From: Escherichia phage FFH2
Length of the DNA stretch: 64,000 bases
Direction: 5' to 3' (one strand)
Sequence record: KJ190158
This document shows, one piece after another, positions 1 through 64,000 of this stretch (positions are counted from its first letter, which is position 1; each line of letters starts with the position of its first letter). The notes under the pieces were generated by a model. It made no database searches. It was given only the letters and a program-made list of their open reading frames with translations, and was not told the DNA's origin. The position numbers were made by a program, and so were the translations under genes.

Positions 1-1983
1 TTATTTGATGTTATTCTTTGTATCGATCAGTTCACGGTATTCAATCATAGCAGGAGTGTCCCAATATTTCAAGCCTACATGCTTCAAAAGTGGGTATTTC
101 TTTTCCAATCTTGCAATATAGGCCTTCCCGCATTTAACTCGGTTGGCGATTAAGATTTTGGCACGATGATTTAGCTCACTATGCTTCCACGCGGTGTTAC
201 CTTCCCACTTGTGGAAATGTGGCCGATAATTTCCAAAATCTTGCATGGGAATAATTTTCCCTAATTGTCTATACAGGCTGTCATATGAAGTTTCATTTGC
301 TGCGCGAGTCAGTAAGAATTTCCAAGCATCCTCTTTCAACAAATGTTCCACACTCTTCTCTGTAACATACTGGCAATCAGGATCAGTCCAAAGCAGACGA
401 GATTCTGATACCAGGTACAGATCTTCCCCTTCAGGAATCTGGAGTGCCGCACGCACACGGTCATAATTTTGCTGGTAGATGTTACTCAGCTGTCCCAGCC
501 AACAACTTCCACGTTGGATATCACCCTCATAAGGAATGCAGTGCTTAATCTTCTTGAACTCTGCCTTAGTAATACGCTCACGACGGAAGTAACCATCCTT
601 CTCAAGTTTTTTAACCCAATACCCTGGCTCATAGTGAGTTTTTGTTTCACCTTTCTTTACAGGACGGCGAGGGAGCTCTGATAACAATTTGACCGTATCT
701 GCAAAGAACGGGTGGTGTGCCGCTTCTTTAAACTCTTCCACCCGATCCGTGTTACGGCAATAGAAAACGTTGCGTCCGGTGATCTCGCTTAAGTAGTTAC
801 ACTTATTTCGGTTATATTTGCCGTCTCCGTCGTTAAATACAAGGTATACACCTCGTAAGAACTCCGACTTTCCGTAACGAGCATAGCCTATGCGGCCTTT
901 ATTTAAGCCGCCAGCGAAAATTTCACAATCGCCTAAGTCGCCAAGCCCTGTTTCTTCCCAACGGTTCCACATAAAGTTTTTGCCGAAGATGTGTCCGAAC
1001 ACTCCACTGTTCTTCATCATCTCACGTGCTTCTGAGGATGTTTTTGCTGTCTCCAATTCCGCAACAACTTCTGCCCCACGAAGACGTATACCTTCTTTGA
1101 CAAAGGCCTCCAGGCGATCCTGGAATCCACCATCGTCGTGCCCCTCTATGGTCCATTCGCGCCCAGGGTTAATATTGCAATCCCCGATAGGGATCTCTAC
1201 ACAGATTGCAGGGTAGTCTGTCAATGTTTCCAGAAACTTAGAGCGGTAAGGTTGGTGTCCCATCACCACACGGCTCTCATCAGAGCTGGTATAACCTTTC
1301 AGGATAGTCATTTTCCAACCATCTTTCTCGTAATGATACTGTGCCTCAACCTTGTCACCTTCTAACATCTTACTGGTCATGGGATCGGTGACGATGAACG
1401 GAAACTTCGCATAGCGTAAGCACGATGCAATAGCAGTGCGATATTTCAGGACATGCTCTTTCTTAACATGGAACTGAACTTTTACCCCGTTGTGCTCTTC
1501 AGTCTTCCGCTCGCGGATCTTGGTAACGTTTGGGATACCCTGATCCAAGAACAATAGATATGTGCTTTCAATACCATTGTGCACACTGATAACATCGAAA
1601 GTGTCCACCATGCTGAACGGAGCCTTTGAACCAACACCTTTATTGCCAACCAGAGCGTTGCTGTTGCGCTTGGTTGACTCACCGAGGTTCATGAAAGTGT
1701 TGCGGACCATCTCTTCTGACATGCCCAATCCAACGTCCTGCACAAAGAAGTATGGTTCAAGGTCTGTAGGAGAGTGAATAATGATCGGCACATCACCCCG
1801 TCCAGACTCAACATGAGAGTCCACAGCATTGAAGATTGGTTCACGGCAGCTTGCCAGCACCTTATCTTCGTAAATCCCTTTAATGATTAGCCCAAAAGTC
1901 TCTTTGTTAAGAGAAATTGAGCCCCTGGTGACCTCCATATTTCCGGTTAGCACTGCTTTAGTTTCATTACTGTTTACAATCAT
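1..1983 (-). CDS. GHKL-superfamily (Bergerat-fold) ATPase domain protein, 660 aa, with ~400-aa uncharacterized C-terminal region
   Basis: Complete ORF (stop at 1-3). N-terminal motifs in GHKL order: EPIFNAVDS (ExxxNAxD), QDVGLGMS (DxGxG), GNKGVGSKA (Gly loop). Start overlaps stop of gene 1980-2480 by 4 nt (ATGA). Confidence 0.6.
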   Translation of the reverse strand: MIVNSNETKAVLTGNMEVTRGSISLNKETFGLIIKGIYEDKVLASCREPIFNAVDSHVESGRGDVPIIIHSPTDLEPYFFVQDVGLGMSEEMVRNTFMNLGESTKRNSNALVGNKGVGSKAPFSMVDTFDVISVHNGIESTYLLFLDQGIPNVTKIRERKTEEHNGVKVQFHVKKEHVLKYRTAIASCLRYAKFPFIVTDPMTSKMLEGDKVEAQYHYEKDGWKMTILKGYTSSDESRVVMGHQPYRSKFLETLTDYPAICVEIPIGDCNINPGREWTIEGHDDGGFQDRLEAFVKEGIRLRGAEVVAELETAKTSSEAREMMKNSGVFGHIFGKNFMWNRWEETGLGDLGDCEIFAGGLNKGRIGYARYGKSEFLRGVYLVFNDGDGKYNRNKCNYLSEITGRNVFYCRNTDRVEEFKEAAHHPFFADTVKLLSELPRRPVKKGETKTHYEPGYWVKKLEKDGYFRRERITKAEFKKIKHCIPYEGDIQRGSCWLGQLSNIYQQNYDRVRAALQIPEGEDLYLVSESRLLWTDPDCQYVTEKSVEHLLKEDAWKFLLTRAANETSYDSLYRQLGKIIPMQDFGNYRPHFHKWEGNTAWKHSELNHRAKILIANRVKCGKAYIARLEKKYPLLKHVGLKYWDTPAMIEYRELIDTKNNIK

Positions 1984-2480
1984 TTATTGCGCTCCTTGTA
2001 GTAGATATGGCTCCCGAATTGAGCTGTCCTCTGCATCTTTTTTGCCCATTTCGGTCGTACTTTGGTTGTATGGTAGTGTGTTGCTCCACCTGTTATGTCC
2101 ATAGCCATGTATGCAACATGGTTGTTATTATAGACCTTTAGAAGCATCTTTGCAAGACTTTTAGCGTGATCCCATGAATCTTTTTCTGTCACCTTAAAAG
2201 TTTTGCCGTGGTTTGTCCACGAAAACTGGTTAGGTTGGTAGACAATCTTTCTTATGGTGTCTGGGTATTTGGGGTGAGATTTCCTGTTTAGGGTGGCAAA
2301 CCCAGATGCCAGCATACCCATCGTGCCATCCCCTCTAGCTTCCCTGTAGATATTGCATGCCAGAATGTTTTCCTTAGTATCTGAGGGCTTGCAAGTATGA
2401 TATACTTTTTGTTTTGGTGCTGCAACAACAGGCAGCGATAAAAATGCGCTCAAAATAATAGCAAAGATCTTAATTTTCAC
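1980..2480 (-). CDS. Secreted cell-wall hydrolase, SleB/CwlJ-like; candidate endolysin
   Basis: N-terminal signal-peptide-like segment MKIKIFAIILSAFLSLPVVAAP; motif NIYREARGDG resembles the SleB-family signature; GGAG RBS 7 nt upstream of ATG. Confidence 0.5.
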   Translation of the reverse strand: MKIKIFAIILSAFLSLPVVAAPKQKVYHTCKPSDTKENILACNIYREARGDGTMGMLASGFATLNRKSHPKYPDTIRKIVYQPNQFSWTNHGKTFKVTEKDSWDHAKSLAKMLLKVYNNNHVAYMAMDITGGATHYHTTKVRPKWAKKMQRTAQFGSHIYYKERNK

Positions 2481-2490
2481 AATAACTCCA

Positions 2491-2516
2491 AATAGAAAAT
2501 CCCCGCCGAAGCGGGG
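2491..2516 (-). terminator. UUCG-tetraloop hairpin (CCCCGC-UUCG-GCGGGG) with U-tract, minus strand
   Basis: Between gene 2530-2910 and the hydrolase gene; hairpin is followed directly by the hydrolase RBS, so it may act as attenuator or processing site. Confidence 0.5.
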
Positions 2517-2529
2517 GAGGTCTTAGAAA

Positions 2530-2910
2530 TTAATCGTAGTGTGCCAAAATCTCTCCATCGTTGCAAGTTCCCTCTACAAAGTTATGAAGATTCATGCACT
2601 CATCTTGATAGAAGAATTTACCGCTTTTCAGCCGTAAGCCAAACAACTCCGCATCTCCACGATGGCAAGCCTCTACAAGTTCATAGATTTCATACGGCAA
2701 CTCTCCGTCGTCATGGAAGAACCCAGCCTTATCGTTGACATAGATGAAGAAATAATCACTGCTATCGCAAGCGTCCAATATTTTAAACCAGATTTCATCT
2801 ACATCTTTTTCTCGGATATCGATCACGCAAGTGGAGCTGCATTCGTACTCCTTCTCCGGCTCCTCGGTCAATACCACCCGGTAATTTCCCCGCTTACCTA
2901 CTTTAGCCAT
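2530..2910 (-). CDS. Hypothetical protein (126 aa)
   Basis: ORF in operon context, followed by UUCG-loop hairpin; no recognisable motif. Confidence 0.45.
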   Translation of the reverse strand: MAKVGKRGNYRVVLTEEPEKEYECSSTCVIDIREKDVDEIWFKILDACDSSDYFFIYVNDKAGFFHDDGELPYEIYELVEACHRGDAELFGLRLKSGKFFYQDECMNLHNFVEGTCNDGEILAHYD

Positions 2911-2919
2911 ACAACCCCC

Positions 2920-4104
2920 TTAAGCTTTAGCTAAAATGGCGCTAAACTCTTCACCAAACTCTTTTACAATCTTCATCAGGTTTGGGTACGCTTTGATCAG
3001 TTGAGCAACGATCTTGTCACGCCCTTTACCGATAAGCAAGGCATTTCCTAAGGCATTAGGTTTCATCATCGCCATAAAGACTGAGAATACAAAATCTCGG
3101 TTCTCGTCCTTGAAGTTTTCCCAAAGGAAATCGAGGAAGTTTGCCACGCAGCTGACAAGATCTTCATCTGAGATACTTGCATTTTCCATCATATTACGAA
3201 TAGCGATACAACCTTCAGATCCAAGAATCCACAAGATGTCTGGCTGTTTAGGACCTACGTATTCTTTGCAACCCCCTGCCATAATCCGACCGATTTCCGG
3301 TAAGTTGCGTTTCTTGGTGTGGTAGGTCCAGATCTCTACCGCTGCAGTGTGACCAATAGCACCTTGCAGAAGAACACGGGCCATAGCGTCAGAAATAATA
3401 CCGCTGTCAAAATCGTGCAAGATGTCAGATGCAGCAACCCAAGATCGTGGTGTGGCAAAAGATGGACAATTAATCTCAGCCATAGCCTCATAATTATCAA
3501 TAGCTGATGGAACTCTTTTCAGATACCCAATCACAGAGGAGTGAACCCCGTTGAGGAATGCGTAGTCCTCAATAAACACCTCTGCATTGCTTGTAACCTC
3601 TACAATGATAAAGCGGTTAGCCAGAGGGGCTTCGAGCGCCGAAAGAACCGCACCATCTGTAGAACGGTTACCAGCAGCCACAAAAACAGAACCTTTAGGG
3701 AATGCATAGGTACCGCACTTGTGGTCAAGCATAATTTGCATTGCAACCTTTTGCAGGTAGTTATCTGCATGAGTGAGCTCATCCAGAAAGATAATTCCGC
3801 TCCAGTTCGGATCTGCAGGCCAAAATTCTGGAATTGCAAACACTGTACGTGTAGTTCCATCAGCTTCTACAGGGATAGGTAGCCCAGATAAGTCGGCAGG
3901 ATCTTTATCTGACAGTCGCACGTCAACAAGGTTGTCATCTCGCTCACCGAACATATTATCAGCGATCTGCTTCATCACCTGGCTTTTACCCACACCCATT
4001 GGTCCCAAAATTAGGACAGATCGGCTATGACGTTGGGCAAACTGAATAATAGCTGGCAACTCACGGACAGTGATTTGACCACTTTCGAATACGTTTCTTG
4101 ACAT
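2920..4104 (-). CDS. MoxR/CbbQ-like AAA+ ATPase (AAA_5-type)
   Basis: Walker A GPMGVGKS and Walker B IIFLDEL in the translation; size and layout typical of MoxR-family ATPases. Confidence 0.7.
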   Translation of the reverse strand: MSRNVFESGQITVRELPAIIQFAQRHSRSVLILGPMGVGKSQVMKQIADNMFGERDDNLVDVRLSDKDPADLSGLPIPVEADGTTRTVFAIPEFWPADPNWSGIIFLDELTHADNYLQKVAMQIMLDHKCGTYAFPKGSVFVAAGNRSTDGAVLSALEAPLANRFIIVEVTSNAEVFIEDYAFLNGVHSSVIGYLKRVPSAIDNYEAMAEINCPSFATPRSWVAASDILHDFDSGIISDAMARVLLQGAIGHTAAVEIWTYHTKKRNLPEIGRIMAGGCKEYVGPKQPDILWILGSEGCIAIRNMMENASISDEDLVSCVANFLDFLWENFKDENRDFVFSVFMAMMKPNALGNALLIGKGRDKIVAQLIKAYPNLMKIVKEFGEEFSAILAKA

Positions 4105-4373
4105 TAGTAAAAGTCCTCTACTTGTGTGTAAGTGTTTTCAAAGTTTTCCAAAACAGATATCACATCGAATCTGTCAATATCATACGTGACTCTCCAGTTG
4201 TACGCAACCCTTTCTGCTGTTGCCTCTTCTGGCGCTAGTCGTCTGCTGGCATAAAAGAGTGTTGGAGTACACTTTCTTGCTTGCCCTCTAACTTTCCCAT
4301 AATAATATCTGTGAATATCTTTGTCAAAATTTAACTCTTTTTCTGCACGAAGTTCATATTGCTGGTACAACAT
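4104..4373 (-). CDS. Hypothetical protein (89 aa)
   Basis: ORF tightly packed in minus-strand operon. Confidence 0.4.
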   Translation of the reverse strand: MLYQQYELRAEKELNFDKDIHRYYYGKVRGQARKCTPTLFYASRRLAPEEATAERVAYNWRVTYDIDRFDVISVLENFENTYTQVEDFY

Positions 4374-4417
4374 CTCTACTACTCCTTAAGCAGCATCCTT
4401 GCCGCCATTCCTGCCCA

Positions 4418-4798
4418 CTAAAATGCAGTCCGAATCCAGACAAGGTTCTTATCTGCCCAATCATAGAGGCAAGTCATTGCACTATTGAATTGCTCACACG
4501 GAGGATAATCTTCTTCCATCTGGCGCATAGCAGAGCCTTGTGGGTAAAGCTCCCGTGCTGCAAACCACGCATCGTAGTCATCCACGGTATCGAAGTAGTA
4601 TACAACATCCTCCAACTCAGGATCGAACTTTGAACTATCAGGATCCAGTTGTTCAGGGAACTTGGAGCGTAACTTGCCAGCCACAATACTTGCCAACTCG
4701 CTAACATGCTTATTGTCCCACTCCACTAGCTTCCCGTCTTCAGTGATGCGTCCTAACCACTGATCATGAAGGTCAACTGTTGTCTTCCACTGAGCCAT
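4418..4798 (-). CDS. Hypothetical protein (126 aa)
   Basis: ORF in operon context. Confidence 0.45.
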   Translation of the reverse strand: MAQWKTTVDLHDQWLGRITEDGKLVEWDNKHVSELASIVAGKLRSKFPEQLDPDSSKFDPELEDVVYYFDTVDDYDAWFAARELYPQGSAMRQMEEDYPPCEQFNSAMTCLYDWADKNLVWIRTAF

Positions 4799-4800
4799 TA

Positions 4801-5058
4801 TCAGTCCACCTCTTCTTCTCGTTGTAGTTCAAGATACCCGTAGGTCTGGACATCTTGAAGGGTGTGGAACTCCCCCTCTGCCGCTAAGGCACGAACAACT
4901 TGGCACAAAACCTTATGAGGAACTTCATCCAAACCTAGATTCAGTGCAGGAAACACCTTATCTAAGTCAACAAAATAAACGAACTGTAGCTCACCAGCTT
5001 CAAAAGGTGTATCTTCAATAAACATCTTCTCGGCATTAGTCAAGATCTGCACTTTCAT
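4801..5058 (-). CDS. Hypothetical acidic protein (85 aa)
   Basis: ORF in operon; 1-nt overlap with upstream gene. Confidence 0.4.
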   Translation of the reverse strand: MKVQILTNAEKMFIEDTPFEAGELQFVYFVDLDKVFPALNLGLDEVPHKVLCQVVRALAAEGEFHTLQDVQTYGYLELQREEEVD

Positions 5059-5414
5059 TATTCTACCTCCTCTTCTTTTTCTTCGGCATTAGTTTCATGG
5101 CTACTCCACTCGGGAGTTTCCACCTCGATAGTAAACTCACGCACTACACGGTAATTGCCCATGAAGCGCTCTACTTCGTCAAGGCTTATGGAGAGGCCAT
5201 TGGCAACCAGGTCTGCAGCACCCTCTTCTACCAGGTAGTCCAGATTGGCCTCCAGAGCCTCAGGTTCAAACCCTGTCAATGCAATCAGATAACCTTCCCC
5301 TTCATCAGGGAGGACAATACAGCCCAATTGATTTTCTTTAAAAAGGCAGTGACCATCATTATTGATTGGGTGTTCATTGCAGTAAATAGCTGCACGATAA
5401 GTAACTTTAGACAT
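5058..5414 (-). CDS. Hypothetical protein; start revised to ATG at 5414 (MSKVTYRA...)
   Basis: AAGGAG RBS 9 nt upstream of ATG at 5412-5414; track start at 5435 lies inside the upstream gene end. First 29 nt shared with an internal site of the plus-strand ORF at 7253-7281. Confidence 0.5.
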   Translation of the reverse strand: MSKVTYRAAIYCNEHPINNDGHCLFKENQLGCIVLPDEGEGYLIALTGFEPEALEANLDYLVEEGAADLVANGLSISLDEVERFMGNYRVVREFTIEVETPEWSSHETNAEEKEEEVE

Positions 5415-5427
5415 CGGTAAGGTCTCC

Positions 5428-5706
5428 TTAGGCAATTGTCATTTTACATTCTTGAAATTTTAACACAAGACGGTGATTGTGTCTAGTGTCTAAAAAGATT
5501 TTTTCAACCATCAGGCACACGGTATAACCGTCCATCTTGTTGACAACAAAATCTCCAGGATGAGGGAGGATGTCTCCCGGATTGGGGAAACATAGTTCAC
5601 TCAGAAAGGCATCGTCAGTGGTGGACTTAATAGATTTCCACACACTGTCTGCCTGAACATGTTCACCGACGTAATATACATTACCACATGCCTTCATCAT
5701 AGTCAA
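5428..5706 (-). CDS. Hypothetical protein (92 aa)
   Basis: ORF in operon, 4-nt overlap with upstream gene. Confidence 0.4.
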   Translation of the reverse strand: MTMMKACGNVYYVGEHVQADSVWKSIKSTTDDAFLSELCFPNPGDILPHPGDFVVNKMDGYTVCLMVEKIFLDTRHNHRLVLKFQECKMTIA

Positions 5707-6602
5707 ACCCTCGCATAAATTAAACTTGTATCAGTATACTTCTTTAATGGGTAAATATCCTGTCCATAGATGCAATCATTAAACACCTCATCTACCCAAA
5801 GGCTACACTTATATCCCATCATTTCTAAAACACCCATCTCTTCTTCGGTAAACTTATCACCGCTCTTGCAAGATGTCAATACCTCATTCTGAACTCTTGC
5901 CACCTCGAAGCGGTTATTGGCAATATCGCTATTGGCGATCAAATACTCACCTAAAGGGTGTGCGGCATTAAAGATGCACAGTGGACGGCTGACGTAATAG
6001 TCTCCGGGTGTATAAAAATTGTTGAGGTCTTTCACTAGAACATTCTTATCAGTCACTTCATTTATAACATCATGCATATCGCACATCTTTATATGTTTGA
6101 GGATTCCATCCCCCATCACAAAATAAAAACTTGCTGAGACACTTTCGGCATAGATCTTACTAGATCCGTTGTAGTTGTATTCTACTCGGATGCTAACGGG
6201 GGTTTTTCCTGTCGCGTTAGCCATCATCCAAAGAAATGGCAGCTCATACTTCTCCTCTGAGGAAACAAAAGGTGAGGTAGCCAGAGATCGAAAACCTCCA
6301 GAGAAGTTGAAAGTTACAGAACCGCTCCGGCGGTATGATACCGCGTATTCTACTTTTATATCGACGTACCCATTGGAATAGGTGTGTCCTTCATTATCTA
6401 AATATGTCCACTTATCAGACCCAGATACCAATCTACGCTCAATAACCTTCATCACTACAGGAATTAGTGGGTTGGTACAAACCGCTTTTGAAGTAGCTTT
6501 ATCATCTAAAGCCTCGTAAATTGCAGAAAGGATGTCCCCAGCTGAAAGATTGGTTGTTATGTCCTGTTTCCACCGCGTACTAAAACTGTTAAGATTTGCC
6601 AT
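5703..6602 (-). CDS. Hypothetical protein (299 aa), first gene of minus-strand early arm
   Basis: AGGAG RBS about 10 nt upstream of ATG; sigma70-like promoter immediately upstream. Confidence 0.55.
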   Translation of the reverse strand: MANLNSFSTRWKQDITTNLSAGDILSAIYEALDDKATSKAVCTNPLIPVVMKVIERRLVSGSDKWTYLDNEGHTYSNGYVDIKVEYAVSYRRSGSVTFNFSGGFRSLATSPFVSSEEKYELPFLWMMANATGKTPVSIRVEYNYNGSSKIYAESVSASFYFVMGDGILKHIKMCDMHDVINEVTDKNVLVKDLNNFYTPGDYYVSRPLCIFNAAHPLGEYLIANSDIANNRFEVARVQNEVLTSCKSGDKFTEEEMGVLEMMGYKCSLWVDEVFNDCIYGQDIYPLKKYTDTSLIYARV

Positions 6603-6642
6603 AAGTAAGTGCTCCTATGTTAGTTTTCTTTCGAATGGGTGC

Positions 6643-6671
6643 ACTATATTGTGGAGTTAGAGTAAAGTCAA
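6643..6671 (-). promoter_or_regulatory. Sigma70-like promoter for minus-strand early arm (-35 TTGACT, 17-nt spacer, -10 TATAGT)
   Basis: Read on minus strand; about 40-nt leader with AGGAG before ATG 6602. Confidence 0.5.
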
Positions 6672-6678
6672 CACGTTT

Positions 6679-7722
6679 TTGATGTTGACATCTGTTGAGA
6701 CAATTGATACGATTTCTTCACTTACAGAGCACGAGAGACGACTCATGAATCTTGAAAAATATTATACACCAGAAGAGTTAGAGCGCTTGCTCAAAAAATA
6801 TAGACGCAAACAGAATAACGCACGGAAACGAGATATAGAGTTCGACCTGTCATGGGAAGAATACCTCCTATTTGGTAAAAAACTTTTAGGAGATGGAGTA
6901 TGCGACTATACCCTTATACCTTTTGACATGCACACAGATGAAAACGGGCTGGGAAATCCTTTCTACCCATCTCTGGAGCGGATAGATGATGAAGGTCCTT
7001 ATGCGGTTGATAACTGTTGTGTGGTGGGATTGAGATGCAACTCTCTAAAGGACTGTCTGGTAGATAAAAAGACTGCAGTCTTGATTAAAGACGAAACTGA
7101 TCGAAAAATTGTCCAGCAGATGATGCTCCACCTGAGCGAAGAGCGTATGGAGAAATTGAAAGGTGATTATACTTTTGAAGATTTCATCTTGCAATATGGA
7201 ACGGAAGAGGATAAACTAGCACTCTTTGACGAAGAAGAGGAGGAAGATATGCTACCGATGTCTAAAGTTACTTATCGTGCACCCAAGAAGCACATTTCCG
7301 ACATTGTAAACGAGCCTATCACAGAAGAGATTGAAGAAATGACGCAACAGGTGCATGAAGAGGAAAAAGAGACTCAGGAGGTCGAAGAGGAGCTTACAGA
7401 AGAGGTTCCTGCACTACCTGATGATGTTGAGATTGCCAAAGCTTACACTTTCTATTGTCAAACGTTCTACGATGTAGGTATGAAAGTTGATCTGTCGTTC
7501 AGCCAATTTAAGAGTTCGTATATTCGCAAATGCTGTGCTTTAACTGGTGAACGTCTTGGAGCTGGACTTAAACCTCTGTTGGTGACCGACTGGAATAAAG
7601 GTTTCACTAAAGGAAACTTTATGGTAGTATCTCCAATTATGGAGAAAGCTATGACAGATCTTATGAAGACCACCCGCATGACAATGACCGAGTTGGCAGG
7701 TATTTTCAAACACGTTAAATAA
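6679..7722 (+). CDS. Hypothetical protein with Cys-containing N-terminal module and acidic linker; real start possibly ATG 6745
   Basis: Track start is TTG inside the -35 element of the predicted plus promoter; first ATG downstream of promoter is 6745. Segment ...IDDEGPYAVDNCCVVGLRCN... weakly recalls a His-Me-finger nuclease core (unverified). Internal in-frame MSKVTYRA shared with gene 5058-5414. Confidence 0.45.
   Translation: MMLTSVETIDTISSLTEHERRLMNLEKYYTPEELERLLKKYRRKQNNARKRDIEFDLSWEEYLLFGKKLLGDGVCDYTLIPFDMHTDENGLGNPFYPSLERIDDEGPYAVDNCCVVGLRCNSLKDCLVDKKTAVLIKDETDRKIVQQMMLHLSEERMEKLKGDYTFEDFILQYGTEEDKLALFDEEEEEDMLPMSKVTYRAPKKHISDIVNEPITEEIEEMTQQVHEEEKETQEVEEELTEEVPALPDDVEIAKAYTFYCQTFYDVGMKVDLSFSQFKSSYIRKCCALTGERLGAGLKPLLVTDWNKGFTKGNFMVVSPIMEKAMTDLMKTTRMTMTELAGIFKHVK
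6685..6713 (+). promoter_or_regulatory. Sigma70-like promoter for plus-strand early arm (-35 TTGACA, 17-nt spacer, -10 TACGAT)
   Basis: -35 elements of the two divergent promoters form inverted repeat GTCAACA-N9-TGTTGAC at 6667-6689. Confidence 0.45.
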
Positions 7723-7727
7723 TAACA

Positions 7728-7742
7728 GGGGCCAATGGCCCC
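7728..7742 (+). terminator. GC hairpin GGGGCC-AAT-GGCCCC, weak terminator or attenuator
   Basis: Between plus-strand genes; U-tract poor; overlaps upstream ATG of vWA ORF. Confidence 0.3.
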
Positions 7743-9216
7743 TTCTGGAGTTTTAATGGATAGCAGAAGTTCAGAAATCATTGCCTCGCAGAAAGATGAT
7801 GCCCTGAGAATGTTGCAGGCTGCACGTATGTATCTCCTTGAAAAGCTGCCGTTCTATGGCACACTACTGTCAGGGTTGCAGTTCGTAGAAAACCACACAT
7901 GGTGCTCCACCATGGCAACCGACCATAAACGCATCTATTACAGTCCTGAGTTCATTATGGGATTGGCTGATGAACGCAAGGCTATTCTTAAGGCTTCTCT
8001 AACTGACGAGCAGTTTGAGATGGCTGAAGTTTTCTATTCCCCAAAATCTGTGAAAGAGGTGGCCTTCCTTCTGTCACATGAGGTGGGGCATATTATCTGT
8101 GATCACCTAGTCCGTGGTAAAAGCTTTGAGCCGGAACTGTTCAATATTGCTTGTGATCACGTTATCAACACAGGCCTTGTGGTTGACTTTAGCAAACCTC
8201 CTTGTGTTTTCTTCCCGAAGGGGAAAAGCACTACGTTCGTGAAAGGTAAGCCTTTTGGATTCTTAGCCAGCTGCTACTGCGACATGAAGTTTCATGGATG
8301 GATTGCTGAGAACGTCTATGCAGTTCTTGATAAGCAAAGAGATCAGAATAACGGTAAAAGTAAGAGCGGTAAAGGTGAGAACTCTCAAGGAGATAAGCGA
8401 CAAACCGATGATCACATGAGTGGTAACGGTGGCACCAGTGATGATCTTGGAAAGGCTATGGGGTATGATCAGCCACAACCTGTAATCAGTCAATCTGATA
8501 AAGATCAGGCCATGCAGGACTCTGGTGACATGCTGGAGGCAGCAATGCAAGCTTCCGGAGGCCGTTGCCCTGAGGCGGTGCGTGAGTTTGTCAAGAACAG
8601 AGGTAAGCCTGTAATTAATTATATAGACATCATCAAGCAACGCATGTTGTCTAAACGAAAGGCTGAACTGACCTACAGAAAACCTGGTCGCCGATCTGGG
8701 TCTTTGACCAGCACAATGCGAAAAGTTGGGGCTATAAACAAGAACCAGCACGTTATTGTTCCTGGTCGTAATCCGGAAAACACCATAGATATTGTGGTAG
8801 CTTTAGACGTTTCTGGCTCGATCTCTCAAAGAACTTTAAAGAAAATGTTCAATGAAATCACCGGATTGTGCAATCTGTATAAAGAGTTTAAGGTTACAAT
8901 GTTCTGTTGGTCAACTGAAGTCGGAGAGGTTAAAGTATACACTCGCGGCAACATAGACGAGATGATCAATTATGAGGTCCACTCAACATGGGGCACAACA
9001 GCTGCTTGCGTGTTCGAGTATCTGGATGCTAACATACCGAATGCAAAAGATGTCATCGTCCTGACCGACCTATACTTTGAGCATAACTTTGAACAAAAGG
9101 CTGTTGACAACAAGTGGAAAAAGTACGATACTCTATGGGTTCTCACCGAAGGGTATAATAAAAATTATATTCCGAGCTTTGGGAAAACTGTGGAATTAAT
9201 CGAGTACGCTAAGTAA
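7735..9216 (+). CDS. vWA-domain protein with N-terminal HExxH metallopeptidase-like motif; likely start ATG 7756
   Basis: HEVGHIICDH (HExxH) in N-terminal half; vWA MIDAS motif VVALDVSGS with downstream STWGTT and VIVLTDL. ATG 7735 lies inside a GC hairpin; ATG 7756 has GGAG 7 nt upstream. Confidence 0.65.
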   Translation: MAPSGVLMDSRSSEIIASQKDDALRMLQAARMYLLEKLPFYGTLLSGLQFVENHTWCSTMATDHKRIYYSPEFIMGLADERKAILKASLTDEQFEMAEVFYSPKSVKEVAFLLSHEVGHIICDHLVRGKSFEPELFNIACDHVINTGLVVDFSKPPCVFFPKGKSTTFVKGKPFGFLASCYCDMKFHGWIAENVYAVLDKQRDQNNGKSKSGKGENSQGDKRQTDDHMSGNGGTSDDLGKAMGYDQPQPVISQSDKDQAMQDSGDMLEAAMQASGGRCPEAVREFVKNRGKPVINYIDIIKQRMLSKRKAELTYRKPGRRSGSLTSTMRKVGAINKNQHVIVPGRNPENTIDIVVALDVSGSISQRTLKKMFNEITGLCNLYKEFKVTMFCWSTEVGEVKVYTRGNIDEMINYEVHSTWGTTAACVFEYLDANIPNAKDVIVLTDLYFEHNFEQKAVDNKWKKYDTLWVLTEGYNKNYIPSFGKTVELIEYAK

Positions 9217-9222
9217 GAGAGG

Positions 9223-9489
9223 ATGTTATTTATGGCAACAGAGGTAGTAATCAAAGCTGAACGCCCAGTTAAAAAAGCTATCAACACGTTCCCTGTAGGA
9301 ACCATTGTGAGCATGATCACGGAGTCAGGCCGTATATCTACGCTGCTGATTGTGAAATCTGCATGTTCTTCTTGTGTGTGGGCTTACGATCTGGACGAGA
9401 AAGAACTAAAAGATTTTGTTGGGGAGCTGAAAGCAACCGAGCTCGATGCTCGTATCGAAGTATTTGGTGAAACTATGGAGGAAGAGTAA
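9223..9489 (+). CDS. Hypothetical protein (start may be ATG 9232)
   Basis: ORF; GAGAGG RBS. Confidence 0.4.
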   Translation: MLFMATEVVIKAERPVKKAINTFPVGTIVSMITESGRISTLLIVKSACSSCVWAYDLDEKELKDFVGELKATELDARIEVFGETMEEE

Positions 9490-9752
9490 TGACCACAAAA
9501 ATCACTATCGCAGAACCGAAAGCCAACACTCAACCTATCGAAAAGTTTAAGTGCGGTGAGGTGGTAACATTCACACCAGATAATGAAGATGCTAAGATTT
9601 TCGCAATGGTCACAGCTGAGTGGATGTGTGACAACACCACACAGGTTCTGCGTTTTGACACCTACCTCACAGATGAGATCCGAAACGATAAGATCGTGAC
9701 AGGTGTGGACACTGAAATTATTTTCTACAAGAGCTTTTTAGAGGGTTTCTGA
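9489..9752 (+). CDS. Hypothetical protein (87 aa)
   Basis: ORF with start overlapping previous stop. Confidence 0.4.
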   Translation: MTTKITIAEPKANTQPIEKFKCGEVVTFTPDNEDAKIFAMVTAEWMCDNTTQVLRFDTYLTDEIRNDKIVTGVDTEIIFYKSFLEGF

Positions 9753-9753
9753 T

Positions 9754-9987
9754 ATGGCAAAAATTCGTAAATTATCCAGCAATCAGGTTGTGAAAGACTT
9801 TGAATCTGGAGAGATTCTGTATGTTCGTGATGCAGATGACGAAGGTGAAGATCTTGTTATGTTGGTGGGGCACGCTGAGGACGGATGCATCCAAGCTGTT
9901 TTTCTTGAAACAGCTATGGTGCACTGGATAGAGCTGGACCTGAAAGCACGAAAACCTAAAGCAGAAATCCTGATTTACGAAGATTAA
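9754..9987 (+). CDS. Hypothetical protein (77 aa)
   Basis: ORF in plus-strand operon. Confidence 0.4.
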   Translation: MAKIRKLSSNQVVKDFESGEILYVRDADDEGEDLVMLVGHAEDGCIQAVFLETAMVHWIELDLKARKPKAEILIYED

Positions 9988-10002
9988 CAAAAGGAGAGAG
10001 CC

Positions 10003-10452
10003 GTGTTGAGCAAACGTGAATGCGACAGCATTAGCCTGAATTCTTATAAGAAACAATGGTTTGGGGTAGAAGTTTGCCGACTGCGGCTAGGCTCCTACCT
10101 GAACTTCGTTTATTATGAGAGCGATAGTCGTATCGTTTCTTATGAAGTGTTCTACACTAAGAACACCTTCGAACTGCGCCGTAAAGTGGATGGCGGGAGA
10201 ACTACCCCCCAGAATAATTGGGAAACTATCCTCCCTACAGATGTTATAGGAAGTCCCCTGAATGTATCTGAAGATGAAAATCTTATGGTTCATGCTATGA
10301 TGGGACTTGACAGCTTAGAGCTGGCGATCTATGATATGTCCATCGAAGCAGTTAAGCTGGACTACATCGAAAACACTTTAGAGGAAGGTATCAAGAAGTT
10401 TCTCAGTGAGAAATTAAAAGACTACTTTCATAAGGAGCTATACCTGTTATGA
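10003..10452 (+). CDS. Hypothetical protein (149 aa), GTG start
   Basis: AAGGAGAGAG RBS upstream of GTG at 10003. Confidence 0.45.
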   Translation: MLSKRECDSISLNSYKKQWFGVEVCRLRLGSYLNFVYYESDSRIVSYEVFYTKNTFELRRKVDGGRTTPQNNWETILPTDVIGSPLNVSEDENLMVHAMMGLDSLELAIYDMSIEAVKLDYIENTLEEGIKKFLSEKLKDYFHKELYLL

Positions 10453-10694
10453 AGACCCGTAAAGAACGTAACAAAATTTTACCAGGAGCTCTCGAACACC
10501 TGATGAAGTGCAGGTCTATCTGGCACTCTGCCAAGGAAGGGCAGAAGGTGGTTGTGGTTAGTGACAATACCAACCCGTTTGGAGATTATACTACTATGAT
10601 GGCCCCATATGTCCGTGATGGCGTTGTGGAAGTGGTCCCTTACAACGGTCTGCATGAACGGCACTTTGAAAGCACTTTGCTAGTGGAGCTATAG
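10449..10694 (+). CDS. Hypothetical protein (81 aa)
   Basis: 4-nt overlap with previous gene. Confidence 0.4.
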   Translation: MKTRKERNKILPGALEHLMKCRSIWHSAKEGQKVVVVSDNTNPFGDYTTMMAPYVRDGVVEVVPYNGLHERHFESTLLVEL

Positions 10695-10696
10695 TC

Positions 10697-11263
10697 ATGG
10701 CGGTCAATGTGGCTTACAACACAGGAAAGCTTGACAGAGACATTGGGTGTCTTGTCCTTTCAGATACAGAAGAGTATTGGGGTTACGGGTTGCTGTCAGA
10801 CCCACACCCGAGCAACCTTGTATCAACAGTGCTATACCGCTACGACCCTGTGCCAACGGTACACGACAAAGACATTCACGACCTTCGGATCAAGTGTCTG
10901 GAAGATCTGCTGAACAATGGTTGCAACGATCTGCGGGTAGCCAAAGAGAAGCTTACAAACATTCACAAAGAGGAAGTGATGAGCACCCTCAGTAAGAGAT
11001 CAGTGCACAAAAAGATGATGCTGAACTTTGCAATGGGTATCTACATGGACGGGTATAAGGGAGGTGATCCGGTCCTCAAGCTTCGCTGCCCGACACTGTG
11101 GGAAAGAGTGGTTGACAGTAAGGACGGCACTGCCCTGCTCGAACTCCACACCGCAGGTTGGATTTGGCGGTATGTAGACGGATACCCTCTGTGGGCATGT
11201 GGACCTGGGGAATTTGTTGACAGACCTAGCGCGGTGGTGGACTTACTATTGCAGTTTGAATAA
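10697..11263 (+). CDS. Hypothetical protein (188 aa)
   Basis: ORF in operon. Confidence 0.45.
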   Translation: MAVNVAYNTGKLDRDIGCLVLSDTEEYWGYGLLSDPHPSNLVSTVLYRYDPVPTVHDKDIHDLRIKCLEDLLNNGCNDLRVAKEKLTNIHKEEVMSTLSKRSVHKKMMLNFAMGIYMDGYKGGDPVLKLRCPTLWERVVDSKDGTALLELHTAGWIWRYVDGYPLWACGPGEFVDRPSAVVDLLLQFE

Positions 11264-11321
11264 AAAAGGTGAGTTATAAGGTATTCATACACCTACCAAC
11301 AATACAACAGGAGAGACTGAG

Positions 11322-11597
11322 ATGACGAAAGAAGAGGCCGACGTATTAGATTTTGCACTAGAGGATACGCAGGAGGCTTTGGTGTTAGCTTGGAAAATGA
11401 ACCAGCGTGCTGCAGAATGCAACCGTCGCATCAATGAGATTCTGGGCATGTCTATGTATGATTTCACTATGCATGCCGGAGAGATTCCTGAATTAACTGC
11501 AGAGATGAATGATCTTGACAATAAGATTAATATCATTCTGAAGACAGCAGAAACAACTCACCAAACCGCCCGTAAATTTATCAACGAGAAGGTGTGA
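11322..11597 (+). CDS. Hypothetical protein (91 aa)
   Basis: GGAGAGACTGAG leader directly before ATG. Confidence 0.45.
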   Translation: MTKEEADVLDFALEDTQEALVLAWKMNQRAAECNRRINEILGMSMYDFTMHAGEIPELTAEMNDLDNKINIILKTAETTHQTARKFINEKV

Positions 11598-11599
11598 AT

Positions 11600-12064
11600 A
11601 TGGACTACAGTTACTGCGGGGAAGAAGTTCCTTTTAACTGCAGCAATCTTACCACAAGCAATCCATACGAGACTCGCCACGGCACACACATCATTGCCAT
11701 TGACTTTGATGGAACGTTTAACGCGAGCCCTTTCATCTTCTCCCGCCTGATCAGGGACCTGAAGAAGGAGAGGTGGACAGTATACCTTGTGACTTTCCGA
11801 TTCATTACTCAAGACAATGTGGACATTGAGTATTGGCGCAAGGAGCTCGATGTCGGTGTGTTTTATACTGGAGGTATTCAGAAGGCAGCCTATCTGGCGC
11901 AGTTTGATATCTACCCAGATATTTGGATTGATGATTCTCCGGCATGTATTCCGGCTAAAAATCAGTTAGAGTTTGCAATGAAGGAGATCGAGTATAAGTC
12001 TGAGGCTAAGCGGAACGGATGGCCCTTTATTATTGAAGATTACCCAGATCCTGAACCGGAGTAA
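11600..12064 (+). CDS. HAD-superfamily phosphatase-like protein
   Basis: Motif IIAIDFDGT (HAD motif I, DxDGT) near N-terminus; start taken as ATG 11600 rather than track GTG 11594. Confidence 0.45.
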   Translation: MDYSYCGEEVPFNCSNLTTSNPYETRHGTHIIAIDFDGTFNASPFIFSRLIRDLKKERWTVYLVTFRFITQDNVDIEYWRKELDVGVFYTGGIQKAAYLAQFDIYPDIWIDDSPACIPAKNQLEFAMKEIEYKSEAKRNGWPFIIEDYPDPEPE

Positions 12065-12069
12065 GAGCC

Positions 12070-12240
12070 ATGAGGCGAAGATATCATCACCTGATGTGGA
12101 AGTTATATCATGGTGCTGCTAAAGCTTACCGCACCGTGTTTGGTAATGACAATCACTGCATTATGTTACACCTTACCGCCATTGAACATCACAATGAGTG
12201 GATTCGTGCAATCGTAATAGGTGACAAAGATTTTAAGTAA
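12070..12240 (+). CDS. Small His-rich ORF (56 aa), below ORF-track cut-off
   Basis: ATG 12070 preceded by GGAG; reads MRRRYHHLMWKLYHG...DKDFK; fills an otherwise empty 200-bp gap. Confidence 0.3.
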   Translation: MRRRYHHLMWKLYHGAAKAYRTVFGNDNHCIMLHLTAIEHHNEWIRAIVIGDKDFK

Positions 12241-12270
12241 AGTATTGCTTTCTAGATGGAGACTGATTAA

Positions 12271-12651
12271 ATGTGCAAGTGTAAATCCTATAATTGGAAA
12301 GTGAAAGGTGCCAAGCATCAAAATGTTATCGTTGATGTGCCTAAAAAGCTCCGTGACGGCAAAAAACGTGTGTGCCTTGATAAGTGCATGGCTAAGCCTA
12401 TCATGAGTCTATGGGCGGCAGGATTGAAAACTCTAAACTGCTGCTGTGGTCATAACAAAGATGTTCCAAGTATCATTATCCCAGAAGATGCAGACCCTAA
12501 AGCTTATGCCAAAATACTGACCCGCTACCCCAGCACCTTCCTGATCGGAAAATGGTGTCACGATGAACTTCAATGGTGGGTAGCATACGGTAGTATAGGT
12601 ACTGCTTTTGGCTTTCCAGCTTTGTCAGAGCGCTACGTCAAAGTGTCATAA
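12271..12651 (+). CDS. Cys-rich hypothetical protein (126 aa)
   Basis: Several Cys clusters (CKCK, CLDKC, CCCGHN); leader motif ATGGAGACTGAT upstream. Confidence 0.45.
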   Translation: MCKCKSYNWKVKGAKHQNVIVDVPKKLRDGKKRVCLDKCMAKPIMSLWAAGLKTLNCCCGHNKDVPSIIIPEDADPKAYAKILTRYPSTFLIGKWCHDELQWWVAYGSIGTAFGFPALSERYVKVS

Positions 12652-12660
12652 TCGATTTTA

Positions 12661-12678
12661 AGGCCTCAAAAGAGGCCT
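12661..12678 (+). terminator. Hairpin AGGCCTC-AAAA-GAGGCCT
   Basis: Perfect 7-bp stem after gene 12271-12651; no clear U-tract. Confidence 0.3.
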
Positions 12679-12756
12679 GTGCCTTCAATAGCTCCACCCT
12701 CTCTTGTGATTACACCCACCTTTCAAAAAACTTCCCCAAAACGCTTAAAAATGTTG

Positions 12757-12786
12757 TTGACAGCACACACCCCAGTTTGCTATTCT
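12757..12786 (+). promoter_or_regulatory. Sigma70-like promoter (-35 TTGACA, 18-nt spacer, -10 TATTCT)
   Basis: Upstream of ATG 12819, after hairpin 12661-12678. Confidence 0.45.
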
Positions 12787-12818
12787 CATTATCACAGATA
12801 CAGAACGGAGTAACAAAA

Positions 12819-13148
12819 ATGGCACATGTGAATATTAAACTACATTATCATGGTAGAAAACCAAAATATCCAATGCATAAAGTATTTTGGGGATTGCATA
12901 TCCAAGAAAAAGAAGGTATTGGTTACTGGTTTTGTGACCACGATAGACAATGGCATACCCATGAAGAAGTGAGCACTATGATGGAGCAGGGTATTAAATT
13001 TAATTTCTCAAACTATGATCATGGTGTTAATTGCATTCGAAAATTGAAACGATTTCTTAGAAAGAATCCTGAACTTAAAGGGCTTACATTCTTTATGTCT
13101 CATAACTACATGGGGTATAGCGCTACTGTAACTGCAAGGATTAAGTAA
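12819..13148 (+). CDS. His-rich hypothetical protein; start revised to ATG 12819
   Basis: Sigma70-like promoter at 12757-12786 and GGAG 8 nt upstream of ATG 12819; track start 12777 is TTG inside the promoter. Confidence 0.45.
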   Translation: MAHVNIKLHYHGRKPKYPMHKVFWGLHIQEKEGIGYWFCDHDRQWHTHEEVSTMMEQGIKFNFSNYDHGVNCIRKLKRFLRKNPELKGLTFFMSHNYMGYSATVTARIK

Positions 13149-13149
13149 T

Positions 13150-13368
13150 ATGAGCAAAGTAAAATTTGTTAAATTTAAAAATCCTAACGGAATAACAGCC
13201 CTTATGATGGGTGTACACTTTACACCGGGCAAAGAGTATGAGGCAGATGTATACAATGGGATAGATGGTAAAGTTGGGATAGGTGTGTGGACAAACCGTG
13301 GAGAAAGATACTTTATCAAGGATATAGATGCTCACTGGGGTATTTGGGAAGTTGTTGGAGATCTGTGA
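13150..13368 (+). CDS. Hypothetical protein (72 aa)
   Basis: ORF in operon. Confidence 0.4.
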   Translation: MSKVKFVKFKNPNGITALMMGVHFTPGKEYEADVYNGIDGKVGIGVWTNRGERYFIKDIDAHWGIWEVVGDL

Positions 13369-13437
13369 TGATGAAATGAAATACTGTTTCTTCGGCAATA
13401 TGTAATATAGATTGGTTAAATATGGAGACTGATAGAG

Positions 13438-13638
13438 ATGGCTGATTTTTGTAAAGACTGTTCTGAAGAGTTGTTTGGTCGTGACTGCGGAGATCTGAAA
13501 GGATTGATCACTGAGGATCAGTGGAAGGAAGGCTATGCAGCACCTGTTATTTGTGAAGGCTGTGGTTACACCTATGTCGATCATGAAGGTAAGCGTGTCC
13601 AGCCGTCTGAAGATGGGTCGTGTTGGGAATATTACTAA
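13438..13638 (+). CDS. Small zinc-ribbon-like protein
   Basis: Paired Cys motifs CKDC ... CEGC; followed by bidirectional terminator. Confidence 0.45.
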   Translation: MADFCKDCSEELFGRDCGDLKGLITEDQWKEGYAAPVICEGCGYTYVDHEGKRVQPSEDGSCWEYY

Positions 13639-13651
13639 TTATAAAAAGAAA

Positions 13652-13677
13652 GGGGCCGTTTGGCCCCCTTTTTATTT
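13652..13677. terminator. Bidirectional intrinsic terminator (GGGGCC-GUUU-GGCCCC flanked by T-runs on both sides)
   Basis: Sits between convergent plus-strand early arm and minus-strand fibre gene. Confidence 0.65.
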
Positions 13678-13685
13678 GCCTCCTG

Positions 13686-16600
13686 TTAACTAGGGAAGTT
13701 TGTATAAGCTTCGAGATGGTATTGCTGGTTACCAGGTAGCATAATACCTATACTTGCAAGACCTAATGTTCTACCACCAGGGTACCACTGGAACTTAAAT
13801 CCAATCCAGCCCGAGCTTCTGGCTGCATCGATGTTGTCACTGTACCCAAAGGTGGCTAGACCATCAACACCTGCTCCGAAAAGCAGTTGTATCTGGTTCC
13901 TTGGTAGGCCAATAATTTCAGGTATGTAAGCACCAAAAAATGTAGGGTTGGTGGTTGTGGTCGGATTGTCCATGACCGGACCGGTAAAGACCCTCATATT
14001 GGACGTTCCTGCAGGTCTAGGGTAAGCCCCGTCAAGAGGATTTCCTTCCCAAATAAACCACTGAGGTGCCATCTGTCTGACAGTAAACGATGTTGAAGAC
14101 GTTTTGCGGCCTGCATCATCTCTAACTACAAACTTTATGGTGACATTCCCAGTAGCTTTAAATGTTACCAGCCCTGTGGTGGCATCCACTGTTGCAATGT
14201 TGGTATTACTACTTTCCCAAGTCTTTCTAATCCCGGATACGTTGGAAGGGGTGATAGAAGGTTCCTGCATCTGCAGTTTACCGCCCACAATCCCTATGCC
14301 GTTGCCCGGATTATACAGCACACCGACCTCGTCTATAATGTTCCCTGCTTTGAGACTATACTTCCTTGAGAAGTTGTAAGTTCCGTTATAAGTGTGTGTC
14401 CCTGAGAATGTGACATCTGCCTTCCCGTAAGAGATGCAAACCAACGCATACTTCCTGTCAGGCAACGTTTCTCCAGTCTCTGGGTGAGTTTTACCTACCT
14501 GGAACACACTCGGGTCAGTAGAGTCGTGACTATCACTAACGGAGCTTGGACCGCCCATCAATTGTGACAAACAATTCCTTACCCATGTCCAGTTATTATC
14601 GCTGGAGAAGTCCACAGTCAAATCAAACACAACCCACTCATTTGGCTTCCACACAGGTGTTGCAATGGACTTGCCTACACCACCTCCTTGGAGTGTTGCC
14701 GACTGCTCGGTGATCAGGGCCGCATAGGCCAGAGTTCCTAAACTCAGAGTCTGGCTTGCTGTCCTCACTACCTTAGAATCAGCATCTGTGAAGTTGTTGA
14801 TGATTTGGAATGTGCCATAAGTGTTTTTACAGGTAATTCTGGCGTTCAGCGTGTCAATCTTCCTCACATCTGCCATAGCAGTGTTAGACACAGAGAAGTC
14901 AGAAGCTTTAGCTGAGTTTGCCGCAACAGCAGGATCAACGTTAAGAGTTGCGTTGAACTGACAGGCAGGGGTAACCAGCAGCTTGTTATCACCTATTTGC
15001 TTCCATGAAATACTTTGGACAGGTAGATTCCATTTAATACCTGAGAAAACTTTAGCAACCCTTGGCCCCAAAGCTCCAGTCCTGTTGTCTTTACAGCACA
15101 TAGACATGGTGATCGTTGACGGAGTTGCCTGACCAAATAATTGCTGTGCTTTTGCAGAGGACATAGTGTAGAAATTGTCCTTAACAAACTCATCAGCAGC
15201 TAAAGATCCATCAGCTCTCCACCACTGAACCTGGTACCCTGTTTTGTCCCAACCACCGACCTGCTTCAAGTCCTCCCAGGAGATTTCTAGATCCCCAGTG
15301 GTAGGGTTGATTGCAGCAGTTCCCGGTGTTCCGGGTGACCACAATGGAATATCGAACCACGCTGGTTTAACCGACTGCACTGCGCTGGGACCTATTGCGG
15401 CAGCAAGTTGCTGGCCCATCAATACGCGAGCATCTTTCACCAGACCCCACTCGATCATAGACCCAGAGTAACCTTCTTTCTTGTAGGCTGAGGATCCGTT
15501 CAAATGGATGAGTCGGCTTGTGCCAAAGTTATATGCCCCGCCACCATTATCATCTGCAAAATTGTATATGATTCTATCTCGGATATCTTTCCATGCTCTA
15601 CCGCCAATCTCGTAGTCATGGTCATAACATCTTTGCAGTGTTGTCCAGCAGATGATCGCCATCCTTCTGCCGTTACTAAAGCCAAAGGCCTGATCGTTGA
15701 GCTCTCTCCACAAGTAGCAGTTGGTAGTCCACATAGCTCTGTGAATGTTGAACCAATTTATAGACCTGGCTGCATTGTTGTAGGCAGTTCCTTCTAGCGT
15801 AGGCCACACTGCATTAACCAGCATGTCCTCTGTTCCTGCATCTATCAGGAATCCTCTCACTTTCTTACCCATACCTACTCTATCCTTGGCAATCCATGCG
15901 CCGAATAATTTCAGTTTAGGACCGATTACGGCATCCTCTGGATGCTCAAGAGAGACATACTTCAAGTATACTGTAGGATCACCGTAGGTGCCATCACAAA
16001 CAGCTTTGTGCATGTTCTCACCAAGATCCAGACGGATACCTGTGAGAGTCTTGGTATCATCTGTGAACTTATCTGTTAAATCAAACTCGTACCACCACCA
16101 CCCGGCTCCAAGTAAAACTTTCTTACAGCGCTTAGAGTCTGTGTCGGAGATTCTTTTATCTCCCGCATATGGTGAGTCTGCAAACTGGTAGTGCAGAGCA
16201 ACTTCAAAAGGATGTGTGGATGTTCCGTTTTCTGCAAGAACTTGCTTTCCGATCAGATCGCATTTAATAATCATCACGACACGTCTGTACCCATTGGCAA
16301 CTGGAACGTCGAACGGATACCTTGCACCATCCATATTCGCATGCAAAGCTGCGAAATTTATGTATGGGTCAACAGCGTTACCTAAAGTTTCAGGCCCTGG
16401 GATCATCTTGTACTTCTTGACCTGTCCCATGATATAGTCGCTGCCGTAGGTTGCAGCCTCGAAGCAAGAACCGCTGTCAGGCAGTTCAGCAGGCCCCCAA
16501 AAGTATGCCCCGTAACAATTATAGAACCACTTGTTAGGGTCATAGGTATTCTTGAAGGTCTGAACCTCGTTTGCCTGTTTTGTCAAGAAAACCTGAGTAT

Positions 16601-19313
16601 CTGTAAAGATTGCAGGATTTACCCTTGCCTGACGCGGAGGGTAACCTGTAGTTTGGTTAAACCACAGATTGCAAGAGTAATCCCTCATATAGTCATAATC
16701 AGAGTATTTGTTTACATCTTCGTTCCAACACATGTTCAGGTTGGTACCGCCCATGCATACAATATATTCTGCGACATACTTATCACTTCTGGTAGGAATA
16801 CCTATGAACCATCTGTTAACAGGCTCATCCCAAGCTGTGCGCTCATCTTTAACGCAGATAGCAATCCAGTCATGTGTTCCTGTTTTCTTGCACACATCTC
16901 GCTTCATACCATAGTAGAACTCTTTAGTATTCGGCTCAGGTGCATTTATCAGGTAACTCCATGCCTGATTTGCATAAGTCCCATTGGTGCGCGGATCATG
17001 ATCAAAGGCATACATGATGATCCTTTCCCCACCAAGATGTTCGCCAAGAGTAACTTTGACATTCACATCGCCGTAACCGTTGCGAACAACATCCATATTG
17101 TCAATAGAGATGCCTCTAGGAGTGTAGGCAATTTTCAGTGAGTTATTCTCATTAGCGCCACCAAGAGTGACCCCTATGTTGTTTGTTGTCCCGTCGGCAT
17201 ATCTTACTGTAGCTTCCCAGCGTATTCCGAAATATCCTGCATCATGGCTGACAATTTTCAGTGTACGAGCTCCCGGGTGAGGTTTTCCAGGATCAGGCCA
17301 AGGGTCTGGGTGTTCGTGAACAGTCAACGACGTTCCGTTCTGCTCATTAACCTGCAACATTTTACCACCCTTGCCATTAGGATTGAACTCCCACAAGGCT
17401 TGTGTTTTCACAATATTGTCATACGTGGCGCGTCTTTGATCGTAGATCTCTTGGGTCACATCATAAGTGACTGATCCAGCATCCATTCTGTAGAGTCTGA
17501 CCATATACGATGTATCCCCTTCTACTGCAGGCTGGGTCCCATTCAGCCCAAAGTATACAGTATCGTTAACATGGAACTGCTTGTTTCTACCAACGGTATG
17601 CCACTTGCCGTTGGACGGATACGCAGGAACTATAGTGTTCCAGTTCAAAGTCCTTGTCGTATAGGTTCTTCCAGTGCCATGCTTGTCATGGTAGGTGATC
17701 TTGATAGAATACAAACCACGTCTGTTGATGTTACGGTTATACTGGGTGACCACAACTTCGTTAGCACCACCATGGTTCCAGTTAGTGGAGAACTGATAGT
17801 TTGCATCTGTAACAACAGTGCCTGCAGCATTTACCAACTCAATCTTGTCAATAATGAACGTAGCACCCTCCGGCTGAGGTTTCAATTTCATCTTGACAGT
17901 ATCTCCGATGTAAATGTTGCTAACATTGCTCACACCATTGACATCAAAGATGTCTTCGATACCCCAGCTATCTACCGGGACATTTTTATACCAATTCTCC
18001 GGAATCTCTGTGAACCCTTGGCTGTTAAGTCTGCCGCCAAAGAGGTTATTAGATCCTGAAAAACTACCACGTGGTATTCCTGACCACCAAAGCTTTCCAT
18101 TTACCACACAGAATGTGCCTAAGAAACCTTCCCTGTGGATCCCTTGAAAATAAACGCTTTCTGTCCAGCTTACTGGCTCTGTCTGTTCAACAAACTTAGC
18201 TGTTGCCAGCGCTCTGTAATGAATAAAATTGGCCCTAGGACTATTATTAGCAGATTGAGCACCAATATCGTTACACAGGTTTCTGGAGAAACCACGGTAC
18301 TGTTTTGTACCATTATTGAAGAAAATTCCACTAGTCCCGTACCCGCGAGCCATAATTACTTCATGGGTATAGGTGATGTTAAGGCTTCTCCACGTGTCGT
18401 CACCCCAAACATCCTGACCATAAAACACATTAACAAGCTGTTGGTCATCAGGTTTGTGCATCCTTTCTGTGGCTATAATTGCACCATTAGGTCCACACAT
18501 GAACCCTTTCCATGTCTCGCCCACCGGGATGCCTTTAAACTGGTCAAGAGTCACATGCTCGGCTGGATAAACTAGTGTGTTTTTGCTGTTATTTCTTAAG
18601 AAATCGTAACCTGCAATCCAGAATCCGTTAGGACCACCAAAAATAACCGAGTTGTCATGAACTTCACAATTAATTCTTGGATTTTTCCAAGGACCTGTCT
18701 CTGGACTTTCAGATGTTTCACCGATCTTAACTGGAGTAGCGTGTTGACTTTTGTCAACATGAAGAGAGCCGTAAGTATTATTGCCAGAGCCGTACAGGTG
18801 AAGCATACCATCAGCCTCTGGTGCAGCAATTACCCACACTGTATTGTTTACGCCACCCATTACTTCAACAAGTCTCTCAGGATGGGTGTCCAAATGCAAC
18901 CCTGTTACGATCTGTTCCGGCAAAGGTGTCCACTCTCTGACACAAACATCGTTTCCACCTGCTGCCTCCGATCCGATAAGACCAGCTGTGCAACCAATAT
19001 AGAAAAATTTATTATCGAATGTGCGGATTACAAATGCACGGTCAGCTCTCCAAACATGGTCTACGTTCCAAGCTGCCTCATTAGGATAGTTTATTGTATC
19101 AAGATCTCCAGTCCGACACTCTCCGAACCTATTATAGCCAGTAATATTAAGCTGACCATCATCAAAAAGTATAGCTAAGCTATTTACATAGGATACTGTG
19201 TTGCTTGTACCATCACTGTTGTCTATTGGGTATGACAGAACAGCAAGTTCCTTAATTCCACCCCTCTTATCGAGGAAATGACGACCAAGTTTTAGCAAAG
19301 GGATTGGAAGCAT
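13686..19313 (-). CDS. Giant tail fibre or tailspike-like structural protein (1875 aa)
   Basis: Size and position in the fibre block; Ig-like segment TGLVTFKATGNVTIKFVV near C-terminus; Gly/Asn/Thr-rich repetitive composition. Confidence 0.55.
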   Translation of the reverse strand: MLPIPLLKLGRHFLDKRGGIKELAVLSYPIDNSDGTSNTVSYVNSLAILFDDGQLNITGYNRFGECRTGDLDTINYPNEAAWNVDHVWRADRAFVIRTFDNKFFYIGCTAGLIGSEAAGGNDVCVREWTPLPEQIVTGLHLDTHPERLVEVMGGVNNTVWVIAAPEADGMLHLYGSGNNTYGSLHVDKSQHATPVKIGETSESPETGPWKNPRINCEVHDNSVIFGGPNGFWIAGYDFLRNNSKNTLVYPAEHVTLDQFKGIPVGETWKGFMCGPNGAIIATERMHKPDDQQLVNVFYGQDVWGDDTWRSLNITYTHEVIMARGYGTSGIFFNNGTKQYRGFSRNLCNDIGAQSANNSPRANFIHYRALATAKFVEQTEPVSWTESVYFQGIHREGFLGTFCVVNGKLWWSGIPRGSFSGSNNLFGGRLNSQGFTEIPENWYKNVPVDSWGIEDIFDVNGVSNVSNIYIGDTVKMKLKPQPEGATFIIDKIELVNAAGTVVTDANYQFSTNWNHGGANEVVVTQYNRNINRRGLYSIKITYHDKHGTGRTYTTRTLNWNTIVPAYPSNGKWHTVGRNKQFHVNDTVYFGLNGTQPAVEGDTSYMVRLYRMDAGSVTYDVTQEIYDQRRATYDNIVKTQALWEFNPNGKGGKMLQVNEQNGTSLTVHEHPDPWPDPGKPHPGARTLKIVSHDAGYFGIRWEATVRYADGTTNNIGVTLGGANENNSLKIAYTPRGISIDNMDVVRNGYGDVNVKVTLGEHLGGERIIMYAFDHDPRTNGTYANQAWSYLINAPEPNTKEFYYGMKRDVCKKTGTHDWIAICVKDERTAWDEPVNRWFIGIPTRSDKYVAEYIVCMGGTNLNMCWNEDVNKYSDYDYMRDYSCNLWFNQTTGYPPRQARVNPAIFTDTQVFLTKQANEVQTFKNTYDPNKWFYNCYGAYFWGPAELPDSGSCFEAATYGSDYIMGQVKKYKMIPGPETLGNAVDPYINFAALHANMDGARYPFDVPVANGYRRVVMIIKCDLIGKQVLAENGTSTHPFEVALHYQFADSPYAGDKRISDTDSKRCKKVLLGAGWWWYEFDLTDKFTDDTKTLTGIRLDLGENMHKAVCDGTYGDPTVYLKYVSLEHPEDAVIGPKLKLFGAWIAKDRVGMGKKVRGFLIDAGTEDMLVNAVWPTLEGTAYNNAARSINWFNIHRAMWTTNCYLWRELNDQAFGFSNGRRMAIICWTTLQRCYDHDYEIGGRAWKDIRDRIIYNFADDNGGGAYNFGTSRLIHLNGSSAYKKEGYSGSMIEWGLVKDARVLMGQQLAAAIGPSAVQSVKPAWFDIPLWSPGTPGTAAINPTTGDLEISWEDLKQVGGWDKTGYQVQWWRADGSLAADEFVKDNFYTMSSAKAQQLFGQATPSTITMSMCCKDNRTGALGPRVAKVFSGIKWNLPVQSISWKQIGDNKLLVTPACQFNATLNVDPAVAANSAKASDFSVSNTAMADVRKIDTLNARITCKNTYGTFQIINNFTDADSKVVRTASQTLSLGTLAYAALITEQSATLQGGGVGKSIATPVWKPNEWVVFDLTVDFSSDNNWTWVRNCLSQLMGGPSSVSDSHDSTDPSVFQVGKTHPETGETLPDRKYALVCISYGKADVTFSGTHTYNGTYNFSRKYSLKAGNIIDEVGVLYNPGNGIGIVGGKLQMQEPSITPSNVSGIRKTWESSNTNIATVDATTGLVTFKATGNVTIKFVVRDDAGRKTSSTSFTVRQMAPQWFIWEGNPLDGAYPRPAGTSNMRVFTGPVMDNPTTTTNPTFFGAYIPEIIGLPRNQIQLLFGAGVDGLATFGYSDNIDAARSSGWIGFKFQWYPGGRTLGLASIGIMLPGNQQYHLEAYTNFPS

Positions 19314-19320
19314 TGTGTTC

Positions 19321-19354
19321 TCCAGATAAGAAAACCGCCCCGTCAGGAGCGGTT
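19321..19354 (-). terminator. Hairpin AACCGC...GCGGTT with U-rich tail, copy 1
   Basis: Inside duplicated unit. Confidence 0.45.
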
Positions 19355-19361
19355 AGATATA

Positions 19362-19649
19362 TTAACGTTGTGCAATTACTACGTCTACAATATCACCAAC
19401 ACCACAATACGTTAATTGCAGCAAGGTAACACTGTTAGCCTTGTTGTTAATAACAGGTGTTGCCGACAGGATAGCATACTTATCGTGCAAAGTCACGTTG
19501 TGACCTAGTACTGGGCTATTTACATAGGATACTGTGTTGCTTGTACCATCACTGTTGTCTATTGGGTATGACAGAACAGCAAGTTCCTTAATTCCACCCC
19601 TCTTATCGAGGAAATGACGACCAAGTTTTAGCAAAGGGATTGGAAGCAT
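19362..19649 (-). pseudogene. Chimeric ORF made by tandem duplication: N-terminus of the 1875-aa fibre fused to C-terminus of the 581-aa protein
   Basis: First 45 aa identical to start of 13686-19313 product; last ~43 aa identical to end of 19698-21443 product; lies within duplicated copy. Confidence 0.45.
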
Positions 19650-19656
19650 TGTGTTC

Positions 19657-19690
19657 TCCAGATAAGAAAACCGCCCCGTCAGGAGCGGTT
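19657..19690 (-). terminator. Same hairpin, copy 2 (after the 581-aa gene)
   Basis: Identical to copy 1, offset 336 bp. Confidence 0.45.
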
Positions 19691-19697
19691 AGATATA

Positions 19698-21443
19698 TTA
19701 ACGTTGTGCAATTACTACGTCTACAATATCACCAACACCACAATACGTTAATTGCAGCAAGGTAACACTGTTAGCCTTGTTGTTAATAACAGGTGTTGCC
19801 GACAGGATAGCATACTTATCGTGCAAAGTCACGTTGTGACCTACAGCATCCTGAATGACATAGATAACTGCAGTGAATGGATAAGGTTTATCTTCCGCTG
19901 ATGTCCCAGGCCACTGTCCTATTGTAAAATCCCCTTTCGCGTGGACAACATACATGCTGGCCTGCCCGTTAGGTGTCCATGTCCCACTGGACGCGTCAAC
20001 CTCCTCTAAGTCAAAATCTACCTTTCCTGCGTGGAAAGTAGGGGCAGTAATGGTTTTACCCGCCTCAATTTCTTGAGAGGTGGTTATCTTACCACTGGAG
20101 TTAATGCCATTACAGACAAAGTTGACATTAGAGAAGTCTGGCAGCCACCCGGTCACTGTGCCGGATATTTCAAGGTTGTGAAGGTGGGTGGTGCCAGTCC
20201 CTGCGGCGTTTAAACTAACATCTCCATTTACCTGCAAGTTTCTGGTAATGTTGCAGTTTTCAGAGTTTGCAGTTGTTGCAGTTAAAGTGGTGGTGGTTAG
20301 CTCGGTAATTGTACCTTTATTGGCTGTAAGCCCTTCTCCTTCAAAAGTTGCACGCTCATTGACTCTTAGAGTATTCAGAGCTATATTTTGGATAGAGGCT
20401 GTACCTCGAATAACTACAGACCCGCCAACCTCCAAATCGCCATTTATCAATGCATCACCCGTGCTTTCAATATAGCTAGGGTAGATCATGGTGCCATCGA
20501 CAGAGTATGTTATCCCTGTAACGGTACCTGTCACCTCAAGGTTCTTAACCCTGGTGGTCCCATCGACCTGCAATGTCGGTTCGGTTGCTGCCTTCATGGC
20601 ATTACCACGAATGTACACGTAGTCAAAAAAGTTATTACCCAGACCATCAAAATGCACATCGTTATTATTAGCCACTGGTTTCCCAGAAGTTATAGTGTCA
20701 GCTATAACCCTGTGGGTGGACACTTCATGAGGTTGCAGCTCTGTACTTCTCCAGTCTGCATGCTTAGGATCGCTCCACGCAAAAGTAAGTGTAGAAGTAT
20801 TTGCCGTGAGGATTAGATTCCTAAAGCGTGCAGTAGAATCTGCCCCATTAACAGGTCCATGTAAGGTAAGGGTGCCACCAACTATAGTGTTAGCGAGTTC
20901 TGTAAGACCTTTTACCACCAAAGACCCTACAGTAACTTTCATCCCCTCCATGGCTTTAAATATGCTATCAACATAGTCAACAACAAACTCTGTGTTTGCT
21001 ATGGACTCTGACTTATCGTCCATTGGAGGTGTAGGTACTCGTGGGTCACCTTCGAACCTCGGGCTGTTAAGTTTTGCGTAGTATTTTGCCATTACTGCAG
21101 AGTCGGTATATAATCTCCAGTTTGGAGATTGTGAAGGATCTGCTGGCATTCTAACCGGGTTAGATTTTGATGCTGCGGGAGCGTACCACCACTGGGGGCC
21201 TGTGTCCCCTTTAAACTCGTACAGCTGGTTAAAAACTGTTGTGGATGCACCATACGCCCAAGGGATCGGTGGCGTTTTAAAATAAAGGTTGTCAAGCATG
21301 GCTTTTCGTACCGTAGGGATGGTGGTCCCATCCTCTACGACAACTTCATCCACAGCGTTACCGTTGACAACCAAGTGCAAACGTTCAGAATCAACAATTA
21401 CTTGATCTACCGCCTGCTCAAAGCTTGTCATGTCTTGCGCCAT
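19698..21443 (-). CDS. Tail fibre or tailspike-like protein (581 aa)
   Basis: Position in fibre module; Thr/Gly/Asn-rich repetitive beta-type composition. Confidence 0.5.
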   Translation of the reverse strand: MAQDMTSFEQAVDQVIVDSERLHLVVNGNAVDEVVVEDGTTIPTVRKAMLDNLYFKTPPIPWAYGASTTVFNQLYEFKGDTGPQWWYAPAASKSNPVRMPADPSQSPNWRLYTDSAVMAKYYAKLNSPRFEGDPRVPTPPMDDKSESIANTEFVVDYVDSIFKAMEGMKVTVGSLVVKGLTELANTIVGGTLTLHGPVNGADSTARFRNLILTANTSTLTFAWSDPKHADWRSTELQPHEVSTHRVIADTITSGKPVANNNDVHFDGLGNNFFDYVYIRGNAMKAATEPTLQVDGTTRVKNLEVTGTVTGITYSVDGTMIYPSYIESTGDALINGDLEVGGSVVIRGTASIQNIALNTLRVNERATFEGEGLTANKGTITELTTTTLTATTANSENCNITRNLQVNGDVSLNAAGTGTTHLHNLEISGTVTGWLPDFSNVNFVCNGINSSGKITTSQEIEAGKTITAPTFHAGKVDFDLEEVDASSGTWTPNGQASMYVVHAKGDFTIGQWPGTSAEDKPYPFTAVIYVIQDAVGHNVTLHDKYAILSATPVINNKANSVTLLQLTYCGVGDIVDVVIAQR

Positions 21444-21452
21444 GATTTCTCC

Positions 21453-21719
21453 TTAAGCTTTTTGCTCTTCGTTTTTAACGTGGTCAGGGTGCTGGCAACC
21501 CCACCGGAGCGAGATGAATTTGCTAATAAGCTGGGGGCAAGCTACTGAAGGCGCGTATATCCACGCATACCATTCAGGAAGCGTATCATTATACCCCATA
21601 TGAATAAACACCCCAGTCATCACCGCCATGCCTATGTTCGACCATAGCTTAGTTTGGGACACTTTCGTAGGGTCATCAGATGCCGCAACCAGTCCCCATA
21701 AAAACTGAGTTAGTTTCAT
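21453..21719 (-). CDS. Small hydrophobic protein (88 aa), membrane-associated
   Basis: Hydrophobic stretches FLWGLVAA and IGMAVMTGVFIHMG; immediately downstream of RBP paralogue 2. Confidence 0.35.
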   Translation of the reverse strand: MKLTQFLWGLVAASDDPTKVSQTKLWSNIGMAVMTGVFIHMGYNDTLPEWYAWIYAPSVACPQLISKFISLRWGCQHPDHVKNEEQKA

Positions 21720-21730
21720 TTACCCTCTTT

Positions 21731-22774
21731 TTAAGCATAAGATATAGTGATCCATTGACCATTTACAAGTTTTTGGATAGCACCTGTCCAGTAATCACCT
21801 TGATAAGGGTGTTTATAAGCGTAGTTACCAGAGCACATCACATGTCCAGGGTAGACTCTTGACTCTCTGTAGGTGGTTTTGAAACGGTTTGCTATCCTTA
21901 CATCATCAACCCCTCTGCTGGGCATAGGGATAGTAAGGTTACCACTACTGTCTGCGCCGTTACCATTTACCCTGCGGACCACGTTTCTTCCACCAACTGT
22001 TGCATATTGACCCCTGACTGTTTCATTGTTACAATCAACTCTTCCACCTATTTGAGCGCTTCCGCAGGATTGTTGTCCGTTAACAGTGGCTCTTGGTATC
22101 GTGACCGCATTGGCATTTGCAGAGGAACTTTTTGCATCGTTGCATTCAAGATTTCCTTGGATGGCCAGTCTTGCACGGTTGGCAGTTATAGCATTGAGCT
22201 TCATAGCCGAAAACACAGGCTGCCCACCAGAAGGTTGAAATCTCCAACGGAACCCGTCTATTTGGTGAGAAGGATCATCAAGGTCTGTGCCGTCAGCACC
22301 ACCGATGTTGTCCATAATCCAGAAATCCATCGTCGTCTTGTCTGGAGTTATGGTGGTATATATTGCCGCATTGTCTGTTGACGCAGATGCAAACTCGATT
22401 CTTTGAAGACCTAAAGTTTGAGTCTGAGTCATTATGTCTCCAGACTTGTCAACATACAGATCGTCCATTTCTTCAGGCGAGTATACATTGAGAACTTGAC
22501 GTGCAGCAGCTTTGTCTGGAACGTCTGCTAGATTATTAGTGACCCTTAAGAATCTATTATCCCATCCTGGGACAACATCTTCTGTTAGATGCTTTAACCA
22601 CGCAGAAAGCATGTGAAGTTCAAAGTTAACAACTTCACATGCCACTCTTTGTGTCATATCCCAACCTTTCAATCTCTCTTCTTTTTTTGGTTGAGACTTA
22701 TTCAACTCTCCCGTATTTTCAAGCACAACATCCTGATTGGCCCAAATATCAAGAGGGATAACTGGTTTAGTCAT
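21731..22774 (-). CDS. Receptor-binding tail fibre protein, paralogue 2 (347 aa)
   Basis: Conserved termini with 23789-24829 product (N-terminal PLxIWA, central RWRFQP and LNAITANRA, C-terminal QKLVNGQWITxxYA); divergent centre. Confidence 0.55.
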   Translation of the reverse strand: MTKPVIPLDIWANQDVVLENTGELNKSQPKKEERLKGWDMTQRVACEVVNFELHMLSAWLKHLTEDVVPGWDNRFLRVTNNLADVPDKAAARQVLNVYSPEEMDDLYVDKSGDIMTQTQTLGLQRIEFASASTDNAAIYTTITPDKTTMDFWIMDNIGGADGTDLDDPSHQIDGFRWRFQPSGGQPVFSAMKLNAITANRARLAIQGNLECNDAKSSSANANAVTIPRATVNGQQSCGSAQIGGRVDCNNETVRGQYATVGGRNVVRRVNGNGADSSGNLTIPMPSRGVDDVRIANRFKTTYRESRVYPGHVMCSGNYAYKHPYQGDYWTGAIQKLVNGQWITISYA

Positions 22775-22814
22775 CGCGTTCTCCTGAGAAAATTCCTTAG
22801 GACTATTTTAACAC

Positions 22815-22854
22815 TTTAGAGAACAAAATGCAAGAACGGAGTCCTTTCCGTTCT
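22815..22854 (-). terminator. Intrinsic terminator, 8-bp stem AGAACGGA/TCCGTTCT plus U-tract
   Basis: After gene 22864-23178, before RBP paralogue 2. Confidence 0.5.
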
Positions 22855-22863
22855 GACCTTTGT

Positions 22864-23178
22864 TTACCTTTTACTATGCTCTACGAGCATGTGCAAAATC
22901 TTTTGTACATCAGCTCGGATACCGGAGACATCTGTCCTGACATCCTGCTTAAGGTCGTTAATATCGGCCTCTAGCTTGCTTAACCGGGTCTCGATAACGG
23001 AATCAAGTTTATCTTTTGTAACCATGCTGTTTTTCACTAAGATGAGGTCTTTCTCCAGTTCATCCAACCTCTTGGAAATGCCTTTCCATTTGGTGTGCCA
23101 CTGGTTGAAAGCCCATACACAGATCGGGACAACGGTACCCATGCAGATACCGTACAATGCCGCCAAATCCAACTCCAC
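22864..23178 (-). CDS. Membrane-anchored coiled-coil protein (104 aa); holin or other function unresolved
   Basis: N-terminal hydrophobic helix LAALYGICMGTVVPICVWAF followed by heptad-like charged region. Confidence 0.35.
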   Translation of the reverse strand: MELDLAALYGICMGTVVPICVWAFNQWHTKWKGISKRLDELEKDLILVKNSMVTKDKLDSVIETRLSKLEADINDLKQDVRTDVSGIRADVQKILHMLVEHSKR

Positions 23179-23189
23179 AACACCTCCTC

Positions 23190-23774
23190 TTAGAGGGTAG
23201 GTCGCTCCGGGAAGAAAATGTCAGGGGCTTTAGATGTATCTATTTCAAGAAGTTTTACCCTGTACATTTTCAAATCTCTGATGTTACGTTTCTGGTCATC
23301 AGTAAGATCATATTCAAGGTCAATCATGTCTTGATAGGCACCAATTCTAGCAGTAGCCCAAGCAAGTTCTGTCTCTATGACACCCTCTGCCTGTTGAACA
23401 AAGAATTCATTATCTGTGACAAATTCATCACCAACTAAACGCAAAGCGTCGTGGTGAAGCATAATGTTTTCTGGTACCTCTTCTTTTTTGGCGATAACCA
23501 CACGAAGACCTGGAGCAGGCCATAAGGCATCAGGTTCTTCTGTAGATGTCTTAAGAATTCCCTTCTCGTCAACAAGTAGGAAGATACAACCCGGATTTTC
23601 TTGTCGTAATGTTCGTGACTGCACATACCAATCGCCATCATCATTACGTAAAAAATACCCAGTGTATGCGGTGTAATCCTCAACCTCTTGAGGGGTCAGC
23701 TCCTTGGTTTCCTTGTTGGAGTGGTATTCGCCAGATCCCGGTTGGTAAAGTTTAAACTCTTGAAGTATTTTCAT
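23190..23774 (-). CDS. Putative tail fibre assembly chaperone (194 aa)
   Basis: Immediately downstream of RBP paralogue 1; C-terminal KLLEIDTSKAPDIFFPERP resembles the conserved tail of tail-fibre-assembly proteins. Confidence 0.45.
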   Translation of the reverse strand: MKILQEFKLYQPGSGEYHSNKETKELTPQEVEDYTAYTGYFLRNDDGDWYVQSRTLRQENPGCIFLLVDEKGILKTSTEEPDALWPAPGLRVVIAKKEEVPENIMLHHDALRLVGDEFVTDNEFFVQQAEGVIETELAWATARIGAYQDMIDLEYDLTDDQKRNIRDLKMYRVKLLEIDTSKAPDIFFPERPTL

Positions 23775-23788
23775 GCTAGTCCTCCGAT

Positions 23789-24829
23789 CTATGCATAATT
23801 AACAGTGATCCATTGACCATTTACAAGTTTTTGTAAAGGTCCTGCCCAGTAGGTTGAACCACGCATCTCTTTTTTGTCACCGAAATGCCAGCCTGTGACA
23901 ACGTAGCCGTTGCGGATTGGAGATTCAGAAACGCCGTCCACAAGTCTTGCACCGATTCTGATGTCTTGCACACCTGTCTGCGGGATAGTGATCGTTACAT
24001 CACCGTTACCGTTAGCCGTCACTCCATTCACGGAGCGCACCACATTTCTGTTACCGACAACACAGTGCTGGCTTCTTACAACCATACTGTCACAACTTGC
24101 ACCACCATTAACATATACTGACCCAGCCGTCAACTGACTAGCCACATTACAGTTGGTGAATGTTGCTGTATTGCTGATAGTAAGGTTATTGCACCTCATG
24201 TTATCGACAACTTCAACATTGCCTACCACTTTCAACAGCGCACGATTAGCCGTGATCGCGTTAAGGTACATCAAAGTGAACTCTGGATTAATATCCGGCT
24301 GAGTTGGCTGGAATCTCCAACGAAACGCATCTACCGTAGATGTACCACCATCATCAAACGACCCAGCATTATCACTTAACCCAAAGTCGAGAGTTGTCTT
24401 ATCCGGGCCAATAGTTGTCTCTATCCAAGCCTTATCTGTCTCGGCAGCTTTAAAGTTGATACGTTGCAAACCCAATGGGCCTGTCATTGTATCACCTGTA
24501 ACTTTTACATACCTGGCGTCTGCCTCTTCCTTAGTAATAATCCCAAGGTTTCTACGGGCAACAGGAATGTTCAAAAGATCACTCAAGTTATTATCACGTA
24601 CCAGATAACGGCCTTCTTGAGCGGGGATCTGCTCGTCAGCAATGTATTTTGCCCAAGTTCCGAGCATATTGAAAATATAGTTAAGTTCTTCACATGAGGG
24701 CTTTTGACCAAGATCCCAACCTTTTCTCCACAAATCATCAATCGGGCGTAGCCTGTTCTGTCTGTGGGTGTTAGGCAGAACCTGATCCTCCTCTGCCCAA
24801 ATCTCTAATGGAAAACTAGGTTTTGACAT
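23789..24829 (-). CDS. Receptor-binding tail fibre protein, paralogue 1 (346 aa)
   Basis: Paralogue of 21731-22774 with shared termini and divergent centre. Confidence 0.55.
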   Translation of the reverse strand: MSKPSFPLEIWAEEDQVLPNTHRQNRLRPIDDLWRKGWDLGQKPSCEELNYIFNMLGTWAKYIADEQIPAQEGRYLVRDNNLSDLLNIPVARRNLGIITKEEADARYVKVTGDTMTGPLGLQRINFKAAETDKAWIETTIGPDKTTLDFGLSDNAGSFDDGGTSTVDAFRWRFQPTQPDINPEFTLMYLNAITANRALLKVVGNVEVVDNMRCNNLTISNTATFTNCNVASQLTAGSVYVNGGASCDSMVVRSQHCVVGNRNVVRSVNGVTANGNGDVTITIPQTGVQDIRIGARLVDGVSESPIRNGYVVTGWHFGDKKEMRGSTYWAGPLQKLVNGQWITVNYA

Positions 24830-24841
24830 TTTATCTCCTGA

Positions 24842-26914
24842 TTATGAGAAGTCTGGCGGGACAACATCCTCTACATACCCTTTCAGAGCAACCTGCCCCA
24901 TATGAAGCACGGTAGAATCTCTAGCGGTAACAGTGATGCTGTCAGACATTACTTGCGGGTATGCCCACACATACTGTTTTACCTCAGGGTATCTATACTC
25001 TATAGTTGCCATGTTTCCGCAAATACATCTCCATAAAAATTCTTGGTAATTCCTAGTTGGGTCGTATCCATATACCGGAGCAAGCTCTTTACTAGGAACG
25101 AACCCTGCAAGGTATTGTATTTCAGACGGTTGCCAACCTAACTTAACGATAGGTATGTTTACAGACTCTTTTGCCTTTTCAATACCTCCCTGCATCACCC
25201 AATCGTAGCACTCGGTGCAGAAGAAATCAAGAGCACCTGCTTCTTTTTTATATTGGTCGGCAAGGTTCAGCTTTTGCGTAAGCTCGGTTTCCATAATAGT
25301 TGGGAAAAACAGTAAAGCTGTCATCTGAGCTGATGCAGCGTGTGCCTTTATTGCCTTTGAAATAGCCGCAATACGAGCGCCAAGCTTACCACGACAAAAT
25401 GCTACATACTTGTCGTAAACACCGCCAGTTTTAGGATCGTCAATAGTCCCAATATCTAATGCATACTCACCTGTCTCATCATAAAACGCCTGCTTTGTAG
25501 GGTAATCATAAATACAAGGTCTACGAGTATCGGTATTGTACCACCACCACGGTTCACCAACCTGCATAATCACTGGCAGGTTGTTTCTCATAGCGGCTGA
25601 TGCAAAATTCTTAAATACTGCAGTAAGGAAATTCATACCCTCTTCAATGGTTGGAGACAGGAGGTAGCTACAGGGTGTATACCCTGTTTTAGCGTAGTTA
25701 TCGTTCCAGTCTCTTTGGGTCCATTCCAACGGGCAGGCATCGCTGAAAAGCTCAAAACTTACAGATTGCATAACGTCGAAGTTATGTCGTTTGGCATTGT
25801 ACATAAAATCATCGTGCCATTTATAAGCTGCAGCGTTTAGCGCCCCTGTTCTGTTTATAGACCATTGGGTTCCTGACCATGTGTAGTCATAATAATGACT
25901 CATACCAACATAATGGTTTATGGTTCCGGTATAGCCCAGACGCTTGATATTGTTCAACACCCTTAAAGGAGATACGTTCCACATATCGTCATATGCGGTG
26001 CAGATCCCGACGTCGTGCTCTTTAACCTGAATATTGTTAAGTTGCATCATTTTCCAGCCCGTGTCTGGCTGAAGCAGATCTAGGCGCAACTCACACTCTA
26101 CATTTTCCGTTCTCGGGTCTGTGCTATTACTTACCCAGTCTTTAGGCATAAGCGGTATTAAAATCCTTCTCACCTGCCGAGGATCAACACCCATCATGTT
26201 GTTGTTCTGATCCATCCCGACGCAGTCCTCGAAATCAATATGAATCTCTGCAACATTCTTATCCTCTGAGATGCTGACAGCATATTGAGCTAAAGGAACA
26301 TAGATGATTGTGCCATCAACAAGGTCTACAGTCATAATCATCTTTTCAGGAGTGGAGAAGTTGCTGGCATTGGTTATTGACATTCTGAACCAAAGCTTGG
26401 TGTTTCTCATCTCATAGTGATCATCAAACCCAATACCGAAATGGTCATACTTGTCAACTGTTTCCCAAATGCACCCAGCCATACCTCCATATGTTCTTGA
26501 CACTAAACGGTTAATACAACAGTTGTCGTCTGCAACAATACAGGTACTTTCAGTCTGCTGAGTGGTTGTAACCCAATACCTTGGGTGAAACATTCTCTCC
26601 TCAACAGTATCCCAAGATATCCTGTCAAGATTCTCATCTGAAACTATTGTACATTTCGCCCTTTGTGTTCCAATCATCACCCCTTGAGATTTTGATGAAA
26701 ACTCCATAAAGAAGCTTCTTGGCAACCTGTTGGGTAATTTGTCAACAATTTCTACGGGGATCTCAATACTGGTTGCCCCAATTGGGATAGTTACATCTCC
26801 CTCAACATGATTATAATCCCTACCAGGAACGGCAGTATCCTGAACTGTTCGGTAATGAAACTGTGCAGCCATTGTAGAGTAATCACGGTAAGGTTTAAAA
26901 ACAGCTGTTGCCAT
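24842..26914 (-). CDS. Tail-associated protein (690 aa), possibly enzymatic
   Basis: Large ORF between baseplate genes and RBPs; Trp/Tyr-rich globular composition unlike the fibrous neighbours. Confidence 0.4.
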   Translation of the reverse strand: MATAVFKPYRDYSTMAAQFHYRTVQDTAVPGRDYNHVEGDVTIPIGATSIEIPVEIVDKLPNRLPRSFFMEFSSKSQGVMIGTQRAKCTIVSDENLDRISWDTVEERMFHPRYWVTTTQQTESTCIVADDNCCINRLVSRTYGGMAGCIWETVDKYDHFGIGFDDHYEMRNTKLWFRMSITNASNFSTPEKMIMTVDLVDGTIIYVPLAQYAVSISEDKNVAEIHIDFEDCVGMDQNNNMMGVDPRQVRRILIPLMPKDWVSNSTDPRTENVECELRLDLLQPDTGWKMMQLNNIQVKEHDVGICTAYDDMWNVSPLRVLNNIKRLGYTGTINHYVGMSHYYDYTWSGTQWSINRTGALNAAAYKWHDDFMYNAKRHNFDVMQSVSFELFSDACPLEWTQRDWNDNYAKTGYTPCSYLLSPTIEEGMNFLTAVFKNFASAAMRNNLPVIMQVGEPWWWYNTDTRRPCIYDYPTKQAFYDETGEYALDIGTIDDPKTGGVYDKYVAFCRGKLGARIAAISKAIKAHAASAQMTALLFFPTIMETELTQKLNLADQYKKEAGALDFFCTECYDWVMQGGIEKAKESVNIPIVKLGWQPSEIQYLAGFVPSKELAPVYGYDPTRNYQEFLWRCICGNMATIEYRYPEVKQYVWAYPQVMSDSITVTARDSTVLHMGQVALKGYVEDVVPPDFS

Positions 26915-27600
26915 TAACCCTCCTGTCTAGTTGCGTTTACTGTAATACTTTCACAATAAATGGTTGTGGTGTCCCAATCAGGTCTTACGTCAGGAACATA
27001 TAGCAAAGTAGCCAGCCCACCAACTCCGAATTGGTTTTCTTCCCACACTGATCCGAAGCCAAGAGCTGTAGAGTCCCCTTCAAAACCAAAAGCTTGCCCT
27101 TGCGATTCTGTAAGACGCAAATGACAAGGCAATGGTAGCATATCTAAGATCTGATCGATAGACTGCAGTATGTCAAAGCAAGTTTTTCTAATATTTATGT
27201 CAAACCTGAAGTTGTCTCCTTTCCACGTATCGAAATTGTCTCTTCCGAACAATTGTCGCAAGGTGGAGATGACATCTTCGCGAGTCCCGCCCCTTGATGC
27301 TGCGGCCTGCTGAATAATCAGTGTGGCACGAAAATCAGCATCTGAAAGTCCATTCCTAAGAATACCAAGTTGATTACCAACTTCGTCAAGGTATCTTCCG
27401 CTGGCATTGTTAAGCAATCTTCCTTCAGCCAAACCTACCAGCATCTTATCAACATCCTCCAACCTTTTAAGGTATACGGTTAAGAATGTGACTAAATTAA
27501 CCTTCTCAGCCAGAAAATCTCCAGGTAGGTAGTCAAGACCTCCCTGAACAAAATCTGGCAGAGTGTGGATGTGGTTAACATCCGACTTAATCTCTGCCAT
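26914..27600 (-). CDS. Putative baseplate protein (228 aa)
   Basis: Start overlaps stop of baseplate-J-like gene; position only. Confidence 0.35.
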   Translation of the reverse strand: MAEIKSDVNHIHTLPDFVQGGLDYLPGDFLAEKVNLVTFLTVYLKRLEDVDKMLVGLAEGRLLNNASGRYLDEVGNQLGILRNGLSDADFRATLIIQQAAASRGGTREDVISTLRQLFGRDNFDTWKGDNFRFDINIRKTCFDILQSIDQILDMLPLPCHLRLTESQGQAFGFEGDSTALGFGSVWEENQFGVGGLATLLYVPDVRPDWDTTTIYCESITVNATRQEG

Positions 27601-27611
27601 ATCTCGCCGCC

Positions 27612-29102
27612 TTAAATAGTTTGTTGGAAAGTTATATTACTTTCGTCGAGGTCAAACACCTCGGTCATGTTCGCAACAATATCGTTTGTAGTGTAAGCTT
27701 CATCAGAAGCTCCTACGGATTTAACTTGAATTACCAGTCTATTAAATCTACCTATTGACACAGCAGCAGATGCAGCACCTACCAATTGGATATTATACAA
27801 CGTATCTGCAACATCCAGTCCGTTAACAACCTGCAAAAGAGCCTCTATAATGGCATCTTTTTCGGTTGTAGAAAGCGCAGCACCGGAGTAGGTAATTCTT
27901 ACATCTAGGCGGTAGGTGTTTGCCTTGGAGTAATAAATTCTTTCAGTTTGACCGTCAGATGTAGTGACATCGTAGAAAATATTACCATAAGTCCTGTTCG
28001 TACAGGCTATAGTTTGGTAAAGTGCTTGGCAAATGTCTTCCGTTGCACCACCAAACACAACCACTTGGAACTTGTAAGGAGGTATACCTTTAGCATCAGT
28101 TTTATCGGTGTTGTTGGAGAACACTCTCACTTTCTCAACACCTTTCACCTCGCTTACAGCGCTAAGGATTGCAGGACGGGTAGCCTTAGATGTTAACTGT
28201 TTTGTGCTGGAAGCTCTTAAGCGATACTCTGAGTCTTTCTCAACATCCCTGCCCTCATTGAATCTTTCTCGGTTGGTAAGCTTGATGAATCCACTGGGAG
28301 TAGGTGACATTGTTGTCACGGTTTCTGCCTCTCTTGACAGCTCACCAGCCTCGTTAGCGATAACATCCAGTGTGATAGTTCTTTCCCCTACAATCGGGGA
28401 TACTCTGAAATCTACCCTGCTATTAAGTCCAACTTGATCAAGATTCGAATTGTACCCTATCCACAACGTTCCTGTCAACATATCGATCTGAATCAAATCG
28501 TCGTTCAACAGGGTTGTATTATCGACAATGAATTGCTTAATCTCTCCGTAAAAGCTTGGCAAATCAGAAGAGTCCAGAGACTTATCTGTTAAAACCAGGC
28601 TTTTTGTTTTGATACTTCCATCTGTCTGGTTGGTAATTTGAAAGTTGTATTTACCAATCCTTAGGTCCGGAGCATTTATTCTGTGAGCAATAAGATTCCC
28701 TGCTACTTGCACATCATTACTAAGAACAAAGTTGCCACTGTCCAGCGTATAAGTTTTGGAATCATAAATCATATTGTACGGCACAGTTGTGTTGATTGTC
28801 AACTGGCAGGTACCTGATGATTTAGAACGGCCTCTTCGGTAAATACCCTGTCTTCCAAGAAGCTCATCTAGGTAAATACCTTCTGCCCCATACAGCGTCT
28901 GTGATGCGTATACAGATGCTGCCATAAGAATAAGTTGATACTCTCGCTCGTTGAAGATAGTGGTCAGCTTATCTGCAACGGAGTTACTCTGTACGTTGAA
29001 GTTTTCGCCAAAAGCACGGATCAGGCTTTGCTTAGTTTCAACGATTAGGTCATTTAGGGTTGGTATAACGAAACCAGCCTCTGTCAATCCATACTTAGCC
29101 AC
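27612..29102 (-). CDS. Baseplate J-like wedge protein (496 aa), GTG start
   Basis: N-terminal pattern resembles baseplate-J family; GGAGGAG RBS 6 nt upstream of GTG; sigma70-like promoter upstream. Confidence 0.45.
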   Translation of the reverse strand: MAKYGLTEAGFVIPTLNDLIVETKQSLIRAFGENFNVQSNSVADKLTTIFNEREYQLILMAASVYASQTLYGAEGIYLDELLGRQGIYRRGRSKSSGTCQLTINTTVPYNMIYDSKTYTLDSGNFVLSNDVQVAGNLIAHRINAPDLRIGKYNFQITNQTDGSIKTKSLVLTDKSLDSSDLPSFYGEIKQFIVDNTTLLNDDLIQIDMLTGTLWIGYNSNLDQVGLNSRVDFRVSPIVGERTITLDVIANEAGELSREAETVTTMSPTPSGFIKLTNRERFNEGRDVEKDSEYRLRASSTKQLTSKATRPAILSAVSEVKGVEKVRVFSNNTDKTDAKGIPPYKFQVVVFGGATEDICQALYQTIACTNRTYGNIFYDVTTSDGQTERIYYSKANTYRLDVRITYSGAALSTTEKDAIIEALLQVVNGLDVADTLYNIQLVGAASAAVSIGRFNRLVIQVKSVGASDEAYTTNDIVANMTEVFDLDESNITFQQTI

Positions 29103-29134
29103 GTCACTCCTCCGGTATGAAAATCTCTACAAGG

Positions 29135-29163
29135 TATTTTACCAAATTTTGTAACAATAGTCA
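29135..29163 (-). promoter_or_regulatory. Sigma70-like promoter (-35 TTGACT, 17-nt spacer, -10 TAAAAT)
   Basis: Immediately downstream of terminator 29169-29199; upstream of baseplate-J-like gene. Confidence 0.5.
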
Positions 29164-29168
29164 ATCTG

Positions 29169-29199
29169 AGCATAAAAATAAACCCCGCCGAAGCGGGGC
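29169..29199 (-). terminator. UUCG-tetraloop terminator (CCCCGC-UUCG-GCGGGG plus UUUAUUUUUAU)
   Basis: After J-like gene; promoter follows. Confidence 0.6.
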
Positions 29200-29207
29200 T
29201 TTAAAGG

Positions 29208-32200
29208 TTAGTCGTGAGACTCGTTCCAAGGTCCCTGGAAGCTAGAGTTTGAACGACTTACTATCACAGTAGGACAGGAGATTGTGACACCTGTCACGCT
29301 CGACGTTGACCACGGTGTGTAAATCTCGATAACAATGTCTATAGTTTGTTCACCCAGACCTGTTATCCCTACCGCACACATGCCGTTGTTGTCGTTAAAA
29401 TACTTCTTGCCAGCAAGGATCTGATGACCAGCTATCCATGCATTCAGTTGGGAGCTGGCAAGAGTACCATTCAGTTTAAAGAAGAATGTTACGTTCTTAC
29501 CCTGACCTGAAACGTTATCTACGTATCTCCACCTCCAACGGCAAACCCTTTGCTGGGAGTTATATACTGGGGCACAATCCCCGTAAGTCCTGTGTGCAAC
29601 AATTGCACCTTCGAACTGGTTAGCGCGGATAACAGAAGCTTCTACACGACCACGGAAGGTACCTCCGGTTGCATCTATGGTGCCTCTAAAGCTACCATTA
29701 TTGGCATAAACATCCCCACGGAAGGTACCACTAGTGGCGTTAACTGCCCCTGTGAAGTTACCAGAACTGGCGTTGATGTTGCCTTTCACCCACACATCCA
29801 TGAATTGGGCGTGCCCGTTCTTGTTAATATACCAACCGTATTTATGGTACCCGTTGCCGTCGTAGTTGTTTGACGAAATTTCTTGTGCGATCTTGGCAGA
29901 GGAGATCGTGCCATTCTCTATAAAAGCGTCTTTCAAGAACGCTTGGTTGTTCTTGATTGCGAAAGCAAGGGTTGCTGTTCCATTTCCGGGGTTGTATACC
30001 GCAAAATTGTTTGCACTAACCATGAAGTAGGATTGAACTTGGCCCCCAGACCCTTCCATCCCCAGCTGGATACCTGCAACATATTTATTCCCTGCGGAGT
30101 CTACCTGAATCTTAGCTCCCCACTGAGCATCTATTTTACCCTCAAGTGTTGTTACAGCTTTAGAGGTATTAGATACTGTAGCCCTGAGCTCATCAATATT
30201 ACCCATTTCGTCAACAATTTCTTGTTTTGCAGAGGTAAGTTCTTGACGGATCGCTGTGGCTGTATTATTAACAAGATCAACTGTTGTACTATTAGTTTCT
30301 TGAATAGATGCTTGCAGATTGGCAACCTCTTTCTGCACATCATCTTCCAGCTTGGTGATCTTCCCTGTAGCTGCCACCAGATCCTGCTTAATAGCTTCCG
30401 TTGTCTTATTTAGCAGATCGGTTGTTGCCTTGTTGGTTTCTTGAATAGAGGAGTTAAGTTTGCTCTCAGTGTTCTTCAACTCTTCCCGCAGAGTACCTTG
30501 AGTTGCAGTTATTTGCTCACTCAATGCTTGAGTTTTACGATTAACAAGATCAACGGTTGATCTATTTGTTGTCTCGATTAGTGACCCAAGCCTACCAGAC
30601 TCTGCTGCAAGTTTATCGTCAAAGGATTGCTGAGCTGCTACCAGCTTACTGTTAAGGGCAGAAATTTCTCCATTAACCCCTGTAAATTTTTCTGTCGTCT
30701 CTCTGACAACACCCTCTATTGTATCCCCAAGCTCTTCAAAAATGCTAGTAACACGGTCATTGACTGCACCAACATTTTTATCCATTTCCTTGACTGCATT
30801 ATCAAGATTGGCGGTAAGCTCTTTATAAGTCTCTGTCTTTTTGAACTCCGCATCAATCTGTGGCATAAGATCTTCTATGGATGTGTAACAGTGGGCTGCA
30901 CACTCCACAAAAGCAGATGAACCAAAAGCATTTGTTGTCCTGATATACCAGTAATAAATCTTATCGTTCTGCAGACCTTCAGATGTCCAAGTTGAACCAA
31001 CACCCATACGAGTGGCTTTTGAAGTAACGGTTGCATCACTGGTATCTGGCAATCTTGTCATCCCAGATGTCCAAAAGTCGTACTGGGTGCTTACACTAGC
31101 CAAGTCTCTGCTGTGCGGGATCAGGGTAATAGCAAAGTATCCCTGTTTAACCTCCACAGAAACAGGAGCTTCAGGTGCCTGAATGTTGAACTCACAATAT
31201 GCTTCCGGAGATACGCCACCTTTATAAGATGTTGCAACCACGGTTGCTGTGTATGACCCTTTGGTCAAGCCTTCTACTCGGACAAACTGCTCAACTGTTT
31301 GTGCTGTCCAAACAATCTCTCCGTTCTTTCTTACCTGCACAATATTTTGAGCGTAGGTACCAACGTTGTCCCAAGCCAAAACACCGTGAGTTACTTCTCC
31401 AGCTTGGAGAACGGAATATCTGAAGTTTTGCGGTTGAGCTACACCAGATGGAGATATTGGAATATCTACATCGCCAGAATCCGGAAGTTGTCCTGTGGCA
31501 TCATTCCACTCTTTAGCATCTTGACGAAGTTTTACCTTGACACCACCCTTTTTGGTAAACTCCCATTCAAGAACTCTCATTTCTTGGCCCACTATACCAA
31601 TACTTGGGAGGTCCATTGTAACGTAACGACCAGGTTTGAATTTGAAACCTCGCATATTGCAGGTGACTTCAATAATCCTGCCAGCTCTGGCACGTCTTAG
31701 GAAGATTGCAGAAACACGCTGAGCTTGATAAGGACTGGTAACAAAGCGATAGTCTATATCGATTATCTTTCTTTCTCCATCCTTCTCTATCCACTCTGGG
31801 ACAAACACTGATGGAAAATCTGTTTCAGAATACCCTTTGGTAGGACTGGTGAATCTGCCAGTTATTGTGTTGGATCTTTTGTCAAATGAGGCTTCCGGAT
31901 AGATCTTGACCTCACCACAGACACAATCCTCACTCAGTGTCATTGTTGCCGGGCCATAGTATGCACCAACCAGCAAACCATACTTACCAGCTACATAGCT
32001 GAGATCTGCACCACAAGCTTTCAGCATTTCTGCCATAATGCTTGCTGGGGCCTCATCCATGTCAAACTCACCGTTAATGGTGTAACGTCGCTCACTGGTT
32101 CCGTCAGCGTTTTTTACCGCCTCGTCGCATATGTTGGCAGCCTCCTTGAAGGACTCCCAGTTAATGGTTTCGTCAGGACATTTAAGGTACGTTCTTAAAT

Positions 32201-32807
32201 AGTCTAGGATCACCAAGGCCGCGTTATTGGTATACACCTCTTTACTGATACGAGGATCATAGCATTTTTTACCAACCTTGACAAGTGTAACGTTTGGCAA
32301 CCCAAAAGGAAACTTGTTAGGGTCAAACCTGAAGCTGGCACGTAGCCAACTGATCCCTCTACCTATCATGTCGGGTGACCATGATGGGCAGTGTGTACCC
32401 ATGAAAGGATCAGATGTTTTTCTGTCGTTATGTAGCTCCCACGATACCAGATCTCCATACGAGGAAATAGGATTACCGTCGATAAGTATATCTTCTACAC
32501 CTTCCAGAGGGTGATTGGCAAGAACAATAGCACAATGGAGGGTTCTGTCTCTGTCCTGCTCCAAAAACGCAAGCAATCCAGACGTACGTGTCTTACCATA
32601 CACTACAGAGCAAGGTGCAGCAGAAGATCTGAGAAGCTTTTGTCTATCTTGCTGACTTCTGTAAGATTTGTTGCCCTCAAAAATCTTATCCAGAGTTCTG
32701 GTGGTAACAGTGTTCAGGCTGTCAGCCAGAGCTGCCTTGGATGCGTTCCAGTCATAACTTGAAGATCTTGCAGAAGCAACGATGTTATCAATCATTGCAA
32801 TTGGCAT
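29208..32807 (-). CDS. Central fibre or host-specificity J-like protein (1199 aa)
   Basis: Globular N-terminal half, long heptad coiled-coil region, C-terminal GxFxG repeats (TSGTFRGDVYANNGSFRGTIDATGGTFRG); follows three small tail genes in a lambda M-L-K-J-like order. Confidence 0.5.
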   Translation of the reverse strand: MPIAMIDNIVASARSSSYDWNASKAALADSLNTVTTRTLDKIFEGNKSYRSQQDRQKLLRSSAAPCSVVYGKTRTSGLLAFLEQDRDRTLHCAIVLANHPLEGVEDILIDGNPISSYGDLVSWELHNDRKTSDPFMGTHCPSWSPDMIGRGISWLRASFRFDPNKFPFGLPNVTLVKVGKKCYDPRISKEVYTNNAALVILDYLRTYLKCPDETINWESFKEAANICDEAVKNADGTSERRYTINGEFDMDEAPASIMAEMLKACGADLSYVAGKYGLLVGAYYGPATMTLSEDCVCGEVKIYPEASFDKRSNTITGRFTSPTKGYSETDFPSVFVPEWIEKDGERKIIDIDYRFVTSPYQAQRVSAIFLRRARAGRIIEVTCNMRGFKFKPGRYVTMDLPSIGIVGQEMRVLEWEFTKKGGVKVKLRQDAKEWNDATGQLPDSGDVDIPISPSGVAQPQNFRYSVLQAGEVTHGVLAWDNVGTYAQNIVQVRKNGEIVWTAQTVEQFVRVEGLTKGSYTATVVATSYKGGVSPEAYCEFNIQAPEAPVSVEVKQGYFAITLIPHSRDLASVSTQYDFWTSGMTRLPDTSDATVTSKATRMGVGSTWTSEGLQNDKIYYWYIRTTNAFGSSAFVECAAHCYTSIEDLMPQIDAEFKKTETYKELTANLDNAVKEMDKNVGAVNDRVTSIFEELGDTIEGVVRETTEKFTGVNGEISALNSKLVAAQQSFDDKLAAESGRLGSLIETTNRSTVDLVNRKTQALSEQITATQGTLREELKNTESKLNSSIQETNKATTDLLNKTTEAIKQDLVAATGKITKLEDDVQKEVANLQASIQETNSTTVDLVNNTATAIRQELTSAKQEIVDEMGNIDELRATVSNTSKAVTTLEGKIDAQWGAKIQVDSAGNKYVAGIQLGMEGSGGQVQSYFMVSANNFAVYNPGNGTATLAFAIKNNQAFLKDAFIENGTISSAKIAQEISSNNYDGNGYHKYGWYINKNGHAQFMDVWVKGNINASSGNFTGAVNATSGTFRGDVYANNGSFRGTIDATGGTFRGRVEASVIRANQFEGAIVAHRTYGDCAPVYNSQQRVCRWRWRYVDNVSGQGKNVTFFFKLNGTLASSQLNAWIAGHQILAGKKYFNDNNGMCAVGITGLGEQTIDIVIEIYTPWSTSSVTGVTISCPTVIVSRSNSSFQGPWNESHD

Positions 32808-33244
32808 TAATACCTCCAGACATCAACAACGATAGAATCTTTCATGTCGAACATAAAGACCCCTTTATCACCTTTCGCCCAAATCTGGTTGTTCCAGAAC
32901 ACACCAGCGGTGAGCCCGTTCAGACCTTCGAAAATGACAATATCTCCACGCTGAACCTGTTTAGGAGTATCCAGCCGAGTCATAAAGAGATCAAAAATAG
33001 TAGGCAGGTGTGTAGTTTTGAAACGAAGCATGCACCATCTTTTGCTTTCCAACTCTGTTTTATACGTTCCTTCGAAGTTGGAAAGAAAATCTGTTCCGTA
33101 TTGGGCATCAACACACTTAGCCGCAAAGGTGCAACAATCGTGGAATCCCCATTCAAAAGGTATGGTGGCCTCTTCGTCAAACACTTTCCACAATCTTTCT
33201 TGCCAATCAACTAAACGAGGGTGTGTGCTCATTAAACCTCCCAA
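32807..33244 (-). CDS. Small tail protein, possible NlpC/P60-like peptidase fold
   Basis: Position upstream of J-like gene; FHDCCTFAAKC segment with Cys/His; weak. Confidence 0.3.
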   Translation of the reverse strand: MGGLMSTHPRLVDWQERLWKVFDEEATIPFEWGFHDCCTFAAKCVDAQYGTDFLSNFEGTYKTELESKRWCMLRFKTTHLPTIFDLFMTRLDTPKQVQRGDIVIFEGLNGLTAGVFWNNQIWAKGDKGVFMFDMKDSIVVDVWRY

Positions 33245-33798
33245 ATGATCGGGCGGCTCGCCACCTGATCCACATATTTAAAAAATCTGTCATTATCGTT
33301 TCTTGAGCTGTGGCTTTCCTCCGTGTACCGATAAGGAAAACCTCTTAACCAACTGTTGAAGATGGAAGAGATGGATATTGACAAAGCACTATTCTCACCT
33401 GTCTGAATAGCCATATCTGTTATAAGGCCGTCAAACAAGCCATTAGTTGTGACAGGTAGACCATTCTCCATAGCGGTAATGTACAACGTGGCACGACAAC
33501 CAGAATACTCCGTCTTCAGCAGATCACCCACATACTTAGGATCAAACCCGTTCAATGTTGCTACCACAGATCCGAAGTTGGTGGCATCTTTCTCAGACAC
33601 AGCAGTTAATGTTGCTGATCCCCCTATCCCTATAAAATGTTGCCCCTCAATTACTACAACACCAGTGCCTGAGCACACCCTGACAGTTCCTGTCGGTAGC
33701 TCCAGCTTTGCAGCAATTAAGATCTCAACACCATCAAGCTCCAGCTTTTCAAGAAATAAATTATCTAATGGCGCTCTGATCATCTTAGAAATCCTCAA
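33232..33798 (-). CDS. Tail protein (188 aa)
   Basis: Gene order only. Confidence 0.35.
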   Translation of the reverse strand: MRISKMIRAPLDNLFLEKLELDGVEILIAAKLELPTGTVRVCSGTGVVVIEGQHFIGIGGSATLTAVSEKDATNFGSVVATLNGFDPKYVGDLLKTEYSGCRATLYITAMENGLPVTTNGLFDGLITDMAIQTGENSALSISISSIFNSWLRGFPYRYTEESHSSRNDNDRFFKYVDQVASRPIIWEV

Positions 33799-34375
33799 AG
33801 AAGTTGATAACTATATTATCACCTTTTTGCATAGCATCGACTTTTTGCTTAATTTTATAAATATCTCTGATATGAAACCTACCCTTCGGGGATTGAGTTA
33901 TTATCTTCATAGTGTCCCCTGCGGCAATAGGTTTTCTAAGTCTTGGAGATATGCTTATAACAGCAGACCCAACACCATCGCTACGCACTGGAGCTGTTAC
34001 CACTTTCAATTCATCATTGACAGATATTTTATCCCCAGCTCTAGCTATGTCTCTGTTTGGCTCCCACCCAACCGTCTTCAAAAAATCGTCGTTACCAGTA
34101 GGCCCAAGGGCGATTGGCTCATTAGCTGTAACTGAGTGACCGTAAGTTTTAATAAGAAAGATGTTTCCATCTTTATACACCTGATCAACAAAGCTCTTAA
34201 GCTCCAGCAACTGTGACTCGCTGATATTGGAAACCGTCAGAGTGCCTTTCCAATTAGGTGTGGCATAGGTTACTTTTTGCGTTTTACCTGTAAACGGACT
34301 TTTAAACGTAACAATATCTGCCAGCAGCTCCAATCTAATATCCGGAAGGTATCTAGGCCTTTCCCATAAAAACAT
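33785..34375 (-). CDS. Tail protein (196 aa)
   Basis: Gene order; preceded by terminator plus sigma70-like promoter. Confidence 0.35.
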   Translation of the reverse strand: MFLWERPRYLPDIRLELLADIVTFKSPFTGKTQKVTYATPNWKGTLTVSNISESQLLELKSFVDQVYKDGNIFLIKTYGHSVTANEPIALGPTGNDDFLKTVGWEPNRDIARAGDKISVNDELKVVTAPVRSDGVGSAVISISPRLRKPIAAGDTMKIITQSPKGRFHIRDIYKIKQKVDAMQKGDNIVINFFEDF

Positions 34376-34406
34376 TGTGCCTCCAGGTTAAACAATCATG
34401 ATAGTT

Positions 34407-34435
34407 ATTTTACCAGATTTTAAGTTAATACGCAA
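34407..34435 (-). promoter_or_regulatory. Sigma70-like promoter (-35 TTGCGT, 17-nt spacer, -10 TAAAAT)
   Basis: Follows terminator 34436-34467; upstream of gene 33785-34375. Confidence 0.4.
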
Positions 34436-34467
34436 TACAAACAAAAAGCCCCCGCCGAAGCGAGGGC
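34436..34467 (-). terminator. UUCG-tetraloop terminator (GCCCUCGC-UUCG-GCGGGGGC plus UUUUUGUUUG)
   Basis: After gene 34474-34806; promoter follows. Confidence 0.6.
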
Positions 34468-34473
34468 AATACT

Positions 34474-34806
34474 TTAAAGTGCTTCCAAGGTGGATACTGA
34501 TGGGTCGAACATGTTCAACCTTATCGGATCTACAACTTTTCCGCTTTTAGAGACGATGTTTTCTGCATCCTCGTCCAGAGCCAGAACGTTAACATAAAAC
34601 AATTCACTTTTCTCGCAAACCTGGTAGACAACCATGTTGCCAAATTCATCTTCGGCCTCATAAGTGTCTCCAGTCTCTGTGTAAATGAACCCGACAACCT
34701 CTACAAGAAGGGTGTTTTGCAACACCTCATTCTCGTAAAAGCCGATTTCGTCCATGAAACCGTTAAAATCCTCCCTGTCAGTAAACCCAAGGGTAAAAGT
34801 ATTCAT
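34474..34806 (-). CDS. Acidic hypothetical protein (110 aa), possible fibre chaperone
   Basis: Start overlaps stop of the 1479-aa fibre gene; strong UUCG terminator follows. Confidence 0.35.
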   Translation of the reverse strand: MNTFTLGFTDREDFNGFMDEIGFYENEVLQNTLLVEVVGFIYTETGDTYEAEDEFGNMVVYQVCEKSELFYVNVLALDEDAENIVSKSGKVVDPIRLNMFDPSVSTLEAL

Positions 34807-37800
34807 TATTCAACACTCTCCATCATAAGCTGGGTGTCTGTCAGTGCAGAGTTCCAAACTCTTATGTCCTTAATATGACCAAATAAGTGTCTTTCACCTG
34901 TCGCCGTTTGACCACCAATGCGGATGAAAGCGCCTCCTGCTAGGAATTCCCAAGAAGACTGCGTTTCCGTGCTCACCAGTCCGTTAGCAAAAGAGCAGGT
35001 TTTACCGTCATCTTTTATCCTGAACCCAATTTTCAATTTACGGGCTTTAGCCATCTCGTAAACACGTCTGTTTGACCCTCCAATATCACAGTATGGATAA
35101 CCGTCCTCCGCAATATTTGTTGCAGAGCCAAACCCCATGATAAATGAAGCACCGGATTGATGACCCTCTGTATCAATAACCCTAGGGGCTGCGTTAGGAG
35201 CTTTGCCCCAGCCTCTCCAGTTGGCATCAACCGTAGCGGCGATAGTGAATGGTCTGGGAGCTAGGTTATCCGTCATTGGGAATTTACAAAGATCTGCCGC
35301 CCTGGTTACAGGTGAAGACCCTGTAGGGATAAACGAGGACTCACAGGACCCTAACTCAAATTGAGGTATTGCAACATCAACCCAATCTCCTACGGCATGT
35401 TGAGCACCTTCTGGTGGAGCAATTTGGAACTGGCACCCGATCTTATTGTCAGAGGCCACTGCTTCAAACGTAGCAGCAATCCTTATCCAAGCAGGACCTG
35501 CTGTTTGCCATCTCTCAGCTTTTACTTTAATTCTCCCAGCTGCATCCCCTGTTGTTTTAACTTCAAGTGTTGACAGGTTAACATAAGCGTCACCTTGGAA
35601 CACCGTGGTGGATCCATTGTACATGTCGAATCTTACACGCAGTCTCTGGTGGGCTTTACCACCTCTTGCAATAATAGACCCAGTACAGAATTTCTCAGCA
35701 CCTGTCACATCGGCACCCCTGGTGGCTGGAACAGTGGCAAGGTTTAACGCTGTTGTTTCTACACCGGATGTGGTGTTTACTGTAAATCTTGCGCCTTTTG
35801 TGCCGTTAGTATTTGTTACAGTGCTACCGACAGTAATCGCTTGCTGTGCACCCCACTTGCTTGGGTCCTCACTGTTGAGCATGAGGTTTGTCCTTTGCCC
35901 CTCGATAAGCAACCCATCTCTTTCAAAACGTGGTTGGTTTGCTTGTGCAACAGCCATAACACCCCGCTTAGTGAAATAGGTTGCTGTAGAAGGTCTGGAA
36001 AATACCATCTCTCCCTCACCAAGTGCAGGTTTTAAGTTGGAGGTCAAAGGTAACCAAAGATCAGGCATAACTGGGGCTGTTGTGCTTTCCGGGAAGCTTG
36101 TCCTCTTCCAAGGACTCCAAGCCATTCCACTACCAGTGTTATTATAATACCTTTCCCATGTTCCACCAAGGTACATCTTATAGATCTGAATACAGCCCGT
36201 GCCTTCGTTAGCAGAGTTTCTAAGCACAATTAGCGTACCAGCCATCTGCTGTCCAGGCGGGTAATGTCTTTCAGCTGTAGCATTAGCATTCGCCTCTTGA
36301 TGGTAGATACCTTCACGATCTGCTTTATAATCGTTAAGGTCGCTATTCCCCAGTCCTTGACCACGGTGCTGAATAACCTTGTTCCACGCTCTGTGATTTC
36401 CCTGCTCTATGGAACGAGTATACAGCTGATCTAAGCGACCTGCTATCTGGAAAGCATAGTTCCCAGAGAATGCCACAGACAACCCGCCAACAACCATCGA
36501 ACCTTCAGGCCCGTTAACATTACCAGCCATTATTTTAGAAGGGTTGTTATTCCCGAACTGGTTGTTCCAGTCTGCACCTGTGTGGCATACAAAACCACCC
36601 GGTGCTGAGAAAGTACCATCCTTGTTGAAGTTGTAGAATCTATGAGCTGTGCCTACAACATCGCGAACAATAACTTGACCCGCTTCCGGAGTAGATCTGA
36701 ACTCTGCCTGACCTTTGAGACCAGCACCATTACCGCATTTAGAGGTAAACGTACCGTTAGTCAGATCCTCTGTCCCATCGGATGCACACTGGAATCCTGC
36801 ATTAGAGAATAACGCCTTTCTAGGACTGCCGTAGCACAAATAGTCAAGACCGTCTGCCCATAGCTCGACTTTTGGCATATTCATTTTGCTCATCACAGCA
36901 TAGCGTTCAGCAGAACCTATATAGTGCCACTGTGTGCCGCCACCAGTGTAGAATCCTGAAGTACCTTTGAAGTCAACAATAGGTCTGGTATTGGTGTTGT
37001 TATCTCCAAGAATAGCAAGATTCAAATCTGCTGATTGAAGAGGTGCAACGAACTTAACCCCATCCTGATTGTTTGTTACAGAGCCGACTTGATAATCTTG
37101 CTCTCTGGTAAACACTTCGACAACATTTCTACTTGCGTATATGCTGACAGGGAAAGCACGAGCCTCTGCATAGAAAGCAACATACTCTTGTTTACCCCTT
37201 GTTGGAGCAACCATCCCAAGAAGTGCTTTTTCATTCTGGTAGAAATTTACTACCCCGTAGAAAGAGTCTCCCCTGTCCGTCCAGCCGCCAGTTCTATAGT
37301 GACACTGCAGGGTGGCACAGTTCATAGGGTCATTTCCAGATGAAGACCTGGTGACTATAGTAATATCTGTACCTGTCGAAGGGGCGTAATACGGATCTGT
37401 TCTAACGATGATTGGGTAGTATTTCCCATCTTCCATTCCTGCAGTTCTTGGCAGTGTTAAGAAGTCTTTTACACCTGCTGCTATAGGAACTTTGAACAGA
37501 TTCTGAGCATCTGCTAAAGTTGTAGCCCCGGTGCCACCTGCGGCTTGAGGTAGAGGTTCCCACTTGGCCTTCCGGTTGTTATAAACACCCCATTCCAGAG
37601 CGCCGTTACCGGATTCGTCCATCCCACCATCCCAGATAACCATCTTGGCGGCTTTCTTGGACCCCCAGAAGCCTCTTTCTGCTCCTGAACTACGAATCCA
37701 CTCTCCAAGTCCCCAGTTTGTCAGCTGACCAGTAAGATCCCCAACCTGCATGTATTTAGGACAGTCTAACACGCCGTCTTCGCGGAAACCTAAATATCTA

Positions 37801-39245
37801 TGGGTTTCAGATCCTTTTGCACCTTTGTGCAGGTGGATTGTCAACCAAGCCTTATTGTCGTTTCTTACCTCAGAGTAGATCCTATATCCATGCTCAAGGA
37901 CACCGTCAGCGCTGTATTTGTCCCCGTTAACAATACCTGATGCTGACTTAACATCAGCAGAACTTTGAGACAGGTAAAGGTGCCCGAAGGTAGGGGAGTT
38001 TCTAGACCCGAGACCGATGTGCGATCTAAAGGTATCATCGTTACGAGGTCTGACCATTGGCTGCCATGCAGTCCACTGGTTTGTGTTGGCCTGATAGGTT
38101 CTCAAATACCAAACATCCACGTTAGAGAATGGATAGTATTCCTGACGACAACCTGTACCGCCGTTAGCATTGTTCTGCCAAACAATCAAGTGACCAGCAC
38201 CAGAACCTGCAGGGTAACCATTTGCCTCAGTTGCATAAGCAGTCATCGGCTGGTAGTATACACCATCCTGATTACCAGTCAAGTTATTGATATTGAAATT
38301 TGACTCAAGAGCTGCACGTTGCTTATAGAAAGCCCCTAAGTTAATGCGTGCACCTGCGGCATCTCTGGCCCCCGTACCGCCTTGCTCTATAGCAAGAGGC
38401 TGCCACGAGGCTGTTTGTTGGTTCCACATGCCCCAACGGCCTGTTGCGTCAAGCTGCAAGTACCCTGCCGTGTTTAAATCATCTCCAGCACGGATAACTG
38501 TTCTTGTTGGGGTGTTTGCCTCCAGGCGTTTAAATTCATCACGAAGTGCTATTCTTTTTGTTGTTGCTACACCGTTGGTTACTGCAATGGTATACATGGC
38601 TCCGGATGTAGCGCCACGGAAAATACCATCAACAGTTGTAGTATCACGACGAGATACCACACCGTTCAGAAATTTTTCACCAGCTGCTACAGAAGGGTAG
38701 TTGGTGGTTCTTCCCTCTTCAATAACTGCAGGACCCACAAAGTTATCAAGGTGAATAACATCACCTACAGTGTGCACCGTACCAAAATCTACACGCTGTG
38801 CAAGTGCTTTAGCATCGTTAGCTGTCTGAACAGTAACATCCATTACATCCTGGACAGACTGCCCTTCGGCTGTCATGATCATAGATGCGCCAATGGTAGA
38901 TTCCAGCTCCTCCCTTAGGGACGGGTCAGTATATACCATCCATGCAGCGTCAGTAATCCCACCATCGGAGTACGGTGAAGATAGTGCAGGAACAGTGTGT
39001 GGAAATTCGCCTTTCCAACGCAGGTAGAGATCTTCCTCTTCGAAATAGGCAAAATCCATTGGGCCGTTTAACTTACCACCTTCCTTAAAGGAGATTACAT
39101 GAGAAACAGTCCCATCCACATGGACAACATCGCCAATTTTTACACGACGGGTCAGGTCTGGTTGTTGAACAACCAGGTAATCATCCTCTGTCACTGCGGT
39201 AGTGGCAGGAAGAGATTCGATTCTGACAACTTTAATATCAGCCAT
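34806..39245 (-). CDS. Giant tail fibre protein (1479 aa) with N-terminal anchor domain
   Basis: First ~95 aa paralogous to 41880-42548 product (DDYLVVQQPDLTRRVKIGDVV, EGGKL, DFAY, WKGEFP); Gly/Asn/Thr-rich remainder. Confidence 0.55.
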   Translation of the reverse strand: MADIKVVRIESLPATTAVTEDDYLVVQQPDLTRRVKIGDVVHVDGTVSHVISFKEGGKLNGPMDFAYFEEEDLYLRWKGEFPHTVPALSSPYSDGGITDAAWMVYTDPSLREELESTIGASMIMTAEGQSVQDVMDVTVQTANDAKALAQRVDFGTVHTVGDVIHLDNFVGPAVIEEGRTTNYPSVAAGEKFLNGVVSRRDTTTVDGIFRGATSGAMYTIAVTNGVATTKRIALRDEFKRLEANTPTRTVIRAGDDLNTAGYLQLDATGRWGMWNQQTASWQPLAIEQGGTGARDAAGARINLGAFYKQRAALESNFNINNLTGNQDGVYYQPMTAYATEANGYPAGSGAGHLIVWQNNANGGTGCRQEYYPFSNVDVWYLRTYQANTNQWTAWQPMVRPRNDDTFRSHIGLGSRNSPTFGHLYLSQSSADVKSASGIVNGDKYSADGVLEHGYRIYSEVRNDNKAWLTIHLHKGAKGSETHRYLGFREDGVLDCPKYMQVGDLTGQLTNWGLGEWIRSSGAERGFWGSKKAAKMVIWDGGMDESGNGALEWGVYNNRKAKWEPLPQAAGGTGATTLADAQNLFKVPIAAGVKDFLTLPRTAGMEDGKYYPIIVRTDPYYAPSTGTDITIVTRSSSGNDPMNCATLQCHYRTGGWTDRGDSFYGVVNFYQNEKALLGMVAPTRGKQEYVAFYAEARAFPVSIYASRNVVEVFTREQDYQVGSVTNNQDGVKFVAPLQSADLNLAILGDNNTNTRPIVDFKGTSGFYTGGGTQWHYIGSAERYAVMSKMNMPKVELWADGLDYLCYGSPRKALFSNAGFQCASDGTEDLTNGTFTSKCGNGAGLKGQAEFRSTPEAGQVIVRDVVGTAHRFYNFNKDGTFSAPGGFVCHTGADWNNQFGNNNPSKIMAGNVNGPEGSMVVGGLSVAFSGNYAFQIAGRLDQLYTRSIEQGNHRAWNKVIQHRGQGLGNSDLNDYKADREGIYHQEANANATAERHYPPGQQMAGTLIVLRNSANEGTGCIQIYKMYLGGTWERYYNNTGSGMAWSPWKRTSFPESTTAPVMPDLWLPLTSNLKPALGEGEMVFSRPSTATYFTKRGVMAVAQANQPRFERDGLLIEGQRTNLMLNSEDPSKWGAQQAITVGSTVTNTNGTKGARFTVNTTSGVETTALNLATVPATRGADVTGAEKFCTGSIIARGGKAHQRLRVRFDMYNGSTTVFQGDAYVNLSTLEVKTTGDAAGRIKVKAERWQTAGPAWIRIAATFEAVASDNKIGCQFQIAPPEGAQHAVGDWVDVAIPQFELGSCESSFIPTGSSPVTRAADLCKFPMTDNLAPRPFTIAATVDANWRGWGKAPNAAPRVIDTEGHQSGASFIMGFGSATNIAEDGYPYCDIGGSNRRVYEMAKARKLKIGFRIKDDGKTCSFANGLVSTETQSSWEFLAGGAFIRIGGQTATGERHLFGHIKDIRVWNSALTDTQLMMESVE

Positions 39246-39280
39246 TCTTTCTCCTGAAAGGGGGCAAACAGCCCCCTATG

Positions 39281-41878
39281 TTAAAGGTACAATCCACGGT
39301 ATTGAGCATAAAGGCCCAAACCGCGAAGGATTTCGCCAGAGTGGTAGCCCACCGGATCAGAAACTGCCCAGCAGCCGTTTAAAACATTATCCCCATTAAT
39401 GAAGTGGTGCTTTTGCAGCAGCTTCACACAGGCTTCTACAACAATATCTATTTGGGGTATTGTCTCCGAATACCCGCACAGACCTAGCCAGCAGCAGCCT
39501 GCAAGCCATTCACCTACCACCCACATCCTGTCTCCTCTGTCCTGATAAGAATATCCCCCAGAGGTGTTAAAGTCTGTAGGTAGATTTCCTGAATGAGATG
39601 ACTGGAATCTGTTGAGGAACCATGCCCATTTCTGGCAGAACAGGAACAGTCTTTCATCAACAGGTTCTTTATGTTTCTTGAGCTCATATATTGTGCGGCA
39701 CGCAGCAACAAAAGATCTTGACTGGAGCTTAGAGTTATCTACCATCTCCCACCAACCAGTCAACCCCTCATTACCTCTCTGCCATACATAACGTGAGGCA
39801 ACTGGACCCTCTGTCTTAAATGTATTGTTATACCAGACTTGAGCGTCATACAGAAAGCCTATTGTATTTGACAATCTATGGCGATCTATGTTTTCTGCAC
39901 CCATGCAGTATACTGCTGGGTATTGCATGCCAGGGTAGGGCCAATTTGGCTTTTCCTCTAAGAGATAGTTTTCCTTATCTATCACCTTTCCGGCAGGGAA
40001 CACACCTGGTGTGTGCCTGTATGCACCTTGCTTGTAGTTTCTGACATAGCAATCACCAACCTTAGCGGTTGATTCTGTCTTGCTTGCCATCCATACGCTA
40101 AACCATATTAGATAAGCATCCCTATCTGCAATATAGAACTGCGGCAGCGTGTTTACGCAGTACAGATCAAACAAGCCATTACCTATCTGCCTGTCGCTTA
40201 GGCTGAAATCTACAGAGGTGAGCCCCTTAGGATTAGCAAAGAAAGGTTTAATCTCTTCTTCGGTGTGATGAGGTTGTGTCGGATCTAGTTTGAAATCTCC
40301 TAGAGTAAGAGTTTCTGTTATCCATTGTCCATTAGTGGCATATAGATCAGCATACCATAACCACCTATCTTTGTCAAGAAATTTGACCCTTACCATCTCG
40401 TCATCTGATCGATAAGTTACTGAGTTTAAAGAAATCTCTCTCCCAAAATTGAAAGTTACTTTACCTCTTGCTATATTACAACGGGTGAAGTTGTCAGAGT
40501 GGTTGTAAATGTCGGTATCATACTGCATACTAACACTAGCGCCACCGCTTACGACAATGTTTTCCTCTTTAGGTAAGAGATACGGATTACCGTCTTTACC
40601 AACTACCTCTACGAAATCAGTAACCTTGGCAACTATTTCTGTTACCTCTGCCCCTCCAAAAGGAACCCCTATCCTGTACTGTTTTTTGTTATTGTTGCCA
40701 TCATTAAGGATGAAATGTGGCTGGAACAGAACCCCTTCTCCTCCGAAATTCATAACAATTTCAGCATCTCTGCCTATTTTGTATGTAGTCCCTTTTTGAA
40801 TTATTTCGCAAGGCTGGCGTGCGTTCATTCTAAAATTGATATACCCGTCACTGTCCCTGCTCATGGCAGGAACTGTTCCTGCAACAAGGCAAGTACCATC
40901 TGTAAACGGTGCCTTAATCAACGTGGTCTTCCTAAACAGTTTGTCGTAGGCGTTTATATCACTGAAATTAAGCAATTTGTTGTAAGACTGTTTAAACGCG
41001 GTGTAATACTTTTCCTCACCTGTCAAGGTGTAGAGTTGATAACAAGCGTCACACCACATTTCTTCCCCGTCCAACTCTGGGGCCTGATTATCTGCAACCA
41101 CGTTTATAGGATTTACAATTACAGGGGATCCTGCAGGTATCACCGATCCGCCCTGCTCTTGAGGTAATCTTACACAATAGGTCACCTTGTGGCTGCCTGT
41201 AACACCCTTATCTTGTAATTGGATTGTGCCGAACTCTACAGACGTATGACCACTGTCGGCTATGCTACCGTTAGCCCAATAGCGGTTACCATCCCATGCT
41301 ATGTACCACTCAACCCACCAACTTAATCCGGATGTTGTCCAATCTGGGTTAGCATCTGTGCCACCGTAAACATCAGAGTCTACAGTGTTTCTTCCTAACA
41401 CACCGTTATACGCTTGGAATGCCTTGTCAAGGTATTCCCCCCATGTCGGAGATCCAGCTGGGATTTTTCCTCTACCGTTGGTAAAAGACACCACCACATC
41501 TTTAAACCCACCATGTGATGGAACCCCATCTGTGGATAGAGGGTAGTGGGACAATCTTTGCATTTTACTTTCTACTGCATATGCACCCAGAAGATGGCTA
41601 TTGTAAGCTTCCCAAGCATCTTTTGCCCTATCCAGATAAAAATCGCTTTTCGATGCCCTGTATGCTTCAATGTATCCCAGAATCAACACAGCTTGGGACT
41701 CATGCATTGCCCAATCATTATTTATCTTATTACCTGCCCACCCTGCAGCTATAAGACCATCAGGGTTTACTAGCTTATTTTGTGTAGAGGTGTTGGTAAT
41801 ACCTGTGTTGTTATCGAGGCACTTCCTGTGCCCCTCAATCATCTGAAATACGTTATCAATGTTATGTTGAATACGCAT
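39281..41878 (-). CDS. Large Trp/Tyr-rich globular protein (865 aa), putative glycan-degrading tailspike partner
   Basis: ATG 1 nt after stop of the 222-aa anchor gene (TAAGATG) with no own RBS; enzyme-like rather than fibrous composition. Confidence 0.4.
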   Translation of the reverse strand: MRIQHNIDNVFQMIEGHRKCLDNNTGITNTSTQNKLVNPDGLIAAGWAGNKINNDWAMHESQAVLILGYIEAYRASKSDFYLDRAKDAWEAYNSHLLGAYAVESKMQRLSHYPLSTDGVPSHGGFKDVVVSFTNGRGKIPAGSPTWGEYLDKAFQAYNGVLGRNTVDSDVYGGTDANPDWTTSGLSWWVEWYIAWDGNRYWANGSIADSGHTSVEFGTIQLQDKGVTGSHKVTYCVRLPQEQGGSVIPAGSPVIVNPINVVADNQAPELDGEEMWCDACYQLYTLTGEEKYYTAFKQSYNKLLNFSDINAYDKLFRKTTLIKAPFTDGTCLVAGTVPAMSRDSDGYINFRMNARQPCEIIQKGTTYKIGRDAEIVMNFGGEGVLFQPHFILNDGNNNKKQYRIGVPFGGAEVTEIVAKVTDFVEVVGKDGNPYLLPKEENIVVSGGASVSMQYDTDIYNHSDNFTRCNIARGKVTFNFGREISLNSVTYRSDDEMVRVKFLDKDRWLWYADLYATNGQWITETLTLGDFKLDPTQPHHTEEEIKPFFANPKGLTSVDFSLSDRQIGNGLFDLYCVNTLPQFYIADRDAYLIWFSVWMASKTESTAKVGDCYVRNYKQGAYRHTPGVFPAGKVIDKENYLLEEKPNWPYPGMQYPAVYCMGAENIDRHRLSNTIGFLYDAQVWYNNTFKTEGPVASRYVWQRGNEGLTGWWEMVDNSKLQSRSFVAACRTIYELKKHKEPVDERLFLFCQKWAWFLNRFQSSHSGNLPTDFNTSGGYSYQDRGDRMWVVGEWLAGCCWLGLCGYSETIPQIDIVVEACVKLLQKHHFINGDNVLNGCWAVSDPVGYHSGEILRGLGLYAQYRGLYL

Positions 41879-41879
41879 C

Positions 41880-42548
41880 TTAGATAGCTCCTGCGATAAT
41901 CAGTGCCCCGTACCAAGTTAACCCGTTGTCGTAGGTTTCCAACTTGAAAATATCTGTTGCACCAGCTGTAAATGTTAGGATAGGATCTCTTCCGTAGGAC
42001 CATTTAACATTACCAGGCCAATAGACTTTGTTGCCGCCAGAGGTCTGAGTAATGCATACGGTTATAGTTCTCGCCACCCCTTCAAGACCTTCTGTTTGAT
42101 TTTCAAAAGAGATTGTGGTATTTGAAGTTAGTCGAACCTTAAAGGTATCCGCAACTTCAAGATCCATATCAAGCTGACCACCGATAGATCCGTAATCAAC
42201 TATTCTGCCAGAAGAAGTTGCAGCAAGCTCACCAAAAACAGACCAGGCATTTGCAGACACGCCCCCAGCACCCTCTACGGTGGAGTCTGGGAGGATTATT
42301 TTAGGATAATCCCCGTTCCACGTGTAGTAGCGCTTAGTCTCTGGGTCATAAGCAAAGTCCTTCTTGCTCTTAAGATAACCACCCTCTGTGAAATAGACTA
42401 TCTTAGTAATACTAAGATCGTTGACAACATCGTCAATCTTAGCCTTTCTTGTCCCATCAGTCTGGTTGACAACCAAGAAGTCATCACTCAGGACTGTTTC
42501 TGCATCTTCAAGATCTGGAATTGGTATTGTAGGATAAGCTACAGCCAT
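41880..42548 (-). CDS. Anchor or adaptor domain protein (222 aa)
   Basis: N-terminus paralogous to that of the 1479-aa fibre. Confidence 0.45.
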   Translation of the reverse strand: MAVAYPTIPIPDLEDAETVLSDDFLVVNQTDGTRKAKIDDVVNDLSITKIVYFTEGGYLKSKKDFAYDPETKRYYTWNGDYPKIILPDSTVEGAGGVSANAWSVFGELAATSSGRIVDYGSIGGQLDMDLEVADTFKVRLTSNTTISFENQTEGLEGVARTITVCITQTSGGNKVYWPGNVKWSYGRDPILTFTAGATDIFKLETYDNGLTWYGALIIAGAI

Positions 42549-42557
42549 GATTTCTCC

Positions 42558-43274
42558 TTAGTTAACATCAATAGCACGACCAGACTGGTTGGCAATAGCC
42601 TCATCATTGGAGGTAGCAATAACACCAGAGTATTCGCGCTCATCTGGAGCAAGCGTCCAGGTATTGCGGTTAATGGTTTGTTCTGCCTCAGTCATCAGCA
42701 GATCTTTATCCTGAGTCAACAGAGAGCCTACAGGGATCGGATTTTCCATCTCAGGGCCAGCATACTGGTTCCACCATGTGGCATCTCCTGTTCTAGGCAA
42801 TCTGAAGTTGATCAGATAGTACAGTTTATTAGCCCACTTAATCCAACCCTCATCATCACAGAGAGAGGTTGTCCCAGAATCAGGCTGTGGGTAGGTGAAC
42901 TGATCAAGACCTACGAAAGCCAGCCTTACAATCTCGTTCTCTTTGGTAACAACCTCAAAGAACGCTTGGTATGTTCTCGATCTTCGATCCATGGTAGACT
43001 GGAAGTTTATGATGTTTAGCACATCCGGCTCTTGTCTTGCCACTTCCATGATCTTGTTATCAAGAACAGTCTTCATGACCTTCTTACTGAGAAAGTCCAT
43101 ATAAGGGAAGCCAAACAACTCGTCAAAGTACCAGCTCCCCTTCCACGTATTAAACCTCATCCACAAGCGCTGGCGCAGACTTACCTGGTTTGAATCTATC
43201 AACTCAAGACCTTTGTCTATTGCCAAATCGCCTGTTTGTGGGTCCATCAATATATCACTATAAAGCGTAGCCAT
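42558..43274 (-). CDS. Putative baseplate protein (238 aa)
   Basis: Gene order. Confidence 0.35.
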   Translation of the reverse strand: MATLYSDILMDPQTGDLAIDKGLELIDSNQVSLRQRLWMRFNTWKGSWYFDELFGFPYMDFLSKKVMKTVLDNKIMEVARQEPDVLNIINFQSTMDRRSRTYQAFFEVVTKENEIVRLAFVGLDQFTYPQPDSGTTSLCDDEGWIKWANKLYYLINFRLPRTGDATWWNQYAGPEMENPIPVGSLLTQDKDLLMTEAEQTINRNTWTLAPDEREYSGVIATSNDEAIANQSGRAIDVN

Positions 43275-43286
43275 GAAAGCCCTCTA

Positions 43287-43964
43287 TTAGTGCGGTCCAC
43301 TTGTCTCGCCATCAGGGCAAGAGTGGGTATGACCTTTATATTCTGCATAGAATGAATCCAAATCCACACCAGCAGCAGTTATAATTCTACCAGATGGGTC
43401 TATTGTGGCACCATTCATTCTGATATTTCCATCCACAGCAGCTCGCAAATTGGCAGCCCCGTTAGTGAAAGAAAACTCCCCGCTGCTGTCGCACCGTAAT
43501 GTCCCACCAGGTGTTTGAAGCTCAAAATCGCCAGAAGGTGTCAGTTTAAAATAAACCCTATCATTCCATAACTCTACGTTATCAGGATCGATCTGTAAAG
43601 CGTTTGAGTCTGAATGGACAGAGGTGATTGCCCACCCTGGAAACAGGCCGTGAGTTTGTTGATCGTCGTTATTGTTTTCATTTCTCTCTGAAAACTGTAA
43701 TCCTACAACATCTCCAGCCTTGATAGGAAGTGTTAACCTTGCCTTTCCGCTGTTTGCAGACATCACCTGAATTGGAACGTCATAGATAAGAGGGTATCTC
43801 TCCACATCTCCGTCATCAAACGTGGTTTCAGCTATTGGCTGCACGGCTGCAGAAGGGATACTGTAGTCTACACTGACAACTCTGGCCCTGATACTGGTGT
43901 GGTAGTCCCTCATTATTTTTTCTATGAAGGATCTTACAGCAGCATCTTTCCTATTTATTGCCAT
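43287..43964 (-). CDS. Putative baseplate spike, gpV-like (225 aa)
   Basis: Size, position, C-terminal GHTHSCPDGETSGP apex-like His/Cys motif; weak. Confidence 0.35.
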   Translation of the reverse strand: MAINRKDAAVRSFIEKIMRDYHTSIRARVVSVDYSIPSAAVQPIAETTFDDGDVERYPLIYDVPIQVMSANSGKARLTLPIKAGDVVGLQFSERNENNNDDQQTHGLFPGWAITSVHSDSNALQIDPDNVELWNDRVYFKLTPSGDFELQTPGGTLRCDSSGEFSFTNGAANLRAAVDGNIRMNGATIDPSGRIITAAGVDLDSFYAEYKGHTHSCPDGETSGPH

Positions 43965-44968
43965 TATACCTCCTCAGTTTTGTCAACAACTCCACCCACT
44001 GTTTCCCCAAGGCCAAGCTCTGTAGTGTAATCACCACCTTCTATGGTGCCCTTATGATGTACCGTGATCACCTTATAGAAGCCTGTATATTGCTTGCTTT
44101 TAAGATAAATAGTGGACTCTGGGAGGATAGCTCCGTTAAGGCATGTGGTTACAGTAAGGCCAACATCCTCTCTCGGGTTTTTCTTTTTCTTTTTAGATGT
44201 CGAACCACCTTTGGCAGCAGCTTTAGCTTTTCGTTTTTTAGCAGGTTCTGGGTTTTTAGGGGTAGGAGATCCGTGCATCCCAGACTCTGCACTTATTTCA
44301 AACACAGAGTCCTTGAACCTTTTTCCAACCTTGGTCCAATACAAAGCCCCATCCTGAACGCTAAATGTTGAGTTGGTCAGCCTTGCAAACCTGCGGAGGT
44401 TCTCTGCAGTGTTTCCAGAGAAAGCCATAGAGTATTGCAAAGTCTGGTTTCCAAAACCAACAACCCTACCTTTTGGCAAGTTCATATCCTTCAGTAAGTC
44501 ATTAAGCACAGAGTTCAGAGGTGTGCCTTTCTGATAAGATCTTGTGCTTTGGCACTTAATGATGTTCTCAGTACCATCCCCAAAGATGAACTTAGTTTTT
44601 CTGGTCGGACCTTCCCATCTGTCTTCAACAAACTCCACAGTTCCGGAGAATATCAACTGGTTCTCATTATCATAGCCAGCTTCAAACATAACTGCAAGGG
44701 CATCAGCCTGATGCATATCCAAATAGTTAACTGTATCGTCAGACAGGTTGTAAACTGTCACATAACCTTTGTTTGGCTCTTTGGTATTGTCCTTTTGTAT
44801 GTCAAACTCTATATTGGCAGCACCAGTGTCTGAGCTAACTTCATAAACTCCGGAATCACTCTCCCCTTTCTTTTCAACAGATTTTGGGATATTGGTTTTT
44901 GATTTACCGCCATGTTCTACAGGACGACCAAACAATAATCGCCATGTTCTACGTCTGTACTCTGCCAT
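43964..44968 (-). CDS. Putative baseplate or hub protein (334 aa)
   Basis: Gene order; Lys-rich low-complexity segment KKRKAKAAAKGGSTSKKKKK. Confidence 0.35.
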   Translation of the reverse strand: MAEYRRRTWRLLFGRPVEHGGKSKTNIPKSVEKKGESDSGVYEVSSDTGAANIEFDIQKDNTKEPNKGYVTVYNLSDDTVNYLDMHQADALAVMFEAGYDNENQLIFSGTVEFVEDRWEGPTRKTKFIFGDGTENIIKCQSTRSYQKGTPLNSVLNDLLKDMNLPKGRVVGFGNQTLQYSMAFSGNTAENLRRFARLTNSTFSVQDGALYWTKVGKRFKDSVFEISAESGMHGSPTPKNPEPAKKRKAKAAAKGGSTSKKKKKNPREDVGLTVTTCLNGAILPESTIYLKSKQYTGFYKVITVHHKGTIEGGDYTTELGLGETVGGVVDKTEEV

Positions 44969-45348
44969 TATTCTAACCCTTGCTGTTCCTTGTAAAGATC
45001 AACCGGGGTGCCGTATACAAGTTGTAGCTCAGATCTCGCCCCAAGGTTATATCTTCCAACCCTACCCCAATATTGATCGTCTTTAAACGACAGCGCCATC
45101 AGTCTACCTTTCGGTAAATCATCTCTGTAATGCAGTCCGTCTAAAATATCTTGACAAGCTGTTACTTTTCTGGTTACTAAAGGGCTGTCACCTACTGGAC
45201 CAAGAGATAACCACCAGGACTCATCCCTCTCATTCCATTGCATACGCATTTCATACGTTTCATTGTCTAAAACAACACGCATGGTTTGATCAGGAAAGCC
45301 GTCAATGTCCCACACAAAGGTGATTATGCACCAATCTTTAAGCTCCAT
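44968..45348 (-). CDS. Tail or baseplate protein (126 aa)
   Basis: Gene order; start overlaps previous stop. Confidence 0.35.
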   Translation of the reverse strand: MELKDWCIITFVWDIDGFPDQTMRVVLDNETYEMRMQWNERDESWWLSLGPVGDSPLVTRKVTACQDILDGLHYRDDLPKGRLMALSFKDDQYWGRVGRYNLGARSELQLVYGTPVDLYKEQQGLE

Positions 45349-45359
45349 TATACTCTCCC

Positions 45360-46271
45360 TTATTTCCCGTTAACTTTGTCGTAGTTTCCCTGCTCAGATG
45401 GGACTATGGTAGAAGGTCTTCCATATTCCTGATAATACCAATCCGCAGCCGATTGGGTAACACCGTTTTCATCTGTCCACATCATGGATTTGTATGGCTG
45501 CCACTCTTCTGCAGCATTTGTGGATGCAGTGTCTGCGAATGCTCCTGTGTCCCTCTTGTTACCTACGTTACTACCATTCTTACAGTCGTTGACAGCACCT
45601 TTTTGTTGGGTCTTGCCTACTTTCTTAGGATTGCTGTATACAGTTGCATTAACAACCTTATTCAAGTAGAATGTGCGGAACTCTGTAAGTTCTACATCAA
45701 ACACCATTGCAGCGCCTTCACCAACAGACTTGCTGGCAGAAAGACTGGTTATGATGTAGTTCTCAAGAAGTTTCTCCTCGGTAACCAAAGAAACCAACTG
45801 TCGCTTATTGATAATCTCAGTCAAAGCCTCCAATGCAGCGCCTGGTCGCATAGATGCTGCAGGGTTTTTAGAGTCAGTATTCCTATCAATGTAGTTTTGC
45901 TCATAAATTATATGTGGGGATGTATTTACCCTACCAGTAAAAGAAAATACACCATCTTTAATTACAGCGTGGTCTGACAGGGTAGATTTATCTTCCACCG
46001 CAAAATCAGTCTTATCAACAGAATGTTTGAAAGAGTAGTTCTCAATCTGATCGAAGATGATGGCAAGATCGTTGGTAAAGTTTTTACCCTTCATCTCCGT
46101 ATTGCGACCACCATAGTTAAGACCGCTGACAAACATAGTGTACTTTACATCGCTTTCAGTTTGCTGCTCTGCCTTTTCAGCCTTTGGAGATTTAACCTCT
46201 TGAGGCTTGTACAGGTCTTTTTCATCAACTATATTGCTTGGCATAACCTCTCCAGGACACTCCGATACCAT
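45360..46271 (-). CDS. Tail protein downstream of tape measure (303 aa); alternative start ATG 46244
   Basis: Gene order; GGAGAGG RBS precedes internal ATG 46244. Confidence 0.4.
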   Translation of the reverse strand: MVSECPGEVMPSNIVDEKDLYKPQEVKSPKAEKAEQQTESDVKYTMFVSGLNYGGRNTEMKGKNFTNDLAIIFDQIENYSFKHSVDKTDFAVEDKSTLSDHAVIKDGVFSFTGRVNTSPHIIYEQNYIDRNTDSKNPAASMRPGAALEALTEIINKRQLVSLVTEEKLLENYIITSLSASKSVGEGAAMVFDVELTEFRTFYLNKVVNATVYSNPKKVGKTQQKGAVNDCKNGSNVGNKRDTGAFADTASTNAAEEWQPYKSMMWTDENGVTQSAADWYYQEYGRPSTIVPSEQGNYDKVNGK

Positions 46272-46277
46272 CTAGAT

Positions 46278-46306
46278 ATTGTATCATAAAATAGCCGTTT
46301 TTACAA
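46278..46306 (-). promoter_or_regulatory. Possible promoter (-35 TTGTAA, 17-nt spacer, extended -10 TGaTACAAT)
   Basis: Only 6 nt from track ATG 46271, so it fits only if the true start is ATG 46244. Confidence 0.3.
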
Positions 46307-46307
46307 C

Positions 46308-46337
46308 ACCGATAAAATAAAGGGGGCCGGAGCCCCC
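46308..46337 (-). terminator. Intrinsic terminator (GGGGGC-UCCG-GCCCCC plus UUUAUUUUAU)
   Basis: Directly after tape measure gene. Confidence 0.55.
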
Positions 46338-46348
46338 TGCACAGTTTA

Positions 46349-48685
46349 TTACCAAAGGTCGGTAGACATGAAGTTGATATCTTTATTGTTCTCCCACTCA
46401 AGTTTTGCATCAAATATTTTGTTAAACTCACCCTCATCTATTGAAATCGTGATTTTCCCATCACTGATCTCTAAAGGTAGCATTTCCATAGTCCTTAATT
46501 GAGAAGCAAAACCAGGGCCACCTGGCAACGGAAGAGTCCCTCCCGGTAAGGTGTCCAAAGGATTAACAAATCCGTTACCTCCCGATATGATATCTTTGCG
46601 AATCATATCGCTGATAGTATCCAGCTGCTGATTTCTTTCACTTAGGGGGTTGTAACGGTCATTAAATAATTCCCCGGCGCTTAGTATTGTACCGATAATG
46701 CCCAGCTTACCGAGCAGACCAACTTTGCCACCAGGTGTCTTGAGGCCACCTCCACCTTTTCCTGCCGGAGCTCCACCACCAGACCCTTCTGTAGTAGCGG
46801 CACCCGCTGCTCCAGCTGCACCCCTTAGAGAGTTAAGGAATTTAAAGGTTTTTACAAGCATGGATGCCATGACAAAACCTTTTGTTAGGGCGTTGACTAC
46901 CAGCATGATGGCAGCAGCAAACCCTGCCCATTTAGCATAACTAAAGGTGTCATGAAGCTCTTCAGAATATTCCTTCGTCTTAGCTGTTATGAATCCCCAT
47001 TTAATCCCCCATTCAAGGAAAAACATGCGGATCTTGACTATAGTGTTGTTTAGTTCACCAACTACCCAGTTAAGACCTCTCACAAACCCGCTAACAAAAT
47101 CACCAGAGGCATCCCACACAAATTGCAAAGTCTCACCTGTGCGGATCAGTGTATAATAGAACTCTGTTAGTTCGTCAGACCAACGGGTGAACAGTTTCTG
47201 ACGAGTCAGTTCGATAAAGGTTTTCAGTCTGTTTTCTGCCAGCACGTTAGACTTCTGCATTCTTTCATAACCAGCTGCAGATGCCTCGTTCATGTACTTA
47301 GCCACATACTTCATGATCTTGGCTGTTTTAACCTCACCTTTCTTCATCATGTCCATGAACTGATCCATGGAGAGTTCAGAAAGACCAAAAGCCTCTTTGG
47401 TGGCCTTGATAAAAGGTTCGTATGCACCAGGCAATGCTTCAGCAAGTTGTTGCTTCAGTTCTTCGGACATTACTTGCCCTTTACCGAGCATTTGCTGGAT
47501 TGCCATAATACCGCGCTGGTATTTTACCTCATCGGCACCATAAGCAGCAGCATACTGGGAGTATGCAGAAAACAGCTCATGCACTTCCTGATTTGTCATC
47601 TGGTTTTTGGCGTTTACCGACATCTGGGCGTAACCTTGAAGACCAGATTTGAGATCAAAACCAAGACGCATAGCCTCTTGCTGGACAAACGCAACCTCAC
47701 TGTTGGCTTTGTTTGGATCTCCAGTAACAGCAGTAAGAGCAGCACTTGCCCCCTCCATCATGTGACCGGATCTGTTAACCGCAGCAAATCCAGAAAAAGC
47801 TGTATACGCAGCTGTTGCATTAATAACAGATCTACGTAAGTCTCTCATGGCATCGCCTAGTGTAAGCGTTTGGCTGGTGGCGCTTTTAAACCCAGACTGC
47901 AGCGCTGACAGGTGGGCGTTAAAGGTTGACTTTTTCATCTCCCCGCGAGCAAACCTAGACTCTAACTCTGAGTATCCTGGCAAGCTTCCACGGAATCCGG
48001 CCCCATACTTGGCAGAAAGTCTTATCGCGGAGTTGTAGAGGTGGGTTCTTCTTGCCTCACGATCCGACATAAGCCTATTATCCATACCAGCTTTACTGTC
48101 TCTTCTTAGCTGTCTATGATAACGATTCATAGCGGCTGTCTGAGCTTTCACAAGGTTAGGGTCGGAAGCCACACCACCCATATTAGGGTTACCGGGAATA
48201 TATTTGAAAGCTTTGGCATTAGCCAAAACTCTTGCCTTAGGTGCCTTATAACCGCCGTAAGATACTGGTGCAGATTTGGCAGCCTTTTTGGCCTCTTTAG
48301 CTTGCTGCTGGTAGAACTTACGCATCCTAGCCATTTCTGGATTTTTAGCGGTAAGATTACCTACAGCTTGTTTACGTCTCGCATTCTCCCTACGTTCTAT
48401 TGCAGCCCTTACTGCAGCCTCTTTCTTGGCCTGTGCTACGCTCTCCCTGTGCAGCTTGGCATTTGCCTGAGATTGCTGTCTGGCAACCCGCTGCATTGTC
48501 TGCTGGGTTTTAACAGCTACCGCCTGCCATCTGCTCATGGGGTTGGCTGAGTTAAAATCTTCGCCCAGTTTCCTGAACTCCCTCCCAATACTGCGAATTT
48601 TCTCTACAGCTTTTTTGTAGGAGGAGTTCTCTATCTCAAAGCCAATCTTGTTGACTGTTGTGGCAACTATTTTGTTTGTAGCCAT
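46349..48685 (-). CDS. Tail tape measure protein (778 aa)
   Basis: Ala/Gln/Lys-rich helical N-terminal half, hydrophobic segments, Gly-rich tract GAAGAAGAATTEGSGGGAPAGKGGGG; sits after the chaperone pair. Confidence 0.75.
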   Translation of the reverse strand: MATNKIVATTVNKIGFEIENSSYKKAVEKIRSIGREFRKLGEDFNSANPMSRWQAVAVKTQQTMQRVARQQSQANAKLHRESVAQAKKEAAVRAAIERRENARRKQAVGNLTAKNPEMARMRKFYQQQAKEAKKAAKSAPVSYGGYKAPKARVLANAKAFKYIPGNPNMGGVASDPNLVKAQTAAMNRYHRQLRRDSKAGMDNRLMSDREARRTHLYNSAIRLSAKYGAGFRGSLPGYSELESRFARGEMKKSTFNAHLSALQSGFKSATSQTLTLGDAMRDLRRSVINATAAYTAFSGFAAVNRSGHMMEGASAALTAVTGDPNKANSEVAFVQQEAMRLGFDLKSGLQGYAQMSVNAKNQMTNQEVHELFSAYSQYAAAYGADEVKYQRGIMAIQQMLGKGQVMSEELKQQLAEALPGAYEPFIKATKEAFGLSELSMDQFMDMMKKGEVKTAKIMKYVAKYMNEASAAGYERMQKSNVLAENRLKTFIELTRQKLFTRWSDELTEFYYTLIRTGETLQFVWDASGDFVSGFVRGLNWVVGELNNTIVKIRMFFLEWGIKWGFITAKTKEYSEELHDTFSYAKWAGFAAAIMLVVNALTKGFVMASMLVKTFKFLNSLRGAAGAAGAATTEGSGGGAPAGKGGGGLKTPGGKVGLLGKLGIIGTILSAGELFNDRYNPLSERNQQLDTISDMIRKDIISGGNGFVNPLDTLPGGTLPLPGGPGFASQLRTMEMLPLEISDGKITISIDEGEFNKIFDAKLEWENNKDINFMSTDLW

Positions 48686-48739
48686 GGTTTCCTCATAATA
48701 AAAAGGGCCAGATCCCAGAAAAGGAATCCGGCCCTTAGA

Positions 48740-48988
48740 TTATCCTCTCCTGCGCTTAGCTTTCGCAGCAGCTGCGGCAGCCTTCTGCTCCCGCTCCATT
48801 TCCCTGTTTTGGACGGTATCTAGGAATTCTTCGATATCAAGATACTCACAGAGCTTCAGGAAATACGCCATATCTGCAAGATTTAGCGATTCAAAATTTT
48901 CCCCTTTGAAATTCTTGAGCACCCTGCACCAAAGAAAGTCGAACCAGTTGAGTGAACTGTTCTTGGCTGCCCACTCACTGGCCCTCAC
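48740..48988 (-). CDS. Tail assembly chaperone, -1 frame extension (GT-like)
   Basis: In -1 frame relative to 49000-49473; that frame is open from slippery heptamer T_TTT_TTC at 49099-49105; ORF has no ATG of its own. Confidence 0.5.
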   Translation of the reverse strand: MRASEWAAKNSSLNWFDFLWCRVLKNFKGENFESLNLADMAYFLKLCEYLDIEEFLDTVQNREMEREQKAAAAAAKAKRRRG

Positions 48989-48999
48989 AACAACCTTGC

Positions 49000-49473
49000 T
49001 TATTCCTGCTCTTCCGGAGTCTGATCCAGGTTGTTCACCTGCTGAATCATACCCATCTGCTGTAACATTTCCAGAAGGCTTCCTAAACCGTCTTGTGTGA
49101 AAAAACAGCCGTAGTTAACCTCCAGAACCTTACCTGCCAGCTTAATCATCTCCAGCAGATGCCCTGCAAACACAACATCCGGGTTAAGCTTATCCACACC
49201 ATCTACGGTAATATCTTCGAACAAGATTTTAAATAGCTCTTCAATAGAGGTATCATCAAGTTCTTGGAACAGGTAAGCCAGAGCTGTAGGAAGGACCTCT
49301 GCCATATTCTGACCACCAGAGATAATAGATCCACCGATAGCACCTAGCGGGACAGCCACAATCTTACCGATTTTAGGCATGTTTTTCATTGCTTTCATCG
49401 GTCCCCAGTGGGTGATCACAAAGTTGTGCCCTGCTAAATCAATCTCTGTTGTAGGTCTAAAGTTTATAGCCAT
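49000..49473 (-). CDS. Tail assembly chaperone (G-like, 157 aa)
   Basis: Directly upstream of tape measure; contains candidate slippery site; sigma70-like promoter with palindrome upstream. Confidence 0.5.
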   Translation of the reverse strand: MAINFRPTTEIDLAGHNFVITHWGPMKAMKNMPKIGKIVAVPLGAIGGSIISGGQNMAEVLPTALAYLFQELDDTSIEELFKILFEDITVDGVDKLNPDVVFAGHLLEMIKLAGKVLEVNYGCFFTQDGLGSLLEMLQQMGMIQQVNNLDQTPEEQE

Positions 49474-49500
49474 TTTATAGCATCCTTATTAGTCATGTTG

Positions 49501-49545
49501 TGCACCATATTTGTGTATTTTACCATGATTATGGTGCATTGTCAA
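49501..49545 (-). promoter_or_regulatory. Sigma70-like promoter (-35 TTGACA 49540-49545, 17-nt spacer, -10 TAAAAT 49517-49522) with palindromic operator-like inverted repeat
   Basis: Inverted repeat TGCACCATA (49501-49509) / TATGGTGCA (49530-49538) centred on the -10; upstream of chaperone-tape-measure unit. Confidence 0.5.
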
Positions 49546-49570
49546 TTTAACCTTTCAAGCAATTCAAGAA

Positions 49571-49608
49571 CGTGTGTCAAAACCATAAAAGCAAAAAGCC
49601 CCACCCGA
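49571..49608 (-). terminator. UUCG-tetraloop terminator (9-bp stem with one G-U, U-rich tail)
   Basis: After tube gene; promoter 49517-49545 follows. Confidence 0.6.
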
Positions 49609-49635
49609 AGGTGAGGCTTATGCTAAAGTGTGCCC

Positions 49636-50109
49636 TTAGATAATACCTGCAAGACCTGCTAGGCCAGTAAGAGCACCAGTGATGTTATCACGGTTGAGCC
49701 ATGCATCCAGAATACCGATATCCCAGTCCAGTTGACCTACTTCGGTTCCGTAAGTCAGGTCAGGCTGTTTCTGGATCCAACCGATTGTGGAAATACCAGG
49801 ACCCTGGCTACCTTCCAGCAGAACCGGGAAGAATACCAGACCAGTAATCGATGCCTGTTTCTGCCAGTCAGAAAGGTAAGCGTTCCATACAGAAGTGTTC
49901 TGCAAAGATACAGTCATAACACCAGATTGGTTACGAGACAGGGCCGCAGACATTTCGCCATCCACACCAACGTGAGGGTAGATGTTGTCTTCGTTTCTTG
50001 AAACAACGATCTTGGTGTCAGCAGCGAAGCCAGTGACACGCTGCTGCATCAGGTACAGTTTGACCTTTTTAGGATCATAAGCATAAGGAGTTAAAATTTG
50101 AGTTTCCAT
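49636..50109 (-). CDS. Tail tube protein (157 aa)
   Basis: Between sheath candidate and chaperones; strong terminator directly after. Confidence 0.5.
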   Translation of the reverse strand: METQILTPYAYDPKKVKLYLMQQRVTGFAADTKIVVSRNEDNIYPHVGVDGEMSAALSRNQSGVMTVSLQNTSVWNAYLSDWQKQASITGLVFFPVLLEGSQGPGISTIGWIQKQPDLTYGTEVGQLDWDIGILDAWLNRDNITGALTGLAGLAGII

Positions 50110-50119
50110 CTAGTCTTCC

Positions 50120-51496
50120 TTATTCAGTCATTGCAACAGCATTGGTGGATTTAGAACCAACTTTGTCCAGAAGGACGTTGATCCGGATACGAACGAAGTG
50201 CAGGGCGTTGTTATACACCAGTTCTACTTTCACACCTTCCAGAACACGAGCAGCCAACTGATTGGTTGGAATCTCTGCACGTTTAGGAACTGTGATGATC
50301 GGGTCGTAGAACACATTGTTGTCTTCGTCAAAACCTGTCAGGATCGCACCATTCTTAATGCCAGTGTTGATTGGGTTGTTCATCAGGACAGACTTGATAA
50401 CCGGAAGATCATCATCAGACATCTTCATGCTTAAACCCATGTTGGAGCGACGATGCATGTACCCAAACATAGATTCTTCAGATCTGAACTTGATCCAGTG
50501 TGCAAAACGAATAGCGTCTGCATACTGACCTGAAGCACACTTACCTTCCCAGAAAGCACCAACACCGTTAATCATTCTGTAGAAGTTAACGTGGTTTTCC
50601 CAAATAGCCATACGCTGAGTTAAAGTCAGAGACGGTGCAATCACACCTGGCATCTGTTTTAAGTGCAAGCTGTCGCCGTAAGACGGATCGTTGGATGCCA
50701 TAGCACCTATGATACCACCCTCCGGGAAGTCCTTATCTGCACGAGGATCGTACATGCCGACACTGTCATATTGTGCAGCTTTCAGTTTGGTGGCGATGTT
50801 ATTATCTTTACCCGTCACATCTTCTGCAGTAGAGTAGACATGCAGCTTGTAGTTAGCCTGAGCCCACTTAGCACATGCTTCAATATCGGTGTGGTCTTCA
50901 TGGCACAGGAAGTACCAATTGTCACGCTCAGCATTGATCTTATCAACTACTGTAGAAGGTTTTTCAGCATTGGCGATATTTTTGATTGTATAGTTACCAG
51001 TATGGTAACCAACAGTACAGTCACCAGTGATGGTGAGAACACCTTCAGAAGCCTCTACAGTGATATCGTCCAAGTTATCATCTGCTTCGATTTTAGTCTT
51101 CATTGACTCTGCAATCTGAGTTGCAGCTGTTCCACCAGAGATAGGGACTATCAAAGAGGTATTGTAGCTACCTTTTGCAATAGTCATTACGACATCGGTA
51201 TCAGCTGCGGCAGCAATACCTTTAAAATCTACAGTGGTCTTTTCTTTGGCCTGTCTGCCGATCATAACGTATTGTGGAGGGAATACACCACCAAAAGCTT
51301 TTGCTGCAAACTCATACGCTGCAGAGCCTTGTGCGAAACCATCTTCCACCATCTGATCCAGCTCTGCATATACGCGAGCTCGCTCAGTAAAGTTGTTGTG
51401 GATAGCGATGAACAGGGGAGTTTCGAAACCTACAGTGTCAATAGGCTGGGTTCCGAGGTTAACTGTAACATCTACCACTTTATCTAAATATGGCAT
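50120..51496 (-). CDS. Tail sheath protein (458 aa), provisional
   Basis: Size and position upstream of tube-chaperone-tape-measure; not confirmed by search. Confidence 0.5.
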   Translation of the reverse strand: MPYLDKVVDVTVNLGTQPIDTVGFETPLFIAIHNNFTERARVYAELDQMVEDGFAQGSAAYEFAAKAFGGVFPPQYVMIGRQAKEKTTVDFKGIAAAADTDVVMTIAKGSYNTSLIVPISGGTAATQIAESMKTKIEADDNLDDITVEASEGVLTITGDCTVGYHTGNYTIKNIANAEKPSTVVDKINAERDNWYFLCHEDHTDIEACAKWAQANYKLHVYSTAEDVTGKDNNIATKLKAAQYDSVGMYDPRADKDFPEGGIIGAMASNDPSYGDSLHLKQMPGVIAPSLTLTQRMAIWENHVNFYRMINGVGAFWEGKCASGQYADAIRFAHWIKFRSEESMFGYMHRRSNMGLSMKMSDDDLPVIKSVLMNNPINTGIKNGAILTGFDEDNNVFYDPIITVPKRAEIPTNQLAARVLEGVKVELVYNNALHFVRIRINVLLDKVGSKSTNAVAMTE

Positions 51497-51568
51497 TTGT
51501 TTCCTCTTAATATCTGTGCACGGATATCAAACACGCAGTGTAATCATTACACTACACAATTATAACGA

Positions 51569-52120
51569 TTACTGACCACTGTCTGTAACCGCTTTACCAG
51601 AATTGGGTGAAGGGAAGTGTGTGGTTATTTCAGCCTTAATTCCCTGAAGATCCTCAAAAGCCCCAATGTCTGTTTCAACAAACCTTACGTTAAATGTCAG
51701 CATCACAGTGGCTCTATTTTCATACGTCTGCTTATTCAACGGCACTCTTTGAGGTGAGATTGTTGAATTGTTAGAGTAGGCAAAGCACGATCCCAGAGGG
51801 AAATACTTGTCATAAAACATTGGAAGGTTTATTGCTTGCAATACTCTGCTAAGTGCAGCATATGCCCTGCCACGATAAGCTGTTAACAGATAAGTAACAG
51901 TGTAGCTGTGGGTGACGTAAGCATTACCCTCCGCATCTTGAAACTCATTATCTTCCCAAGTGGTGGGATTGATCGCCAAGGTTTGTAAAAGCACAAACTC
52001 ACCTTCCGGCTTCGGTATGGTAGAGCTTTCTGCCAGAACTACAGTTCTTCCTGTGGCAACCTTGACAAGCTTAGCAATGGTTGTTTCAAGATCAGAAAAA
52101 ACTTTTTCGAAAGCTTCCAT
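51569..52120 (-). CDS. Head-tail joining or tail completion protein (183 aa)
   Basis: Gene order between capsid and sheath. Confidence 0.35.
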   Translation of the reverse strand: MEAFEKVFSDLETTIAKLVKVATGRTVVLAESSTIPKPEGEFVLLQTLAINPTTWEDNEFQDAEGNAYVTHSYTVTYLLTAYRGRAYAALSRVLQAINLPMFYDKYFPLGSCFAYSNNSTISPQRVPLNKQTYENRATVMLTFNVRFVETDIGAFEDLQGIKAEITTHFPSPNSGKAVTDSGQ

Positions 52121-52545
52121 CAGTCTTCTCCTTCAGGCTCTTCTACCACAAAAAATCTATATCTCCCACCACCAGAGGTAACATATGCATCGCATTTTAA
52201 AACGGTAAACCATTTCAAGTCACCACGGATGTCAGGCAGCTGAATTTGATCAGCCATTGCATATGTTCCTTCATCTGGACTATACAACTTGGTTGAGGAG
52301 TAGACTGTAAAAGCCTCGTACTGTCTGTCACCTTCTGGATTTATTTGAGAGGAGTAATCTTTAGCTGCCCTTCCTGTCAACGGCTGCACAACACACTCTA
52401 AGACATCAAACTCTTCATACTCAAGTTCTAACCCCTCGTTAGCAAAAGGACCACCAACTGTTTTGTTATACACTCTGTGGCGACCTTTGAATGTTTTACG
52501 GGGTATTAGCCTGTTCTTTCCTATCAGCTTATAACCTGCTGCCAC
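52120..52545 (-). CDS. Head-tail joining protein (141 aa)
   Basis: Gene order. Confidence 0.35.
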   Translation of the reverse strand: MAAGYKLIGKNRLIPRKTFKGRHRVYNKTVGGPFANEGLELEYEEFDVLECVVQPLTGRAAKDYSSQINPEGDRQYEAFTVYSSTKLYSPDEGTYAMADQIQLPDIRGDLKWFTVLKCDAYVTSGGGRYRFFVVEEPEGED

Positions 52546-52554
52546 TCAACCCCC

Positions 52555-53031
52555 TTATTTTTGCTGTCCAATTTTAAAGGTTGCAGATTCCAGCAGCACA
52601 TCGTAATGCCGCATAGCCTCGTTGAAGCCCTTCTCTTGTGCCCACTGCTCACTAACAGTAGGGTTACTAAACTGACCAGCCTCAATAACAAACTGGATAG
52701 CTTTGGCCCCTGTGTCCCCCATCTGCTTAAGAATAGCCTCTGCACTTAATCCTCTAGCCATAGCTCTCAACAATTTTTCTGTCAAGGTCTGTAGTTGAGT
52801 GCTGTGAAATGCAAAAGCTGTCTCCATGAAATTGCGAACAGGCAGCCCGTTCCAACCGAAGTTGTGAATGGCTGCCAATGTTGCCATATTTAAGCCTGAC
52901 GGGTGAGGTTCGTCATAAAAGCCGTAGGTTATTGTTTTACTTTCAAGTCTCACAAGTTCTTTGTAGAAGCGATCTAAACGCTTTAGGTTGAACCTTGTTT
53001 GACATTTAACCTTTAGCATTATATCCCTCAC
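52555..53031 (-). CDS. Head-tail connector or neck protein (158 aa)
   Basis: Gene order. Confidence 0.35.
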   Translation of the reverse strand: MRDIMLKVKCQTRFNLKRLDRFYKELVRLESKTITYGFYDEPHPSGLNMATLAAIHNFGWNGLPVRNFMETAFAFHSTQLQTLTEKLLRAMARGLSAEAILKQMGDTGAKAIQFVIEAGQFSNPTVSEQWAQEKGFNEAMRHYDVLLESATFKIGQQK

Positions 53032-53072
53032 TAATGTATTTTACCACAAAGATACATCAAAAGCAACAATTT

Positions 53073-53750
53073 TTAAAAACTGCGTTTGCGTCTTGGGTGG
53101 CGAGGAGGTTGGTTATTTAGACCGCTGATAGGTGTAATCCCCTGGACATCGAACGGTCCGTTGCTGTTTTCATTAAATTTAACCCGAATTCCTTCGTCTA
53201 CACGAACACCACCAATGATAATCATTCTGCTGTAAGCATCTAGCTCAGAATCTACATAGTCTGGGTGTGCCAGCAGCCAATCAAGGAAATCCTTCCATTG
53301 GGCGTAGGAAGATCCACCACGAATCTCTATGGTCTCATCACCTATTTTTTCCAGACGGGAAGTTATACTTGCATTACCGCTGGACACTTCCTGCATCATC
53401 AGCCACCGCACAAGCTGCACAAGCACATTATACTTAAGTAGAGGTAGCTTATCAGGATCTGCCGGATAATTTAGTTTCAACTTCTCCATGTCAAGGAATG
53501 TTTTAATTACCTCATCAGGGAGGGTTTCCTCATCAACATTGCCAAGCAACAACCTCATAATATTAATAAGAGGTTGGTCTGGATCAGGTTCCGGAGGTAC
53601 AGGATCTTCTTTTGGTGGTTCTTCTGGGGTATCGACTACACCATCATGGTTAGGCGGTGACGGGATAATCTCTTCATCTTCATACCATGCCATTTGAAAA
53701 TACCTCGTAAAAATAAAGCCCCATTCCTGATTTGGAAGGGGCCTTAACAA
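53073..53750 (-). CDS. Hypothetical virion protein with Pro/Glu-rich linker
   Basis: ORF; PEEPPKEDPVPPEPDPDQP low-complexity region. Confidence 0.35.
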   Translation of the reverse strand: MLRPLPNQEWGFIFTRYFQMAWYEDEEIIPSPPNHDGVVDTPEEPPKEDPVPPEPDPDQPLINIMRLLLGNVDEETLPDEVIKTFLDMEKLKLNYPADPDKLPLLKYNVLVQLVRWLMMQEVSSGNASITSRLEKIGDETIEIRGGSSYAQWKDFLDWLLAHPDYVDSELDAYSRMIIIGGVRVDEGIRVKFNENSNGPFDVQGITPISGLNNQPPRHPRRKRSF

Positions 53751-53752
53751 AA

Positions 53753-54598
53753 TTATGCCAGTGCAGCCTCAAAATCTTTCATCATATTTTGGAAAGTTTT
53801 TGCCTTACTTAAGATAACACCGTGCTCTTTGGCGAAGGTTTGGAGTGCATCTTTTGAACCACTTTTGTCATCTTCGTTGTTAAGAGCTGCGGCCTGCTGC
53901 AGTATGGCATCAACATCACTGCGAGAAGATCTTGATTCTTGTGCCTGTTCAGGATCCTGCTCAGTGCCTCCCGGTGCAGCCGGATCTGGGGATTCTTCAC
54001 CGCCACCACCTGGTTCAGTAGGACCTACAGGTGGCTCCGGCTCTGGTTCAGGCAGTGGAGCTACCGTAGAAACCAGCCCAAGATTTACAACCTGAGAACG
54101 TTTCTTAGGCCACTCGATGGTGAAAGTTTGGGTATCTTCTTCATAAACAATGTTGCATTGCTCATCGTTTATGGTCACTTTTTTAGGCATACCTTCAGGG
54201 TCCCACAGATGGCCCTCTGCCACGGAAACTTTGAAAGCAGCATCTACCTCTTTAAACACTGACGGAGTGAGTGTAATATTGACATCCCCGCTTTGCAGTG
54301 TTAAAGTGCTTTCATCAAGGTTCTCTGTGAAGAACAGAAGAATAACACCCATACGGATAGTTGAAATACCAGTATCAATTGGCAGGCCTGTGTGTTTTGC
54401 AATCTTCTCGAAGAAGTCTACAATCGTTCTGCATGGATAGTGAACACTGCCAATAACGAACTCTGTTGGTGGCAGCAGGGCTGATAAACCAACATTGATT
54501 TCTGGATTATATTGTGCTAAAAATTGATAAAAACTTAACTGATTGTTGAAAACTCTTAATAGAGGATCATACTCAACTGGATATACGGCTCTCTTCAC
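53753..54598 (-). CDS. Hypothetical virion protein (281 aa), GTG start
   Basis: AGGAG RBS 7 nt upstream of GTG 54598; Pro-rich linker PLPEPEPEPPVGPTEPGGGG. Confidence 0.4.
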   Translation of the reverse strand: MKRAVYPVEYDPLLRVFNNQLSFYQFLAQYNPEINVGLSALLPPTEFVIGSVHYPCRTIVDFFEKIAKHTGLPIDTGISTIRMGVILLFFTENLDESTLTLQSGDVNITLTPSVFKEVDAAFKVSVAEGHLWDPEGMPKKVTINDEQCNIVYEEDTQTFTIEWPKKRSQVVNLGLVSTVAPLPEPEPEPPVGPTEPGGGGEESPDPAAPGGTEQDPEQAQESRSSRSDVDAILQQAAALNNEDDKSGSKDALQTFAKEHGVILSKAKTFQNMMKDFEAALA

Positions 54599-54618
54599 GG
54601 GACACTCCTGTTAAACCC

Positions 54619-54654
54619 TAATAAATAAAAAGGGGAGGGGAGAACCCCCTCCCC
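54619..54654 (-). terminator. Intrinsic terminator (9-bp stem GGGGAGGGG/CCCCTCCCC, U/A-rich tail)
   Basis: Directly after major capsid gene; next gene RBS follows with no promoter room. Confidence 0.6.
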
Positions 54655-54678
54655 ATATGGGATGAATCACCTTAGTGA

Positions 54679-55686
54679 TTATTCACCTTTCAGAGTTGCT
54701 TTAACAACCAGCTCTGGACGGGTGTTAACTGCCAGCATGGAAGTTTCAGATTCAATCTTCTCTTCACGCAGGTATGCAGAGTGTTTATACCACATGTACA
54801 GTTCCTGTGCTGGAGTGTTTGCTTCGTTAACATCGTCTGCCGGAGCAAAGTGCAGCTGGAACATCTGATCAATACCCATCGGCAGAATGCGAGCTTCTTT
54901 CTTAGGAATATTGCCAGAGATATCTTCGATAAAGGTGATACCTTTATGCTCAAACACACGGTATACGCTGTCTTGACCGCCAGCACCCAGACGGCGACGC
55001 AGAGGTTCCTGAGCAGAGCCGTAATAGGTGTATGCCAGTTCTACCAGCGGGTGATGAGTAACAGCACTGAAGAACTCCGGTGAGCACAGAGCTACAATGC
55101 GATAGCCAGCTGCGTTATCACCAGCTTGCAGTGCGATGTGCAGACGAGCTTCTTCCAGAACCTCCATAGGATCCTGATCTGCTTTTGCAGGGTCGATCTC
55201 AACAGACTTCTGAGACACACCCCACAGAGTGTAGTAATCATACTGACAGGTGGTGTCACCAGGTGCATAGGATTTACCCAGAATAGCCTGGAACAGCGCT
55301 TTCTCACGCAGTGCTTCATGAGAAACACGGATACGGCGAACAACGCGGGTTACTACGTCCTGAACAGTTTTCGGAGCATCAGGAGTGAAGTAACGACGGA
55401 AGTTCTGAACATCTGCGGCAGTGATGCCTTTGTCCAGAGGGAAGAACGGGATGTTCAGGTTTTTAACCTGAGCACGTTCACTACCAACGTAGTTACGCTC
55501 ACCACCACGACGGCGTGCCGGAATGTCGGTTACAACTTCATCAACACGCTCAATCTGAGCAATTGTTGAGGTGCCGAGACGGGTTTCGAACAGATCCATA
55601 CCAGTAATCAGGCGGAATTGACGTGGAACAAGGTCCAGAGTAGCACCTAAATCAACAATGCCAAATTCATCTTTACGAGTAATCAT
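54679..55686 (-). CDS. Major capsid protein, lambda gpE-like (335 aa)
   Basis: Size and position after scaffold and small decoration-like gene; strong terminator right after it. Confidence 0.65.
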   Translation of the reverse strand: MITRKDEFGIVDLGATLDLVPRQFRLITGMDLFETRLGTSTIAQIERVDEVVTDIPARRRGGERNYVGSERAQVKNLNIPFFPLDKGITAADVQNFRRYFTPDAPKTVQDVVTRVVRRIRVSHEALREKALFQAILGKSYAPGDTTCQYDYYTLWGVSQKSVEIDPAKADQDPMEVLEEARLHIALQAGDNAAGYRIVALCSPEFFSAVTHHPLVELAYTYYGSAQEPLRRRLGAGGQDSVYRVFEHKGITFIEDISGNIPKKEARILPMGIDQMFQLHFAPADDVNEANTPAQELYMWYKHSAYLREEKIESETSMLAVNTRPELVVKATLKGE

Positions 55687-55734
55687 TTATTTCTCCAAAG
55701 TAAAACTTAAATATTTTCCCGAACAATTTAGGAC

Positions 55735-56124
55735 TTACTCTTCACCAAGAGTCTGGACGTGAACTTTGTTACCCAGAGCTTCCAGCTTTTCAAGAACAGC
55801 CTGCTTAGCTGCTTCACCGTTAGACCCCAGCAGCTTATCTTTTGCAAAGGTAACACCGTGAACTGCAACAACCAGTTTATATTTCTGACCTGTTTGCAGA
55901 GGCTCAGCAAGATGAACTTTTCCTGCATCTTTTACCAAAGCTCGGTCTACAAGAACACCATAAACGTCTGAGCCATCATCGTTAGCGATAGTGCCAGTTT
56001 TTGTTACAACAGTACCCGCATGGTGGTGCTCTGTCAGTGTAATTTCCATCTCTTTAAAATTGTAGCCAGCATCGCTAGAATCAACTTTGCCGAGCACGAT
56101 ATCAGAATATTGAGCGGTAATCAT
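55735..56124 (-). CDS. Putative head decoration protein (129 aa)
   Basis: Small gene between scaffold and capsid, as for gpD-type proteins. Confidence 0.4.
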   Translation of the reverse strand: MITAQYSDIVLGKVDSSDAGYNFKEMEITLTEHHHAGTVVTKTGTIANDDGSDVYGVLVDRALVKDAGKVHLAEPLQTGQKYKLVVAVHGVTFAKDKLLGSNGEAAKQAVLEKLEALGNKVHVQTLGEE

Positions 56125-56144
56125 TTATTTCCCCCGTTAATGTC

Positions 56145-57122
56145 TTATTTGTTAGATTCTGCACGTGCACGAGCAAGTGCTTTTGCAACGTTTTCAGCAA
56201 GAATTTCTTCTGCGGATTTTGCAATATCATCCACAACAGGTTCGCCATCATTACCATGTTCAGTGGTGGCAAACTCTTCTTTAGTTTTATGCACCTCTGC
56301 TTCCAGCTCTTCAATTTTTGCTTGAGCTTTCTCCAGCATAGCTACGATAGGTTCGTTAGCTTTTTCCAGCATGAAGTCAACCAGGGTTGCGTGATCTTCT
56401 TCACCAACAAAGCTCAAAGCTTGAGCCTTAGTCAGCATTTTAGCTTTTTCAACTTCAACCTGGGCCTTGATGATTTCTTCAGCTTTACTCTGGGTTGCTT
56501 TCAGCTCTTCTACTTGCTTCAGCAGATCCAGATACTCTTTAGTTTTGGTTACGTCCACCGGATTCTCCTCGGTATTTGCGGATTTTGCAACATCATCCAC
56601 CTCGGTAGTTTTACCCACCTCAGCAGGTTCCTGTACCGCCTTGATCAGGTTCCCTTCTTTATCGAAGAGATCAGCGGTTACTTGTTCAAAAATCTGTTGT
56701 GTTTTTAACAGGCTGTACTGATCTACCACGCTAAGCTGCTTACCTTCTTTTGCAGCTTTATGGATGGTCACGTTATCACAACGCTCTTCCAGCCATGCAA
56801 TACAAGACTCTGCGTCAGCTTGCGCCCATTCCCAATCAGGATGCTCTTTAGCCCAAGCCTCCTCTTCAATCTCAAAACCAAGCATGTGTGCAAGTGCTTT
56901 AGCATCATCATACCACATATCGAAGAAACGACGCAGGTATTCTTCAAAACTAAGCTCCACAGTAACTTGGCGAAGTGCCTTAACAATATCGTCTGTTAAC
57001 TGCTCAGGATTAAGATCACTCTTCATCAAAAGAGATACAGGTCTGTTGTTAGCGCTATAGCCTTGCGCCTTATGGCACAGGGCAATCCCCTTCTCTTTAA
57101 TAGTAATCGTTTTTTCAGACAT
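56145..57122 (-). CDS. Scaffolding protein (325 aa)
   Basis: Glu/Lys/Ala-rich coiled-coil composition; between portal and capsid. Confidence 0.55.
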   Translation of the reverse strand: MSEKTITIKEKGIALCHKAQGYSANNRPVSLLMKSDLNPEQLTDDIVKALRQVTVELSFEEYLRRFFDMWYDDAKALAHMLGFEIEEEAWAKEHPDWEWAQADAESCIAWLEERCDNVTIHKAAKEGKQLSVVDQYSLLKTQQIFEQVTADLFDKEGNLIKAVQEPAEVGKTTEVDDVAKSANTEENPVDVTKTKEYLDLLKQVEELKATQSKAEEIIKAQVEVEKAKMLTKAQALSFVGEEDHATLVDFMLEKANEPIVAMLEKAQAKIEELEAEVHKTKEEFATTEHGNDGEPVVDDIAKSAEEILAENVAKALARARAESNK

Positions 57123-57553
57123 TATTCATTGCCCTCTTCTACAACACTGATCCCGAAGTTTACGTTGGTAATTTCACCAGTTTCTTCATCAACATTACCT
57201 GTTGCCTGAATGCTTAGGCCACCAACAATGCCAGCCTTCTTAGCTTCCCATAATTCAGGATTATTGTATTTAACTTTAGCAACCCAAGAGCCAGCCTTGA
57301 TGACCTGCTCAGTGCCAATTACTACAACATCAAACTCTTCTTGAATCCACGTCTTTTCAATAGTGAAAGCATCTGTAGAGGTCAAGTGGAAAAGGTTTTC
57401 AGAAACTAGGCCTGCGGCGTATGCTGCGTCCCAGTTATCTTTAGCCTTTTTGATGGTGTCTTTACTCATCCACTCACCGTGAGCATCTTTAGTGTCAGGC
57501 TCGTAGATGATTTCGTAGGAAATCATTTCTTCCTGTGGCATCTTATTCCCCAT
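57122..57553 (-). CDS. Head morphogenesis protein, possibly prohead protease; trimmed
   Basis: Track ORF 57122-57697 overlaps portal by 89 nt; internal ATG near 57553 removes most overlap. Function from position only. Confidence 0.3.
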   Translation of the reverse strand: MGNKMPQEEMISYEIIYEPDTKDAHGEWMSKDTIKKAKDNWDAAYAAGLVSENLFHLTSTDAFTIEKTWIQEEFDVVVIGTEQVIKAGSWVAKVKYNNPELWEAKKAGIVGGLSIQATGNVDEETGEITNVNFGISVVEEGNE

Positions 57554-57608
57554 GTGGATTATTTTATCACGCCAAAGGAGGTTTTGCAACCCCCTGTGTT
57601 GATAATTT

Positions 57609-59165
57609 TTAATTTTCCATGTTGGATATGGAATTATCTCTGGTTGATGACATCTTAGAAGTGCCGTTACCAGTGGATCCTGCAGCCATTCCATCACCAG
57701 CCCTACTGATGTCTTGGCCCAAGAGCTTCATCAGCTCTTCCTGATCCATGTCCTCGTCAAATCTTTCATCAAACCCGCCTACTTCAAGAATCTTATTAAT
57801 TACTGCAGGAGTTTTTGGCAAGTAACCTACAGCACCGATCCTCTGGACAAACTTGGAGAAGCTCTCCATGTCCACTTCTTCAATCAGACCAGGTTTCAGT
57901 TTAGGCATATCATCATCTTCAAGGATGATACCATTCAATGCCAGAAGCTGTGGAATAAGATCTTTATTGAAGGCCTCAGTGATAATATCTATATCACGCT
58001 GAACAAAATGACCATGGATAGACTGTTTTGACTCAGACAGGGAGAAGGATCCAACGTTATCGTTACCGAGGTTAATAAAGCCAGCACCGAAACGGTCAAG
58101 AATCGCCTTCTTACGGGCATCAATCAAATCTTTAGTGGAATACTGCTTACCCATACCGTCAACCCCCTTCAGGGTCATGGAGTAAAGCTCTTTACCAGAC
58201 TTATCTCTATCAGACGGAAGTATAAAGAAACTTTGCTCACCACTATGGGCGTTTGCTGCGTCAAGCATAAGGTCTGCAACCATTCTCCCTTCCATTGAAT
58301 TCGGGTCAATGCTGGCCTTGTTCAAAATATTGGAAGGAATTTTCAGCTCAAGCACACCACCAAGGTCTTTGGAACAGCCAACAACCTCAAGGTTTTCAAT
58401 CAGAACTTTCTCACGGAAAGATCTGTAGCAACCTATCATAGGTGACACACCTGCAGGGTTAGATTCTGTTCCTGACAGGGTCATGAGCATAAGCTTTTTA
58501 GCAGGGATGAAAATTTCAGGCTCATTAAATCCTTTTGAAGGCATTGCAGCAAGAGGTCCAGCCCAGCGTGCATTCTGAGTGTTTAGAAATGCATTAGGTG
58601 ACTGATAAATACCTGTCAGTGTTCTACTATTCTTGTCAAAGACAAACGGCTCTGATCTGGACAGACTGGCCTGAGGTCGGAATGCAATTTTATCAATAAG
58701 AAGCATCCCGGCATATTTACCTTCTTTCTCTCTGCGGTATACTTTCTCAAACAGTGAAAAACCATACTCGTTAAAGGTAGCTGCGCTTCTTGCAATATCC
58801 CGAAGGGTTTGTTGGTTTGCCAAATTACGCAAAGAATACTCTATAAGCTCGGCAGCTTTCTTAGAGTCTTCACTTTTAACATTATAAAGGATCTTAAAAT
58901 CATTGAATGCTTTCGTGATGAAAACATATTTTGTATCTAAGGCAGTAGCAACTGTGGAATCACATTTCATAGTCTCCACTGTGGCAATCAGCTGAGGCCA
59001 ACGCAATTCCTCAACCATCATAGATTGCGATTCTGCCATAATTTGGGAAAGTGCGCCAGAACCGATCTCACTCATACGAACATTATGAGTTGGTGCGCCT
59101 GCGTTCCCAGATTTATTCACAGTTTTGGCTGTGGCGTTGTGTTTCCTGCGGTTCTTTTTGGACAC
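57609..59165 (-). CDS. Portal protein (518 aa), GTG start
   Basis: Directly downstream of large terminase; GAGGGG RBS 8 nt upstream of GTG. Confidence 0.7.
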   Translation of the reverse strand: MSKKNRRKHNATAKTVNKSGNAGAPTHNVRMSEIGSGALSQIMAESQSMMVEELRWPQLIATVETMKCDSTVATALDTKYVFITKAFNDFKILYNVKSEDSKKAAELIEYSLRNLANQQTLRDIARSAATFNEYGFSLFEKVYRREKEGKYAGMLLIDKIAFRPQASLSRSEPFVFDKNSRTLTGIYQSPNAFLNTQNARWAGPLAAMPSKGFNEPEIFIPAKKLMLMTLSGTESNPAGVSPMIGCYRSFREKVLIENLEVVGCSKDLGGVLELKIPSNILNKASIDPNSMEGRMVADLMLDAANAHSGEQSFFILPSDRDKSGKELYSMTLKGVDGMGKQYSTKDLIDARKKAILDRFGAGFINLGNDNVGSFSLSESKQSIHGHFVQRDIDIITEAFNKDLIPQLLALNGIILEDDDMPKLKPGLIEEVDMESFSKFVQRIGAVGYLPKTPAVINKILEVGGFDERFDEDMDQEELMKLLGQDISRAGDGMAAGSTGNGTSKMSSTRDNSISNMEN

Positions 59166-59176
59166 AAGCTTTACCC

Positions 59177-59218
59177 CTCAAAACAGTATAACAAAATAGC
59201 CCTCGTGTTAGAGGGCTA
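59177..59218 (-). terminator. Hairpin AGCCCUC-N6-GAGGGCU with U-rich tail, in portal leader
   Basis: Downstream of candidate promoter 59236-59264 and upstream of portal RBS. Confidence 0.45.
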
Positions 59219-59235
59219 GTATCTCCGATTACTCT

Positions 59236-59264
59236 ATTCTACCACATCTAATTAAGATTGGCAA
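59236..59264 (-). promoter_or_regulatory. Sigma70-like promoter (-35 TTGCCA, 17-nt spacer, -10 TAGAAT) upstream of portal
   Basis: Lies between terminase stop and hairpin 59197-59218. Confidence 0.4.
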
Positions 59265-59267
59265 CAC

Positions 59268-60815
59268 TTAGATAAAACGCTTGAACATAGAAGGTGATGA
59301 GATTGATGGAATCACACAAGGAAGTGCTACCTCCTCTTTCTCCAGGAAATTAATCGCAGAAGCTACACAGTCTGCCCAGTCGTCTTTTCTGTTAAATGTT
59401 GATCTTTCCCCGTTGAATTTTTCAAGTTCAGTCAGAAATGCTTCCAGAGTATCAGGATGGAAACTGGATTTTACAATCCTCACCATTCCTTGTTGTGCAA
59501 GATTGGCAAAAGGTGAGAACCTTGTCAGTTTAGATTTGTTGGAAGGCATTGGGTCTTCTTCAACCCTGAACCCTTCGGCGAGCAAGGATCTGGATGAGGT
59601 TAAGAACTCACTCTTACCTGCCTGACCAGGGTCCACAGAGAATACGATTATGCAATCATCACCATCAAACTGCGCCTGTTTCCTGATGATCACATCTCGT
59701 TCACCAGCCTTTTTACAGAACTTGCCTTCCAGACCTGTGGAATACCTCCCGTCATCCACGTTCTCAGGACAATAATCACCGGACAGGTAATAAAAGCCGT
59801 CGCTATCTTTACTTACCTTAATACTGGCGGTAAAGTCAGGAAATTTATTACCGGAAGTTCTCTCGGTTCCTGCCTTATCCCATGCCCTGCAAGATACTGA
59901 TCCAAGGGGTACTCTATCGGCATCACGAAGGAAAGATCTTTGAAAATAGTTTGCACCCTCAGGCTTTGCAAACCAGTTACCATGAAGAAGCTGAGCTTTT
60001 TCCAGTTCCGGCAGACCTTCAAGGAAAGCAAGGTATTCTGGGTTGTCTCTTAAGCAGACAGGATTATCGAATATTGTTGCGCCTATAAACGAGAATGACA
60101 ACGGTCTTGGCTTGATCTCCACACCCAGTCCGTTAACCGTGGTGTATTTCTCTATCAACTCTTCTTTAGAGTCTCCCCATATAAATTCACCGTCGCGTCG
60201 GATAAAATATCTTTTCTTACCGCATTTCTCCGGATCTGGATACCCTTCATCGTCCAACCACCATCTAACCAGTTTGGCAAGCATGTGTTCTGAATCGGGG
60301 TTACAGCTGATAACCATTCTTGATGGATACTTTGACTGAGATCGCAGACGAGACATCAGATAGTCTATCTGCTCCCATTCGAACTGCGTGCCCTCATCGA
60401 AGCAAACCATGGTGTACTCAAGCCCCTGATGGTTAAGCTTATCTTGTACATACTCCATGTGGCAGTATTTTACAACAGCTCCCTTTTTGCTTCTATCCCA
60501 CTTGCCAGTGCTCGGATCAAACCGTGGAAAAATGAACTTATGATCCTTCTCTCTAAACTTTGGCTTAATGTTTTCAGGCAGATCACTATAAATAGCTACT
60601 GCTTTAGGCCATAGTCCACCCTCACCTTCCAACTGCGGGGTTGTTCTTCGGAACATAACCACAGAGCTGTGGGGGTCATCAATAATTTTAAGCGGCATCA
60701 ACTGCAAGAGGAACGACTTGCCAGACCCTGCGGCACCGCCGATTACCAAAATATCTGCATCGTTTTCTAGGATCATCTTCTGCTTTTCAGAACACGGTCC
60801 GTAAATCTTAGACAT
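59268..60815 (-). CDS. Terminase large subunit (515 aa)
   Basis: Walker A VIGGAAGSGKS and Walker B-like MVCFDEGTQ in N-terminal ATPase half; Asp-rich C-terminal nuclease-like half. Confidence 0.85.
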   Translation of the reverse strand: MSKIYGPCSEKQKMILENDADILVIGGAAGSGKSFLLQLMPLKIIDDPHSSVVMFRRTTPQLEGEGGLWPKAVAIYSDLPENIKPKFREKDHKFIFPRFDPSTGKWDRSKKGAVVKYCHMEYVQDKLNHQGLEYTMVCFDEGTQFEWEQIDYLMSRLRSQSKYPSRMVISCNPDSEHMLAKLVRWWLDDEGYPDPEKCGKKRYFIRRDGEFIWGDSKEELIEKYTTVNGLGVEIKPRPLSFSFIGATIFDNPVCLRDNPEYLAFLEGLPELEKAQLLHGNWFAKPEGANYFQRSFLRDADRVPLGSVSCRAWDKAGTERTSGNKFPDFTASIKVSKDSDGFYYLSGDYCPENVDDGRYSTGLEGKFCKKAGERDVIIRKQAQFDGDDCIIVFSVDPGQAGKSEFLTSSRSLLAEGFRVEEDPMPSNKSKLTRFSPFANLAQQGMVRIVKSSFHPDTLEAFLTELEKFNGERSTFNRKDDWADCVASAINFLEKEEVALPCVIPSISSPSMFKRFI

Positions 60816-61102
60816 TAACCTCTCTCCTTTGGAAACAGTGTTCTAATATAGTCTTGCAAAATGATCAATTTAGCTCTATCATTGCTACAAGACAGATTAT
60901 TATCCCTCATAATGCCAGAATTCACCGCATCTGGCGCACCCTTCTTTAAAGGTATAGCTTTAGCAGGTGGTTTCATGGCACCTTCCGGGGGTTTAACAAT
61001 CAACCTTCCTACATCTGGAGGGTCAATCTTGTATTCTCTCTCAACGCTGGTTGCACACCCACACAATAACAAGCACACAATAAACAGTGCAGCAACTCTC
61101 AT
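60815..61102 (-). CDS. Outer-membrane spanin (o-spanin, Rz1-like)
   Basis: Lipoprotein-type signal with Cys cluster (FIVCLLLCGCATS), Pro-rich mature region; immediately follows i-spanin with 4-nt overlap. Confidence 0.5.
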   Translation of the reverse strand: MRVAALFIVCLLLCGCATSVEREYKIDPPDVGRLIVKPPEGAMKPPAKAIPLKKGAPDAVNSGIMRDNNLSCSNDRAKLIILQDYIRTLFPKERG

Positions 61103-61497
61103 CGACCCTCCTGATTAATACTCTCATTATAAATATCTATAAGCTGATCAGGGAGTGTTGACTTCTTACCCTCAGGTGATTGGAGGTAAATAATCTGCTT
61201 TTCTTTACCTGCCTTCTCAGCCATATTTAATTTATCCTGCAGGTCAGAAAGGGATTTTTCAAGGTTTTTAACCTCCTCTGCGTGGCCCATTTTAATTTTG
61301 TCGGCCTGCTTTTGTTGCTGATCAAGGATCCGTTCCCACTTTAACTCTGTTGCTGACACACCTTCTTGGTAGGCATCATTAAGCTTAGAGTTAAACCAAT
61401 ACACGGCTCCAAGATAAGCTGTACCTATCGCAGCTGCAAAAACTAAACCTTTTATGATCCCTCTATACCTACTCAGCCATGTTAAAACTGAAATCAT
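61099..61497 (-). CDS. Inner-membrane spanin (i-spanin, Rz-like)
   Basis: N-terminal TM helix GLVFAAAIGTAYLGAVYWF, then periplasmic coiled-coil region. Confidence 0.55.
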   Translation of the reverse strand: MISVLTWLSRYRGIIKGLVFAAAIGTAYLGAVYWFNSKLNDAYQEGVSATELKWERILDQQQKQADKIKMGHAEEVKNLEKSLSDLQDKLNMAEKAGKEKQIIYLQSPEGKKSTLPDQLIDIYNESINQEGR

Positions 61498-61511
61498 TTT
61501 AAGGCTCCAGA

Positions 61512-61546
61512 AACGAAAAAACCCCGCAGCTATACAGCTAACGGGG
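61512..61546 (-). terminator. Two-tier hairpin (CCCCG...CGGGG enclosing AGCU-GUAU-AGCU) followed by UUUUUU
   Basis: Between gene 61603-61872 and i-spanin. Confidence 0.5.
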
Positions 61547-61602
61547 CGGGTTAAAATTGAGTAACCTAAATAGATCGAAACTAACTAAAAGGAGACTAAT
61601 AC

Positions 61603-61872
61603 TTATCGAGGCACTCGGTGGATGATTCTAACAGTAACTGCATTTTCATTCATCAAGTATGCATCTACATCTCTGTAAATATAAAACTTCTGCTCACTAT
61701 CAACAACACAAGCTACCGCCCCTTCAGAGTTGTCTTCAAAAAAGACCACCACTGCATCGCAGCTGAGTTCATGATATGACTCTCGAAGATTTACAGCCAG
61801 AGGATTGAAATCGTCACGAAAATCTACGGTATGAGTTGGATTTACACGCTCTACAATTTTAAGTGTATACAT
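61603..61872 (-). CDS. Hypothetical protein; start trimmed to ATG 61872
   Basis: Track ORF overlaps tRNA-Pro; ATG 61872 has AGGAA RBS and removes the overlap. Confidence 0.4.
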   Translation of the reverse strand: MYTLKIVERVNPTHTVDFRDDFNPLAVNLRESYHELSCDAVVVFFEDNSEGAVACVVDSEQKFYIYRDVDAYLMNENAVTVRIIHRVPR

Positions 61873-61918
61873 TTTAAAGGTTCCTTTTGTTTGTATATGT
61901 TTAAAGTATAACTGAAAG

Positions 61919-61995
61919 TGGTCTCCACGGAGTGATTCGAACACTCGACCTCCTGATCCCAAATCAGGCGCTCTACCAAGCTGAGCTACGCGGAG
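61919..61995 (-). tRNA. tRNA-Pro (anticodon UGG)
   Basis: Hand-folded cloverleaf: acceptor CTCCGCG/CGTGGAG (C1-G72), anticodon stem CCTGA/TCAGG, loop TTTGGGA, T-loop TTCGAAT, encoded CCA. Confidence 0.75.
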
Positions 61996-62006
61996 TATTT
62001 ACTATT

Positions 62007-62081
62007 TGGTGGCCCTGGGTGGAATTGAACCACCGTCTGGCGATTATGAGTCGCTTGCTTGAACCTTCCAGCTACAGGGCC
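62007..62081 (-). tRNA. tRNA-Met (anticodon CAU; elongator or Ile-lysidine type)
   Basis: Acceptor GGCCCTG/CAGGGCC, anticodon loop CTCATAA, T-arm GGTGG TTCAATT CCACC, encoded CCA. Confidence 0.7.
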
Positions 62082-62082
62082 T

Positions 62083-62158
62083 TGGTGCTGATGGCAGGAC
62101 TTGAACCTACAACCTATTGATTACAAATCAATTGCACTACCGATTGTGCTACATCAGC
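62083..62158 (-). tRNA. tRNA-Thr (anticodon UGU)
   Basis: Acceptor GCTGATG/CATCAGC, D-stem GCAC/GTGC, anticodon loop TTTGTAA, T-loop TTCAAGT, encoded CCA. Confidence 0.75.
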
Positions 62159-62163
62159 AAAAA

Positions 62164-62262
62164 GGTGCTAGGTGATGGAATCGAACCACCTATGTATTCA
62201 ACGACTACCTCGTCTATTTTCAGGATTAAAAATCCTCGCCCTTGCCAAAGGGCTTACCTAGC
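62164..62262 (-). tRNA. Atypical 99-nt tRNA-like gene (anticodon loop UUUUUAA, possibly Lys-UUU) with ~31-nt insertion
   Basis: Perfect 7-bp acceptor pairing GCTAGGT/ACCTAGC, D-arm GCCC/GGGC, T-arm GGTGG TTCGATT CCATC, but only 4-bp anticodon stem, long extra arm, CCA not encoded. Confidence 0.4.
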
Positions 62263-62360
62263 TCAGTATGTTGACCATGTTGCTAGTCGGCGATGACGAC
62301 TGTAACATTTGATAATCCGGTTCTGCTTCCGGCTTTCGCTTAATTACAAGGTCAACAATG

Positions 62361-62451
62361 TGGCGGAGAGTAATGGAATCGAACCATCATCGAGTCATCC
62401 TCAACGGGACGGTTTTCAAGACCGCTTGAGCACCATTGCTCCCTACCCTCC
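62361..62451 (-). tRNA. tRNA-Ser (anticodon UGA), class II
   Basis: 91 nt; acceptor GGAGGGT/ACTCTCC, anticodon stem GCGGT/ACCGT, loop CTTGAAA, long variable arm, encoded CCA. Confidence 0.7.
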
Positions 62452-62458
62452 TTTATAA

Positions 62459-62487
62459 ATTATACTGATAATGACACTGATTTTCGA
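62459..62487 (-). promoter_or_regulatory. Possible internal tRNA promoter (-10 TATAAT, weak -35 TCGAAA)
   Basis: Perfect -10 placing +1 at the 5' end of tRNA-Ser; -35 is weak. Confidence 0.3.
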
Positions 62488-62565
62488 GCAGTTAGTGACT
62501 AGTATAAACGACGATAAATATCAATGCCATTATCTGTATTATTTATGCATCTAAAAATATAAATT

Positions 62566-62652
62566 TGGTGGGGAGTGGTGGAGTCGAACCACCCGAGTCG
62601 CAATGACAATAGATTTACAGTCTACACCGCTACCTCTACGGGATAACTCCCC
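62566..62652 (-). tRNA. tRNA-Tyr (anticodon GUA), class II
   Basis: 87 nt; acceptor GGGGAGT/ACTCCCC, anticodon loop CTGTAAA, T-arm GGTGG TTCGACT CCACC, encoded CCA. Confidence 0.7.
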
Positions 62653-62656
62653 AATT

Positions 62657-62731
62657 TGGCACCCCGTACTGGACTCGAACCAGTGTCAACGGCTTAGAAG
62701 GCCGCTGCTTTATCCACTAAGCTAACAGGGC
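62657..62731 (-). tRNA. tRNA-Arg (anticodon UCU)
   Basis: 75 nt; acceptor GCCCTGT/ACGGGGT, D-stem GCTT/AAGC, anticodon loop CTTCTAA, encoded CCA. Confidence 0.7.
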
Positions 62732-62789
62732 ACTGGGTGGCTTTCTTTTACACCTTAGCCGCCAGAAAAGGTGGGAGACCATGTTTACA

Positions 62790-62818
62790 ATATTACACTG
62801 TTAAGCAAAGTTTGTCAA
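62790..62818 (-). promoter_or_regulatory. Sigma70-like promoter for tRNA cluster (-35 TTGACA, 17-nt spacer, -10 TAATAT)
   Basis: About 50 nt upstream of tRNA-Arg 5' end. Confidence 0.5.
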
Positions 62819-62827
62819 GAAAATATT

Positions 62828-63166
62828 TTAGCTATTGCTAACAGGCTGTATTTCTGTAGTAAATGGCATAAAAGGTGCTGGTTTTTCAGCCTCTTCCACT
62901 ACCACCTCTTCCTCTTCACCAAACATCTCATCATATTCTTCCTGCATTCGGTCTGCCTTATCAAGAACATACTCTGCAATGCTTTGACGAATATTTTGTT
63001 TGGTTTTCGGGTCCAACATCAGCTCTCTTAAAACTTTGTGAGCTTCTGGAACCATCGCTATAAAAGATTCCTTCATATCAAGGATGTTCTTCTCTAGCTG
63101 AATGGCGTTGGACTCCTCTTTCATAGGTCTGCCTCTACGGCGACGCTTTTTAGTTGTATCCGCCAT
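62828..63166 (-). CDS. Small basic-N / acidic-C protein with AT-hook-like motif; start revised to ATG 63166
   Basis: GGAGG RBS 5 nt upstream of ATG 63166; N-terminus KKRRRRGRP; C-terminus EEEEVVVEEAE; consensus promoter immediately upstream. Confidence 0.45.
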   Translation of the reverse strand: MADTTKKRRRRGRPMKEESNAIQLEKNILDMKESFIAMVPEAHKVLRELMLDPKTKQNIRQSIAEYVLDKADRMQEEYDEMFGEEEEVVVEEAEKPAPFMPFTTEIQPVSNS

Positions 63167-63178
63167 GTTTCCTCCATT

Positions 63179-63223
63179 ATCACGTGATAGGTGGATTTTA
63201 TCATAGCAAATACTGATTGTCAA
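63179..63223 (-). promoter_or_regulatory. Sigma70-like promoter (-35 TTGACA 63218-63223, 17-nt spacer, -10 TAAAAT 63195-63200) with palindrome ATCACGTGAT (63179-63188) in the leader
   Basis: Consensus hexamers; 10-bp perfect palindrome between +1 and RBS of gene 62828-63166. Confidence 0.5.
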
Positions 63224-63512
63224 GTTCGCCGCAGGGTGGTATTCCCTGCGACTTGTCCAGCGTCCTGGACCAGCAAGACCCAACAAGTGGGTTACCAGAG
63301 GCCTATTACCAGCGCTTCGGCTCGACCTTGTTACAGGTTGGCTGGGGTCACATCGTCATGTGCTGGCTGCCCCTACCATTTTAAGTGTGGTGCACTATCA
63401 AGCCCTCTAAGGGGAACTCAGCCTTCTCCGAACCCTGTTTCAAAGCATCCAGAGATAAAGCCATCAAATTCATCTTTAAATTGGATATTCATCATGATAC
63501 ACGAAAACAACC

Positions 63513-63755
63513 TCATTGTAAAGCACAAATAAATAAAACATACTTAATTTGTTTGTTATCAGGCTCAGGGTAGAAGTAGAAGATCTTGCTATCACCGATC
63601 TGAACACCACCATCCCAACAACATAGCCCATAACCTGTATTCATACAAGCTAAGTCGTTGGCAAAATCTATTGCATCATCCAGTGCACGAAATTCACCTT
63701 CATCTTCTAAATAATCCTCATTCATGGAACGAAAAACGAGCTTAACCTTAAACAT
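63513..63755 (-). CDS. Hypothetical protein (80 aa)
   Basis: ORF with GAGG upstream and sigma70-like promoter at 63807-63835. Confidence 0.4.
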   Translation of the reverse strand: MFKVKLVFRSMNEDYLEDEGEFRALDDAIDFANDLACMNTGYGLCCWDGGVQIGDSKIFYFYPEPDNKQIKYVLFICALQ

Positions 63756-63806
63756 AGCATTACCTGTAGACCTCGTAAGTTAAAATTGTATCACATCATA
63801 TTGCAG

Positions 63807-63835
63807 ATCTTATCAGGTAACATTATTTTTGTCAA
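63807..63835 (-). promoter_or_regulatory. Sigma70-like promoter (-35 TTGACA, 17-nt spacer, -10 TAAGAT)
   Basis: Upstream of gene 63513-63755; -35 overlaps stop of the partial upstream CDS. Confidence 0.45.
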
Positions 63836-64000
63836 CAGATTCCGGCCTTATCTCGCCTGTCTGTGTATTCTTTAATCGCAACCTCATCTGCATTAGTGAC
63901 CAGGTCTTCAAAGTAACTCTCAAGCTCCTCGTCAATGTCAGGAGACCAGCCCTTTTTCCTGTCAGTGTGAATCGCAGACTTGTTAAACTTAGTACAGTTC
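63832..64000 (-). CDS. Partial CDS, C-terminal 56 codons (N-terminus beyond window end)
   Basis: Open minus-strand frame from window edge to TGA at 63832-63834. Confidence 0.3.
   Translation of the reverse strand, partial: NCTKFNKSAIHTDRKKGWSPDIDEELESYFEDLVTNADEVAIKEYTDRRDKAGIC

Follow-up and report, generated by a model that had tools for sequence, protein, structure and literature searches.

Layout of the locus

The window is a 64,000-nucleotide stretch of Escherichia phage FFH2 (sequence record KJ190158), and the locus discussed here fills its first 9,216 positions. Two arms of genes diverge from a sigma-70-like promoter pair (6643..6713). The leftward promoter-like site (6671-6643, minus strand) reads TTGACT-17-TATAGT and the rightward one (6685-6713, plus strand) reads TTGACA-17-TACGAT with an extended TG. 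Each agrees with the consensus at 10/12 positions, and the deposited record of phage Gotham has PhagePromoter predictions at exactly these two places, which bears out the pair as first described. These sigma-70-like matches are what suggest that the locus might be expressed early.

The leftward arm (all minus strand) begins with a 299-aa ORF (5703..6602; PHROG 12338, unknown function). Relatives label it an alpha 1-3 fucosyltransferase, but this is unsupported here, with no match in Pfam or NCBIfam. Four small acidic ORFs follow (5428-5700, 5058-5414, 4801-5058 and 4418-4798), which match only PHROGs of unknown function. Next is an 89-aa ORF (4104..4373; PHROG 13164) whose stop overlaps the start of a MoxR ATPase gene (2920..4104) by 1 nt. 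Some records also call the 89-aa ORF a MoxR ATPase, although the ATPase motif is absent and the label looks like annotation spill-over. A strong sigma-70-like site (4327-4299; 11/12 positions) lies inside this ORF. Beyond the ATPase gene are a 126-aa acidic ORF (2530..2910; PHROG 12370, unknown function; no match in a Pfam search), a gene for a SleB-like hydrolase (1980..2480) and a 660-aa reading frame (1..1983). A terminator-like GC hairpin with a T-run (2516-2501, minus strand; CCCCGCTTCGGCGGGG then ATTTTCTATT) comes after the 126-aa ORF and before the SleB-like gene, parting the MoxR sub-block from the latter, and an ARNold terminator is annotated independently at the same site in Gotham.

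The rightward arm (plus strand) opens with a 325-aa protein (6745..7722). Its start is placed at 6745 because the TTG at 6679 falls within the promoter. It matches PHROG 3118 (E 6.5e-113) and has three parts: an N-terminal region that resembles Srd or endonuclease VII, an acidic linker and a C-terminal domain without assignment. Weaker N-terminal matches are to PHROG 4592 ("decoy of host sigma70") and PHROG 1400 ("Srd"), and a Pfam search returned no match. Records label this protein "anti-sigma factor" or "HNH endonuclease". The arm continues with a vWA-zincin gene (7756..9216). The two arms also share a perfect 29-nt inverted repeat, for which 0 chance matches are expected and which is kept in three relatives. 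Its first arm (5391..5419, minus strand) spans the point where the 118-aa ORF has its start codon, and its second (7253..7281, plus strand) is inside the Srd-like ORF.

The lineage is well populated. The region is matched by 124 phage records, 110 of which cover at least 80% of it at 90-99% identity. The window is a Vequintavirus (rV5-like) genome to which published phages are 98.6% identical, and magaca, CarlMeissner and Gotham agree with it in gene order and annotation. The functional data were obtained in a transposon screen on the near-identical relative Bas54 (phage MaxBurger; preprint 10.1101/2025.11.20.689424, 2025), whose gene lengths and order are the same and whose vWA-zincin protein is 98.8% identical to that of the window. 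Every gene of the locus is dispensable for Bas54 on E. coli K-12 (10.1101/2025.11.20.689424). This includes the orthologs of the four small acidic ORFs and of the 126-aa ORF, the last of which is also unaffected on a clinical host.

rIIA and the SleB-like hydrolase

The gene rIIA is among the oldest known phage genes, and the 660-aa protein is rIIA. It matches the rIIA family over its full length (PHROG 612, E 6.5e-125) and Pfam HATPase_c_3 above the cut-off (E 1.2e-8; 35.6 bits against 25 bits). The GHKL ATP-binding motifs noticed at the outset are real: E48-x3-N52-x2-D55, D83-x-G-x-G87 and G113-x2-G116-x-G118 do not vary in an alignment with T4 rIIA among its members. The N-terminal ~290 residues comprise the GHKL ATPase and a transducer-like second domain, and the C-terminal ~370 are rIIA-specific. 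The predicted fold resembles Hsp90, ParE, MORC and MutL; a sequence search found no solved structure of any rIIA. However, identity to the GHL ATPases (Hsp90, GyrB/ParE, MutL, MORC) is only 9-16%, their Toprim, endonuclease or client-binding domain is absent from rIIA, and residues ~300-660 are without counterpart among the top structural matches. The protein is therefore not novel, since a GHKL domain with a variable C-terminus has been described for rIIA before (PMC7824862).

The likeness to T4 extends to gene order. The window opens on the rIIA stop codon and so cuts off rIIB, which sits 10 nt after rIIA in relatives; records that open at the same base carry rIIB at their far end. The likeness has limits. 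T4 rIIA is 725 aa long and 28% identical, pairwise alignment is limited to the N-terminal ~200 residues, and here a gene for a predicted secreted hydrolase lies upstream. rIIA and rIIB form one operon, and by homology with T4 their products may shield the infected cell against abortive infection that acts through membrane depolarisation, for example by RexAB (10.1101/2025.11.20.689424; PMC10312443). As in T4, both genes are dispensable on K-12 in Bas54, and neither has a phenotype when hosts are compared.

The neighbouring gene encodes a SleB/CwlJ-type cell-wall hydrolase of 166 aa with a GTG start. The assignment is supported by Pfam Hydrolase_2 (E 2.1e-19), by PHROG 938 endolysin (E 1.7e-27) and by a retained EARG motif. 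Residues 3-21, after two lysines, form the only strongly hydrophobic segment encoded at the locus (Kyte-Doolittle 2.29) and would fit a Sec signal peptide, so the description of a signal-peptide-bearing SleB-like hydrolase holds, with export predicted from sequence. With the Bacillus SleB/CwlJ proteins it shares the catalytic domain, whose Pfam match exceeds the cut-off, and the EARG motif with the catalytic glutamate. Even so, its score with the SleB equivalog model is 48 bits where 236.5 would be needed, it is short, without the N-terminal peptidoglycan-binding domain, and it has a signal-peptide-like N-terminus and is encoded by a phage of a Gram-negative host. Its ortholog bas54_0065 tolerates insertions at 32/36 TA sites and is non-essential, whereas the true endolysin, bas54_0202, has zero insertion counts in the resampling table. 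The hydrolase is thus an accessory cell-wall enzyme and not the lysis endolysin, and would be exported to act in the periplasm.

Are rIIA and this hydrolase a coupled, envelope-acting pair, and do they belong with MoxR and vWA to one undescribed host-takeover system? Some observations point that way. The SleB-like stop does overlap the rIIA start (ATGA), all four genes lie near a single divergent promoter region, the SleB-rIIA neighbourhood is kept in Klebsiella phage K54_rec2 at 52% and 38% protein identity, and in N4 the MoxR-vWA pair and rIIA are within about 4.5 kb. However, the overlap, although present as described, is nothing special here: in a 21-kb relative locus about 30 junctions join genes on the same strand, and about 8 of them overlap. 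In addition, rIIA has its own ribosome-binding site (AAGGAG, 8 nt upstream). The overlap reflects the ordinary compact gene packing of the lineage. Even in K54_rec2 the two genes are parted by a small ORF and about 190 nt. Vequintavirus and the Klebsiella K54-type phage are alone in keeping them as neighbours; there is no rIIA within 3.5 kb of the SleB homologs of Certrevirus, phi92-like and T5-like phages, and no such hydrolase upstream of T4 and N4 rIIA. The terminator-like hairpin stands between the MoxR block and SleB-rIIA, and in the clinical host MoxR insertions are lost while SleB, rIIA and rIIB insertions are unaffected. Nothing observed binds rIIA, SleB and MoxR-vWA together, and a single system is very unlikely.

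What, then, became of the preliminary description? Its sequence features were all found at or near the positions given, and its gene calls and domain assignments are correct. Its headline, an undescribed system, fails on two counts, largely those that the description itself named as refuting it: the 660-aa protein belongs to a named HMM family, and more than 100 related genomes annotate the genes of the locus one by one. With a probability of about 0.8, the locus is an accessory-gene region of Vequintavirus, arranged around divergent promoters, that holds several separate and already named modules.

A conserved MoxR-vWA pair

One of these modules does consist of partners. The 394-aa MoxR-family AAA+ ATPase carries Walker A (GPMGVGKS at residue 34) and Walker B (IIFLDE at residue 104) and matches PHROG 1297 ATPase (E 1.5e-110). 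Its own Pfam matches are below cut-off; homologs at E ~1e-43 carry AAA_3/AAA_5/bpMoxR, and the family profile also matches midasin. The AF2 model (pLDDT 84.8) has NorQ (E 5.8e-8) and CbbQ (E 1e-7) as its top Foldseek matches, so that the protein is a MoxR ATPase of the NorQ/CbbQ-like type. The 486-aa vWA-zincin protein joins an N-terminal HExxH metallopeptidase domain (DUF2201_N, PF13203, E 3.5e-28) to a C-terminal vWA domain with a complete MIDAS (DUF2201, PF09967, E 3.6e-11), both passing the cut-off. The motifs are HEVGH at residue 108 and DVSGS at residue 351, and H108, E109, H112, H117, D351-x-S-G-S355, T414 and D438 are invariant in eight divergent phage homologs. Only the start differs from the first description (7735-9216): ATG 7756, with a GGAG site upstream, is probably used, and 7735 falls within a hairpin.

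That the two are natural partners across the divergent promoter is corroborated by other genomes. The genes are adjacent in CR3, N4 (gp24/gp25), PBECO4 and metagenomic phage contigs, and are neighbours with an HNH insert between them in phiTE. Altogether, five phage lineages show the adjacency, and so does one bacterial contig or chromosome of 1.25 Mb. Across 50,697 phage records, MoxR and vWA counts by genus are near-identical (Escherichia 214/213, Pseudomonas 108/104, Pectobacterium 26/26, Cronobacter 17/17, Achromobacter 17/17). The pair in phages was noted already by Iyer et al. 2021 (PMC7824862), and N4-like phages keep it as a conserved pair among their core genes (PMC4193335). N4 gp24 (ATPase) and gp25 (vWFA protein) are homologous to the window's proteins (MoxR 26%, vWA-zincin 22% identity), and the N4 and jumbo-phage pairs have the same domain architecture and invariant HExxH and MIDAS residues. 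The difference is one of arrangement. In N4, PBECO4 and CR3 the genes are adjacent on one strand, whereas here some 3.6 kb lies between them and each is on a different strand, a split common to Vequintavirus and the K54-type phage. MoxR and vWA-zincin are thus a genuine conserved pair, divided here by a lineage-specific rearrangement.

A mechanistic precedent for a MoxR ATPase working with a vWA partner is NorQD (PMC9976466; PMC13036017). In NorQ-NorD and CbbQ-CbbO, the best structural matches, the partner is also a MIDAS-bearing vWA protein. However, sequence identity to NorQ/CbbQ is no higher than 16-21%, a helical domain of ~130 residues is added at the C-terminus of the phage ATPase, and NorD and CbbO are without the zincin peptidase domain of the phage partner. 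The cellular targets are nitric-oxide reductase, for metal insertion (NorQ-NorD), and Rubisco, for activation (CbbQ-CbbO). The phage proteins would likewise pair as chaperone and cochaperone. By analogy, the phage vWA domain would dock on a MoxR hexamer, its MIDAS site would grip a target protein and ATP hydrolysis would remodel that target, which the fused zincin domain could additionally cleave.

Counter-defence or another role?

The transposon data give the pair a context. The Bas54 MoxR ortholog is required to overcome the predicted defence system DS-28, and a phage from which MoxR was cleanly knocked out is sensitive to DS-28 when that system is cloned (10.1101/2025.11.20.689424). In the clinical-host comparison, MoxR insertions have a log2FC of -7.23 and vWA-zincin insertions one of -2.20 (adjusted p 0.009). 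The supplement gives this table twice, and the sheet bears the label CFE303 although 311 is the sample in its command line. Polar effects are ruled out because the genes flanked by MoxR and the helicase are not affected. However, vWA-zincin is depleted far less than MoxR, and several unrelated Bas54 genes are depleted to a similar extent, near -2 log2, so a share of the vWA-zincin protein in the DS-28 phenotype is tentative.

A quite different role was put forward by Iyer et al., who proposed virion assembly for the jumbo-phage pair by analogy with the tail-development MoxR/vWA of Acidianus two-tailed virus (PMC7824862). On that reading the window's proteins would be an assembly chaperone and a maturation protease. 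The PBECO4 pair adjoins virion structural genes, and the core status in N4-like phages could be read likewise (PMC4193335). However, on K-12 about 94% of the TA sites in both Bas54 genes accept insertions, and therefore infective virions form without them. Moreover, MoxR is required only on particular hosts, a need traced to a cloned defence system, and the pair is found among accessory genes driven by sigma-70-type promoters, outside the structural module. Virion assembly is thus very unlikely here.

Perhaps MoxR counters DS-28 alone, or with another protein such as the product of bas54_0140, while in Vequintavirus the vWA-zincin protein has taken up a different task. This would explain the different transcription units, which count against a joint role, and their conservation in Vequintavirus and the K54-type phage. 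It would also fit the very unequal depletions, and bas54_0140 rather than the vWA gene is the validated second anti-DS-28 gene (10.1101/2025.11.20.689424). Nevertheless, the HExxH and MIDAS residues remain invariant, MoxR and vWA co-occur almost perfectly across phage genera, characterised MoxR ATPases act through a vWA partner (PMC9976466; PMC13036017) and the vWA-zincin gene is itself significantly depleted in the same comparison. A MoxR that acts without vWA-zincin is therefore possible, if rather doubtful.

For the MoxR-vWA pair, then, counter-defence is the most likely role, and we infer both that the vWA-zincin protein takes part against DS-28 and that the pair acts on a target. The counter-defence role guessed at in the preliminary description thus survives in part, and for this module alone. 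The Vequintavirus pair is dispensable on K-12 in Bas54, yet its core status in N4-like phages hints at a role more basic than counter-defence.

Identification of the 660-aa Protein and its Relatives

It is clear that the 660-aa ATPase encoded at 1..1983 (minus strand) is rIIA. The preliminary description had treated it as an unrecognised protein at the heart of an undescribed system, an idea that is not borne out: the protein matches PHROG 612 ("RIIA lysis inhibitor") from end to end, with residues 1-658 aligned to profile positions 1-724 of 725 (E 6.5e-125). Its reported GHKL ATPase motifs are genuine, with HATPase_c_3 above the Pfam cut-off and all three GHKL boxes present. The N-terminal 198 residues align with T4 rIIA at 28% identity (E 4e-21), and the ATP-binding positions E48, N52, D55, D83, G85, G87, G113, G116, and G118 do not vary across an alignment with T4 rIIA among its members. 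A GHKL domain followed by a variable C-terminus has been described for rIIA before (PMC7824862). A sequence search for a solved structure of any rIIA found none.

Where the record begins matters here. rIIB (PHROG 609, E 3e-60) lies 10 nt downstream of rIIA in relatives at 98.6% identity, and the window ends at the rIIA stop. The records of LL12, Murica, CM1, and I29 share exactly this starting point, the rIIA stop codon, and rIIB is the very last gene of records that begin there. Therefore, the edge removed the partner that identifies rIIA. The lesson is a general one: where a record starts at an arbitrary base, an operon partner that would identify a gene at once can be lost from view.

The PHROG 609 "RIIB" profile itself (1055 positions) is composite. 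Its N-terminal part matches the rIIA GHKL region (residues 26-183, E 1e-23) and its C-terminal part matches rIIB. Since one profile matches both proteins, some phages may encode fused rIIA-rIIB proteins.

rIIA acts with rIIB to counter RexAB (10.1101/2025.11.20.689424, PMC10312443), and rIIB triggers bacterial gasdermin systems (PMC10312443). By homology, rIIA with rIIB would guard this phage's infected cell against membrane-depolarising abortive-infection systems. In a transposon screen of the relative Bas54, neither rIIA nor rIIB had a phenotype on the single clinical host reported (10.1101/2025.11.20.689424).

The locus as a whole is well represented in databases. A search with the first 9.3 kb gave 124 matching phage records; in 110 of these the match spans at least 80% of the query, with 90-99% identity. 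Nearly all belong to rV5-like Escherichia phages (genus Vequintavirus, about 136 kb), and magaca is the best match (98.6%). Gene order and lengths are identical in magaca, CarlMeissner (Bas48), and Gotham, and the proteins are mostly 97-100% identical. The genes, their families and the MoxR-vWA pairing discussed below have all been described, and more than 100 near-identical genomes carry annotations of the locus. The preliminary finding was largely a false alarm, and the region most likely consists of independent modules.

A separate curiosity is a set of 16 unannotated "Campylobacter phage" records (including MG065635, MG065654, MG065655, MG065659, and MG065666) with Campylobacter jejuni as the stated host. 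They are 97-100% identical to the locus, and their host or name assignment looks doubtful.

Transcription Signals and Gene Starts

Every sequence feature in the preliminary description (ORFs, motifs, overlap, and promoter-like sites) is present in the window. The divergent promoter-like sites at 6643-6713 each match 10 of 12 consensus positions and coincide with PhagePromoter predictions deposited for Gotham. The first gene of the right arm starts at 6745 rather than at the TTG at 6679, because the latter falls within the promoter. The vWA gene is where it was said to be, although its start is most likely 7756 and not 7735. A terminator-like hairpin (2501-2516) separates the ATPase block from the hydrolase gene. 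A literature search for transcriptomes or expression timing of rV5-like phages returned unrelated viruses only.

Three further elements were noticed. The strongest sigma-70-like match of the region (TTGACA-17-TATTAT, 11/12) lies at 4299-4327 on the minus strand, within the 89-aa ORF, some 195 nt ahead of the MoxR start, and could serve the ATPase gene as an internal promoter. A hairpin at 7727-7743, with a 7-bp GC-rich stem (AGGGGCC AAT GGCCCCT), separates the 325-aa gene from the vWA-zincin gene. It has a terminator score on the minus strand only; on the plus strand the GGAG site of the vWA gene comes next. Finally, there is a perfect 29-nt inverted repeat, TACCGATGTCTAAAGTTACTTATCGTGCA, with arms at 5391-5419 (minus) and 7253-7281 (plus) that both encode MSKVTYRA. 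One arm lies where the 118-aa ORF starts; the other is within the 325-aa Srd-like ORF, directly after its acidic linker. No such repeat is expected by chance (0 expected) and it is kept in three relatives. It may be the scar of a gene fusion, or else a regulatory element that both sites share.

The SleB-Like Hydrolase

The 166-aa ORF upstream of rIIA encodes a member of the Hydrolase_2 cell-wall hydrolase family, as had been suggested (Pfam E 2.1e-19), with the EARG motif kept. On sequence grounds it is SleB-like, not a SleB: the NCBIfam SleB equivalog TIGR02869 gives 48.3 bits, below the cut-off of 236.5, and only the Hydrolase_2 catalytic domain is held in common with the spore enzyme. Following two lysines, the N-terminus has the sole strongly hydrophobic stretch in the locus. 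The protein is predicted to be exported to the periplasm.

Could it be the lysis endolysin? This possibility was rejected. The Bas54 ortholog is non-essential, with 32 of 36 TA sites hit, whereas a separate gene annotated as endolysin, bas54_0202, has zero insertion counts (tables of 10.1101/2025.11.20.689424). The hydrolase is therefore accessory and is not the enzyme of lysis.

Another idea was that the hydrolase and rIIA are specially linked through an ATGA overlap. The overlap is there, with the hydrolase TGA overlapping the ATG of the 660-aa gene. However, overlapping stop/start junctions are common in this genome (approximately 8 of approximately 30 in a 21-kb relative locus) and rIIA has its own AAGGAG site, so the overlap is not evidence of a special functional link. 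The neighbourhood is kept in a Klebsiella phage (52% and 38% identity), with a small ORF between the two genes. Hydrolase homologs in one Certrevirus, one phi92-like, and one T5-like phage have no rIIA within 3.5 kb, and T4 and N4 rIIA have no such hydrolase neighbour. It is therefore concluded that gene packing particular to this lineage accounts for the coupling.

The MoxR ATPase and its Probable vWA-Zincin Partner

The 394-aa ATPase encoded at 2920..4104 (minus strand) carries the Walker motifs attributed to it. GPMGVGKS at residue 34, IIFLDE at 104, and GNR at 145 are among the invariant alignment columns. Its own scores for the Pfam MoxR-type domains are below gathering level (AAA_5, 16.8 vs 22 bits; bpMoxR, 15 vs 27 bits), and therefore membership of the MoxR family rests on transitive homology and fold. 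Homologs at 33-36% identity (E ~1e-43) carry AAA_3, AAA_5, and bpMoxR, and the family profile matches midasin. A search of solved structures by sequence gave only generic P-loop matches to Clp ATPases. The AF2 model (pLDDT 84.8) has NorQ and CbbQ as its best solved Foldseek matches (E 5.8e-8 to 1e-7); 17 of the top 20 matches are one or the other, and CHU_0153 and cso-CbbQ are also listed. By transitive homology and predicted fold, then, this is a MoxR ATPase. NorQ and CbbQ are MoxR ATPases that act through a vWA partner (PMC9976466, PMC13036017).

The candidate partner is the protein encoded across the promoter at 7756-9216 (plus strand). It matches DUF2201_N, an HExxH peptidase domain, at 99.4 bits (Pfam cut-off 23.2) and the vWA-like DUF2201 at 43.7 bits (cut-off 26.4), in line with its earlier reading as a vWA protein with an HExxH motif. 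Residues H108, E109, H112, H117, D351, S353, S355, T414, and D438 are invariant in eight sequences, down to 24% identity with the window protein. Sequence searches matched it to no solved structure.

In the window the two genes are 3.6 kb apart on opposite strands. Their proposed partnership is likely, in that the pair is adjacent elsewhere: in Cronobacter phage CR3, N4 (gp24/gp25), and jumbo phage PBECO4, and in three metagenomic phage-like contigs and one 1.25-Mb bacterial contig. In phiTE they are interrupted by an HNH gene. Genus counts for the two genes are almost equal across the phage collection. The split arrangement is common to a Klebsiella K54-type phage, and is therefore a derived feature of this branch. 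A single-protein scan for bacterial relatives of the vWA-zincin protein found none; one bacterial example came from the protein database. The pair has been noted in jumbo phages, with a proposed role in virion assembly (Iyer et al., 2021; PMC7824862), and is one of 14 core gene families of N4-like phages (PMC4193335).

Some database labels in this region do not agree with the domain content. PHROGs 1314 and 3118 and several RefSeq/GenBank records call the vWA-zincin (7756-9216) and Srd-like (6745-7722) proteins "HNH endonuclease", and homologs such as N4 gp25 (4953-6095 of the N4 locus, L006) and PBECO4 gp009 (5980-7404 of the PBECO4 locus, L007) are affected. Pfam finds no HNH domain in either protein; the vWA-zincin consists of DUF2201_N plus DUF2201. 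The label looks like a propagated mis-annotation. No better supported are the names given to the 299-aa ORF ("alpha 1-3 fucosyltransferase") and to the 89-aa ORF ("MoxR ATPase"). Scans of the locus proteins gave nothing meaningful with PADLOC defence-protein models and only sub-threshold matches with NCBIfam.

A Link to a Predicted Defence System

The sole functional lead for the pair is a 2025 preprint reporting saturated transposon libraries of Bas54 (10.1101/2025.11.20.689424), which connects the ATPase with evasion of a single predicted defence system. These data come from a preprint on a relative and not from the window phage itself. The relative, Bas54 (phage MaxBurger), is a close one: its vWA-zincin protein is 98.8% identical to that of the window, and the genes of the locus agree in length and order.

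On K-12, no gene in the interval bas54_0055 to bas54_0068 is essential (10.1101/2025.11.20.689424). On a uropathogenic isolate, MoxR-gene insertions vanished (log2FC -7.23), and those in the vWA-zincin gene fell approximately 4.6-fold (log2FC -2.20, adjusted p 0.009), a level that several unrelated genes also approach (near -2). Insertions in the 126-aa ORF, SleB, rIIA, and rIIB genes were unaffected (10.1101/2025.11.20.689424). Which host the numbers describe is in doubt: in Extended Data Table 8 the sheet is named "resampling_K-12_vs_CFE303" but the command line names sample 311, and the same numbers are in a second sheet. Perhaps the MoxR phenotype is simply a polar effect of the transposon? 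This was rejected: four genes separate MoxR from the helicase gene, and insertions in them are neutral. A clean MoxR knock-out is sensitive to a cloned two-gene predicted defence system, DS-28, and so is a knock-out of an unrelated small gene, bas54_0140 (10.1101/2025.11.20.689424).

The helicase gene that follows rIIB, bas54_0068, lies outside the window (3415-4785 of the relative locus L001). It is dispensable on K-12 and strongly depleted on the clinical host (log2FC -6.32), which makes it a second conditionally needed gene in the same operon. The text of the preprint does not discuss this depletion (10.1101/2025.11.20.689424).

How might the pair act? By comparison with NorQD and CbbQO, the vWA domain would dock on the MoxR ATPase hexamer (PMC9976466, PMC13036017). 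A target bound at the MIDAS site of that domain would be remodelled at the expense of ATP and so laid open to the fused zincin; a DS-28 component is one possible target, a signal that DS-28 senses another. On the boldest reading, the two proteins together would form an ATP-driven, MIDAS-targeted remodelling protease that seizes and cuts, or disassembles, a DS-28 component or a phage-made DS-28 trigger. This reading is tentative, with a probability of roughly three in ten. The gene identities are firm; the joint action of the pair, argued by analogy, and its target are not.

The residual interest of the locus is the mechanism of a widely conserved phage MoxR-vWA-peptidase pair. It is found in N4-like phages, Vequintavirinae, jumbo phages, and some bacteria, with strictly conserved metal-binding sites. 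If the reading is correct, the MoxR/vWA-zincin protease would represent a mechanistic class not seen before among phage anti-defence factors, and a function would be at hand for a gene pair whose conservation spans N4-like and jumbo phages and which bacteria carry too. The target of the pair, once worked out, would explain this conservation and extend the MoxR-vWA chaperone paradigm to virus-host conflict.

Follow-up and report, generated by a model that had tools for sequence, protein, structure and literature searches.

A SleB-like hydrolase gene with a predicted export signal behind terminator t003 of an rV5-type coliphage

Gene 2 of an rV5-type coliphage is best read, at a probability of roughly 0.55, as encoding a low-expressed, Sec-exported accessory muralytic enzyme that would pre-weaken the sacculus or back up the endolysin. 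The gene lies in the window, by which is meant the whole stretch of DNA analysed, the first 64 kb of a Vequintavirus. In rV5 terms, the SleB-like ORF is gene 2 ('cell wall hydrolase'), the hairpin ahead of it is terminator t003 and the GHKL gene after it is rIIA. The coordinates in rV5 Tables S3 and S4 (gene 2, 1980–2480; t003, 2490–2516; Kropinski et al. 2013, Virol J 10:76) are identical to those in the window, the SleB-like protein is 99.4 % identical to that of phage V5, the hairpin sequence is that of rV5, and no structural difference separates the two loci. The SleB-like gene with its predicted export signal is thus an ordinary, already annotated feature here. In Kropinski et al. (2013) the gene and its terminator appear in the supplementary tables only, the word 'hydrolase' is absent from the main text, and neither the signal peptide nor the abutment of terminator and ribosome-binding site is discussed.

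Hundreds of large virulent enterobacterial phages carry an exported SleB-like gene plus a normal endolysin, and the carriers include therapy and biocontrol phages (rV5-like, T5-like, phi92-like and PVP-SE1-like). The automated label 'endolysin', which both PHROG 938 and RefSeq give to this protein, misleads those who inventory lysis genes or mine phages for antibacterial enzymes.

Domain, fold and N-terminus of the gene 2 product

The features of the gene itself are as follows.
1980–2480, minus strand: SleB-like (Hydrolase_2) gene, 166 aa, GTG start (ORF list, Pfam, AF2/Foldseek, rV5 Table S3)
1998–2330, minus strand: Hydrolase_2 catalytic domain, residues 51–161 (Pfam)
2340–2342, minus strand: codon GAA for Glu47, the predicted catalytic glutamate (alignments)
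2421–2480, minus strand: predicted Sec (SPase I) signal peptide, codons 1–20, MKIKIFAIILSAFLSLPVVA, cut before Ala21 (n/h/c anatomy, hydropathy)

The protein was assigned to the Hydrolase_2 family by domain score, fold and a conserved glutamate, which upholds the SleB-family domain proposed earlier from the letters of the sequence. The match to Pfam Hydrolase_2 (PF07486; E=2.1e-19) scored 70.4 bits against a gathering cutoff of 27 and covered profile positions 2–100 of 100. The protein also matched PHROG 938 and, in a sequence search of the PDB, SleB (4F55, E=2.5e-6). For the AF2 model (pLDDT 88.5), the sole Foldseek matches in the PDB were the SleB structures 4F55 and 4FET, with probability 1.00 and TMt of 0.72–0.79. 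Glu47 and 15–19 further residues were invariant in two alignments of Vequintavirinae, Stephanstirmvirinae, T5-like and Pakpunavirus homologues. Glu47 aligns to the first Glu in the YGESRGE of SleB, reportedly the catalytic residue of that enzyme according to its 2012 structure papers. An assignment to SleB proper was rejected on the basis of a score of 48.3 bits against the cutoff of 236.5 for the NCBIfam spore_SleB equivalog TIGR02869, with only profile positions 83–201 (the C-terminal catalytic part) matched, and of the lack of an N-terminal peptidoglycan-binding domain, since the Pfam search found no PG_binding domain in the protein.

The N-terminus, MKIKIFAIILSAFLSLPVVA followed by APKQK, has two Lys, a 12-residue hydrophobic core (mean Kyte–Doolittle hydropathy 2.71), Pro at −4 and a predicted cleavage motif of V-V-A at −3 to −1 (VVA/A, after residue 20). 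Residues 1–20 have low pLDDT in the AF2 model. The same design with an AXA-type site was found in the KB57, 4MG, CR9, ALITA, anhysbys, T5-like and LTH01 homologues, and a small-x-small cleavage site is kept in seven divergent, though not independent, lineages despite differing core sequences. Among IMG/VR homologues, 71 of 78 have a hydrophobic N-terminus. For the orthologue CB7_83, Buttimer et al. (2020) reported a signal peptide and, as data not shown, that its expression is toxic to E. coli. The sequence-only reading had pointed to an export-type N-terminus, and on this anatomy the segment indeed looks like a cleavable Sec signal peptide rather than a signal-anchor-release (SAR) domain. A canonical cytoplasmic, holin-dependent endolysin was rejected for this gene, given the export-signal anatomy and neighbours (gene 3 and rIIA) that form no lysis cassette.

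A SAR endolysin, an inactive enzyme that would be held at the inner membrane by its N-terminal helix until depolarisation releases it, had been among the earlier suggestions and now appears very improbable. A 19-residue N-terminal window has a mean hydropathy of 2.29, enough to span a membrane, and the PAK_P1 homologue has an N-terminal TMD with no obvious cleavage site. SAR domains are weakly hydrophobic and contain much Gly, Ala and Ser, whereas the segment I5–A21 contains I, L, F or V at 10 of 17 residues and no Gly. The Pro at −4 and V-V-A/A suit signal peptidase I, and retention of the small-x-small site across changing cores likewise argues for cleavage.

The gene 2 product would accordingly be a small, basic protein in which a cleavable Sec signal peptide precedes a SleB/CwlJ-type (Hydrolase_2) catalytic domain, with no further domain. 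The pre-protein would be exported by Sec and cut after Ala20 to give a soluble 146-aa periplasmic enzyme, possibly stabilised by a Cys30–Cys42 disulfide, and the mature enzyme would cleave glycan strands via Glu47.

Hairpin t003 and the leftward transcription unit

The following features surround the start and end of gene 2.
2490–2516, minus strand: putative intrinsic terminator t003, a C(UUCG)G hairpin (2501–2516) plus an interrupted U-tract (2490–2500) (scan, fold, rV5 Table S4)
2486–2489, minus strand: ribosome-binding site GGAG, 5 nt before GTG (sequence; annotated in LL12)
1992–1996, minus strand: rIIA ribosome-binding site AGGAG, strong, within the 3' end of the SleB-like gene (sequence, LL12 annotation)
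1980–1983, minus strand: ATGA overlap, the rIIA start ATG sharing TG with the SleB-like stop TGA (sequence, ORF coordinates)
1–1983, minus strand: rIIA, 660 aa, N-terminal GHKL/HATPase_c_3 domain (Pfam, relatives' annotations)
2530–2910, minus strand: gene 3, 126 aa, acidic, phrog_12370 (ORF list, PHROG)
2920–4104, minus strand: MoxR-like AAA+ ATPase, same leftward unit as gene 2 (weak AAA Pfam matches; phrog_1297 ATPase, E=1.5e-110)
6643–6671, minus strand: sigma-70-type promoter TTGACT-17-TATAGT, rV5 P010 (scan, rV5 Table S4)

The hairpin (CCCCGC-UUCG-GCGGGG, a 6-bp all-GC stem) starts 14 nt past the gene 3 stop and is followed by AUUUUCUAUUU and then GGAG, with 11 nt from stem to GGAG and 20 nt from stem to GTG. 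This agrees with the earlier description of a UUCG hairpin that runs into the ribosome-binding site and leaves no promoter room. The computed fold was −13.5 kcal/mol, and rV5 Table S4 gives −16.0 kcal/mol (Kropinski et al. 2013). The same hairpin is annotated 'terminator' in the HdK5, EdH4 and Murica records. As a GC stem-loop with a U-rich tail, lying 3' of a same-strand gene, it has the predicted features of a Rho-independent terminator. With its short stem and interrupted U-tract, it is also the weakest among the window's four UUCG terminators (−13.5 versus −16.5, −16.9 and −21.8 kcal/mol).

Compared with shuffles of its own GC-run-rich 39-mer, the hairpin was not significant (z=−1.4), and a lenient terminator scan of the window performed at chance level. 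Because of the non-significant shuffling, the case that the hairpin is real rests on its position. All five Vequintavirinae lineages sampled (5/5) have a GC hairpin directly against the ribosome-binding site, with unrelated stem sequences and non-homologous upstream genes. A U-tract follows the hairpin in four of them (the window, KB57, 4MG and CR9), and LTH01 has no clear U-tract. Only 5 of 78 IMG/VR loci have a strict terminator-like hairpin ahead of the gene, so the hairpin-then-RBS pattern is specific to Vequintavirinae rather than general among phage homologues. The order in Stephanstirmvirinae and Menderavirus is hairpin, promoter, gene.

The main role of the hairpin might instead be to stabilise, or set a processing boundary for, the 5' end of the gene 2-rIIA-rIIB mRNA, its tetraloop protecting the transcript, which we regard as unlikely. 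The 11 nt between stem and ribosome-binding site leave the latter unoccluded, and the lack of a clear U-tract in LTH01 fits such a role. Tuerk et al., in 1988, reportedly described C(UUCG)G hairpins as unusually stable intercistronic elements in T4 mRNAs. Against this, the U-rich tract directly after the stem in the other four lineages is a hallmark of intrinsic terminators, and the three other UUCG hairpins in the window directly follow stop codons and have long U-tracts and space for late promoters. The stabiliser and terminator roles are not mutually exclusive.

GTG or TTG starts were found in the Vequintavirus, Seunavirus, Mydovirus and Stephanstirmvirinae homologues, and ATG in CR9, LTH01 and the T5-like homologues. 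Non-ATG starts make up 14 % of LL12 genes, so a GTG start alone means little.

P010 is the nearest catalogued upstream promoter on the strand of gene 2, and the transcription unit given by the rV5 authors is 'genes 10-1-238-164' (Kropinski et al. 2013); no Vequintavirus transcriptome was found in the literature. If the accessory-enzyme reading is right, transcription would come from upstream host-type promoters of this leftward early unit, P010 at about 6.65 kb and possibly others. Polymerase would have to read through the weak t003, as only 20 nt separate hairpin and start codon. The GTG start and 4-nt ribosome-binding site would then keep gene 2 output low, and rIIA would use its own AGGAG and ATG. 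Read-through of t003 is an assumption of this scheme, and unrecognised phage promoters could exist.

The downstream 660-aa gene was identified as rIIA by its GHKL domain, by the position of rIIB and by a knockdown phenotype in EdH4. It bears this name in about 100 near-identical phage records, is 39–40 % identical to the rIIA of 4MG and KB57, and has rIIB as the next gene in LL12, 4MG and KB57; in relatives rIIB lies across the record start. In the close relative EdH4, rIIA and rIIB were needed only against RexAB (Adler et al. 2025). The proposed coupling of the hydrolase to the GHKL gene is retained as an ATGA overlap, but the strong ribosome-binding site of rIIA means that the overlap need not imply functional coupling.

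On the upstream side, no membrane span was found in the gene 3 product. Gene 3 is given as the T5.083 homologue in rV5 Table S3, an assignment that was rejected since gene 3 has no match in the T5-like locus and T5.083 is the Hydrolase_2 gene; the table row for gene 3 appears to be shifted.

Lysis genes, homologues and the role of gene 2

The spanin pair of the window is as follows.
60815–61102, minus strand: o-spanin, lipobox LCGC (sequence, LL12 annotation)
61099–61497, minus strand: i-spanin, N-terminal TMD (sequence, LL12 annotation)

The pair adjoins the large terminase and lies 58.3 kb from the SleB-like gene, which is thus far from the spanins and outside a classic lysis cassette, as had been noted. 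No further peptidoglycan-hydrolase match was found among ten tail, baseplate or large structural proteins of the window, which gave structural Pfam families only. The description of gene 2 as the only recognisable cell-wall hydrolase holds for the 64-kb window but not for the nearest relatives. Each of these five (LL12, magaca, Murica, EdH4 and rV5_ev146) has, at about 71.6 kb and about 7.6 kb past the window end, a gene for a lambda-R-type endolysin (PDB 1AM7, E=3e-56), and this homologue is full-length and 100 % identical among them. Its lambda-R-type identity came from PDB and PHROG searches, the LL12 'endolysin' having no match in Pfam or NCBIfam. The rV5 authors named the product of this gene, gp89, as the lysin and gp129 (78 aa, 2 TMD), encoded still farther along, as a holin candidate (Kropinski et al. 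2013). Both they and the LL12 annotators give the lysin role to the lambda-R-type gene and leave gene 2 outside their lysis set, and gp2 is not among the virion proteins named from mass spectrometry in the list in the authors' main text. Judged by the endolysin of the relatives, the SleB-like gene would not be the only or main lysis enzyme of the phage. The sequence-only reading had held that a canonical holin–endolysin pair elsewhere would count against it, and this has come about by half, with a canonical endolysin in relatives that is not next to a holin.

In T5-like, rV5-like and phi92-like phages alike, the exported Hydrolase_2 gene is an orphan and the second muralytic gene, and the pattern has also been reported for T5-like phages, Phapecoctavirus, Septuagintavirus, PVP-SE1/BME3 and Certrevirus. 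A holin-like gene of 50–70 aa with two TMDs directly follows or overlaps it in 4MG, KB57, LTH01 and most Certrevirus. It is absent from the genus of the window, and tblastn with the Seunavirus/LTH01 gene found no homologue in the window or the LL12 genome. In a T5 knockdown screen the holin was scored 'Fit', and lys and the SleB-like T5.083 were each 'Not Fit'. This is compatible with redundancy between the two, although the screen also missed known important genes, T5 lys included.

That gene 2 is the true secreted endolysin, of the fOg44 Lys44 type and inactive until membrane depolarisation, the lambda-R-type gene being secondary, seems quite improbable. The database label 'endolysin' would fit, as would the adjacent holin-like gene in four related lineages and the toxicity of the CB7 orthologue; the CR3 orthologue (CR3_087) is 'implicated in host lysis', by annotation only (Buttimer et al. 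2020). The conservation of the full-length lambda-R homologue, the lysin role given to it by both sets of annotators, the position of gene 2 behind a terminator, with a weak start and in an early unit, and the lack of a fitness effect on T5.083 knockdown all argue against this.

A further reading, to which we give little weight, is that of an early periplasmic effector unrelated to terminal lysis, which would locally remodel or nick peptidoglycan during infection. Its possible purposes are superinfection exclusion, envelope changes together with membrane-associated rIIA/rIIB, or the countering of an envelope-linked host defence. Consistent with this, gene 2 lies in a leftward sigma-70-promoter unit with replication genes, is always additional to a normal endolysin, and overlaps rIIA in an order (SleB-like, rIIA, rIIB, helicase) kept in Vequintavirus, Seunavirus and Mydovirus. 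T5.083 is dispensable in the laboratory, like many conditionally needed genes, and EdH4 rIIA and rIIB are themselves only conditionally needed. However, Certrevirus and the LTH01 lineage keep the SleB-like gene and are missing rIIA/rIIB, the T5-like and Stephanstirmvirinae homologues are not adjacent to rII genes, the strong ribosome-binding site of rIIA removes the need for coupling, and the holin-like neighbour in four lineages points to lysis. Only tentatively, the package of hairpin, abutting ribosome-binding site, often weak GTG or TTG start, Sec signal and SleB domain could be a deliberately low-dosed early periplasmic wall editor rather than a lysis enzyme, possibly to keep out superinfecting phages, to prepare the envelope for the rII or spanin systems or to blunt an envelope-sensing defence.

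For the accessory muralytic enzyme, the principal endolysin would be the cytoplasmic lambda-R-type transglycosylase encoded beyond the window, and the gene 2 enzyme would reach the periplasm without a holin, there to weaken the sacculus in advance or support the endolysin at lysis. The export signal, the hairpin-then-RBS arrangement, the weak starts and the frequent 2-TMD neighbour together suggest that these phages have been selected to make a toxic periplasmic enzyme in small amounts. Several points weigh against this reading. An early, soluble and active periplasmic transglycosylase should harm the host, and neither an inhibitor nor an activation step can be seen. Bacillus SleB reportedly requires muramic-delta-lactam, and E. 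coli murein is without it. The genus of the window has no adjacent 2-TMD gene. The tested Hydrolase_2 proteins found in the literature were active on B. subtilis cells and not on intact E. coli from outside.

Comparison with known systems

Bacillus SleB/CwlJ share with the window protein the catalytic fold (as its sole PDB relatives) and the aligned Glu within a Y-x-E-[AS]-R-G motif. The window protein differs in having no N-terminal peptidoglycan-binding domain, in its identity of about 21–24 % and in being encoded by a phage of a Gram-negative host with no YpeB- or GerQ-type partner evident. In Oenococcus phage fOg44, the cleavable signal peptide of Lys44 exports a muralytic enzyme without a holin, Lys44 being the sole endolysin and encoded in the lysis cassette. 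Gene 2, by comparison, encodes an additional enzyme within an early unit, and relatives have a separate cytoplasmic endolysin. P1 Lyz and the R21/S21 pair of phage 21 (SAR endolysin plus pinholin) resemble gene 2 in an N-terminal hydrophobic export segment, and the tiny 2-TMD neighbour in related genera, though not in that of the window, is reminiscent of a pinholin. The gene 2 product differs from P1 Lyz and R21 in its strongly hydrophobic, Gly-free segment, its conserved predicted signal peptidase site and its catalytic fold.

In CB7_83 and CR3_087 of Certrevirus (Buttimer et al. 2020) and in T5.083, as in the window gene, a Hydrolase_2 domain stands alone behind a predicted signal peptide, and each is the second muralytic gene of its phage, placed in the early/replication region far from endolysin and spanins. 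In Certrevirus a 2-TMD holin candidate overlaps the gene and rIIA/rIIB are missing, whereas in the window the overlap is with rIIA and no membrane protein is encoded next to the gene. T5.083 has an ATG start with no hairpin ahead of it, in contrast to the hairpin and GTG start of the window gene.

Gene 2 product and its predicted export

The reading favoured here, at a probability of roughly 0.55, is that gene 2 encodes a Sec-exported, soluble and low-dosed accessory muralytic enzyme that supplements or backs up a cytoplasmic lambda-R-type endolysin. Its ORF is as follows.

1980–2480, minus strand: gene 2, 166 aa, GTG start with GGAG 5 nt ahead

The product matched Pfam Hydrolase_2 with E=2.1e-19, bearing out the SleB-family assignment of the sequence-only reading, and also matched PHROG 938 and, among PDB entries, SleB catalytic domains. 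The only PDB neighbours of its AlphaFold2 model (pLDDT 88.5) were SleB 4F55 and 4FET, with TM-scores of 0.72–0.79 on the target. The SleB equivalog model gave 48 bits against a cutoff of 236.5, the match being confined to the C-terminal part of the model, and a Pfam search of the product found no peptidoglycan-binding domain. The protein is a stand-alone Hydrolase_2 catalytic domain and not a SleB orthologue. In alignments, Glu47 pairs with the first Glu of the SleB motif YGESRGE and a further 15–19 positions are invariant across the compared lineages, so the enzyme appears to be under selection for catalysis. Cys30 and Cys42 are kept in the aligned Vequintavirinae and Stephanstirmvirinae homologues, a pattern that fits an oxidising compartment.

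The N-terminus, MKIKIFAIILSAFLSLPVVA/APKQK (slash, predicted cut), is built like a Sec signal peptide, as had been noticed from the sequence. It was compared with those of gene 2 homologues from eight further lineages.

Predicted signal peptide cuts in gene 2 homologues
KB57 (Mydovirus) and 4MG (Seunavirus): ...TPVLA/KDN
CR9 (Certrevirus): ...ATALA/KDN
ALITA and anhysbys (Stephanstirmvirinae): ...TPVVA/Q or K
T5-like homologue: ...SSQA/SHD
LTH01 homologue: ...VTYA/KE

A signal-anchor-release (SAR) endolysin, one of the options first proposed, would keep this segment as a releasable membrane anchor, and among the homologues compared only that of Pseudomonas PAK_P1 had the look of an uncleaved anchor. 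The basic n-region and the small-x-small site are conserved across the homologues despite divergent hydrophobic core sequences, and the gene 2 core is rich in I, L, F and V and contains no glycine, which argues for cleavage by signal peptidase I and makes a SAR domain very improbable. A hydrophobic N-terminus was present in 71 of 78 IMG/VR homologues, a few of the 78 being lipoprotein-like and a few being 130-aa forms with no signal at all. From both comparisons, predicted periplasmic export is a conserved trait of this phage protein family. For the Certrevirus orthologue CB7_83, a signal peptide has been reported, and expression of the protein in E. coli was described as toxic (data not shown; Buttimer et al. 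2020).

Lysis genes and gene neighbourhood

Megablast of window positions 1–6000 returned 123 phage records at 90–99 % identity, nearly all of them from Escherichia phages in the rV5-like genus Vequintavirus. HdK5, magaca, nimi and others were the best matches, at 98.5 % across all 6 kb; LL12 reached 98.2 %. By convention the genome starts where position 1 lies, at the minus-strand stop codon of rIIA. For the region past 64 kb, the 136-kb LL12 genome with its annotation served as the map. Searches with positions 1–6000 and with the SleB-like protein also returned 16–23 unannotated GenBank records titled 'Campylobacter phage' (MG0656xx, host C. jejuni) that were 98–99 % identical to rV5-type sequence; these look like mislabelled or contaminant assemblies.

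Other lysis genes of the genus
60815–61497, minus strand (window): spanin pair, beside the large terminase gene and 58 kb from gene 2
71,587–72,057, plus strand (LL12): 156-aa protein, full-length match to lambda lysozyme R (PDB 1AM7), E=3e-56
94,058, plus strand (LL12): equivalent of rV5 gp129

Copies of the lambda-R-type protein with 100 % identity occur in magaca, Murica, EdH4, rV5_ev146 and others, and each of these phages also matches the window at no less than 98 %. In rV5 the lambda-R-type product, gp89, was called the 'obvious lysin', and the 78-aa gp129, with two transmembrane domains (TMDs), was proposed as the holin (PMC3606486). With spanins, endolysin and holin candidate at separate places (approximately 61, 72 and 94 kb), the lysis genes of the genus are scattered, gene 2 encoding an enzyme additional to theirs. 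The 58 kb separation from the spanins and the departure from a classic holin–endolysin–spanin cassette were thus read correctly, while the view of gene 2 as the only recognisable cell-wall hydrolase was an artefact of seeing 64 kb. The search then suggested for another lysin did find one, in LL12 and its relatives and not inside the window; among the ten tail and baseplate proteins inside the window there was no second peptidoglycan hydrolase. That gene 2 is the principal endolysin, acting after secretion, is accordingly improbable for all its predicted export. A virion-borne entry enzyme is also argued against, since gp2 is missing from the authors' mass-spectrometry list of rV5 virion proteins (PMC3606486).

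Beside the spanins, the large terminase ORF (59268–60815, minus strand), whose start adjoins the o-spanin stop, is a single segment of the gene; LL12 is annotated with a joined, intron-containing CDS, and the rV5 authors described their large terminase as split, with a homing endonuclease.

Downstream of gene 2 lies a gene for a 660-aa protein with a HATPase_c_3 (GHKL) domain. This is rIIA, with rIIB next, across the record start. The proposed coupling of gene 2 to a GHKL ATPase holds as far as the domain and an ATGA overlap at 1980–1983 (gene 2 TGA stop and the next ATG, two bases in common), but rIIA, in contrast to the weak initiation site put forward for gene 2, starts from an AGGAG and ATG of its own. 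When rIIA or rIIB was knocked down in EdH4, an effect was seen only in a host expressing lambda RexAB (Adler et al. 2025).

Gene order at the hydrolase in related lineages
Seunavirus 4MG: hydrolase, 57-aa two-TMD protein, rIIA, rIIB, helicase
Mydovirus KB57: as 4MG, the small protein being an unannotated 50-aa homologue
LTH01: hydrolase, overlapping 70-aa two-TMD protein with basic tail, helicase; no rII
Certrevirus: order like LTH01, with a 65-aa protein

The Certrevirus protein has been proposed as a class II holin (Buttimer et al. 2020). The KB57 ORF (4036–4188, plus strand), absent from the RefSeq annotation, lies within the stretch that separates the SleB-like gene from the record end, just before rIIA; with two hydrophobic segments and 49 % identity to 4MG gp078, it is a putative holin-like or membrane partner. 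No such two-TMD neighbour was found by tblastn in Vequintavirus, at the locus or elsewhere in the window and the LL12 genome.

As the main rival to an accessory lytic role, gene 2 could act early in the periplasm as a non-lytic effector, a reading that we consider unlikely though the best placed of the alternatives. The setting of the gene fits it: the rV5 authors assigned genes 10-1-238-164 to one leftward transcription unit, with its start in a bidirectional promoter region that separates genes 10 and 11 (PMC3606486), and of the five Vequintavirinae lineages examined, three have the hydrolase next to rII. This adjacency is absent in T5-like phages and Stephanstirmvirinae, and the holin-like neighbour recurs, which ties the hydrolase more to lysis than to rII. 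Flanking the divergent early promoter region are a MoxR-like AAA+ ATPase (2920–4104, minus strand) and a 'putative metallopeptidase' (7735–9216, plus strand), and in ALITA a VWA-domain protein is encoded by the third gene upstream of the SleB-like one; a MoxR/VWA-type module is possible.

Hairpin t003 and expression of gene 2

The 49-nt region between genes 3 and 2 reads, on the minus strand, TAAGACCTCC-CCCGC-TTCG-GCGGGG-ATTTTCTATTT-GGAG-TTATT-GTG. An interrupted U-tract separates the ribosome-binding site from an all-GC six-pair stem with a C(UUCG)G tetraloop. The rV5 terminator t003 is catalogued at 2490..2516 (minus strand) with exactly the sequence of the window (PMC3606486, Table S4). It is the weakest of four GC-rich C(UUCG)G hairpins with a U-tract in the window, all on the minus strand and each starting 7–17 nt past a stop codon; the other three lie within the long structural-gene array.

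Other C(UUCG)G terminator hairpins
29180–29201, minus strand
34448–34467, minus strand
49596–49619, minus strand

These three have near-identical cores (e.g. CCCCGCTTCGGCGGGG), stems of 8–10 pairs and longer U-runs than t003, with fold energies of -16.5, -16.9 and -21.8 versus -13.5 kcal/mol. They leave 73–123 nt before the next gene, and rV5 late promoters P036 and P040 are placed in two of the three gaps (PMC3606486). Only 20 nt follow t003, so the observation that the hairpin runs into the gene 2 ribosome-binding site with no room for a promoter was correct. A promoter scan recovered rV5 promoter P010 at 6643–6671 (minus strand), and the rV5 tables list no promoter between P010 and gene 231 (PMC3606486).

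A GC hairpin directly precedes the ribosome-binding site of the homologue in four other lineages: KB57 (AGCCCC-GCAAT-GGGGCT), 4MG (AGCCCC-TGCCCT-GGGGCT), CR9 (11-bp stem) and LTH01, LTH01 being the one without a U-tract. No relationship was seen among the stems, nor homology among the upstream genes; the hairpin therefore goes along with the hydrolase gene, whatever gene precedes it. Stephanstirmvirinae and Menderavirus have a good sigma-70 promoter between the hairpin and the hydrolase gene. The start codon is GTG in the window, TTG in KB57, 4MG, ALITA, anhysbys and three IMG/VR relatives, and ATG in CR9, LTH01 and the T5-like homologue; since 15 of 104 LL12 genes have non-ATG starts, weak start codons are only suggestive as an expression signal. 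Gene 2 may be expressed by read-through of a leaky t003 combined with a weak initiation site, which would maintain a low dose of a toxic exported enzyme. No transcriptome for the genus was found in the literature.

Two further promoter-like sites were seen on the minus strand. The top sigma-70-like match of the first 7 kb (TTGACA-17-TATTAT, 11/12; 4299–4327), within gene 5 and upstream of the MoxR-like ATPase gene, is missing from the published rV5 promoter list and could feed a MoxR–gene 3 transcript ending at t003. Another (TTGCAA-17-TATAAT, 10/12; 2127–2155) lies within the SleB-like ORF approximately 145 nt upstream of the rIIA start and, if real, could give rIIA and rIIB a way around t003; in this region, sites of this kind are about as common as chance predicts (16 found, 14 expected).

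Comparison with known phage hydrolases

Gene 2, t003 and the rIIA neighbour are already known from the literature on the type phage, as is the signal peptide for an orthologue. The rV5 gene is catalogued as 'cell wall hydrolase, 1980..2480, PF07486' (PMC3606486, Table S3). The same table gives T5.083 as the gene 3 homologue; T5.083 is actually the T5 Hydrolase_2 gene, gene 3 had no match in a T5-like locus, and the entry seems to be off by one row. The Hydrolase_2 domain is not confined to the spore cortex, since such proteins from a ladybird beetle inhibited B. subtilis; they did not inhibit intact E. coli from outside.

By tblastn, the gene 2 protein, which many large virulent coliphages retain, was found in 1,264 phage records, including T5-like phages, Phapecoctavirus, Justusliebigvirus, Pakpunavirus and Menderavirus, and several papers treat the hydrolase as a second 'endolysin' distant from the holin, leaving its role open. 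When T5 transcripts were knocked down with dCas13d across the whole transcriptome, T5.083 and the endolysin lys (T5.040) were both 'Not Fit' and the holin (T5.041) was 'Fit' (Adler et al. 2025, supplementary file 16), compatible both with limited sensitivity of the screen and with redundancy of two T5 muralytic enzymes.

Follow-up and report, generated by a model that had tools for sequence, protein, structure and literature searches.

Some phage early genes share translational operators, a common sequence which overlaps their start codons, as in the targets of T4 RegA and in gp32 autoregulation. Inverted repeats also bound invertible segments, such as the Mu G and P1 C segments and the shufflons. 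A third situation is classical ectopic conversion, which usually requires more than 7–10 nt of flanking homology. It is established that template switching homogenises the arms of imperfect inverted repeats and makes multi-nucleotide changes in coding regions (Ripley model, reviewed in PMC8604942). In documented quasi-palindrome switches the spacers are mostly shorter than about 100 nt, the shorter ones being favoured (PMC8604942).

Here we describe a perfect 29 bp inverted repeat whose copies lie in two genes of Escherichia phage FFH2. The window, the whole stretch of DNA that was analysed, has 64,000 nt and belongs to a Vequintavirus (rV5-like coliphage). We consider that the copy on the plus strand is a non-reciprocal templated patch, produced by template switching or by microhomology-primed ectopic conversion and probably neutral; we give this reading a probability of about 80%.

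Results

The inverted repeat

The sequence TACCGATGTCTAAAGTTACTTATCGTGCA is found exactly twice in the window, in inverted orientation and 1,833 nt apart. An exact search places the copies at 7253–7281 (plus strand) and 5391–5419 (minus strand), as an earlier note on this DNA had claimed, and no other site in the window matches with up to 3 mismatches. This is the longest perfect inverted repeat of the window, and comparison of the flanks shows that identity between the copies ends sharply at 29 nt. A chance origin is ruled out by dinucleotide-preserving shuffles, none of which (0/100) contained a 29-mer match. An assembly artefact is also ruled out, since 26 genomes which were sequenced independently, and one gut metagenome contig, contain the same allele. 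The main features of the locus are the following.

5058..5414, minus strand: ORF8, 118 aa, function not known, phrog_12908, the donor gene
5391..5419, minus strand: 29-mer of the donor, made up of ORF8 codons 1–8 (MSKVTYRA) and the 5 nt of leader before them
5424..5429, minus strand: Shine-Dalgarno AAGGAG of ORF8, 9 nt before the ATG, outside the repeat
6643..6713, no single strand: divergent sigma-70-like promoters, between ORF10 and ORF11
6745..7722, plus strand: ORF11 (gp11), 325 aa, phrog_3118 over its full length (E = 6.5e-113), the recipient gene
7234..7410, plus strand: acidic linker of gp11, residues 164–222, where indels and substitutions between alleles are concentrated
7237..7244, plus strand: Shine-Dalgarno-like GAGGAGGA, part of a run of Glu codons encoding EEEEED
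7253..7281, plus strand: derived copy of the 29-mer, gp11 residues 170–179 (LPMSKVTYRA), in the interdomain linker
7254..7260, plus strand: left microhomology ACCGATG, 7 nt, present in the ancestral gp11 allele and at the ORF8 start (alignments)
7261..7273, plus strand: replacement of 13 nt, TCTAAAGTTACTT, which ousted the ancestral 25 nt CAGGAYTTTAAAAAYTTYATGGCTR, a net change of −12 nt
7274..7281, plus strand: right microhomology ATCGTGCA; rV5-type alleles have ATCGTGCAGC, a 10 nt identity with ORF8

Both copies encode (L)PMSKVTYRA, the plus copy in the reading frame of ORF11. Each of them is in sense orientation in its own mRNA and includes an in-frame ATG. The promoters at 6643..6713 are divergent, so the two copies lie in oppositely transcribed units. 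The genes which contain them are unrelated, as had been proposed: They belong to different PHROG families (12908 and 3118).

Donor and recipient genes

The minus copy spans the real start of ORF8. The ATG is found at 5414–5412, and the same start is annotated in rV5, JES2013, FV3 and other phages; the start and the upstream AAGGAG are as proposed earlier. This copy is present at the ORF8 site in all 18 related loci examined, with 0–3 mismatches, and a 31-mer query is matched over at least 80% by about 114 phage records. Most of the phages examined, with one copy or with two, have the same 29-mer in ORF8, and the changes seen in the others are unrelated to the presence of the patch. A Pfam search gave no matches for ORF8, ORF9, ORF10 or gp11, and the PHROG families of ORF8–10 are of unknown function only. 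The ORF8 start has a 17 nt identity with T4-type motA starts (E = 3), which we consider a chance match, amplified by the large number of T4-like records.

An alignment of homologues shows that gp11 has an N-terminal domain of the endonuclease VII/Srd type, an acidic hypervariable linker and a conserved C-terminal domain. The N-terminal half also matches the endonuclease VII, Srd anti-sigma factor and sigma-70 decoy families in PHROGs, and gp11 has been described in rV5 as a probable Srd homologue (PMC3606486). BLASTP does not detect any internal duplication between the two halves. The AlphaFold2 model has pLDDT values below 50 for residues 164–222, but it is poor as a whole (mean pLDDT 52.6) and we have used it as weak support only; the linker is probably disordered. 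The plus copy is internal and in frame, after the acidic stretch in ORF11, just as the earlier note had described it. A 16 nt, 94% match between 7232–7247 and the 3' end of ORF8 was attributed to the low complexity of the Glu codons.

Distribution among relatives

Of about 115 relatives with sequenced genomes, about 26 (about 22%) have the gp11 copy; Murica, LL12 and WalterGehring are among the two-copy phages. The 26 records with the patch share a single 86 nt allele, which is 100% identical over the 86 nt in 25 of them. Two places of match are present in 27 of 304 records, and at least 85 related genomes have the 29-mer at the ORF8 site only. The comparison of loci covers 18 related loci of the approximately 115 genomes. 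With more than 8 mismatches at the site, rV5, JES2013, I29, FV3, HMD-6, naam and two IMG/VR contigs lack the gp11 copy, and slur16, NHEP1 and contig ODLN have a long ancestral form at this site. An exact search of IMG/VR with the 29-mer gave no matches, a search with the ORF8 protein gave 2 loci only, and a metagenome scan with a 24 nt core detected only 2 contigs, both with normal contexts.

The patch alleles share exactly their boundaries and flanking changes, which points to a single event. They are found in mosaic backgrounds: In ECP32 and inoa the allele with the patch is joined to N- or C-terminal halves of 91–95% identity, and I29, which is 99.2% identical in ORF9–10, lacks the patch. 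Once formed, the two copies have evolved independently. ECP32 has TACCTATG and TATCAATG, and nomine has TACCG and TGCCG; no concerted evolution or co-variation of the copies was detected in the two-copy loci compared. The core coding for MSKVTYRA is unchanged in every two-copy genome examined.

The ancestral allele and its replacement

At the gp11 site, rV5, FV3, slur16, I29 and others have ACCGATG, 25 nt and ATCGTGCAGC; at the point of the left microhomology, rV5, JES2013 and NHEP1 read TCACCGATG. All one-copy alleles have CAGGAYTTTAAAAAYTTYATGGCT between ACC[G/A]ATG and AYCGTG, in lineages which are 89–97% identical. The outgroup proteins P0015 and P0016 also retain the long form MTPAQELREFMEKR, and such long-form proteins are 65% identical. 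The presence of the long form in all one-copy alleles and in proteins as distant as these indicates that it is ancestral, and that the short form with the 29-mer is derived.

The change consists in the replacement of 25 nt by 13 nt within a block of 37 columns, whose flanks are 90–100% identical. The new tract in gp11 is an exact reverse complement of the ORF8 start (29/29), and the ancestral gp11 allele was already an imperfect inverted repeat with ORF8 (7 + 10 nt). The direction of copying is from ORF8 to gp11, into a site which microhomology flanked beforehand. Each edge of the patch has a C (7252 and 7282) which differs from both the donor and the ancestral allele; these two bases require extra mutations or an unsampled parent allele.

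Discussion

A probable templated patch

The following sequence of events may be proposed. The ORF8 start, 1.8 kb away and in inverted orientation, would have served as the template while DNA of the gp11 linker was being synthesised in a phage ancestral to the Murica-type vequintaviruses. Entry would have taken place through the pre-existing 7 nt ACCGATG and return through the pre-existing 8–10 nt ATCGTGCA[GC]. In this single event, 13 nt of ORF8 would have supplanted the 25 ancestral nt, which would have turned a weak quasi-palindrome into a perfect 29 bp inverted repeat. The event was non-reciprocal, as ORF8 is unchanged. The patch would have been tolerated for three reasons: It keeps the reading frame (net −12 nt), it has no stop codons, and it lies in a hypervariable, probably disordered acidic linker. 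Homologous recombination between co-infecting phages may later have spread the patch allele to other backgrounds.

The enzymology, either a replicative template switch or microhomology-primed repair (ectopic conversion), and the lack of a dedicated function are suggested by this pattern. Neutrality appears likely: A frequency of about 22% on several backgrounds fits drift and recombination, and selection is also possible. The earlier note had suggested that the shared region might be a recombination junction. A recombination origin agrees with our results, since one copy is derived; a junction of two fused genes does not.

Other explanations

The position of the repeat over two ATG codons suggests a shared cis-regulatory element, a translational operator or a site for an sRNA or protein, which would co-regulate ORF8 and an internal start of gp11. 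The sense orientation of both copies, their in-frame ATGs and the SD-like GAGGAGGA upstream in gp11 are in favour of this idea, which had been put forward before. We find it highly improbable. The gp11 copy is missing in about 78% of close relatives, which retain both genes, and the Shine-Dalgarno of ORF8 is outside the repeat. The motif in gp11 appears to be a by-product of the Glu codons. Between its end and the ATG at 7258 there are 13 nt, too many for typical spacing, so this codon has no well-spaced Shine-Dalgarno; the motif also ends 4 nt before another in-frame ATG, at 7249. RNA structure is at chance level in the 29-mer (MFE −2.2 kcal/mol, z = −0.05) and not significant in the two mRNA contexts (z = −1.56 and −0.71). 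Drift in the 5' part of one copy is independent of that in the other. At least 85 genomes have the 29-mer at the ORF8 site only, which is one half of what the earlier note named as refuting its reading, and this also leaves the operator unsupported. The same ATGs may suggest that gp11 consists of two fused genes, or yields a separate C-terminal product, with the 29-mer as the boundary. In fact, the plus copy lies in a linker between two separately conserved domains, there are in-frame ATGs at 7249 and 7258, and one-copy alleles also have the equivalent codons for Met. Nevertheless, the patch is specific to one lineage. All intact homologues, down to 55% identity, are single proteins of 305–349 aa with both domains, and the phrog_3118 profile covers both halves of gp11. 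Shorter homologues are frameshifted or truncated, none of them being split at the 29-mer. The comparison with related phages which had been suggested, a search for independent genes at this point, thus gave no split gp11 among homologues down to 55% identity. As gp11 is one polypeptide in the relatives and the SD-like motif is badly placed, fused genes or an internal start are very unlikely. We consider it equally very unlikely that gp11 was selected for a useful MSKVTYRA peptide, for example a shared interaction or degradation tag. The frequency of the allele (about 22% of sequenced genomes, several backgrounds) and the constancy of the coding core in all two-copy genomes examined would fit selection. 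However, the identity at the nucleotide level includes all synonymous sites, which indicates copying and not convergence. Within gp11, constraint is weakest in the linker, the motif is N-terminal in ORF8 and internal in gp11, and it matches no known motif in Pfam or PHROGs.

Other explanations take the repeat as the boundary of a segment. Its 29 bp arms might allow a low-frequency switch by homologous recombination, which would invert the 1.83 kb between them in Murica-type vequintaviruses. The positions of the repeats and their common reading frame permit this, and 29 bp is about the minimal length for homologous recombination. If it took place, the N-terminal domain of gp11 would be fused to full-length ORF8, a free C-terminal domain of gp11 would be translated from the ribosome-binding site of ORF8, and a subpopulation would have rewired early proteins. 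The inverted isomer would contain the chimeric junctions GAAGATATGC-29mer-GCTATTTACTGC and AAGGAGACCT-29mer-CCCAAGAAGCAC. No record covers at least 80% of a synthetic query with a chimeric junction among 117 matching phage records, which are consensus assemblies from which rare isomers could escape. Four two-copy genomes (magaca, C2, PMBT16 and nomine) each match the window in a single piece and are thus collinear with it. Both copies have their normal contexts in six two-copy loci, and only normal contexts are found in the two metagenome contigs. No recombinase is present in the segment or beside it: ORF8–10 have no Pfam match and their PHROGs are of unknown function. We therefore regard such a switch as extremely unlikely. 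A perfect inverted repeat which bounds a discrete segment also recalls the ends of a mobile element, a 1.9 kb cassette with terminal inverted repeats, an explanation whose probability is practically nil. In all relatives ORF9, ORF10, the promoters and the N-terminal half of gp11 are found at this place, in collinear arrangement, and the enclosed segment is kept whether or not the right-hand repeat is present. No transposase is detected with Pfam or PHROGs, and a conserved gene has its coding start in one of the arms.

Significance of the patch

This locus is a clean natural case of a templated multi-nucleotide mutation, with samples of all three of its elements: donor, ancestral allele and product. 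A single step would have changed ten residues of a phage early protein, from a template unusually far away (1.8 kb). Such events have a bearing on the diversification of phage linkers and ORFan sequences, and on models which assume independent substitutions. The case also calls for caution: A perfect repeat over two start-like contexts looks regulatory, but the related phages show it to be a recent copying scar.

Comparison with known systems

As in the Mu G and P1 C segments and the shufflons, there are in-frame inverted repeats in coding regions which could exchange C-terminal parts. Unlike in these systems, a recombinase gene is lacking, most relatives do not have the repeat, and none of about 117 genomes shows the alternative orientation. 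The resemblance to shared translational operators, such as those of T4 RegA and gp32, lies in a sequence which overlaps a start codon in more than one mRNA. In this case, however, a gene start has been demonstrated for one of the copies only; the other is lineage-specific, internal to an ORF and without a properly spaced Shine-Dalgarno. No conservation, covariation or structure of the operator kind is seen here.

Short-tract ectopic conversion and microhomology-mediated templated repair also give a non-reciprocal short tract between non-allelic sites of one genome, bounded by short identities. The differences are that donor and recipient are not paralogues here, and that the flanking identity is only 7 and 8–10 nt, well under the usual requirement. 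The nature of the change itself recalls the quasi-palindrome template switches of the Ripley model, the E. coli QP hotspots and the homogenisation of inverted-repeat arms in yeast (PMC8604942). A clustered change with an indel is fully explained by reverse-complement copying within the same molecule, an ancestral imperfect inverted repeat is made perfect while the donor is unchanged, and within a coding region several neighbouring residues change. In contrast with those switches, the spacer is 1,833 nt instead of tens, and conversion has affected a long arm of 29 nt, of which 13 are new. With such a spacer and such short flanking homology, the event is not typical of either textbook mechanism. 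The long spacer and long arm make an intramolecular hairpin unlikely, so that a switch across the fork, or one associated with repair, has to be invoked.

Genomic Context

The phage studied, an rV5-like myovirus of E. coli, belongs to Vequintavirus. Region 4000-9500 is matched by 119 phage records with 90–99% identity and is collinear with rV5. Sixteen "Campylobacter phage" records (GenBank MG0656xx, host C. jejuni) are 96–99% identical to the window. The one opened, MG065635.1, is marked UNVERIFIED, and these records are probably coliphage contaminants or carry wrongly labelled hosts.

Two genes and the element they share are considered here:

5058-5414, minus strand: ORF8, conserved hypothetical protein (phrog_12908)
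5391-5419, minus strand: 29-mer, ORF8 copy
6745-7722, plus strand: ORF11 or gp11, match to phrog_3118 over its full length
7253-7281, plus strand: 29-mer, gp11 copy

Both genes are first or near-first in divergent early transcription units, with bidirectional promoters between them. The annotation of gp11 differs among records (anti-sigma factor, Srd-like, anti-termination protein, HNH endonuclease), its N-half also matches endonuclease VII, Srd and sigma-70-decoy families, and the rV5 paper describes it as a probable Srd homologue (PMC3606486). It is adjoined by a DUF2201 metallopeptidase/VWA-like protein (7735-9216, Pfam E = 3.5e-28). On the opposite strand, a few genes from gp11, is a protein (2920-4104) that carries the annotation MoxR-type AAA+ ATPase in relatives. 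They look like a MoxR-VWA pair divided between the divergent early units.

The Repeated Element

The 29-mer, TACCGATGTCTAAAGTTACTTATCGTGCA, has two exact occurrences in the window, where no further site is found with up to 3 mismatches; 100 dinucleotide-preserving shuffles give no match. The two copies are the sole long perfect inverted repeat of the 64-kb window, with a 1,833 nt spacer between the arms. They diverge immediately past both borders: The minus-strand copy is flanked by AAGGAGACCT and GCTATTTAC, the plus-strand copy by GAAGATATGC and CCCAAGAAG.

The details in the earlier note are confirmed: the minus copy covers the real start of ORF8 (ATG at 5414-5412 inside the 29-mer, AAGGAG 9 nt upstream), and the plus copy is internal to ORF11 and in frame. 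Both thus encode (L)PMSKVTYRA. The GAGGAGGA motif upstream of the plus copy also exists (7237-7244); its end lies 13 nt ahead of the ATG at 7258, and it is part of a Glu-codon run encoding EEEEED.

The first 17 nt of ORF8, ATGTCTAAAGTTACTTA (MSKVTY, 5396-5414), coincide with the motA start in a large number of T4-like phages. With an E-value of about 3, this fits a chance match that is multiplied because T4-like records are numerous.

Other repeats are found in the window. A perfect 336-bp tandem duplication (19179-19850, 300 nt 100% identical at a 336-nt period) covers the 5' end of a 1875-aa lateral tail-fibre ORF (13686-19313, minus strand), an intergenic hairpin and the 3' end of a 581-aa tail-fibre ORF (19698-21443). 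In the best 12 relatives, 100% identical, the whole 1,001-nt query falls on only 665 nt of their sequence, so they have one copy each; the duplication is either private to this genome or an assembly artefact. The final 12 nt of the 29-mer, ACTTATCGTGCA, are also found in each unit (19474-19485 and 19810-19821); chance alone would give about 0.1 matches to such a 12-mer, so the recurrence is probably coincidental. Three sites (2489-2517, 29171-29199, 34438-34466) have an A-rich run with the hairpin CCCCGCCGAAGCGGGG after it, and these look like a recurrent terminator motif.

Distribution in Related Phages

The ORF8 copy is universal, found at the same site with 0–3 mismatches in all 18 related loci fetched. 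A 31-mer query is matched over at least 80% in about 114 records. Among all matching records, only 27 have two places. The gp11 linker allele containing the 29-mer (patch allele) is present in 26 records, 25 at 100% identity across 86 nt and ECP32 at 97.7%. Both copies also occur in one gut-metagenome contig. At the gp11 site the element is absent (more than 8 mismatches) from rV5, JES2013, I29, FV3, HMD-6, naam and two IMG/VR contigs, and slur16, NHEP1 and contig ODLN have the long ancestral form.

All one-copy alleles, from lineages up to ~10% different, read ...GATATG TCA CC[G/A] ATG CAGGAYTTTAAAAAYTTYATGGCT [G/A]AY CGT G[C/G]A GCC AAC..., and an equivalent long form, MTPAQELREFMEKR, is kept in proteins only 65% identical. 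The long form is thus ancestral and the window form derived.

Origin of the gp11 Copy

Comparison of the ORF8 start, the ancestral gp11 and the window gp11
ORF8 start: T TACCGATG TCTAAAGTTACTT ATCGTGCAGC T
rV5 gp11: TC ACCGATG CAGGATTTTAAAAATTTCATGGCTG ATCGTGCAGC C
Window gp11: C TACCGATG TCTAAAGTTACTT ATCGTGCA CC C

Two short stretches of the ancestral rV5-type gp11 allele were already identical to the ORF8 start: ACCGATG, 7 nt, at the left and ATCGTGCAGC, 10 nt, at the right. Between these microhomologies, 25 ancestral nt are replaced by 13 nt from ORF8, a net loss of 12 nt which keeps the frame. ORF8 itself is unaltered, so the transfer went from ORF8 to gp11 and was non-reciprocal. All patch alleles have identical boundaries and identical neighbouring differences, which points to a single event. 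The edge bases C7252 and C7282 are unlike the donor and the known ancestral alleles; we infer a TCA>TTA change (templated) followed by a synonymous TTA>CTA, plus GCC>CCC, which would account for them.

Since then the two copies have not changed in concert: ECP32 has TACCTATG in gp11 and TATCAATG in ORF8, and nomine has TACCG and TGCCG, respectively. The patch allele is found on mosaic backgrounds. Identity to the window is only 91.4% in the gp11 C-half of ECP32 and 95.1% in the N-half of inoa, another carrier, while I29 has the ancestral linker despite 99.2% identity over ORF9-10. A polymorphism that homologous recombination shuffles through a recombining phage population would be expected to look like this. 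Alleles of the acidic linker (7231-7420, loci L001-L018) fall into three or more classes, among them rV5-type, FV3/HMD-6-type and Murica-type, which are set apart by 3-, 9- and 12-nt indels and ~10% substitutions; the domains on either side are 91–100% identical. Diversity is thus locally concentrated in the linker, and mosaic recombination between species is clear.

Alternative Interpretations

A shared translational operator, proposed in the earlier note, agrees poorly with the data: About 78% of relatives have no gp11 site, the repeat does not include the ORF8 Shine-Dalgarno, and RNA folding of the 29-mer does not exceed that of shuffles (-2.2 kcal/mol, z = -0.05; z = -1.56 and -0.71 for the two 80-nt contexts). 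Nor does gp11 appear to be two fused genes. Its homologues, down to 55% identity, are single proteins of 305–349 aa in which a variable acidic linker joins an N-domain to a C-domain, and the few shorter entries are frameshifted or truncated elsewhere. The patch lies in this linker (residues 170–179); the AF2 model, poor overall (mean pLDDT 52.6), has pLDDT <50 at residues 164–222. None of our computational results appears to favour an internal start; the in-frame ATG with the better spacing, at 7249, is not within the repeat core. The data do not support the regulatory and fusion interpretations. A recombinational or templated origin is supported, and the suggested recombination junction stands as a templated patch, in no other sense.

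The arms might also act as a rare inversion switch, flipping the enclosed segment, and since both are in the same frame the products would be in-frame chimeras. However, a synthetic chimeric-junction query is covered over at least 80% in none of 117 matching records, every two-copy genome checked is collinear with the window, metagenome contigs only show the normal contexts and no recombinase gene was found nearby, which makes such a switch highly improbable. We have rejected the 29-mers as ends of a mobile element, because the segment between the arms is fixed and collinear both in relatives that have the right arm and in those that lack it.

Comparison with Known Mechanisms

The templated patch bears the signature of polymerase template switching that homogenises inverted-repeat arms. 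Ripley was the first to put this mechanism forward, on the basis of phage data, and replacement of several residues in coding DNA is a documented outcome (PMC8604942). The 1.8-kb spacer sets the event apart from typical cases and speaks against a simple nascent-strand hairpin. More likely would be a cross-fork switch, or microhomology-primed synthesis-dependent repair with the inverted site as ectopic template. Of four features of the template-switch class that sequence can test, three are present, the short spacer being the exception, and the extended homology of classical ectopic conversion is not found. For these reasons we describe the event as a long-range templated patch, which works like template switching or ectopic conversion but is not classed as a canonical member of either. 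It is a fresh case of a known type of mutation and probably has no dedicated function.
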